A stretch of 5,965 nucleotides of DNA from a virus. Taxonomy: Duplodnaviria > Heunggongvirae > Uroviricota > Caudoviricetes. The position numbers were made by a program, and so were the translations under genes. The notes under the pieces were generated by a model. It worked only from the letters and a program-made list of their open reading frames with translations. It was not told the DNA's origin and ran no database searches. The stretch is from IMG/VR virus record IMGVR_UViG_3300029157_000020; one strand, written 5' to 3'. Position 1 is the first letter of the stretch; the number at the start of each line of letters is the position of its first letter. This document shows, one piece after another, positions 1 to 5,965 of this stretch.

Positions 1-114
1 ACTCAACATGAACTAGATCTGGTTGCTGCTCAGCTAAACAACAGACCGAGAAAGACACTGAAGTTCAAAACACCGAAAGAGATAATTGAAAGGGGTGTTG
101 CATTGACAGATTGA
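1..114 (+). CDS. insI: IS30 transposase, C-terminal fragment (5' partial at window edge)
   Basis: Open frame 1 from the window start to TGA at 112-114; the C-terminal motif ...NNRPRKTLKFKTPKEIIERGVALTD is recognised as IS30 transposase (InsI in E. coli K-12 nomenclature). Confidence 0.85.
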   Translation, partial: TQHELDLVAAQLNNRPRKTLKFKTPKEIIERGVALTD

Positions 115-121
115 ATCTACA
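96..121. repeat. IS30 right terminal inverted repeat (IRR)
   Basis: 26-bp TGTTGCATTGACAGATTGAATCTACA overlapping the transposase stop codon, as expected for the IS30 right end. Its partner IRL is outside the window, so the inverted-repeat relationship could not be checked here. Confidence 0.75.
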
Positions 122-1019
122 GCGGCGTACTTCGCAAAGCTGTCCGACTGAGGTACGCCTTTATCCGCGACAACAGCCGTTGCTGGCCTGTTCGTTTGCT
201 CTGTCGGGTTCTGGATGTCCATCCGAGTGGATTTTATTTCTGGCTTCAGCAGCCACATTCGCAGCGTCACCAGACAGATCAGATGCTGACCGGGCAAATC
301 AAACAGTTCTGGCTTGAGTCTGGCTGCGTCTATGGTTATCGCAAGATCCATCTCGATCTGCGTGATACCGGACAGCAGTGCGGAGTGAACCGGGTCTGGC
401 GGCTGATGAAGCGTGCCGGAATAAAAGCTCAGGTTGGGTACCGTAGCCCACGAGCACGTAAAGGCGAAGCCAGCATCGTGACACCCAACAGGCTCCAGCG
501 GCAGTTCAATCCGGACTCACCGGATGAGCGTTGGGTGACGGACATAACCTACATCCGAACCCACGAAGGCTGGCTGTATCTGGCCGTGGTGGTTGGCCTG
601 TTCTCCCGAAAAGTTATCGGCTGGTCAAGCAACCCCGCATGACAAAAGAGATTGTCCTGAACGCATTACTTATGGCGGTGTGGAGGCGTAATCCTCAAAA
701 GCAGGTACTGGTTCACTCTGATCAGGGTAGTCAGTACACGAGCCATGAGTGGCAGTCGTTCCTGAAATCACACGGTCTGGAAGGCAGCATGAGTCGTCGC
801 GGTAACTGCCACGACAACGCGGTTGCGGAAAGCTTTTTCCAGCTACTGAAACGCGAACGGATTAAGAAAAGGATCTACGGAACGAGAGACGAAGCCAGAA
901 GCGATATTTTTGATTATATCGAAATGTTTTATAACAGTAAGCGTCGGCATGGTTCGAGCGAGCAGATGCCACCGGCTGAATATGAAAACCTATATTATCA
1001 ACGGCTCAGAAGTGTCTAG
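122..1019 (+). pseudogene. IS3-family (IS911-like) transposase OrfB remnant, 5'-truncated by the IS30 insertion and frameshifted
   Basis: Frame 1 from 122 reads ...CRVLDVHPSGFYFW...ERWVTDITYIRTHEGWLYLAVVVGLFSRKVIGWS and stops at 640-642. Frame 3 then continues RMTKEIVLNALLMAVWRRNPQKQVLVHSDQGSQYTSHEWQSFLKSHGLEGSMSRRGNCHDNAVAESFFQLLKRERIKK...YNSKRRH... to TAG at 1017-1019. This is a typical IS3-family OrfB integrase core (DDE region, HSDQGSQYTS, GNCHDNAVAESFF) split by a frame change at about 615-640. No orfA and no left end are present; the sequence abuts the IS30 IRR. It resembles the IS30-interrupted IS911 arrangement I recall from E. coli K-12. The right boundary is uncertain, about 1019-1037. 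Confidence 0.8.
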
Positions 1020-1041
1020 ATTATCCGTGGCGATTCAATGG

Positions 1042-1173
1042 GGTAACCACTTTTGGTCACGTGGATACTTTGTAGATACTGTCGGTGTGAACGAGGAAAT
1101 TATCAGACGATATGTGCGGCATCAGGAGAAAATGGAGCAAATGCACGAACAGCAGATGGAATTGCTAGAGTAG
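1042..1173 (+). pseudogene. IS200/IS605-family TnpA (Y1/HUH transposase) C-terminal remnant
   Basis: Translation GNHFWSRGYFVDTVGVNEEIIRRYVRHQEKMEQMHEQQMELLE* closely parallels the IS200 TnpA C-terminus as I recall it (...FWCRGYYVDTVGKN...IKHQLEEDK...). Only about 44 codons are present and there is no in-frame N-terminal part. The upstream portion of the track ORF 910-1173 overlaps the IS3-family orfB and is not real. Confidence 0.65.
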
Positions 1174-1188
1174 CATGAGGAAGGTGAC

Positions 1189-1246
1189 AATGCCCCCCTT
1201 ACAGGGGACATTCTCAAAAGCCACCTTCTTAGAAGGTGGTCTTTTA
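1189..1246. terminator. Two hairpins after the TnpA remnant (IS200-like right-end structures); the second is a likely bidirectional rho-independent terminator
   Basis: Imperfect hairpin at 1189-1212 (AATGCCCCCC-TTACA-GGGGACATT). Perfect 8-bp stem CCACCTTC / GAAGGTGG with a 3-nt loop at 1221-1239, followed by TCTTTT on the plus strand and by CTTTTG on the minus strand. It lies between the convergent TnpA remnant and the acyltransferase stop (1247-1249). Confidence 0.5.
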
Positions 1247-2352
1247 CTAACTCTGTCTGCTTAGTTCATTTCCTAATGCAGGAAATTTACATGATATTAT
1301 AGATCTTGATAATCTGATAAATGGCCTTTCTACTACATTGTAGAAAATATATGCAGTGGTTATCGTTATGATGAACAAAAGGATAAGTCTGGACATTCCT
1401 ACCCACTGATTGTAAATTGGTATATTTGCTCCAAACTTATCTAAATACATGGTAATGGCAATATGCGTCAGATATAACGAATAAGAGATGTCACCGAAAA
1501 ATGATAGCATCTTTATCTCTTTTATCTCATTTTTCATTTCATAGGCAACAAGTGTCGCAATCAGCAGGATCGCCCATAATCCATAGTTAAAAGGCCCGTG
1601 TGCTGCTTTGTATTGAGCAAAGTAGAAACAGAAAACTAACGAGCATGAAATTACAGCAATGACATTAATTTTGGGGGGTGATGATATTACGTTTCTTAAT
1701 TCGTATACCATCATGCCAAATATGAATTCTATTAACATCGGCGATGAGGTAAACCGCAGGAATGCCGCTAAGCCTTCCGGCATTCCTGCCTGTAGTGCAA
1801 TTGCATTGTCACCTTCCATGCTAATACTGCCATTAAAGTAAAGTTGCAGACTGAACACAGAGACGGCAAGCATAAATTATGCAATCCATGATCTGTATTT
1901 ATGACTAATGCTCATCGCAACGAAGAATATCAGATAAAAATAAATCTCATAGGTCAGGGTCCACGCTTGCCCTATCATGTTGCCACCAAAGAACGGTGCC
2001 TGCTGGCTGTAGTCAGCCTGTATCAGTAACGCAGATCTCCAGAATGAAAAATTATCTTCGTTTGAAATAAATAAAATATTGCCAACGTAATAATAAACAA
2101 CGGATAAATCCTGAAGAATCTTTTTACAACATATTTAGTTAACATGTTGTCTTCACTCTTTGCGGTTGAAAGCGCAATAATAAATCCGCTAATCATGAAG
2201 AAAAGGTCTACCCCAAAGGATCCGCTTATGAACATTAAATCACCGAAATTCTTTATCGGATAAATATCATTAAGGTTACCTCTGAAGTGGAAGCCAACAA
2301 CCAATATGGCCGCAATGCCTCGAAGGTATTGAATAGAACGCACTTGCTGCAT
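1247..2352 (-). pseudogene. Acyltransferase family 3 (OafA/Oac-like membrane O-acyltransferase), disrupted by one frameshift and one in-frame TAA
   Basis: Minus-strand N-terminal ORF (ATG at 2350-2352; MQQVRSIQYLRGIAAILVVGFHF...GVDLFFMISGFIIA...RIYPLF...) stops at 2023-2025. The middle segment continues in another frame (...QAPFFGGNMIGQAWTLTYEIYFYLIFFVA...) to an in-frame TAA (complement of 1877-1879). The same frame then continues ...FFGDISYSLYLTHIAITMYL... to the stop at 1247-1249. These motifs are hallmarks of Pfam acyltransferase_3. Total length is about 367 codons. Strongly AT-rich. Confidence 0.75.
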
Positions 2353-2750
2353 AATTCTACCTAAGCTAGTTAATAATTTTCGTGTCGCGAATTGTAATCT
2401 ATATGAAAGCCTGTGTCAGCAATGCATCATTTGGACGTCAGAAGGTGTCGCGGTAGTCGATCGGGGTCTGGTCGTGCGGCTGGATGACATTCTACTCGCC
2501 ATTCTCGATGGTCGTAGCTACTTCGGTAAGGTAATGTAGAAAGTGATCATCACGGATTAAGATGATTCGATAGAAGGGGATTGTCTTGATGAGCTTGAAG
2601 CTGTTGTTACATCGGCCGCGCCGGATATCTCTGGCCTGAAAAACCTGCTTAACGAAGATTGCCGCCGCCCATCGTATGTAAGAACGGACGGCGGCTGGTT
2701 GCTCAGTGTTCATGCCCGAGCAAACGTCGGGGATAGTACCCAAGTTAAAA

Positions 2751-3017
2751 TTAAAGGCCAACCTGGCGAACGGGCGATAACTCAGATACCAGCCACATAT
2801 CTGCCTCTTCAAACATATCCTCCAGCATGCGGTTCAGCTTTTCCCGATCGTTTTTGCTGGCATCACTATTCAAGCCGTTCGCCTGCATTGGCTTTACCTT
2901 CACTTCTGCATCAGGAAAAATCTGGTGCACTCGCTTTGTTAGCTCAGCCAGGATGATCTCTCTGGCCCCTTGGAGCCCTTCAACATTTCGCTTGTCATAA
3001 ACCAGTTCAACAAACAT
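2751..3017 (-). CDS. DinI-family protein (DNA-damage-inducible protein I paralogue), 88 aa
   Basis: MFVELVYDKRNVEGLQGAREIILAELTKRVHQIFPDAEVKVKPMQANGLNSDASKNDREKLNRMLEDMFEEADMWLVSE... aligns by eye with E. coli DinI (...ELSRRIQYAFPDNEGHVSVRY...ILQETWESADDWFVSE). ATG at 3015-3017 (complement) is preceded by a good SD (AAGAGGA, 5-nt spacer). A minus-strand TTGACT -35 (complement of 3091-3096) and a LexA box lie upstream. Confidence 0.8.
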   Translation of the reverse strand: MFVELVYDKRNVEGLQGAREIILAELTKRVHQIFPDAEVKVKPMQANGLNSDASKNDREKLNRMLEDMFEEADMWLVSELSPVRQVGL

Positions 3018-3074
3018 ACCGATCCTCTTATAAGTGAAAAATTGCCTGTGCTTGATCTGTTTTCATAAAAATAA

Positions 3075-3094
3075 TACTGTATATGAATACAGTC
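3075..3094. promoter_or_regulatory. LexA (SOS) operator in the divergent intergenic region
   Basis: TACTGTATATGAATACAGTC has a perfect CTGT(3077-3080)-N8-ACAG(3089-3092) with an AT-rich spacer, matching the E. coli LexA box consensus TACTGT(AT)4ACAGTA. It sits between the -35 TTGACT and a TATTTT-like -10 of the minus-strand DinI-like promoter, and about 25 bp upstream of the plus-strand 79-aa ORF start. Confidence 0.7.
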
Positions 3095-3117
3095 AATAAG
3101 CGAATGAGGGTGCGTTA

Positions 3118-3357
3118 ATGCCTCGCCAACCGGATATTCGTGCTGCTTTTATTGCGGCCATACAGCAAAACCCTAAGGGCTATCTCTGCCTGCACAAAGA
3201 CAAATTCATCGCTGAACTGCAGGAGAGGCACTGGCATTTCAGCCTGGCGGATGCAAATTCATGGATCGAGCGATTCCAGCCGGAGTTCGCCGATAAGACG
3301 ACAAACGGAAGCGAGAACCGATACTGGATCCTGCGTAACATGGGGATGGTTTACTAA
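3118..3357 (+). CDS. Hypothetical 79-aa protein divergent from the DinI-like gene; putatively LexA-controlled
   Basis: ATG at 3118 is preceded by GAGGG (3106-3110, 7-nt spacer); stop TAA at 3355-3357. The translation MPRQPDIRAAFIAAIQQNPKGYLCLHKDKFIAELQERHWHFSLADANSWIERFQPEFADKTTNGSENRYWILRNMGMVY has balanced composition. The overlapping alternative frame (3140-3448) is Arg/Ser-rich junk. No family recognised. Confidence 0.55.
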   Translation: MPRQPDIRAAFIAAIQQNPKGYLCLHKDKFIAELQERHWHFSLADANSWIERFQPEFADKTTNGSENRYWILRNMGMVY

Positions 3358-3398
3358 TGGGATTTCCATCCCCAGCCATGGATTACTAGGAGCAGCGC

Positions 3399-3464
3399 AT
3401 GACGATAGATGTTATCTGCGGTGTAGACAACAACTGCCGGGTTATTGAAACTTCATGCGGCTAG
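3399..3464 (+). CDS. Possible 21-codon Cys-rich small ORF (MTIDVICGVDNNCRVIETSCG), or the 5' piece of a decayed gene
   Basis: ATG at 3399 is preceded by a canonical AGGAG (3388-3392, 6-nt spacer); stop TAG at 3462-3464. Downstream frames contain protein-like but interrupted segments. Weak call. Confidence 0.2.
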   Translation: MTIDVICGVDNNCRVIETSCG

Positions 3465-3740
3465 GCCGTTATTAACGTCAGTCTGAAGCCAGAAGAGGGG
3501 ATGCGTTGCTGGTTAGCATGGACGGGAGAAACCAGTTTGTGAAGCTAATGGGTCAGGCGCTGATCACTTAAGATGGTGAAGCGATTGAAGGGGAAGCTCT
3601 GAATGATGTAACGGTGCACGGCGTTCTTACACATACACTTAACCAGGTTAAAGACGATAAATCGCCTGTAATGTAGCGTGTAACTGTCGGTGGTTATTCC
3701 CCAATTTTTCCCCAATGCTTCCCCGTACAAATTTCAAACA

Positions 3741-3770
3741 TGAAAAAACCAGCCGTAAAAGGCTGGTTTT
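3741..3770. terminator. Bidirectional rho-independent terminator immediately 3' of the tRNA-Pro fragment
   Basis: Stem AACCAGCC (3747-3754), loop GTAAAA, stem GGCTGGTT (3761-3768), flanked by an A-run (3742-3746) on one side and TT on the other. On the minus strand it gives a stem followed by TTTTT directly downstream of the tRNA CCA end. Confidence 0.6.
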
Positions 3771-3781
3771 CAATGTGTTTT

Positions 3782-3831
3782 TGGTCGGCACGAGAGGATT
3801 TGAACCTCCGACCCCCGACACCCCATGACGG
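3782..3831 (-). tRNA. Truncated tRNA-Pro (anticodon GGG, proL-like): 3' 50 nt only (positions about 27-76); not a functional gene
   Basis: Minus-strand sequence CCGTCATGGGGTGTCGGGGGTCGGAGGTTCAAATCCTCTCGTGCCGACCA contains the anticodon loop (U33, GGG at 34-36), variable loop, T-arm (GGAGG-TTCAAAT-CCTCT), acceptor 3' strand and CCA. It matches the 3' half of E. coli tRNA-Pro(GGG) as I recall it. Beyond 3831 the sequence (ATGTTCAAATTT...) no longer matches the D-arm or acceptor 5' strand. Confidence 0.75.
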
Positions 3832-3858
3832 ATGTTCAAATTTCTTCTAGCTTATCTA

Positions 3859-4272
3859 TTAGAGTAATTGAAGAGTCCGCAAAGTTATTTGCAGCGTCCT
3901 GTGGAATTTCAAAATTATGTTTATATGCAGCCATGTTACGCAGTTGCGTAAGCTATCGTGTAGAGCTGCAAAATCTAAATCAACCAAGCCAGCTTTATAA
4001 AGCAAGCGCATAAGATGATATCCATTCATTAGCTCAAAGCGTCGGTCGTTTGAATGAGGAGGCAATTCAATTGTTCCAACATCAACTTTTCGTTTCACAC
4101 CATTCCGCAATGAATTTTCAAGTTTCAGATAGGATTTCATAACATTCTCATAAGGGCTTAAGAAAAAAGTCCTTGTAACGCTCTGAGTTGTCTTTTTCTT
4201 TATCTGAAATAATTTCAGCCTACCCAGCAGCTTCTGCTGCTTGCTCTTCATACATAATCTCAAACTTATCAT
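3859..4272 (-). CDS. Hypothetical protein, 137 aa, AT-rich, Lys-rich N-terminus; no family recognised
   Basis: A 414-nt open frame in strongly AT-rich DNA, which is unlikely by chance given the stop-codon density. ATG at 4270-4272 (complement) has no obvious SD; internal Met codons at residues 8 and 45 are alternative starts. It ends 28 bp from the tRNA fragment breakpoint. Contains an R-x6-H spacing (RNCVTWLH), but this is too weak to assign a HEPN-type fold. Confidence 0.45.
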   Translation of the reverse strand: MISLRLCMKSKQQKLLGRLKLFQIKKKTTQSVTRTFFLSPYENVMKSYLKLENSLRNGVKRKVDVGTIELPPHSNDRRFELMNGYHLMRLLYKAGLVDLDFAALHDSLRNCVTWLHINIILKFHRTLQITLRTLQLL

Positions 4273-4746
4273 ATTTTATTGATTTTATTGTTCTAATAAG
4301 TTTGAAAAGGTCATATCGACCGTAATAGAGAAAACTGGCCAAAAGAACTGGCCAGGCTAGCGACTTGATCATTGATGACAGGAATGTCAGAAAATCCATT
4401 GTCTTTGCTTTTCATCGAAGTAGAGATAGAGTATATGTTACAAAATCGTTCTCCTAAATGAAAGTAAATCATCTATATTTCAGCATGTCAGATTTTGTGG
4501 TTCAGCGTTAAAAAAATCTCTGTAATTAAGTGGTTTATCAAAATAACAAGGCCTTAAGATACTTTTTTAATTTAATGCTGTCAGCATTATCGATAAAGCG
4601 CAATTCAGGCTTAATGCCCTGGCTATTAACGCTGGTTCATTCACTATGTCGCCTGGTTATAACATCACCTAGCGCTGGTTCGCTATTGCGAGTTAGCTAA
4701 GACAATTAAATTCAGCGTAAAAGCACAGGCGTTTTATGATGAAAAT

Positions 4747-5151
4747 TTGAGTGTTATCCCGGCTGATGCTGTAGACTTTACTCAAGAAGAACATATTCAT
4801 CTCATCGCCGGGATGAATGATGGTGAGCAACGTGTCTGCAGTGATACAGGCGGGAAATTGATGCTGTCTGGCCGCAGACCTTCTCAATGGTATACCTGGG
4901 ATAATGATAATAATGCGTGGGCTATTTCGGATCATGCACGGGTCCAGCTTGCAGAAGCTGAGAAATTTCGTCGAATCCATGAGGCAAACGACTTTATCAA
5001 TAACCAGCAATTGCCTGGCAAAACTGCCATGGGGCGACTGAAAGATTCAGAGAAAGAACACTACAATTTGTGGCTGGATTATCTTAAAGCGCTGGAGGCG
5101 GTCGATACATCAACTGCGCCAGATATCCTCTGGATAGATAAACCTGAATAA
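4747..5151 (+). CDS. tfa: Phage tail-fiber assembly protein (Tfa family); orphan, and possibly 5'-defective
   Basis: The C-terminal region ...[26 protein letters not shown]...[33 protein letters not shown] parallels lambda/Rac-type Tfa C-termini (...WVKDTEAEKLFRIREAEE...[26 protein letters not shown]). There is no in-frame ATG: the frame opens after TAA at 4660-4662, the first start-like codon is TTG at 4747, and an ATG-ATG at 4736-4741 with an AGG upstream is in a different frame and hits TGA after 4 codons. No tail-fiber gene lies upstream (4273-4660 is AT-rich non-coding). Confidence 0.75.
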   Translation: [134 protein letters not shown]

Positions 5152-5616
5152 TCTGTGCTGGCGGTCGTCATCACTTGAATTTTCATTCCTCGCAGACTCA
5201 AGTACGGGCATGAAATATAAAGCTGCTTGGTTCATACTTTCAACAAAATTATTTTATATAAAAGGGAAGATCCATAAAACAACAGTATTCAAGAGCATTA
5301 TAGAGGTGGCTTCTGATCGCCGGTTTACGGGGCAAGGGTAAAGTTATTGTTATGCCCTTAATTGAAGTAAAAAGTTGTGGGTGGGGCAATAAATCGACAG
5401 AAAAACATAATATTTTCTTAATTTATCAATGCAATATAAGAAATTTAGTTATGTACAGTGTGGCCAGTAAAAGCGTTCTGACAAAAGGCGTGGTAACTCC
5501 TCTAGCATCCATGGAACTGACTCTGTTGCCAGGGGTCGTGCCACTGGCAACAGTGATTGTCTGTTTTGGTAAGATAGATTGACTGATTCGTGCCACACAA
5601 CTTTCATTTGAAATGG

Positions 5617-5626
5617 NNNNNNNNNN
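5617..5626. other. Assembly gap (10 N): scaffold join, true spacing and adjacency unknown
   Basis: Run of 10 n characters in the sequence. Confidence 0.95.
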
Positions 5627-5688
5627 TCAATACCCTGACAACGGGATTATCAGAATATCTTTAAAAATGAATCAGTCTTTCTCAACAC

Positions 5689-5965
5689 TCAGGTTTGGGG
5701 TGAAATTTCTTTTCTTTTAAATGCAAAATTCTCTATGGACTTTCTTATATAGTTCATTGGTGTTTCGCATAGATAAAACATTAGCATCCCAAGCGCAATG
5801 CTCATAATAGTATTTGCAAAAATAGTTTCAACTGGCCCTCCATAGATATTTTGATTATTAGTAAGGAAAAGCCAATGATATAGATAAATAGAAAAACTGT
5901 ATTTGCCTATAAATCTGAATGCTTTGTTACTAAAAAAAACAGCTGAGTATCCAGATGTGTTACAT
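5689..5965 (-). CDS. Second acyltransferase family 3 protein, C-terminal 92 codons (5' end beyond window)
   Basis: My reverse-complement translation, which is not in the supplied ORF track because it lacks a start within the window: CNTSGYSAVFFSNKAFRFIGKYSFSIYLYHWLFLTNNQNIYGGPVETIFANTIMSIALGMLMFYLCETPMNYIRKSIENFAFKRKEISPQT*, stop at complement of 5689-5691. FIGKYSFSIYLYHW is the characteristic C-terminal acyltransferase_3 motif. The sequence is distinct from the 1247-2352 pseudogene. AT-rich. Confidence 0.7.
   Translation of the reverse strand, partial: CNTSGYSAVFFSNKAFRFIGKYSFSIYLYHWLFLTNNQNIYGGPVETIFANTIMSIALGMLMFYLCETPMNYIRKSIENFAFKRKEISPQT

What the first reader, a model, noticed from the sequence alone, without database searches (positions are those of the whole stretch)
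2353..2750. Higher-GC spacer downstream of the DinI-like gene with protein-like frames on both strands but no clean gene
The plus strand carries a stop-free frame from about 2560 that runs into the antisense of dinI and lacks any ATG or GTG start. The minus strand has a possible 73-codon ORF (ATG at complement of 2711-2713, stop at 2492-2494) without an SD. Composition differs from the AT-rich neighbours. If DinI-like genes here are co-transcribed with a partner, as in the prophage antirepressor operons I recall, this could be the decayed or unusual downstream gene. It also holds the promoter region of the acyltransferase pseudogene.
Basis: inference. Interest (0 to 1): 0.28.

Follow-up and report, generated by a model that had tools for sequence, protein, structure and literature searches.

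The report
Prophage gene scraps beside dinI terminator
The spacer is not a hidden gene but a patchwork of leftovers (a piece of a UmuD'-like gene, the tail end of a tail-fibre-assembly gene, the dinI terminator hairpin and probably the acyltransferase promoter), which is ordinary for a decayed prophage end.

Summary
The + frame is stop-free from 2561 with no ATG or GTG. A 73-codon minus ORF runs 2713->2495. GC is 0.48 against 0.375 in the acyltransferase. None of these open frames is longer than shuffles give.

The spacer resolves into four pieces:
1. 2353-2419: leader and a consensus-only sigma-70 promoter of the acyltransferase.
2. 2417-2602 (+): an internal, twice-stopped fragment of a short HumD/UmuD'-like gene (phrog_3469, E 4e-12).
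3. 2578-2652 (+): the last ~24 codons of a tail fibre assembly (tfa) gene. A 1-nt deletion hides its stop at 2650-2652, which explains the "startless" frame running into dinI antisense.
4. 2653-2750 (-): the dinI 3'UTR, with a 13-bp GC hairpin at 2661-2695. This stretch is conserved in E. coli and Enterobacter prophages and in a phage deposited as Aeromonas phage AsXd-1, whatever gene lies beyond it.

The minus ORF has no relative among 5.8 billion proteins. Its length is set by unrelated flanking DNA.

The locus is fixed (at most 1 SNP) in ten assemblies next to icd. Exact protein matches name Enterobacter roggenkampii. This is ordinary prophage decay.

The parts
2353..2419 (-). Leader of the acyltransferase gene (ATG at complement 2350-2352) plus a predicted sigma-70 promoter: -35 CTGACA at 2419-2414 and -10 TACAAT at 2396-2391. 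This stretch is AT-rich like the acyltransferase.
   Evidence: Promoter scan: 10 of 12 matches, but not above the shuffle expectation. GC 0.351. An IS replaces everything left of 2384 in L010 while the rest of the spacer is kept.
2417..2602 (+). Internal fragment of a short HumD/UmuD'-like gene (derived from the S24 peptidase family). It lacks about 25 N-terminal and about 19 C-terminal codons and carries two in-frame stops, TAG 2537-2539 and TAA 2558-2560.
   Evidence: 72% nucleotide identity to an 'S24/S26 family peptidase' or hypothetical gene at a prophage end in 5 E. coli genomes. phrog_3469 'UmuD-like protein', E 4e-12, profile positions 26-87 of 106; this is the only hit in a six-frame scan. 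The nearest intact proteins are 109 aa at 68-70% identity.
2578..2652 (+). The last ~24 codons of a tail fibre assembly (tfa) gene. A 1-nt deletion near 2629-2631 puts the ancestral stop TAA 2650-2652 out of frame. The junction with the HumD-like fragment lies within 2578-2600, in a short patch similar to both parents (LD-x-LEAV).
   Evidence: 86% nucleotide identity, continuous with dinI, to E. coli A41, where this stretch is the 3' end of an annotated 141-aa Caudo_TAP protein. The frameshift-corrected peptide ...APDIxWPEKPA* hits the last 22 positions of Tfa PHROGs (phrog_188, E 4.5e-5). The window's own second tfa reads GATATCCTCTGG where the remnant reads GATATCTCTGG.
2653..2750 (-). dinI 3'UTR, which is the spacer between convergent transcription units. 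It holds two predicted hairpins on the dinI-sense RNA.
   Evidence: Homology to L017, L021, L022, L023 and L026 runs from dinI down to 2661/2662 and stops there, whatever gene lies beyond (tail fibre or tfa). Fold energy is -42 kcal/mol, z -3.9, on the dinI-sense strand, against -33.9, z -1.4, on the + strand.
2661..2695 (-). GC-rich hairpin with a 13-bp stem (3 G-U pairs) and a 9-nt loop. Probable intrinsic terminator of dinI, possibly bidirectional.
   Evidence: 92% of cells are paired across 8 relatives and 2 pairs show changes on both sides, but this does not exceed the shuffles. Runs of T follow the stem in L023, L026 and AsXd-1. In the window the tail is only AAUCUUCGUU, and the simple terminator scan found nothing.
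2700..2722 (-). Second, smaller hairpin with a 7-bp stem. Its loop contains the ATG of the 73-codon ORF.
   Evidence: 5 of the 7 pairs are invariant in 8 relatives, which gives no covariation information.
2492..2713 (-). The 73-codon ORF (106 codons from TTG 2812). It is antisense to the tfa and HumD-like remnants and is judged spurious.
   Evidence: No family hit. The only database match is its own 106-aa cluster. No gene was called here in 10 assemblies. The equivalent ORF stops after 30-31 codons in L017 and L021.
2751..3017 (-). DinI-family gene, 88 aa, intact.
   Evidence: Pfam DinI, E 2e-23. The exact protein is named DinI family protein [Enterobacter roggenkampii].
3075..3094 (.). LexA box TACTGTATATGAATACAGTC, lying between and overlapping the -35 and -10 elements of the dinI promoter (TTGACT 3096-3091, TATTTT 3073-3068). 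It sits in the divergent region shared with the 79-aa ORF.
   Evidence: Read directly from the sequence, with the promoter scan. The CTGT-N8-ACAG consensus is from established knowledge.
3118..3675 (+). Context: the 79-aa phrog_3893 ORF (3118-3357) is followed by a second, independent HumD/UmuD'-like pseudogene (3357-3675, several in-frame stops). This shows what the fragment at 2417-2602 once belonged to.
   Evidence: Intact 79-aa plus 106-aa gene pairs are present in L017 and in L002/L003.

Best explanation
The 398-nt spacer is a mosaic scar at the end of a decayed lambdoid prophage beside icd, with no functional gene of its own. The organism is Enterobacter roggenkampii, judged by exact protein matches.

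Reading left to right on the + strand:
(a) The upstream leader and probable promoter of the divergently placed (minus-strand) acyltransferase moron.
(b) An internal piece of a short HumD/UmuD'-like gene from another prophage end, dead (two stops, both ends missing).
(c) This piece is fused, through a few bases of chance similarity, to the last ~24 codons of a tail fibre assembly gene. A 1-nt deletion removed that gene's stop from the frame, so the frame drifts on through the spacer and into dinI antisense. That is why it looks coding yet has no start.
(d) The 3'UTR of the SOS-regulated dinI moron. Its GC-rich hairpin at 2661-2695 ends the dinI transcript and, in intact relatives, also separates it from the converging tail-gene transcript.

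Shown: the homologies, the stops, the frameshift, conservation of the 3'UTR independent of its neighbour, and fixation of the whole arrangement in ten assemblies.
Inferred: that the hairpin terminates transcription, that the 2419-2391 site is the acyltransferase promoter, and that the fusions arose by deletion or illegitimate recombination between stacked prophage ends.
For: - tfa remnant.
- HumD/UmuD'-like remnant.
- Six-frame PHROG scan: hits in one + frame only.
- Minus ORF: an orphan, not called by any annotation in 10 assemblies.
- Open frames no longer than chance.
- Antisense frames of dinI are not kept open among 80 homologues: 23 of 80, 5 of 80 and 0 of 80 for the three frames.
- dinI 3'UTR and hairpin conserved next to different genes in L001, L017, L021-L023, L026 and AsXd-1.
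- The fold is stronger than shuffles on the dinI-sense strand.
- The spacer is 99.7-100% identical in L004-L013, with the acyltransferase intact (369 aa) in four of them.
- The window holds a second copy of the 79-aa + HumD-like module, a second tfa, and (just beyond its right end in L004) a second acyltransferase. This fits stacked prophage ends.
Against: - The parental HumD-like gene is only 72% (nucleotide) and 68-70% (protein) identical to the nearest intact relatives, so the donor and the exact left boundary (2417-2434) are not pinned down.
- No relative was found that keeps the undeleted arrangement.
- The hairpin lacks a canonical U-tract in the window, and the simple terminator scan found none.
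- Covariation in the stem does not exceed shuffles with only 8 sequences.
- In AsXd-1 the G-U pairs favour the opposite strand, so strand assignment of the hairpin is not firm.
- The promoter call is a consensus match at chance frequency.
- No expression data were available.
Confidence: 0.9

Rival explanations
1. One reading: the spacer is a decayed or unusual gene downstream of dinI and co-transcribed with it, like the antirepressor in Gifsy dinI-gfoA/gftA-irsA operons.
For: - Gifsy prophages do have dinI followed by a small antirepressor that starts at a non-canonical GUG (PMC3121763).
- An open 73/106-codon frame exists on the dinI strand.
- In AsXd-1, two small genes (125 and 36 aa) lie between dinI and the hairpin, so insertion at this spot does occur in some relatives.
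Against: - The minus frame has no hit in Pfam, PHROGs or NCBIfam.
- It has no relative in 5.8 billion proteins.
- Its sequence is the antisense of recognisable tfa and HumD-like remnants.
- Its length varies (30, 31 or 73 codons) with the unrelated flank.
- The ATG lies in a hairpin loop and has no Shine-Dalgarno motif.
- A strong hairpin lies 55-90 nt after the dinI stop.
- The Gifsy operon is in a different, mid-prophage context.
Confidence: 0.03
2. The conserved dinI 3'UTR (about 2661-2730) is more than a terminator. It could be a 3'UTR-derived small RNA released from the SOS-induced dinI mRNA, or it could encode a ~30-aa peptide (MNTEQPAA...).
For: - The ~70-90 nt element is 83-98% identical across E. 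coli and Enterobacter prophages and a phage deposited as an Aeromonas phage, independent of flanks.
- It has two hairpins, with a fold z-score of -3.9.
- The ATG and the first ~18 codons are retained in relatives.
Against: - No Rfam family matches.
- Its conservation is no higher than that of the adjoining dinI coding sequence.
- There is no significant covariation.
- The peptide's conserved part is simply the translated hairpin.
- There is no Shine-Dalgarno motif.
- A terminator is sufficient to explain the conservation.
Confidence: 0.06
3. The + strand chimera (HumD-like fragment fused to the tfa tail) is expressed as a new protein or regulatory RNA.
For: A 131-codon stop-free frame exists, and one gene caller somewhere called a 70-aa ORF over the fragment (P0004).
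Against: - Two in-frame stops lie inside the fragment.
- There is no ATG or GTG in the open part.
- No promoter-like site was found on the + strand.
- The frame is not longer than chance.
- The frame ends at varying places in relatives.
Confidence: 0.01

Closest known systems
Phage P1 HumD and the UmuD' family (pre-processed UmuD homologues; McLenigan et al. 1999, J Bacteriol 181:7005, cited via PMC4713147)
   Same: The fragment at 2417-2602 belongs to a prophage family (phrog_3469). Intact members of that family start at MGFPSPAxDY, which is exactly the UmuD' N-terminus (alignment to PDB 1umu and 8gmt). Longer relatives, such as the 129-aa protein of L021, score as NCBIfam HumD equivalogs at 223 bits.
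   Different: The window copy is an internal fragment with two stops. Even the intact short (106-109 aa) relatives score below the HumD cut-off (33-45 bits against 120). By my reading of the alignment they lack the GDSM serine region. Their function has not been tested.
Tail fibre assembly proteins (Pfam Caudo_TAP; lambda Tfa / gpK type)
   Same: 2578-2652 matches the conserved C-terminal ...LEAVDTSxAPDIxWPExP* motif and is contiguous with the same downstream spacer and dinI as in E. coli A41.
   Different: Only about 24 of about 141 codons remain. They are frameshifted, and there is no tail fibre gene upstream.
dinI/msgA-type morons at the tail-fibre end of lambdoid phages (mEp237, HK225, Flotzy, LLS)
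   Same: The arrangement is the same: tail or tfa gene, then the convergent dinI gene with a LexA box, close to the prophage end.
   Different: Here the tail gene is reduced to a stub and joined to unrelated remnants.
Gifsy dinI-antirepressor-irsA SOS operon (PMC3121763)
   Same: A LexA-controlled dinI homologue in a prophage.
   Different: In Gifsy prophages dinI is the first gene of an operon located mid-prophage. Here dinI is monocistronic, followed by a hairpin and converging genes, with no antirepressor-like ORF downstream.

Membership tests
HumD/UmuD'-like (S24-derived) protein gene | Significant sequence match to the family profile | tested here: met
   phrog_3469, E 4e-12, profile positions 26-87 of 106. 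72% nucleotide identity to annotated S24/S26 genes.
HumD/UmuD'-like (S24-derived) protein gene | Complete uninterrupted reading frame with the GFPSPAxDY N-terminus | tested here: not met
   Stops at 2537-2539 and 2558-2560. Profile positions 1-25 and 88-106 are absent. It is therefore a pseudogene fragment, not a member gene.
HumD/UmuD'-like (S24-derived) protein gene | Scores above the NCBIfam HumD (NF051876) cut-off | tested here: not met
   The fragment gives no hit. Intact short relatives score 33-45 bits against a cut-off of 120. Only the 129-aa L021 protein passes, at 223 bits.
Tail fibre assembly protein (Caudo_TAP) | Match to the conserved C-terminal segment | tested here: met
   phrog_188, E 4.5e-5, over the last 22 profile positions after frameshift correction. 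86% nucleotide identity to the A41 tfa 3' end.
Tail fibre assembly protein (Caudo_TAP) | Full-length domain in one frame | tested here: not met
   Only about 24 codons remain, with a 1-nt deletion before the stop.
Gifsy-type dinI-antirepressor operon | A conserved ORF downstream of dinI on the same strand | tested here: not met
   The minus ORF is an orphan, has no PHROG hit, and varies in length among relatives.
Gifsy-type dinI-antirepressor operon | LexA box upstream of dinI | tested here: met
   TACTGTATATGAATACAGTC at 3075-3094. This feature is shared by all SOS dinI genes, so it does not discriminate.
Gifsy-type dinI-antirepressor operon | No terminator between dinI and the next same-strand gene | tested here: not met
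   A 13-bp GC hairpin lies 55-90 nt after the dinI stop.
Intrinsic (rho-independent) terminator | GC-rich stem-loop just after a stop codon | tested here: met
   2661-2695. The 114-nt stretch containing this hairpin (2640-2753) folds at -42 kcal/mol, z -3.9.
Intrinsic (rho-independent) terminator | U-tract directly after the stem | tested here: inconclusive
   The window has AAUCUUCGUU, and the scan found no terminator. L023 has a run of seven T directly after the stem; L026 and AsXd-1 have TTTTCTT.
Intrinsic (rho-independent) terminator | Actual 3' end of the transcript at this site | not testable with these tools
   Needs Term-seq or 3' RACE.
Sigma-70 promoter of the acyltransferase | -35 and -10 hexamers with 16-18 nt spacing upstream of the ATG | tested here: inconclusive
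   CTGACA-17-TACAAT at 2419-2391 matches 10 of 12, but the count in the region equals the shuffle expectation.

The most novel reading that the evidence does not exclude
The dinI 3'UTR element (about 2661-2730; two hairpins) is nearly identical in prophages of Enterobacter and E. coli and in a phage deposited as an Aeromonas phage, regardless of what flanks it. It might be a functional 3'UTR-derived small RNA, or a portable module boundary, released on SOS induction rather than a plain terminator. A second possibility is that partial read-through of its weak U-tract couples expression of the neighbouring surface acyltransferase to the SOS response.
Probability: 0.06. Interest if true: 0.4.

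Novelty: already known. Interest (0 to 1): 0.08.

Why it matters
Its main value is for annotation. It shows that the "protein-like" frames between dinI and the acyltransferase in this E. roggenkampii icd-adjacent island should be recorded as two pseudogene fragments plus a terminator, not as a hypothetical protein. It also illustrates how successive prophage right ends (tfa, dinI moron, 79-aa + HumD-like pair, att) pile up and are trimmed into each other. No new biology is implied.

Tried and rejected
- An exact 40-mer across the HumD/tfa junction found nothing in the GTDB representative genomes. The arrangement is therefore absent from species representatives.
- A literature search for the assembly accessions found nothing. 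The organism was identified instead from exact protein look-ups.
- Rfam with permissive thresholds found nothing in 2353-2750. The only hits were two weak terminator-like matches near 3724-3835.
- The simple terminator scan found none in 2200-3200.
- Distant DNA searches with the acyltransferase 5' end and its upstream region (1900-2440) gave one 68% coding hit in E. coli and none in phages. The cassette's left boundary could not be mapped by comparison.
- The genomic context of the Citrobacter portucalensis HumD-like protein P0005 is next to lysis genes, which says nothing about ancestry here.
- Covariation analysis of the hairpins is compatible with the structure but not significant.
- The hairpin initially looked dinI-strand specific because of its G-U pairs. 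AsXd-1 has its wobble on the other strand, so I treat the hairpin as potentially bidirectional.
- A conserved antisense ORF across dinI was considered and rejected: the frames are open in only 0-23 of 80 homologues.
- The two HumD-like copies in the window were checked and are not recent duplicates of each other.

Full report
**Observation**

The window was read and ORFs listed. On the + strand the frame that opens after TAA 2558-2560 is stop-free from 2561 to 2953 (131 codons). It contains no ATG or GTG, only TTG at 2699, 2888 and 2936. On the minus strand an ATG at complement 2711-2713 opens a 73-codon frame that ends at complement 2492-2494. The stop-to-stop frame allows 106 codons from a TTG at 2812. 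There is no Shine-Dalgarno motif before the ATG.

GC is 0.48 over 2353-2750, against 0.375 in the acyltransferase pseudogene and 0.483 in dinI. The first 74 nt are AT-rich (0.351).

The open frames are not remarkable statistically. In 2000 dinucleotide shuffles the longest open run in the spacer (85 codons) is reached 31% of the time. The 131-codon run in spacer plus dinI is reached 6% of the time.

**What the plus strand is**

A megablast of 2300-3100 against complete E. coli genomes and against phages found dinI plus varying amounts of flank. In E. coli A41 the match (86%, 441 nt) runs from window 2578 through dinI. The part left of the spacer is the 3' end of an annotated 141-aa tail fibre assembly protein (Pfam Caudo_TAP, E 3.5e-36) that converges on dinI.

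The alignment shows WLDYLDALEAVDTSTAPDITWPEQPA* in A41. In the window there is a single missing base in GATATC-TCTGG. The window's own second tfa (4747-5151) reads GATATCCTCTGG at the same spot. With that base restored, the window reads ...APDIxWPEKPA* and stops at TAA 2650-2652. This corrected peptide hits the last 22 positions of four Tfa PHROGs (best E 4.5e-5). The "startless stop-free frame" is thus a tfa stub whose stop was lost by a frameshift.

Further left, a distant blastn of 2340-2600 hit five E. coli genomes at 72% over window 2434-2596. The hit lies in a gene annotated hypothetical or "S24/S26 family peptidase". That gene is the last gene of a prophage and is preceded by a 79-aa gene. 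The window translation IIWTSEGVAVVDRGLVVRLDDILLAILDGRSYFGKVM*KVIITD*DDSIEGDCLDELEAV aligns with ...VIQTSEGLAVVDRGLMVRQGDILLTTMEGRSYFGKILGQAFITHDGDAIEGESLDELQVIGVV....

A six-frame scan of 2293-2810 against PHROGs gave a single hit: phrog_3469 "UmuD-like protein", E 4e-12, profile positions 26-87 of 106. That corresponds to window 2417-2602. Pfam gave nothing.

NCBIfam places the relatives near the HumD family. A 129-aa relative in E. hormaechei (L021) is a HumD equivalog at 223 bits. The short 106-109-aa forms score only 33-45 bits. Intact members begin MGFPSPAxDY, which aligns with residue 25 of UmuD, the N-terminus of processed UmuD'. P1 HumD is the described precedent for a phage-encoded pre-processed UmuD' (McLenigan et al. 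1999, cited in PMC4713147).

The nearest intact proteins to the fragment in 5.8 billion sequences are 109 aa at 68-70% identity. The donor is therefore not close to anything on record.

The HumD-like and tfa homologies overlap at 2578-2596 (GGATTGTCTTGATGAGCTT), which resembles both parents. The two stubs were evidently joined by a deletion or illegitimate recombination at a patch of chance similarity (inference).

**What the minus strand is**

The 73/106-codon ORF has no Pfam, PHROG or NCBIfam hit. Against 5.8 billion proteins it finds only its own 106-aa cluster. None of ten assemblies carrying the locus has a called gene between dinI and the acyltransferase.

In relatives the ORF starts the same way (MNTEQPAA...), because that part is the translated hairpin. 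It ends after 30-31 codons in L017 and L021, where the flanking DNA is different. It is the antisense shadow of the two remnants.

The + frame's run through dinI antisense is not conserved either. Among 80 dinI homologues the three antisense frames are fully open in 23, 5 and 0 cases.

**The right-hand quarter (2653-2750)**

Searching GTDB representative genomes with the DinI protein gave 80 loci. In L017, L021, L022, L023 and L026, homology to the window extends from dinI down to 2661/2662 and ends there. Beyond that lies a tail fibre gene rather than tfa.

On the dinI-sense RNA this stretch folds into a 7-bp hairpin (2700-2722) and a 13-bp GC-rich hairpin (2661-2695). The energy is -42 kcal/mol, z -3.9. 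The + strand folds less well (-33.9 kcal/mol, z -1.4).

Across eight relatives 92% of cells stay paired and two pairs change on both sides. With so few sequences this does not exceed the shuffles.

L023 has a run of seven T directly after the stem, and L026 and AsXd-1 have TTTTCTT. The window has only AAUCUUCGUU, and the simple terminator scan reports nothing.

The 50-nt 98% hit to "Aeromonas phage AsXd-1" is this same element. That phage has a dinI at 82% nucleotide identity and the hairpin right after its tail fibre gene, with two small genes inserted between them. Its G-U wobble favours the tail-sense strand.

I read the element as the terminator and module boundary between converging tail and dinI transcription, possibly working in both directions. 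This is inferred, not shown.

**The left end**

A sigma-70-like site (CTGACA-17-TACAAT, 2419-2391, minus strand) lies 39 nt upstream of the acyltransferase ATG. Such sites occur at chance frequency in this region. In L010 an IS replaces everything left of 2384, and the rest of the spacer is untouched.

**Context and organism**

The exact DinI protein occurs on many contigs. Ten long ones (L004-L013) carry the same locus at 99.5-99.8% identity, next to icd and rluE. Their spacer is identical except for one SNP in L012. The acyltransferase is intact (369 aa) in four of them.

Exact look-ups name these proteins Enterobacter roggenkampii.

The dinI promoter region carries a LexA box at 3075-3094 and diverges from a 79-aa phrog_3893 ORF. 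That ORF is followed by a second, independently decayed HumD-like pseudogene (3357-3675), a terminator and a 50-nt tRNA fragment. I read that fragment as tRNA-Pro from memory; ARAGORN calls no tRNA gene in the window.

A further tfa lies at 4747-5151, and a second acyltransferase lies beyond the right end of the window. This is a stack of trimmed prophage right ends.

In Gifsy prophages dinI is the first gene of a LexA-controlled dinI-antirepressor-irsA operon, 1.3 kb downstream of the replication genes (PMC3121763). Here dinI is a tail-end moron, as in mEp237 and HK225. It is followed by a hairpin and converging genes, with no homologue of anything on its own strand. The idea of a decayed co-transcribed partner is not supported. 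The broader intuition that this is decayed coding sequence is correct.

**Verdict**

This is ordinary prophage decay, fully explained by known families. Interest is low.

Noticed in passing
window 3118-3675 (+), with the LexA box at 3075-3094: A divergent SOS module. The LexA box is shared by dinI (minus strand) and by a 79-aa phrog_3893 ORF followed by a HumD/UmuD'-like gene. The HumD-like gene is a pseudogene here (several in-frame stops) but is intact (106 aa) in L017. The short HumD-like proteins start at the UmuD' N-terminus (MGFPSPAxDY), appear to lack the GDSM serine region, and always follow the uncharacterised 79-aa protein, which PGAP once names 'DNA polymerase V'. The function of the pair is unknown.
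   Followed up: partly
L094 (Aeromonas phage AsXd-1, MH178096.1) 1983-2050 and 3019-3282: A phage deposited with host Aeromonas salmonicida carries a dinI gene 82% identical in DNA to this Enterobacter one. Its hairpin element is identical to that of an Enterobacter MAG (L026). Two extra small genes (125 and 36 aa) are inserted between dinI and the hairpin. Such DNA identity is surprising across these hosts. It could reflect recent exchange or a host misassignment.
   Followed up: partly
window 3743-3832: A terminator-like hairpin at 3743-3778 gave weak, sub-threshold Rfam hits to STnc450 and isrK. It is followed by a ~50-nt fragment at 3780-3829 that is 98% identical to a stretch beside the dinI-like gene in the Salmonella enterica representative (L059). 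I take the fragment to be the 3' end of a tRNA-Pro gene, i.e. a prophage att remnant. The tRNA identity is from memory; ARAGORN finds no complete tRNA.
   Followed up: partly
window 1247-2352 (-): The acyltransferase (Acyl_transf_3, O-acetyltransferase-like) is split into three ORF pieces here. It is intact (369 aa) in L004, L007, L009 and L012, so inactivation is recent and polymorphic within the species.
   Followed up: partly
L005, insertion between window positions 2336 and 2344: One assembly has a ~125-nt insertion in the first codons of the acyltransferase, flanked by a 9-bp direct duplication (GAACGCACT). It looks like a miniature transposable element.
   Followed up: no
window 1-1240: A pile of IS debris. 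It includes an IS3-family orfB broken by a frameshift (196-642 and 531-1019), the C-terminal stub of an IS200-type Y1 transposase (about 1040-1173), and a terminator-like palindrome at about 1190-1240.
   Followed up: no
window 4747-5151 (+): A second tail fibre assembly ORF (134 aa; Caudo_TAP positions 38-131 only, TTG start). It is N-terminally truncated or re-started and sits without a tail fibre gene upstream. Annotators call it at 96, 112, 134 or 148 aa.
   Followed up: no
window 5617-5626: A run of 10 N (an assembly gap) inside the right-hand AT-rich region.
   Followed up: no
L017 (DAINBV010000046.1), L018, L027, L060: Contigs carrying this enterobacterial dinI module are filed under a Geobacteraceae MAG, Chitinophaga, Kocuria and Vagococcus genomes. 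This is probably contamination or mis-binning in those assemblies.
   Followed up: no

What the first reader, a model, noticed from the sequence alone, without database searches (positions are those of the whole stretch)
2751..3357. Perfect LexA box shared by a divergent DinI-like gene and an unclassifiable 79-aa ORF: candidate SOS-triggered prophage antirepressor-type switch
Seen directly: a CTGT-N8-ACAG operator (3075-3094) lies inside the promoter of a DinI-family gene (-35 TTGACT, good SD) and about 25 bp upstream of a divergent 79-aa ORF with its own SD. Established knowledge: DinI paralogues in prophages are LexA-controlled. As I recall, Salmonella Gifsy-type prophages and coliphage 186 (Tum, which has a DinI-like domain) use small LexA-repressed antirepressors, encoded near the prophage end rather than in the immunity region, to couple induction to SOS. 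Inference: the 79-aa protein is a candidate LexA-controlled effector (antirepressor, division inhibitor or small toxin) of that kind. Its position next to tail-fiber remnants and a tRNA att scar fits the end-of-prophage location. It has no family I can name, so it could be a new member or a new type.
Basis: partly seen in the sequence, partly recalled or inferred. Interest (0 to 1): 0.68.

Follow-up and report, generated by a model that had tools for sequence, protein, structure and literature searches.

The report
SOS-controlled dinI / orf79–humD phage cassette
One LexA operator in a decaying prophage remnant controls a DinI gene on one side and, on the other, a small conserved winged-helix protein gene that is normally the first gene of an operon with a phage UmuD'-like (HumD) gene; it looks like a DNA-damage accessory cassette, not the prophage's induction switch, and what the small protein does is still untested.

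Summary
A 17/20 LexA box (3075-3094, core CTGT-N8-ACAG) lies between an intact DinI-family gene (2751-3017, minus strand) and an intact 79-aa ORF (3118-3357, plus strand). The ORF is a real gene: family-wide dN/dS is about 0.1, it matches PHROG 3893 (unknown function), and at least 529 clusters of homologues were found.

The stop codon of orf79 overlaps (TAATG) the start of a HumD/UmuD'-like gene. In this window that gene is a pseudogene (3357-3676) with three stop codons and one frameshift.

Across 232 non-redundant related loci, down to 37% protein identity:
- An exact LexA box lies 16-26 nt upstream of orf79 in about 94%.
- A HumD-like gene follows directly in about 92%.
- dinI is present in only 7 of 32 loci in the species-balanced set.

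The conserved unit is therefore LexA box, orf79, humD'. It is not dinI plus orf79.

The antirepressor reading failed every test I could run:
- orf79 has no similarity to Gifsy, 186 Tum or probable N15 AntC proteins.
- In Gifsy the antirepressor lies downstream of dinI, not divergent from it.
- All five phages examined that carry orf79 have self-cleaving CI repressors (HTH plus Peptidase_S24).

The predicted fold is a generic winged helix. This is a new variant of the known phage LexA-dinI/humD cassette. Interest is moderate.

The parts
2751..3017 (-). dinI-like gene (88 aa), intact
   Evidence: Pfam DinI E 2.3e-23; PHROG 189 'RecA filament binding protein DinI'. About 90-93% identical to the copies next to orf79 in related phages.
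3068..3096 (-). dinI promoter: -35 TTGACT (3096-3091), 17-nt spacer, -10 TATTTT (3073-3068). The LexA box fills the spacer and overlaps the -35.
   Evidence: Promoter scan, 9 of 12 matches. AGTCAA is invariant in the five-sequence alignment.
3075..3094 (.). LexA operator TACTGTATATGAATACAGTC (core 3077-3092), shared by both promoters
   Evidence: Only match in the window. 17 of 20 to consensus. An exact core is conserved 16-26 nt before the orf79 ATG in 100 of 112, 73 of 74 and 44 of 46 related loci.
3052..3080 (+). Inferred orf79-humD promoter: -35 TTGATC (3052-3057), 17-nt spacer, -10 TACTGT (3075-3080, the first six bases of the LexA 20-mer)
   Evidence: TTGATC at this spacing is conserved in loci with and without dinI. 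The annotated SOS promoter p95 of phage 186 has the same layout: its -10 is the TACTGT of its LexA site. The match is below the threshold of the promoter scanner, so this is an inference.
3118..3357 (+). orf79: small predicted winged-helix protein, PHROG 3893, function untested; leader cistron of the operon
3357..3676 (+). humD/umuD'-like pseudogene (short 106-aa variant). ATG overlaps the orf79 stop. Disrupted by TAG at codon 11 (3387), TAG at codon 36 (3462), a 1-nt deletion in the 3490s and TAA at 3569-3571.
   Evidence: Alignment with the intact copies in E. coli CX21 and phage Flotzy; translation. The intact homologue starts MGFPSPAMDYQEQR like UmuD' (PDB 1umu/8gmt). It has a weak NCBIfam HumD hit and aligns end to end with the 129-aa HumD.
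3782..3831 (-). 3' 50 nt of tRNA-Pro, an att scar that marks the prophage end
   Evidence: Exact 50-nt match to the 3' part of the tRNA-Pro beside the same cassette in E. coli CX21. ARAGORN finds no complete tRNA in the window.

Best explanation
This is the SOS accessory cassette that lambdoid and N15-like siphophages of Enterobacteriaceae carry between the tail-fibre genes and att.

One LexA operator sits inside two back-to-back promoters. Leftwards it represses a dinI homologue. Rightwards it represses a two-gene operon, orf79-humD', whose second gene encodes a ready-made UmuD'-like protein.

After DNA damage, RecA* drives LexA self-cleavage and both promoters fire. The cell then receives DinI (a modulator of the RecA filament), Orf79, and HumD, translated by coupling through the TAATG overlap.

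Orf79 is a conserved 79-aa predicted winged-helix protein. Its most likely role is as an accessory or regulator of the HumD/RecA*/translesion branch of the SOS response. It may bind a conserved partner or DNA site through its invariant helix 3, wing and C-terminal tail. It is unlikely to be the prophage's induction switch.

In this window the prophage is a remnant. humD' is dead, its ribosome-binding site inside orf79 is mutated (R77M), and orf79 shows relaxed constraint.

Shown by the evidence: the anatomy, the conservation, the linkage and the fold class. Inferred: LexA binding, the exact promoter, and the role of Orf79.
For: Anatomy:
- The box, the genes and the pseudogene are established.

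Linkage of orf79 to the LexA box and humD:
- In 113 close loci, an exact LexA core lies within 60 nt upstream in 100 of 112 (5 more have one mismatch). A HumD-like gene lies downstream in 97 of 107, and its ATG overlaps the orf79 stop in 94.
- In two subfamilies only 37% and 42% identical to the window protein, the box is present in 73 of 74 and 44 of 46 loci. MGFPSPA-HumD follows directly in 66 of 71 and 44 of 46.
- dinI is present in only 7 of 32 species-level loci.
- The dependence is one-sided. HumD genes, short or long, occur without orf79 in about half of their loci. For the short form a LexA box then lies directly upstream of humD (32 of 33 such loci); most of the long-form loci without orf79 have only a two-mismatch box.

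The gene is real and conserved:
- dN/dS is 0.11 overall and 0.08 in the C-terminal half.

Fold:

Precedents for the cassette without orf79:
- phiKO2 has dinI, LexA box, umuD'; N15 gene 26 has its own box; P1 has lxr, LexA box, humD.
- The promoter layout matches p95 of phage 186.

Decay in this window:
- Four residues unique to this copy sit at conserved positions, and dN/dS against the closest relatives is 0.34-0.43.
Against: No experiment or interaction prediction links Orf79 to HumD.

Nearly identical orf79 genes (about 90% identical to the window) sit in front of both HumD variants, which are only 26% identical to each other. The two genes therefore do not co-evolve. orf79 could simply be exploiting a convenient LexA-controlled slot.

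A few loci keep orf79 without humD. One is the viable phage HK225, where orf79 is extended to 99 aa.

The copy in this window may no longer be functional.
Confidence: 0.55

Rival explanations
1. Orf79 is a LexA-controlled antirepressor that binds and inactivates a phage repressor. The target is either this prophage's own repressor or, in trans, the non-cleavable repressors of co-resident prophages. This would couple induction to the SOS response.
For: Orf79 is small, LexA-controlled and encoded outside the immunity region, like GfoA/GfhA, Tum and AntC (PMC3121763). Its N-terminal half is variable (dN/dS 0.175 against 0.08 for the C-terminal half), which could carry specificity. There is precedent for an antirepressor in a phage that itself uses a cleavable repressor: FsoA of Fels-1 (PMC3121763 abstract).
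Against: No sequence or profile similarity to the Gifsy-1 gene after dinI, to Tum, or to the probable AntC (probabilities 0.6%, 0.06% and 0.1%). Gifsy antirepressors lie downstream of dinI in the same operon. Five of five orf79-carrying phages have CI repressors with HTH, Peptidase_S24, a GDSM serine and a conserved lysine. The near-obligate coupling to humD' across deep divergence is not predicted by this model. The conserved surface (helix 3, wing, tail) is the same across phages whose CI repressors are only 19-62% identical to that of HK140.
Confidence: 0.12
2. Orf79 is a stand-alone winged-helix DNA-binding regulator. After SOS induction it binds a conserved DNA site. It could feed back on its own divergent promoter region or act on another phage or host promoter. 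It would act independently of HumD.
Against: The protein carries almost no net charge (10 K/R against 9 D/E, counted). No extra conserved repeat beyond the LexA box and the promoter hexamers is visible in the intergenic region. Many winged-helix domains bind proteins. This model does not explain the constant pairing with humD'.
Confidence: 0.2
3. Orf79 is another kind of SOS-timed effector: a small toxin, a division inhibitor, a superinfection-exclusion factor or an anti-defence factor. On this view it sits in the humD slot only because that slot provides LexA control.
For: Positions next to tail-fibre genes and att are typical for morons. HumD does not need orf79: about half of HumD loci lack it. 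orf79 and humD variants recombine freely.
Against: Nothing in the sequence or the model points to a toxin or a membrane protein. The model is a soluble globular winged helix, and Pfam, NCBIfam and PDB sequence searches returned nothing. I did not run the PADLOC library. The position of orf79 is held over 37-42% identity, where a free-moving moron would be expected to turn up in other contexts.
Confidence: 0.1

Closest known systems
phiKO2 genes 22/23 and N15 gene 26: LexA-box-controlled divergent dinI / umuD'-like cassette at the end of the tail-gene arm
   Same: The position after the tail-fibre genes is the same. phiKO2 has the same dinI homologue transcribed leftwards, a single annotated LexA site between the two genes, and a UmuD'-like gene beginning MGFPSPA transcribed rightwards.
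   Different: These phages have no orf79; their LexA box lies directly in front of humD. In the window an extra 79-aa cistron sits between the operator and humD', and humD' is a pseudogene.
Phage P1 lxr / humD (HumD, a functional UmuD' analogue, LexA-regulated)
   Same: A LexA site lies in a divergent regulatory region in front of humD. The record notes that P1 HumD functionally complements UmuD'. The long HumD next to orf79 in E. coli MEI4O1-23 is 71% identical to P1 HumD.
   Different: The divergent partner in P1 is lxr (190 aa), not dinI. P1 has no orf79. The window's humD' belongs to a shorter 106-aa variant that is below the Pfam S24 threshold.
Gifsy-1/-2/-3 dinI-gfoA/gftA/gfhA-irsA operons (LexA-controlled antirepressors)
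   Same: A LexA box precedes a prophage dinI homologue, and a small protein (about 70-80 aa) is under the same SOS control outside the immunity region (PMC3121763).
   Different: In Gifsy the antirepressor lies downstream of dinI on the same strand. There is no detectable homology. Gifsy repressors lack the S24 domain, whereas the repressors of orf79-carrying phages have it.
Coliphage 186 Tum and its promoter p95
   Same: The promoter design is the same: the -10 hexamer is the TACTGT of the LexA box. Both are SOS operons near a genome end.
   Different: Tum is 146 aa with a DinI-like C-terminal half. Orf79 has no DinI domain and no similarity to Tum.
Acinetobacter ddrR / umuDAb pair (small damage-induced protein encoded next to a UmuD-like protein)
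   Same: This is an analogy only. A small gene of unknown function is genetically tied to a UmuD homologue and is induced by DNA damage (PMC3978071).
   Different: ddrR is divergent from umuDAb and restricted to Acinetobacter, and UmuDAb is itself the repressor. I had no DdrR sequence, so no comparison was made.

Membership tests
LexA (SOS) regulon operator | CTGT-N8-ACAG palindrome close to the 20-mer consensus | tested here: met
   Exact core at 3077-3092, the only one in the window. 17 of 20 to TACTGTATATATATACAGTA.
LexA (SOS) regulon operator | The operator overlaps promoter elements of the controlled genes | tested here: met
   The box lies in the spacer and -35 of the dinI promoter. It supplies the inferred -10 TACTGT of the orf79 promoter, as in p95 of phage 186. 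The promoter assignment is an inference.
LexA (SOS) regulon operator | The site is conserved in orthologous loci | tested here: met
   Exact core in 100 of 112, 73 of 74 and 44 of 46 loci, 16-26 nt before the ATG.
LexA (SOS) regulon operator | LexA binding and damage-inducible, lexA-dependent transcription | not testable with these tools
   Needs EMSA or ChIP, and RT-qPCR in lexA+ against lexA(Ind-) cells.
DinI family (PF06183) | Profile match above the curated cut-off | tested here: met
   82.7 bits against a cut-off of 24.2, E 2.3e-23.
Gifsy-type antirepressors (GfoA/GftA/GfhA/FsoA) | Sequence homology to the family | tested here: not met
   hhalign of the orf79 profile against the Gifsy-1 73-aa gene after dinI (STM2621.1n) gave probability 0.6%. 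Caveat: I identified that ORF as the antirepressor gene from its position and the operon order given in PMC3121763.
Gifsy-type antirepressors (GfoA/GftA/GfhA/FsoA) | The gene lies downstream of dinI in one LexA-controlled operon | tested here: not met
   orf79 is divergent from dinI. The Gifsy order is dinI-antirepressor-irsA.
Gifsy-type antirepressors (GfoA/GftA/GfhA/FsoA) | The cognate phage repressor is short and non-cleavable (no S24 domain) | tested here: not met
   HK140, HK225, Flotzy, mEp390 and Midgardsormr38 all have repressors with HTH plus Peptidase_S24 and conserved GDSM and Lys. This window holds no immunity region, so the test was done on relatives.
Gifsy-type antirepressors (GfoA/GftA/GfhA/FsoA) | Binds the repressor and releases it from the operator | not testable with these tools
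   Needs pull-down or EMSA, or a complex prediction.
Tum (coliphage 186) type | Antirepressor half fused to, or followed by, a DinI-like domain | tested here: not met
   No DinI domain in Orf79. hhalign against Tum gave probability 0.06%.
N15 AntC | Sequence homology | tested here: inconclusive
   No similarity to the 75-aa ORF behind the second LexA box of N15 (probability 0.1%). That this ORF is antC is my inference, because the original paper (PMC1951935) is not held.
HumD / UmuD' family (downstream gene) | Starts at the post-cleavage glycine with the GFPSPAxDYxExR arm, followed by an S24-like beta domain | tested here: met
   MGFPSPAMDY in the window. The intact homologue aligns to UmuD' residues 25-49 (PDB 8gmt/1umu; weak, E 0.06-0.07) and end to end to the 129-aa HumD (E 1e-9). 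The NCBIfam HumD score is only 33.6 bits against a cut-off of 120, and there is no Pfam S24 hit for the short variant. This is therefore a diverged relative.
HumD / UmuD' family (downstream gene) | Intact reading frame in this window | tested here: not met
   Three in-frame stops and a 1-nt deletion.
PHROG 3893 (unknown function) | Full-length profile match | tested here: met
   E 7.1e-38, residues 1-78 of the protein against positions 1-78 of a 79-position profile.
Winged-helix fold | H1-beta-H2-H3-beta-wing-beta topology | tested here: met

The most novel reading that the evidence does not exclude
Orf79 founds an uncharacterised family of SOS-induced winged-helix proteins that act directly on the UmuD'/HumD, RecA* and Pol V axis. 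It might bind the invariant GFPSPAxDY arm of HumD, or LexA or RecA. If so, phages would carry a three-part module (DinI, Orf79, HumD) that tunes host mutagenesis and SOS timing.
Probability: 0.3. Interest if true: 0.65.

Novelty: new variant of a known kind. Interest (0 to 1): 0.4.

Why it matters
Phage-borne UmuD' homologues and DinI homologues are known SOS-controlled passengers. Why phages carry them, and how their activity is set, remains unclear.

Here a third gene has the same control. It is strongly conserved (dN/dS about 0.1) and widespread, with at least 529 protein clusters across Enterobacter, Escherichia, Klebsiella, Erwinia, Pantoea and other genera. It is almost always welded to humD' and has never been studied.

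If it modulates Pol V-type mutagenesis or the duration of the SOS response, it would bear on stress-induced mutagenesis and antibiotic-driven evolution in lysogens.

If instead it proves to be a trans-acting antirepressor, it would extend prophage cross-talk to phages that have cleavable repressors.

For this particular window the biological weight is small, because the cassette sits in a decaying prophage remnant.

Tried and rejected
Searches that returned nothing useful for Orf79:
- Pfam, NCBIfam and a PDB sequence search. The PDB hits at E 0.01 or worse (Vip3, PARP1) are noise.
- Foldseek against BFVD returned only the family itself.
- The afdb50 library was not available.

Literature:
- The Mardanov and Ravin paper on N15 AntC is not held. 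I located a probable antC ORF from the second LexA box of N15 instead.
- Searches for humD, LexA and prophage, and for dinI, umuD and lambdoid, found nothing about this gene.

Technical dead ends:
- The search for related loci with the divergent alignment A6 failed for lack of a conserved stretch. I used single distant members instead.
- I considered predicting an Orf79-HumD complex. The apparent natural fusions (P0157, P0249, P0274) are frameshifted read-throughs, not true fusions.

Ideas considered and dropped:
- The ORF is spurious. Rejected by dN/dS of 0.11 and 91 distinct intact coding sequences.
- Short HumD needs orf79. Rejected: 32 of 72 short-HumD loci lack orf79 and have the LexA box directly upstream.
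Full report

Yes.
- The window contains exactly one CTGT-N8-ACAG, at 3077-3092. The chance expectation is 0.04 per window, and 7 of 200 shuffles gave one or more.
- The 20-mer TACTGTATATGAATACAGTC (3075-3094) matches the LexA consensus at 17 of 20 positions.
- To its left, on the minus strand, the ORF at 2751-3017 is a DinI-family protein (Pfam E 2.3e-23; PHROG 189). It also has an AAGAGGA ribosome-binding site.
- To its right, the 79-aa ORF at 3118-3357 begins 25 nt after the core of the box, behind a GAGGG ribosome-binding site.

**2.

The TAA of orf79 overlaps an ATG (TAATG) that opens a reading frame beginning MGFPSPAMDY. GFPSPAxDY is the N-terminus of processed UmuD' (PDB 1umu and 8gmt; weak matches, E 0.06-0.07).

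Several relatives have an intact gene of 106 or 129 codons at this position. These are phages Flotzy, HK140 and mEp390 and the E. coli strains CX21 and MEI4O1-23. The gene is annotated UmuD-like or HumD in all but CX21, where it is listed as a hypothetical protein.

In the window it is a pseudogene spanning 3357-3676. It carries TAG at codon 11, TAG at codon 36, a 1-nt deletion and a TAA.

Directly after it lie the 3' 50 nt of tRNA-Pro (3782-3831, minus strand). This is the att scar, and no complete tRNA is present.

The rest of the window is debris:
- IS3-type transposase fragments.
- An IS200-type fragment.
- A split acyltransferase gene.
- A tail-fibre assembly gene that belongs to other DNA.

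**3. Is orf79 a gene?**

Yes.
- It matches PHROG 3893 (unknown function) at E 7e-38 over its full length. It has no Pfam or NCBIfam hit.
- A profile search found at least 529 protein clusters. An exhaustive HMMER scan found 157 clusters at 50% identity. Wherever a source names these proteins, they are called hypothetical, apart from a stray 'DNA polymerase V' label.
- Across 91 distinct intact coding sequences, dN/dS is 0.11. It is 0.175 for codons 1-39 and 0.08 for codons 40-79, and stays at 0.08 when the 3' end that carries the humD ribosome-binding site is left out.
- The copy in this window is the odd one out. It alone has K27, F53, E56 and M77 at positions that are 87-97% conserved. Its dN/dS against its nearest relatives is 0.34-0.43.
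- R77M also damages the GGGAGG ribosome-binding site of humD, which lies inside the last codons of orf79. This fits a cassette that is decaying.

**4. What is orf79 linked to?**

I surveyed 113 loci of the close family: 33 from one genome per species and 80 viral contigs.
- An exact LexA core lies within 60 nt upstream in 100 of 112, always 16-26 nt before the ATG. Five more have one mismatch.
- A HumD-like gene lies downstream in 97 of 107. In 94 of these its ATG overlaps the orf79 stop.
- A divergent dinI is present in 72 of the 80 closest viral contigs, but in only 7 of 32 loci in the species-balanced set.

Two distant subfamilies, 37% and 42% identical to the window protein, give the same answer.
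- The LexA core is present in 73 of 74 and 44 of 46 loci.
- MGFPSPA-HumD follows directly in 66 of 71 and 44 of 46 loci.

The dependence runs one way. Of 72 short-HumD loci, 33 lack orf79, and 32 of those have a LexA box directly in front of humD. Of 72 long-HumD loci, 39 lack orf79. In those 39, dinI is still divergent in 36, but only 3 have an exact box and the rest carry a two-mismatch motif.

The cassette without orf79 is already known:
- phiKO2 genes 22/23, with an annotated LexA site.
- N15 gene 26.
- P1 lxr/humD.

The window therefore holds a variant of a known phage SOS cassette, with an extra and highly conserved leader cistron.

**5. The promoter**

A TTGATC hexamer lies 17-18 nt upstream of the TACTGT that begins the LexA 20-mer. 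It is conserved both in loci with dinI and in loci without it.

The annotated SOS promoter p95 of phage 186 has the same design: its -10 is the TACTGT of its LexA site.

I therefore place the orf79-humD promoter at 3052-3080. LexA would occlude its -10 and, at the same time, the spacer and -35 of the dinI promoter. This placement is an inference, because the hexamers fall below the scanner's threshold.

**6. Testing the antirepressor idea**

(a) Gene order.
- In Gifsy prophages the operon is dinI-antirepressor-irsA on one strand (PMC3121763).
- In the Gifsy-1 record it sits between the replication genes and ninG/Q, not at the prophage end.

(b) Homology. The orf79 profile gave these hhalign probabilities:
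- 0.6% against the 73-aa Gifsy-1 gene after dinI.
- 0.06% against Tum of phage 186.
- 0.1% against the probable N15 antC ORF.

(c) Need.
- HK140, HK225, Flotzy, mEp390 and Midgardsormr38 all carry orf79.
- All five encode CI repressors with HTH plus Peptidase_S24 domains, an invariant GDSM serine and a conserved lysine.
- The Gifsy-1 repressor has an HTH domain only.
- These phages can therefore respond to RecA* directly.

None of this excludes an antirepressor that acts in trans on other prophages. FsoA of Fels-1 is a precedent (PMC3121763 abstract).

**7. Fold**

The AlphaFold2 model was built from 54 sequences and has pLDDT 82.5 and pTM 0.68. Its elements are H4-14, a beta-hairpin at 15-26, H27-36, H43-53 and a beta-wing at 57-72.

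An independent BFVD model of HK225 gp29 agrees with mine (TM 0.94).

Invariant residues cluster in helix 3, the wing and the C-terminal tail. Residues 23-38 vary. The protein carries almost no net charge. The fold does not tell us whether the ligand is DNA or protein.

**8. Most likely mechanism**

DNA damage leads to RecA*, LexA self-cleavage, and firing of both promoters. The cell then makes three proteins:
- DinI, a modulator of the RecA filament.
- Orf79.
- HumD, translated by coupling. HumD is a pre-processed UmuD' analogue; P1 HumD is recorded as complementing UmuD'.

I judge Orf79 most likely to be an accessory or regulator in this HumD/RecA*/translesion branch. That specific role has a probability of about 0.4. 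The anatomy of the cassette is about 0.9 certain.

The main caveat is that nearly identical orf79 genes precede two HumD variants that are only 26% identical to each other. There is no co-evolution between the two genes. If they interact, the contact is more likely with the invariant N-terminal arm of HumD or with a host partner.

The rival explanations and my confidence in each are:
- Independent winged-helix DNA-binding regulator: 0.2.
- Trans-acting antirepressor: 0.12.
- Another SOS-timed effector: 0.1.

**9. Novelty and verdict**

The LexA/dinI/humD cassette is known. DinI and HumD belong to known families. Orf79 is catalogued (PHROG 3893) but uncharacterised, and its fixed place as leader of the humD operon does not appear in the papers I could search.

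I class the finding as a new variant of a known kind, of moderate interest. Orf79 is a good experimental lead in an intact relative. The copy in this window is part of a dying prophage.

Noticed in passing
window 3357-3676: HumD/UmuD'-like pseudogene directly coupled to orf79. It carries TAG at codon 11, TAG at codon 36, a 1-nt deletion and a TAA. The same lineage changed R77 of Orf79 to M, which weakens the GGGAGG ribosome-binding site of humD.
   Followed up: yes
L049, L054, L070, L087, L088 versus L048, L051 and others (viral contigs): orf79 genes about 90% identical to the window are followed either by the 106-aa or by the 129-aa HumD variant, and the two variants are only 26% identical. 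The conserved orf79 3' end and humD 5' end look like a recombination joint for swapping modules.
   Followed up: partly
L002 5339-5638 (phage HK225): In HK225 humD is replaced by a DNA invertase gene. The breakpoint falls in the last two codons of orf79, which loses its stop and runs on to 99 aa. This is a viable phage that keeps orf79 without humD.
   Followed up: partly
L005 12565-12832 (N15 record 39564-39831): A second LexA box in N15 (CTGTGTTTATATACAG) lies between genes 47 and 48. It is followed by an unannotated 75-aa ORF and a hairpin with a T-run, read as a likely terminator. This is probably antC, and the RefSeq record does not annotate it.
   Followed up: partly
L341, L343, L344 and about 30 other long-HumD viral contigs: Where long HumD is paired with dinI but lacks orf79, the spot 21 nt upstream of humD holds CTGTGTTTTTATCCGG, which has two mismatches in the right half-site. 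This is either a degenerate LexA box or a different operator.
   Followed up: no
window 196-1173: IS3-family transposase split over two overlapping frames (HTH_21/rve at 196-642; rve/rve_2/rve_3 at 531-1019). It abuts the C-terminal fragment of an IS200-type Y1 transposase (910-1173).
   Followed up: partly
window 1247-2352 (minus strand): An Acyl_transf_3 gene (O-antigen-acetylase type) broken into two ORFs, 2023-2352 and 1247-1873. It is probably a disrupted phage conversion gene.
   Followed up: partly
window 2661-2695: A GC-rich hairpin, GCCGCCGCCC...GGACGGCGGC, lies between the tail-fibre 3' remnant and the end of dinI. It resembles the sequence after N15 gene 25, and phiKO2 annotates a bidirectional terminator at the same spot. 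It has no T-run and the terminator scan did not call it.
   Followed up: partly
window 3832-5151: Beyond the tRNA-Pro fragment the DNA is unrelated and AT-rich. It holds ORFs without Pfam hits (3859-4272, 4220-4399) and then a Caudo_TAP tail-fibre assembly gene (4747-5151). A second element appears to be inserted at the same tRNA site.
   Followed up: no
L001 6147-6162 (phage Flotzy): A second CTGT-N8-ACAG lies downstream of humD, next to the small ORFs that precede the integrase gene.
   Followed up: no

What the first reader, a model, noticed from the sequence alone, without database searches (positions are those of the whole stretch)
3741..3831. 3' half of tRNA-Pro(GGG) with its terminator but no 5' half: integration-site scar marking an island or prophage boundary
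Seen directly: only tRNA positions about 27-76 are present and homology breaks cleanly at 3831/3832. A terminator follows the CCA end on the tRNA strand. Established knowledge: tyrosine-integrase elements insert into the 3' end of tRNA genes and leave a direct repeat of the tRNA 3' segment at the distal junction. Inference: 3832 onward (AT-rich ORF, tfa remnant, acyltransferase) is the inside of an element that targeted a proL-type tRNA, or a remnant of one. The region to the left also looks accessory, which suggests tandem or serially decayed islands at one hotspot. No integrase is present in the window.
Basis: partly seen in the sequence, partly recalled or inferred. Interest (0 to 1): 0.5.

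Follow-up and report, generated by a model that had tools for sequence, protein, structure and literature searches.

The report
Leftover phage attachment site, tRNA-Pro fragment
The half tRNA-Pro gene is real, but it is a leftover piece of an old phage attachment site carried inside a decayed Enterobacter prophage that sits at the icd gene, not a scar marking an island inserted at the tRNA-Pro gene; this is ordinary phage mosaicism.

Summary
Window 3782-3831 (- strand) is a perfect copy of tRNA-Pro(GGG) positions 27-76, with no 5' half, followed by a strong hairpin terminator (3744-3771).

- The fragment, the terminator and three 11-nt-spaced GGGGAA repeats form one arm plus the core of the attP of lambdoid phages that integrate into proL. 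Examples are E. coli phage Flotzy and the CX21 prophage. The terminator therefore comes from the phage.
- The window is not at proL. Identical longer contigs run on to a displaced icd 3' fragment and Enterobacter cloacae-complex backbone genes, so this is the far end of a prophage remnant inserted in icd.
- Homology does not break at 3831/3832 when the window is compared with Enterobacter and Kosakonia icd prophages. There, a 188-aa HEPN-like gene ends 4 nt before the same fragment. In the window that gene is a pseudogene.
- The same relic lies inside E. coli prophages at ssrA, and a degenerate copy lies in Gifsy-2.

The best reading is a fossil half-attP whose cognate integrase was replaced. 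It probably survives because its hairpin terminates converging transcription. This is a known kind of feature and of low interest.

The parts
3782..3831 (-). 3' 50 nt of tRNA-Pro(GGG), positions 27-76. This is the core of a proL-type attP (46-nt identity block C31-A76 plus CCGT).
   Evidence: 50 of 50 bases identical to the intact proL of E. coli CX21. The 46-nt block is identical to the phage Flotzy attP. There is no 5' half and ARAGORN finds no tRNA.
3744..3771 (.). Hairpin plus T-run that reads as a terminator on both strands. It is the phage-borne terminator of the attP arm.
   Evidence: The terminator scan finds it on both strands. The fold has a z-score of -3.8. Of 113 viral contigs with the core, 96 have a perfect hairpin plus T-run within 60 nt of the CCA, and the stems show compensatory variants ACCAGC/GCTGGT and ACCAAC/GTTGGT.
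3697..3724 (-). Three GGGGAA repeats (TTCCCC on the + strand, starting at 3697, 3708 and 3719) with an 11-nt period. They are putative arm-type integrase-binding sites of the int-distal attP arm.
   Evidence: Read directly from the sequence. The same triple repeat is present in Flotzy, CX21 and many viral contigs: 55 of 109 have at least two GGGGAR, and others have a triple ATGGTGAAA. Their function is inferred.
3357..3673 (+). Pseudogene of the Flotzy CDS37 homologue (annotated UmuD-like), with three in-frame stops and a frameshift.
   Evidence: tblastn gives 94-95% identity in two frames with stop codons.
3118..3357 (+). Intact 79-aa ORF of the phage arm (Flotzy CDS36 homologue).
   Evidence: 92% aa identity over the full length.
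2751..3017 (-). Intact DinI-family gene. It marks the left limit of the block shared with proL-type coliphages (homology starts near 2750).
   Evidence: Pfam DinI, E = 2e-23. Homology to E. coli prophages and phages covers 2750-3831.
3836..4399 (-). Pseudogene of a 188-aa protein with an N-terminal hydrophobic stretch and a HEPN-like C-terminus. Its stop codon (3838-3836) lies 4 nt upstream of the tRNA fragment. The mechanical ORFs of 59 aa and 137 aa are pieces of it.
   Evidence: tblastn of P0004 shows an in-frame stop at 4220 and frame changes near 4154 and 3945. Intact copies lie next to icd' in E. cloacae-complex and Kosakonia genomes. Pfam gives DUF4145 at 17 bits and HEPN_RiboL-PSP at 14 bits, both below threshold. 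An RNMAAH motif is seen in the sequence.
4400..4597 (-). Upstream region of the 188-aa gene up to the end of the icd-type prophage arm (4580), plus about 16 nt (4581-4597) that resemble the edge of the icd att core.
   Evidence: Homology to L095-L099 ends at 4579-4580, which is where icd' begins in those genomes. A local alignment matches TGAC--AGCATTAAATT to TGACGGAGCATTACATT.

Best explanation
The fragment is a fossil half-attP. It comprises the core (the tRNA-Pro 3' segment that an anticodon-loop-targeting, lambda-type tyrosine integrase uses to rebuild proL on integration), that site's own terminator, and three putative arm-type repeats. It is now stranded inside a prophage remnant that uses a different site, the 3' end of icd, in an Enterobacter cloacae-complex chromosome.

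In active relatives the integrase gene ends about 135-150 nt upstream of the core on the same strand. On integration the phage-borne 46 nt plus terminator replace the 3' end of proL. In the lineage seen here the integrase side was replaced. A small cargo gene (188 aa, HEPN-like, now a pseudogene) ends 4 nt before the core, and the functional att site of the prophage lies about 750 bp further on.

Without its integrase and its second arm the relic cannot act as an attP. What it most plausibly still does (inferred) is terminate transcription. It would stop the cargo gene on the - strand and the two small ORFs on the + strand through the two-way hairpin. It would also serve as a conserved patch where related phages recombine, which would explain why the left flank is coliphage-like and the right flank Enterobacter-prophage-like.

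Shown: identity of the parts, their contexts in other genomes, the location at icd, and the pseudogenes. Inferred: the order of evolutionary events, terminator use, and the role of the repeats.
For: 1. The left flank together with the fragment (2750-3831) is 93-95% identical to E. coli prophages ending at an intact proL next to yejM, and to phages Flotzy and Eeyore. In Flotzy the order is DinI, two hypothetical ORFs, core, int.
2. A canonical lysogen was reconstructed in CX21: yejO, then the displaced 46-nt fragment with the native terminator, then int ... J ... DinI, two hypothetical ORFs, then proL and yejM.
3. Of 120 viral contigs with the exact 46-nt core, 39 fragments have a Flotzy-like integrase upstream, mostly 132-158 nt away. 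27 others have at least 1.3 kb of upstream sequence and no such integrase. Others carry the 188-aa gene, a 272-aa gene or DinI there instead.
4. The terminator and the triple repeats are regular parts of these sites.
5. The window's own genome continues to icd' and Enterobacter backbone (EAL protein 94% identical to E. hormaechei), and an empty icd site exists in E. hormaechei.
6. Four E. cloacae-complex genomes and Kosakonia oryzae have icd', the 188-aa gene, the tRNA fragment, the terminator and DinI as one conserved unit, 85-90% identical to window 3689-4580. A viral contig (L119) carries the full window arrangement 2661-4580.
7. The same relic sits about 1 kb inside E. coli prophages integrated at ssrA, still carrying 5 nt (AGTGA) of the Flotzy integrase arm. 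Degenerate copies exist in Gifsy-2 and in two Enterobacter icd prophages, the latter with a 6-8 nt deletion in the anticodon arm.
8. No Flotzy-like integrase is found in any of these relic loci.
Against: - Only 9.4 kb of the source genome is visible, so a cognate proL-type integrase elsewhere in the genome cannot be excluded.
- The relic in the window is a perfect copy, and relatives differ at only 1-3 of 50 positions where the flanks differ by 10-15%. Some constraint, or gene conversion with proL or with proL phages, is therefore possible.
- Terminator activity and integrase binding to the GGGGAA repeats are not measured.
- The order of events (loss of int versus gain of the icd module) is inferred from comparisons, not observed.
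Confidence: 0.8

Rival explanations
1. The fragment is the displaced tRNA 3' half at the distal junction of an element integrated into proL, the element's interior lies from 3832 rightward, and the hairpin is the tRNA gene's own terminator.
For: tRNA positions 27-76 are present without a 5' half. Accessory genes lie on the right, namely a tail-fibre assembly remnant and acyltransferase pieces.
Against: - In a real displaced fragment (CX21) the integrase arm lies upstream and the native terminator plus yejO flank lie downstream. Here the downstream side is the phage arm with its own hairpin and repeats, and the upstream side is a cargo gene.
- The contig ends at icd' and Enterobacter backbone, not at proL, yejM or yejO.
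- The 3831/3832 junction is conserved inside icd prophages of several species.
Confidence: 0.03
2. The relic core is a live secondary attB. A Flotzy-like proL phage integrated, through its own integrase, into the fossil core of the resident icd prophage. The left side (terminator, repeats, two small ORFs, DinI) would then be the decayed end of that second phage, and the fragment would be a true prophage junction with the element to the left.
For: - The left flank is 93-95% identical to E. coli proL phages, while the right flank is 90% identical to Enterobacter icd prophages.
- Relatives L095-L098 lack the two small ORFs and diverge from the window just past the terminator.
- The window's terminator loop matches Flotzy rather than those relatives.
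- The anticodon stem-loop, the likely crossover region for this class of site (PMC4383910), is intact.
Against: - Viral contigs L119 and L193 carry the same left and right combination, the cargo gene followed by the fragment and then the two small ORFs (L119 continuing into DinI), within single predicted prophages.
- No integrase or other Flotzy-like genes lie further left. Homology stops at 2750 and is followed by an acyltransferase pseudogene and IS remnants.
- Homologous recombination within the shared 140-nt block explains the mosaic equally well.
Confidence: 0.12
3. The fragment is kept as a functional RNA element. It could be a structured 3' UTR or processed small RNA of the HEPN-like gene's transcript, or a tRNA-like decoy or regulator for that putative RNase.
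For: - The cargo gene, the fragment and the terminator lie on one strand with only 4 nt between the stop codon and the fragment, and this is conserved from Enterobacter to Kosakonia.
- A 29%-identical homologue is also followed by the fragment.
- There are fewer substitutions in the fragment than in the flanks.
- The fold is stable, with a z-score of -3.8.
Against: - The same block occurs next to an integrase, a 146-aa protein or a 272-aa protein, all unrelated.
- The anticodon arm carries 6-8 nt deletions in two Enterobacter copies.
- The Rfam matches (isrK 20 bits, STnc450 23 bits) are far below threshold and do not reappear at the homologous places in Gifsy-2, Flotzy or the relatives.
- In the window the gene itself is dead.
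Confidence: 0.05

Closest known systems
attP of proL-integrating lambdoid coliphages (Escherichia phages Flotzy PP925827 and Eeyore PP925821; prophage of E. coli CX21 between yejO and proL)
   Same: The 46-nt tRNA-Pro core, the hairpin terminator, the triple GGGGAA repeats and the arm with two small ORFs and DinI are shared at 93-95% identity.
   Different: There is no integrase and no integrase-side arm. Positions 27-30 read CCGT, as in the tRNA, where Flotzy has GTGA. The element is not inserted at proL.
Displaced tDNA fragment that marks the far end of a tRNA-integrated island (the principle used by Islander, PMC4383910; anticodon-centred 'A' sites)
   Same: It is a 3' tRNA fragment starting at the anticodon arm and created by a tyrosine-integrase att site.
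   Different: It is not paired with an intact proL across one element. It is flanked on its 3' side by phage arm DNA rather than native chromosomal DNA, and it lies inside a prophage at another locus. It would be a false positive for that principle.
e14 and phage 21 type prophages integrated in the 3' end of icd, which leave a displaced icd fragment
   Same: The contig that contains the window ends in a 50-aa icd C-terminal fragment contiguous with backbone. That fragment matches the ICDH-like segment of phage 21 at 74%. The empty icd site is seen in E. hormaechei.
   Different: That icd junction lies outside the window (about 1.1 kb beyond its right end). Inside the window only a relic of about 16 nt of an icd-type core edge remains, at 4581-4597.
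Lambda int-attP-sib/tI layout, in which a terminator or retroregulator lies across attP from int (own knowledge, an analogy only)
   Same: In Flotzy-type phages int is read toward the core and the hairpin lies just beyond it on the same strand.
   Different: No retroregulation was tested. Here the hairpin also has to serve as the terminator of the rebuilt tRNA gene.
Relic copies of the same block in other prophages: E. coli FEX669 and strain 1500 prophages at ssrA, and Salmonella Gifsy-2
   Same: The same core plus terminator, without a cognate integrase, lies inside a prophage that uses another site.
   Different: The upstream cargo differs (a 272-aa protein in the ssrA prophages; a position downstream of sseI in Gifsy-2). 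The E. coli copies keep 5 nt of the Flotzy integrase arm. The Gifsy-2 copy is degenerate.

Membership tests
Displaced tRNA 3' fragment at the junction of an element integrated in proL (attR-type scar) | 3' end fragment of the tRNA, in end-fragment configuration, with no 5' half | tested here: met
   Positions 27-76 match at 50 of 50, and ARAGORN finds no tRNA.
Displaced tRNA 3' fragment at the junction of an element integrated in proL (attR-type scar) | Native chromosomal sequence (the proL terminator and the yejO-side flank) follows the fragment's 3' end | tested here: not met
   In the CX21 lysogen the displaced fragment is followed by AACCAACCCTTACGGTTGG and yejO-side DNA. In the window it is followed by the phage-type hairpin, the GGGGAA repeats and the DinI arm.
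Displaced tRNA 3' fragment at the junction of an element integrated in proL (attR-type scar) | The integrase-proximal arm of the element lies immediately 5' of the fragment | tested here: not met
   A 188-aa non-integrase pseudogene ends 4 nt upstream. No Flotzy-like integrase is present in L003.
Displaced tRNA 3' fragment at the junction of an element integrated in proL (attR-type scar) | An intact cognate tRNA gene in the same replicon and orientation, with the element between the two copies | not testable with these tools
   Only 9.4 kb of the source genome is available. The visible context is icd', not proL. Logan contigs break 30 nt into the fragment, which is consistent with a second copy in those samples.
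Functional attP of proL-targeting lambda-type integrase phages | Core identical to tRNA-Pro from the anticodon loop to the CCA (46 nt) | tested here: met
   Identical to Flotzy and to 120 viral contigs.
Functional attP of proL-targeting lambda-type integrase phages | Int-distal arm with a terminator hairpin and tandem repeats | tested here: met
   The repeats start at 3697, 3708 and 3719.
Functional attP of proL-targeting lambda-type integrase phages | Cognate tyrosine integrase gene upstream of the core on the same strand (132-158 nt away in most, up to about 1.9 kb when other DNA intervenes) | tested here: not met
   Absent from the window and from L003. Present in 39 viral contigs.
Prophage integrated in icd (phage 21 / e14 type) | Displaced icd 3' fragment contiguous with backbone, and an empty site in relatives | tested here: met
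   L003 2159-2374 is 92-93% identical to the Enterobacter icd 3' end, and backbone homology stops at 2374. An intact 416-aa icd is seen at the empty site in L016.
Prophage integrated in icd (phage 21 / e14 type) | Cognate integrase next to the rebuilt icd at the other end | not testable with these tools
   All contigs of the source end in IS sequences on that side.
Rfam isrK / STnc450 small RNAs | Score at or above the family's gathering threshold | tested here: not met
   isrK scores 20 bits against a threshold of 50, and STnc450 scores 23 against 37. There are no matches at the homologous places in Gifsy-2, Flotzy, L097 or L015.

The most novel reading that the evidence does not exclude
The tRNA-Pro core plus terminator block is not merely a fossil. 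It would be a maintained module at the att-proximal end of many enterobacterial prophages. It would be the fixed 3' border of a swap-in slot for small cargo or defence genes (HEPN-like 188 aa, 146 aa, 272 aa), and it could still serve as a landing pad (secondary attB) for proL-type integrases or as a tRNA-like 3' element of the cargo transcript.
Probability: 0.1. Interest if true: 0.5.

Novelty: new member of a known kind. Interest (0 to 1): 0.2.

Why it matters
Mostly as a caution. A tRNA 3' fragment with a terminator is usually read as an island endpoint, and this case shows that such fragments can travel inside phage genomes as dead half-attachment sites. They then turn up at unrelated loci (icd, ssrA, Gifsy-2's site between pncB and pepN). 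Island finders that pair tRNA genes with their fragments would misplace boundaries here. It also documents how lambdoid phages change integration specificity: a new integrase and att module is added outside the old core, and the old core and terminator are left behind next to a variable cargo gene. Nothing here challenges current understanding.

Tried and rejected
- An exact 31-mer across the 3831/3832 junction found nothing among the GTDB species-representative genomes. The organism was identified instead from a backbone protein.
- Megablast and blastn of the right flank (3832-4740) against 5,426 E. coli genomes found nothing except a tail-fibre assembly match. Relatives were reached through the protein.
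- I first took the CCGT at positions 27-30, which matches the tRNA rather than Flotzy's GTGA, as evidence that the site had once been joined to a real tRNA. I dropped this after seeing that positions 27-30 vary freely among viral attP copies and that CCGT is common there.
- The Rfam hits to isrK and STnc450 looked like a lead to a prophage small RNA. They are sub-threshold and do not recur at the homologous loci. The only paper mentioning STnc450 was not informative.
- Literature searches for proL-integrating prophages, SPI-12/proL and phage Flotzy gave nothing usable.
- My initial guess from memory that the window was Salmonella SPI-12 (proL, oafA) was wrong. The backbone is Enterobacter.
- The mechanical ORFs of 137 aa and 59 aa are not genes in their own right. 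They are frames of one broken 188-aa gene.

Full report
**Observation.**
On the - strand, window 3831..3782 reads CCGTCATGGGGTGTCGGGGGTCGGAGGTTCAAATCCTCTCGTGCCGACCA. This matches positions 27-76 of the intact 77-nt tRNA-Pro(GGG) gene of E. coli CX21 at 50 of 50 bases. Upstream of position 27 the sequences are unrelated, and ARAGORN calls no tRNA anywhere in the window. A 32-nt piece of the fragment occurs once in the window and never in shuffles. Thirteen bases after the CCA there is an 11-bp hairpin with a T-run (3771-3744 on the - strand). It also scores as a terminator on the + strand, and the region folds far better than shuffled sequence (z = -3.8). Four independent metagenome contigs carry the identical junction, so it is not an assembly artefact.

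**The fragment belongs with the DNA on its left.**
Window 2750-3831 is 93-95% identical to E. coli prophages and to phages Flotzy, Eeyore and Phi06_2987.
- In E. coli CX21 this block (DinI, two small ORFs, hairpin) runs directly into an intact proL next to yejM.
- In the free phage Flotzy the same block is followed by the 46-nt tRNA segment and then, 136 nt further on the same strand, by the integrase gene. Its product has lambda-type Arm-binding and catalytic domains.
- I reconstructed the full CX21 lysogen. The order is yejO, then the displaced 46-nt fragment followed by a different, native hairpin (AACCAACCCTTACGGTTGG), then int ... Q ... terminase ... J ... DinI, two small ORFs, then proL and yejM.

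The tRNA segment, the hairpin and the DinI-side flank therefore make up the core and one arm of a phage attP. On integration the phage copy becomes the new 3' end and terminator of proL. Identity between phage and tRNA starts at C31 (CATGGGG...). This fits the anticodon-centred class of tRNA att sites described for Islander (PMC4383910).

**How general this attP is.**
- 14 are intact tRNA genes.
- 39 are fragments with a Flotzy-like integrase upstream, mostly 132-158 nt away and sometimes 1.2-1.9 kb away.
- 27 are fragments with at least 1.3 kb of upstream sequence and no such integrase.
- A few have other genes in the integrase position.
- 96 of 113 have a perfect hairpin plus T-run within 60 nt of the CCA, and the stems show compensatory variants ACCAGC/GCTGGT and ACCAAC/GTTGGT.
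- Many have three tandem repeats just beyond the hairpin, either GGGGAA-type or ATGGTGAAA-type.

In the window the repeats are TTCCCC on the + strand, starting at 3697, 3708 and 3719, one helical turn apart. I read them as arm-type integrase-binding sites. This is an inference by analogy with lambda's tandem arm sites and was not tested.

**The locus is not proL.**
The 137-aa mechanical ORF to the right of the fragment is encoded, with identical sequence, on many short metagenome and Logan contigs.
- The longest, L003 (9.4 kb), is identical to the window apart from the window's 10-N run.
- Beyond the window's right end it continues through acyltransferase pieces to a 50-aa C-terminal fragment of isocitrate dehydrogenase, and then to DUF1304, DUF2543 and EAL genes.
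- The EAL protein is 94% identical to that of Enterobacter hormaechei and 92% to E. quasiroggenkampii.
- Backbone homology to 13 Enterobacter species stops at L003 2374, inside the 3' end of icd.
- In E. hormaechei B17-3 the same backbone runs straight into an intact 416-aa icd, which is the empty site.
- The icd fragment also matches the ICDH-like att segment of phage 21.

The window is therefore the far end of prophage material inserted in icd in an Enterobacter cloacae-complex chromosome.

**The junction at 3831/3832 is old and internal.**
The 188-aa protein P0004 (E. cloacae complex) and its Kosakonia and E. mori relatives match the 137-aa ORF in part. In four E. cloacae-complex genomes and in Kosakonia oryzae this gene is the first gene inside the icd' junction, and DinI follows it. 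Window 3689-4580 aligns to these loci at 85-90% without interruption across 3831/3832. Each locus has the tRNA fragment (1-3 substitutions) and a hairpin directly after the gene.

In the window the gene (4399-3836, - strand) is dead. It has an in-frame stop at 4220 and frame changes near 4154 and 3945. Its stop codon is 4 nt from tRNA position 27. The protein has a hydrophobic N-terminus and a C-terminal RNMAAH motif, with sub-threshold DUF4145 and HEPN matches. I call it HEPN-like, with low confidence. A viral contig (L119) carries the whole window arrangement from DinI to the end of the arm.

**The same relic occurs elsewhere.**
- E. coli FEX669 and strain 1500 carry the DinI, two small ORFs, hairpin and core block inside a prophage integrated at ssrA. 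A 272-aa gene sits where the integrase would be, and 5 nt (AGTGA) of the Flotzy integrase arm are still attached.
- Enterobacter sp. ECC-219 and E. vonholyi have, about 830 bp inside the icd junction, a copy with a 6-8 nt deletion in the anticodon arm, preceded by an unrelated 146-aa ORF.
- Gifsy-2 has a degenerate copy downstream of sseI.
- None of these loci has a Flotzy-like integrase.

**Interpretation.**
The fragment is a fossil half-attP: core plus int-distal arm, without the integrase and without the other arm. The simplest history (inferred) is as follows. A proL-type phage carried cargo between int and the core; some active phages do have 1.2-1.9 kb there. It then acquired a different integrase and att module (icd, or ssrA) outside that cargo and lost the old integrase.

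What keeps the block is most plausibly the two-way terminator between converging units, namely the cargo gene on the - strand and the two small ORFs on the + strand. It also has a role as a conserved patch for recombination between phages. That role would account for the coliphage-like left flank and the Enterobacter-like right flank. The window's hairpin loop matches Flotzy, not the Enterobacter relatives.

**Rivals.**
- A live secondary-attB model, in which a proL phage integrated into the relic, fits the mosaic. It is not needed, because L119 and L193 carry the same left-right combination within single predicted prophages (L119 spans the full arrangement; L193 the part from the 79-aa ORF into the cargo gene) and nothing Flotzy-like lies further left. 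I give it 0.12.
- A functional-RNA model rests on the tight, conserved linkage to the HEPN-like gene and on slightly low divergence of the fragment. However, the block also follows unrelated genes, tolerates deletions, and the Rfam hits (isrK 20 bits, STnc450 23 bits) are sub-threshold and do not recur. I give it 0.05.

**State of the region.**
The surroundings are decayed.
- The UmuD-like ORF is a pseudogene (3357-3673), with a second degenerate copy at 2426-2596.
- There are two different split acyltransferase genes (1247-2352, and from about 5640 to beyond the window end).
- A tail-fibre assembly remnant lacks a proper start (4747-5151).
- IS30, IS3-family and IS200-type remnants occupy 1-1175.
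- The icd-type arm ends at 4580, exactly where icd' begins in relatives, and about 16 nt resembling the edge of the icd core remain at 4581-4597.
- Beyond that lie about 2.5 kb of a second prophage end before the real icd'.

This suggests two prophages once in tandem at icd, followed by deletion.

**Verdict.**
The feature is real and correctly described, and partly misread. It is a relic of a proL-type phage attachment site carried inside an icd prophage remnant. It is a known kind of thing and of low interest, apart from its value as a caution for tRNA-fragment-based island mapping.

Noticed in passing
window 3836-4399 (- strand); intact copies at L095-L098 10001-10567 and L099 10001-10567: A 188-aa gene with a hydrophobic N-terminus and a C-terminal RNMAAH (Rx4H, HEPN-like) motif is the first gene inside the icd junction of several Enterobacter and Kosakonia prophages. 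Pfam matches are only sub-threshold (DUF4145 at 17 bits). In the window it is a pseudogene. It is a possible abortive-infection or defence cargo.
   Followed up: partly
upstream of the tRNA fragment in L026 and L030 (146 aa), L014 and L015 (272 aa), L153 (193 aa), L021 (235 aa, opposite strand, with an RNKIQH motif): The position just upstream of the relic core holds different small genes of unknown function in different prophages, and most are read toward the core and hairpin. It looks like a variable cargo slot bordered by the functional att core on one side and the fossil core on the other.
   Followed up: partly
window 4581-4597, and L003 2375-4870 (window 4581 to about 7086): About 16 nt resembling the edge of the icd att core sit exactly where the icd-type arm ends. 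They are followed by about 2.5 kb of a second prophage end (tail-fibre assembly remnant, split acyltransferase) before the real displaced icd fragment. This suggests tandem prophages at icd followed by a deletion with one end at the core.
   Followed up: partly
window 1247-2352 (- strand), and about 5640-5965 (- strand, continuing in L003 2742-3771): There are two different Acyl_transf_3 (OafA/Oac-like) genes, both split into pieces, one on each side of the relic. Both are likely dead O-antigen or surface-sugar acetylases carried by the prophage remnants.
   Followed up: partly
window 1-1175: A stack of insertion-sequence remnants: the IS30 right end (1 to about 100), an IS3-family orfB with a broken frame (96-1037, 99% identical to E. 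coli copies) and an IS200-type Y1 transposase C-terminal piece (about 1030-1173). All contigs of this sequence in public assemblies end in such repeats and are under 10 kb.
   Followed up: partly
window 5618-5627: The run of 10 N is an insertion relative to otherwise identical metagenome contigs, where GAAATGG and TCAATACC are adjacent. No real sequence is missing.
   Followed up: yes
window 3357-3673 (+) and 2426-2596 (+): The homologue of Flotzy CDS37 (annotated UmuD-like) has three in-frame stops and a frameshift. A second, 38%-identical degenerate copy lies to the left of DinI.
   Followed up: partly
L008-L012 (Logan contigs), ends corresponding to window position 3802: Logan contigs carrying the right flank all stop 30 nt into the tRNA fragment (k-1 for k = 31). 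This is expected if the 46-50 nt sequence is repeated in those samples, for example by the real proL gene.
   Followed up: partly
L003 48-1175: The first 22-24 residues of the called EAL protein match the ends of many unrelated contigs (Shimwellia, Edwardsiella, Klebsiella and others). The backbone EAL gene is therefore truncated at its 5' end by an insertion sequence in this strain.
   Followed up: no
L097 2540-2603: A RyhB small RNA (69.6 bits, above threshold) lies in the Enterobacter backbone about 7 kb from the icd junction. It is unrelated to the finding.
   Followed up: no

Follow-up and report, generated by a model that had tools for sequence, protein, structure and literature searches.

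A 137-residue open frame beside a tRNA-Pro attachment-site relic is very probably an accidental reading of a decayed gene for a predicted membrane-anchored HEPN ribonuclease

The 137-amino-acid open reading frame (ORF) at positions 3859 to 4272 (minus strand, 36% GC) of the window, the 5,965-nucleotide stretch of viral DNA analyzed here (Caudoviricetes; IMG/VR record IMGVR_UViG_3300029157_000020), is very probably an accidental open frame across a dead gene for a membrane-anchored (predicted) HEPN ribonuclease (RNase) in an Enterobacter roggenkampii-like genome. The dead gene was located at 3836 to 4399 on the minus strand by alignment to intact genes, and its ancestral product of 188 amino acids would have combined a Trp-Pro transmembrane (TM) helix with a DUF4145-like HEPN domain. 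Read against the intact genes, a premature TAG, two frameshifts, and a His-to-Tyr replacement in the catalytic motif identify the window copy as a pseudogene.

A sequence-only reading had drawn attention to this ORF, bracketing it loosely at 3832 to 4300, and several of its observations were borne out. The region is AT-rich, with 36% GC in 3832 to 4750 versus about 50% leftward, and an open stretch of at least 137 amino acids arose in only 0.25% of 2000 shuffles of 3832 to 4750, which agrees with the claim that the frame is unlikely to be noise. The block derives from a real 188-codon gene and is coding sequence by descent, and this descent accounts for an ORF length beyond chance. Upstream of the ATG at 4272 there is nothing AGGAG-like, as had been reported. 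The internal Met or atypical start offered as an explanation did not hold up, since the frame is in all probability accidental and the real ATG (4397 to 4399) lies 127 nt upstream of the ORF. The ancestral stop codon, TGA at 3836 to 3838, lies 23 nt downstream of it. The ORF is a composite in which about 36 N-terminal and about 27 C-terminal codons read the ancestral gene out of frame, and the authentic ancestral frame is limited to about 74 middle codons (roughly 3943 to 4162, FFLSPYE...LHDSLRN). Homologues covered only 62 to 63% of it. The product has no TM module, and because of a frameshift it ends without the RNxxAH motif or the final HEPN helix. Searches of the 137-amino-acid ORF against Pfam, NCBIfam, and PADLOC returned no meaningful match; its description as an orphan of no recognizable family was overturned by the 188-amino-acid homologues, whose family matches HEPN/DUF4145 profiles and PHROG 18019. 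An opposite-strand gene was also considered, and the 62-amino-acid ORF at 3825 to 4013 (plus strand), which has no family, was rejected.

It is highly improbable that the 137-amino-acid ORF is a genuine functional orphan gene that starts at an internal Met or initiates in an unusual context. Its length beyond chance and its identical translation on many contigs (the product was present on 80 + 27 + 58 contigs) speak for such a gene, whereas the confinement of the conserved frame to the middle codons, the loss of the motif, last helix, and TM module, and the missing Shine-Dalgarno sequence speak against it. Near relatives carry differing frame-disrupting lesions, read in other frames, and have varying ORF ends, as do the members of its cluster; frame-disrupting variation of this kind was what the sequence-only reading had named as evidence against its own proposal. 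Moreover, the 137-amino-acid architecture was found in no homologue except near-identical copies.

Aligned over its whole length with L007 to L010, intact Enterobacter cloacae complex genes of 567 nt, the decayed gene is about 90% identical in DNA sequence and has three gaps or stops. The first lesion is a GAG-to-TAG nonsense mutation at codon 60 (4220 to 4222, on the minus strand as are the other three). The second removes 2 nt in or at a T-run (GATTTTGTTTTC to GACTTTTTTC; 4163 to 4168), which moves reading into the frame of the 137-amino-acid ORF. The third is a 1-nt deletion (AACTTGCGT to AACTGCGT; 3942 to 3943) one codon before Arg155, so that neither the RNxxAH motif nor the last helix lies in that frame. 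The fourth, CAT to TAT at 3923 to 3925, replaces His160 with Tyr in the RNxxAH (Rx4H) HEPN motif, so that the window motif reads RNMAAY and is moreover out of frame for the ORF. The window copy has no uninterrupted frame colinear with the homologues, and in silico repair of the first three lesions yielded a 188-amino-acid protein colinear with the intact homologue P0004.

The TAG and both deletions were repeated across isolate and metagenome assemblies from different projects (L001 to L006), and two independent assemblies, L001 and L006, carry the same lesions. A sister E. roggenkampii lineage (L019 to L021) has the TAG and H160Y in common with the window copy but differs in a 1-nt deletion at the T-run, in the absence of the second deletion, and in an extra AAA-to-TAA change at codon 172. 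Because the TAG and H160Y are shared and the remaining lesions differ, the pattern is one of stepwise decay. It is exceedingly improbable that the stop and frameshifts are sequencing or assembly errors in a gene that is intact in the organism. Two of the lesions do lie in or beside homopolymer-like runs (the T-run and AAC(T)TG), which are indel-prone on some platforms, but the recurrence of three identical lesions in independent assemblies led us to reject this explanation. The presence of the products on more than 150 contigs, the nature of the TAG as a substitution rather than an indel, and the stepwise pattern also argue against it, as do the nearby UmuD-like gene, acyltransferase gene, and IS3 OrfB, which are broken as well. 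Rescue by programmed frameshifting or readthrough is untenable for three lesions of different kinds with others in the sister lineage. In many Enterobacter assemblies, gene callers have cut the relic into "hypothetical proteins" of 59 and 137 amino acids.

The dN/dS comparison that had been proposed for the homologues placed the intact genes under purifying selection. The Nei-Gojobori dN/dS values of intact pairs were 0.14 (L007-L016), 0.08 (L016-L013), and 0.26 (L015-L012). In more distant intact pairs dS was saturated, yet the length stayed at 188 to 190 amino acids down to 42% identity. Between the two pseudogene lineages dN/dS was 0.53 at a dS of 0.017, a ratio that is uninformative because it comes from only 6 changes.

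A 59-amino-acid ORF (4220 to 4399, minus strand) holds the N-terminal TM module with W16-P17 and is ended by the premature TAG; its 19-residue Kyte-Doolittle hydropathy passes 1.6 in the segments that start at residues 3 and 6. This ORF and an internal-Met fragment of the HEPN part could be translated, and either fragment of the broken gene might function as a small membrane protein or regulate an intact paralogue in a dominant-negative manner. In the 59-amino-acid ORF, the family's most conserved module survives together with its start codon and upstream region; the truncated form has existed for some time, given that two sub-lineages have the TAG; and the same TM module is fused to other output domains elsewhere (PMC3710099). 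A functional fragment is nonetheless improbable, as the window copy carries F50Y, a change at a site where at least 90% of the family agree, the examined loci showed no intact paralogue, and the persistence is equally expected of a young neutral relic with so low a dS.

Intact 188-amino-acid homologues were found in the Enterobacter cloacae complex, Kosakonia, Proteus, and Pantoea. The family comprised 2433 cluster representatives at E ≤ 1e-3 and 551 at E ≤ 1e-10, and among the matches listed (150 of 2433) almost all were near full-length, at about 175 to 205 amino acids. Conservation and profile tests were performed on 60 family members with 22 to 91% identity. In these members, F6, W16, and P17 were invariant, and R155, N156, and H160 were each conserved in at least 90%; the whole motif, R155-N156-M-A-A-H160, was invariant in 9 close homologues. 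The 19-residue Kyte-Doolittle hydropathy exceeded 1.6 only in the segments starting at residues 3 and 6 (1.66 to 1.73), and residues 28 to 50, with 6 K/R versus 3 D/E, predict a cytoplasmic C terminus. DUF4145 was matched by 36 of the 60 members (E ≤ 0.01), HEPN_RiboL-PSP by 25, and HepT-like by 6, together with Swt1 and HEPN. Against the DUF4145 (PF13643) cut-off of 23.1 bits, close intact homologues scored 15.5 to 17, distant ones 24.2 and 23.1, and others 18 to 22. The family straddles the threshold, in line with the 2013 wording "overlaps with" (PMC3710099). PHROG 18019 was matched by 59 of the 60 members (best E 2.5e-19), with P0004 aligned over profile positions 7 to 170 of 185.

The AlphaFold2 model of intact P0004 had a mean pLDDT of 76.6, mostly 82 to 93 in the C-terminal domain, and contained helices at residues 83 to 107, 127 to 136, 142 to 160, and 168 to 187. 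They form an all-alpha four-helix up-and-down bundle, modelled on the intact protein and not on the broken window copy. The Rx4-6H catalytic motif is present in the family where the last long helix pair begins and is lost in the window copy. The best Foldseek matches to the model were HepT toxins (probability up to 0.98, E 0.07 and above), and a PDB profile search aligned the RN..H motif with HepN toxins (E 0.13). Helical bundles are prone to spurious fold matches. The homology and structure check that the sequence-only reading had called for, through profile searches, AlphaFold2, and Foldseek, places the intact relatives among HEPN proteins. Taken together, the comparisons establish, at the level of sequence, a family with a predicted single N-terminal TM helix bearing an invariant Trp-Pro and a C-terminal DUF4145-like HEPN domain. 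The closest intact homologues had no match in NCBIfam, and neither P0004 nor P0005 matched PADLOC-DB v2.0.0; the 60 members gave scattered weak PADLOC matches (CARF_HEPN 3, PD-T7-4 2, and Cas13d 1). No experimental test of any family member was found in the literature searched.

The attachment-like boundary reported beside the ORF was traced by homology to the 3'-terminal 50 nt of a tRNA-Pro gene of the proL type (3782 to 3831, minus strand), a relic of a phage attachment-site core. The relic begins 4 nt past the ancestral stop codon, and homology to E. coli proL prophages and phage Flotzy ends at 3827 to 3831. ARAGORN found no complete tRNA in the window, and Rfam gave no match on it. After the tRNA fragment, a G+C-rich hairpin with a T-run (3744 to 3771), resembling a bidirectional terminator, is common to native proL loci and the phage Flotzy attP. 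On the other side of the att-like junction lies the arm of a lambdoid proL-integrating phage (2750 to 3781), with DinI (2751 to 3017, minus strand), a 79-amino-acid ORF (3118 to 3357, plus strand), and the broken UmuD-like gene (3357 to 3677, plus strand). The only promoter candidate upstream of the ancestral start is a weak sigma-70-like consensus match at 4556 to 4584 (minus strand), within an upstream stretch of about 180 bp that is conserved with intact loci. The upstream region, gene, tRNA-Pro relic, and terminator form a conserved cassette of about 0.9 kb (3693 to 4580, minus strand), which is 85 to 90% identical to Enterobacter and Kosakonia loci; there its upstream edge adjoins an icd' fragment, which lies 178 bp upstream of intact copies.

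The window maps within an icd'-to-icd remnant, and the gene occupies the extreme tip of a decayed e14-like cryptic prophage at icd. Its neighbours include DinI, SRAP, UmuDC, DUF2971, a Pin-type invertase, and tail fibres, and the neighbourhood check proposed earlier found all examined contexts to be prophage, integrative-element, or tmRNA-island edges. When 3700 to 4700 and the full window were compared by megablast with 5426 complete E. coli genomes, nothing from 3832 onwards matched, indicating that the host is not E. coli; the only matches were the tRNA-Pro/phage arm and the IS3 element. Flanking chromosomal DNA at the same locus was only about 77% identical to E. coli. In addition, tblastn of the 137-amino-acid ORF found no copy in 50,697 deposited phage genomes, blastn of 3832 to 4750 against plasmids matched in the tail-fibre-assembly part alone, and Foldseek against viral structures gave nothing significant. 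A scan of species representatives, using two peptide patterns built from the 9 close homologues, found 1 locus (Pantoea allii) in 185,579 genomes.

The gap between the stop codon and the tRNA-Pro fragment is 4 to 25 nt in Enterobacter, Kosakonia, and Pantoea, where the proteins are only 42% identical. One reading makes the family an uncharacterized single-gene, membrane-triggered abortive-infection RNase at prophage tips with a functional linkage to the tRNA-Pro half, which would be co-transcribed and act, for example, as a decoy or an RNA antitoxin for an anticodon nuclease. We regard this reading as very unlikely. The relic cores carry 1 to 2 lineage-dependent substitutions, and the linkage is missing at Proteus, P. 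ananatis, and icd-only loci, and thus the plain att-scar reading is favored.

The architecture was described by Anantharaman, Makarova, Burroughs, Koonin, and Aravind (2013, Biol Direct 8:15; PMC3710099) as a DUF4145-overlapping HEPN domain with an N-terminal TM helix and a strict WP. That family, with an example in Vibrio cholerae, is known from computational description only. By its description it matches the present one in the invariant W16-P17 helix, the C-terminal RNxxAH HEPN domain, and the length of about 185 amino acids, whereas in the window the gene is decayed and its catalytic His has been exchanged for Tyr. On this comparison, the window gene is an ordinary pseudogene of an already described architecture and no novel gene. 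The phage protein family PHROG 18019 covers these Trp-Pro TM/HEPN members without functional annotation.

HepT/MntA (Shewanella SO_3166; PDB 5yep, 6m6w, and 7bxo) supplied the best PDB profile and Foldseek matches, at E of only 0.07 to 0.3, and the HepT alignment passes through the ...LRNxxxH motif helix. Unlike HepT/MntA, the family has an extra N-terminal TM module and no MNT antitoxin gene beside any copy examined. No MNT-type nucleotidyltransferase Pfam family was present in any gene of the examined loci, and a HepT-MntA toxin-antitoxin pair was rejected for want of an MNT neighbour. These loci also showed no conserved adjacent partner or antitoxin gene, although a constitutively toxic RNase would usually have one. 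RAZR (a zinc finger with a DUF4145 RNase) and Ishtar (HEPN DUF4145/DUF3644 with a C-terminal beta-rich domain) are likewise DUF4145-type HEPN effectors in single-gene systems on mobile or defence loci; they have no WP TM helix, and the likeness is in the HEPN core. The gene also occupies a position like that of e14 cargo, being the last before icd' of the e14-like element in Enterobacter and Kosakonia. In e14, the integrase-distal position next to icd' is presumably that of mcrA; McrA and the family are unrelated in sequence. In the literature searched, the name "TM-HEPN" did not turn up, and "HEPN-TM" did so once, in a review that lists it as an immune system of PICI satellites.

HepS of the Salmonella Gifsy-1 prophage is reported to sense a phage structural protein, whereupon its anticodon nuclease is activated (Sargen et al. 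2026, PMC13043305). As a prophage-encoded stand-alone HEPN protein, it offers, on that account, a precedent for the action of such cargo. No sequence similarity to the Trp-Pro TM/HEPN family was detectable; the solved HepS chain has 218 residues, the abstract mentions no TM segment (PMC13043305), and the present data on the family gave no sign of a tail-tip trigger or tRNA target as in HepS.

The ancestor would have been a 188-amino-acid inner-membrane protein with one N-terminal TM helix carrying the invariant Trp-Pro, followed by a short charged linker and a cytoplasmic four-helix DUF4145-like HEPN domain with Arg-Asn-x-x-Ala-His. The intact protein may be held at the membrane until a phage or envelope signal switches the RNase on; the activated RNase would cut RNA and growth would stop. 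The gene would then be abortive-infection or exclusion cargo that lambdoid and e14-like prophages carry at their integrase-distal tip. The intact relatives are most likely metal-independent RNases, and we infer their RNase activity, membrane location, and defence role from known HEPN proteins. The earlier suggestion that an island edge may hold toxin or defence genes fits the ancestor, a probable HEPN-type ribonuclease beside an attachment-site relic, but not this copy, which is a pseudogene.

It is unlikely, though conceivable, that the family is no defence toxin and consists of housekeeping-type, signal-responsive membrane RNases or of non-catalytic RNA binders, as was also suggested in PMC3710099. 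The 2013 analysis proposes RNA degradation dependent on surface stimuli, with defence unspecified (PMC3710099), PADLOC is blank for close homologues with sporadic weak HEPN matches in distant members, and the loci lack an antitoxin partner. However, the examined contexts are all element edges and the occurrence is sporadic, PHROG 18019 places the family in phage genomes, and the genes nearby (DUF2971, a KAP NTPase, and an AAA_21 protein with an HNH protein) are of kinds typical of accessory or defence cargo. In addition, single HEPN proteins of prophages with proven abortive-infection roles exist, namely HepS and Tha. A defence role of the intact relatives is the reading that we prefer.

These results correct the first impression of the region: a striking open frame at an AT-rich island edge is a decayed gene and nothing new. 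Its intact 188-amino-acid relatives form a large family of HEPN proteins, predicted to be membrane-anchored, that recurs at prophage tips beside attachment-site relics. A phage-defence screen could reasonably include an intact allele, for instance P0004.

The 137-aa open reading frame (ORF) at 3859-4272 on the minus strand, as placed by the ORF listing, had been described from the sequence alone as an AT-rich orphan ORF of no recognizable family, unlikely to be noise and preceded by no clear Shine-Dalgarno sequence. The block holding it (3832-4750) showed 36% GC, compared with ~50% GC in the adjoining DNA, and an open stretch of at least 137 aa occurred in only 0.25% of 2,000 shuffles of this block. 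No Shine-Dalgarno-like sequence was found upstream of the ATG at 4272. These results agree with the description on all three points. However, the ORF proved to be neither an orphan nor a gene of its own. A protein search recovered near-identical 137-aa copies and intact 188-aa proteins from the Enterobacter cloacae complex, Kosakonia oryzae, and E. mori, the latter proteins with a query cover of just 62 to 63%. The adjoining 59-aa ORF (4220-4399, minus strand) corresponded to residues 1 to 59 of these homologues, and the C-terminal 34 residues of the ancestral protein were coded in the frame of the 59-aa ORF, ending at TGA 3836-3838.

The lesions were mapped by DNA alignment of the window against three intact loci. 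They comprised GAG to TAG at codon 60 (4220-4222), the loss of 2 nt from a T-run (about 4163-4168), the loss of 1 nt one codon ahead of Arg155 (about 3942/3943), and CAT to TAT at 3923-3925, which replaces His160 with Tyr. Repair of the three frame lesions gave a 188-aa protein colinear with the intact homologue P0004. The 137-aa ORF starts in out-of-frame sequence 5' of the first deletion, reads ~74 codons in the authentic frame (FFLSPYE...LHDSLRN), and is out of frame again past the second deletion, which makes it a composite of frames over a broken gene.

The lesions recurred in independent isolate and metagenome assemblies 98.6 to 99.9% identical to the window (L001-L006), and >150 contigs encoded the products of the broken locus. 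The TAG codon and H160Y were shared with the window by a sister lineage made up of E. roggenkampii GCA_034107685 plus two assemblies built from read sets (L019-L021); in this lineage, the T-run deletion was 1 nt instead of 2 nt, the second deletion was absent, and an extra AAA to TAA was present at codon 172. The ends also varied among other cluster members of the ORF. Close relatives carry the frame-disrupting variation that the sequence-only reading had named as its refutation. Sequencing or assembly error was ruled out as the source of the lesions by the recurrence in independent assemblies, the >150 contigs, and the sister-lineage pattern. The alignments indicate stepwise neutral decay following an ancestral nonsense mutation. 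The window copy has lost its HEPN enzyme function: it yields no protein of full length and has Tyr in place of the catalytic His. Among intact genes, dS was measurable in three pairs, for which the dN/dS comparison proposed by the sequence-only reading gave 0.14, 0.08, and 0.26, and protein length was constant at 188 to 190 aa down to 42% identity, indicating purifying selection.

We searched a profile built from nine homologues against 1.84 billion cluster representatives. The family comprised 2,433 representatives at an E value of ≤1e-3 and 551 at ≤1e-10; among the 150 matches listed, nearly all aligned almost end to end (~175 to 205 aa). In a 60-member alignment, F6, W16, and P17 were invariant, and M1, E47, F50, P83, E95, L134, R155, N156, and H160 were conserved in at least 90% of members. 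Because the N-terminal ~25 residues are hydrophobic (19-residue Kyte-Doolittle windows from residues 3 and 6 exceeded 1.6) and a basic segment follows, one transmembrane helix with a cytoplasmic remainder is predicted. Pfam matches were to DUF4145 in 36 of the 60 members (a few of them reaching or exceeding the gathering score), HEPN_RiboL-PSP in 25, and further to Swt1-like, HepT-like, and HEPN; only HEPN-clan models matched in any number. PHROG 18019, which has no functional annotation, matched 59 of 60 members, and PADLOC and NCBIfam models gave no match for close homologues. The AlphaFold2 model of P0004 had a mean pLDDT of 76.6, mostly 82 to 93 across the C-terminal domain. HepT/HepN toxins were the top matches in both Foldseek and a PDB profile search, aligned via the LRNxxxH helix. 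The recommended homology and structure checks thus led to the HEPN clan. The same architecture of transmembrane helix and HEPN domain, exactly alike, was already described by Anantharaman et al. 2013 (PMC3710099), and the window copy belongs, as a dead member, to a family already known from computational description.

The att-like boundary was also examined. Directly left of the AT-rich block, positions 3782-3831 (minus strand) are the final 50 nt of a tRNA-Pro of the proL type, and ARAGORN found no complete tRNA in the window. The region 2750-3831 matched the DinI-bearing arm of proL-inserted E. coli prophages and of phages such as Flotzy at 93 to 95%, with homology ending at 3827-3831. The boundary is real, as had been claimed, because this arm adjoins a complete proL gene in strain CX21 and adjoins attP and the integrase in Flotzy. 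Since the relic cores bear lineage-specific substitutions, the recurrent placement of the HEPN gene beside a tRNA-Pro half across genera is most simply explained as an att scar. On the phage-arm side of the tRNA-Pro core, two or three direct repeats TT(A/T)TTCCCCAA with 11-nt spacing (3694-3726) may be arm-type integrase binding sites; Kosakonia and Pantoea have a triple repeat of different wording, GGTAAAA, at the same place. A 13-nt inverted repeat (3798-3810/3829-3841, 92% complementary) pairs the HEPN stop-codon region with the T-arm portion of the tRNA-Pro fragment, and its gene-end arm is kept in Enterobacter and Kosakonia, not in Pantoea allii.

The window's genome is Enterobacter roggenkampii-like, and its chromosomal flank shares just ~77% identity with E. 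coli. The entire window lay, in L019 and L003, between a displaced icd 3' fragment (icd', residues 359 to 416) and icd with an integrase fragment beside it, the setting of a cryptic prophage remnant of the e14-like kind. Where the Enterobacter gene is intact, icd' ended 178 bp upstream of it and the tRNA-Pro relic followed the stop codon; past the relic came DinI, SRAP, a gene that varies between DUF2971 and a KAP NTPase, UmuDC, a Pin-type invertase, and tail fibers, an arrangement shared by Kosakonia. The icd' fragment (residues about 352 to 416) was located directly upstream of the intact gene at 9662-9823 in the E. cloacae complex loci L007-L010, 7663-7851 in L016, and 7663-7827 in L017, where its placement marks the far end of e14-like prophages. 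The Pantoea allii gene (only 42% protein identity) was likewise followed, within ~25 nt, by the tRNA-Pro relic, then UmuC and tail fibers. Some copies adjoined icd' and UmuD/tail genes without a tRNA relic, one lay in an island next to tmRNA, accompanied by DUF2971 and by an AAA_21 protein plus an HNH protein, and one Proteus copy lay in a conjugative-element-like region. The Proteus loci L013/L014 contain TrbL, NikA-like, and AlpA genes and, at 10036-10956, another protein, of 306 aa, that matches DUF4145 weakly, ~1.5 kb from the TM-HEPN copy with an IS element between. Because no neighbor was conserved across the loci examined, the gene is stand-alone cargo at prophage tips. Homology of the ~0.9-kb cassette (window 3693-4580) breaks off sharply at the two att relics, suggesting integration-module swapping or tandem integration.

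Decay extended to the surroundings of the broken gene. In the phage arm, the UmuD-like gene of Flotzy (106 aa, 3357-3677, plus strand) is present but disrupted by a frameshift and by in-frame stop codons at Gln11 and Trp36, and the flanking DinI gene (2751-3017, minus strand) and 79-aa ORF (3118-3357) appear intact. An Acyl_transf_3 (O-acetyltransferase-like) gene (1247-2352, minus strand) survives as separate ORFs of 109 and 208 aa and is a single intact 369-aa ORF in sister contig L003, which marks it as a second pseudogene. An IS3-family element (96-1037) shares 99.2% identity with E. coli genome copies and is probably inactive, because transposase OrfB is divided between two overlapping ORFs (196-642 and 531-1019); the element is missing at the same spot from some sister contigs (L003). 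A C-terminal scrap of an IS200/IS605-type Y1 transposase (about 1040-1173) forms the tail of ORF 910-1173, and Y1_Tnp matched weakly on equivalent ORFs in L004 and L006. A 134-aa tail-fiber-assembly (Caudo_TAP) ORF (4747-5151, plus strand) is directed away from the att relic. It belongs to a ~2.7-kb segment that also includes an acyltransferase gene beyond the window and that parts the HEPN cassette from icd' in the window's lineage but not in intact Enterobacter loci.

For the intact protein, the analysis shows the transmembrane helix and HEPN architecture, the conserved RNxxAH motif, purifying selection on intact copies, and the prophage-tip location. The family protein is quite likely a HEPN RNase; from established HEPN biology, it would be metal independent and anchored in the inner membrane. 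A defense role is an evenly balanced prediction. The proposal of toxin or defense cargo at an island edge fits the ancestor and fails for the 137-aa ORF, which is no gene. HepS, a prophage HEPN protein as outlined in PMC13043305, is a precedent for abortive infection, Tha is a second prophage HEPN precedent, and RAZR and Ishtar are precedents as DUF4145 effectors. Anantharaman et al. 2013 predicted that the cytoplasmic domain of the inner-membrane protein degrades RNA on surface stimuli, and such signal-dependent RNA turnover is a plausible alternative. Under a defense role, the intact protein would stay silent until activated by a phage- or envelope-derived signal, and would then cause growth arrest as abortive infection or exclusion.
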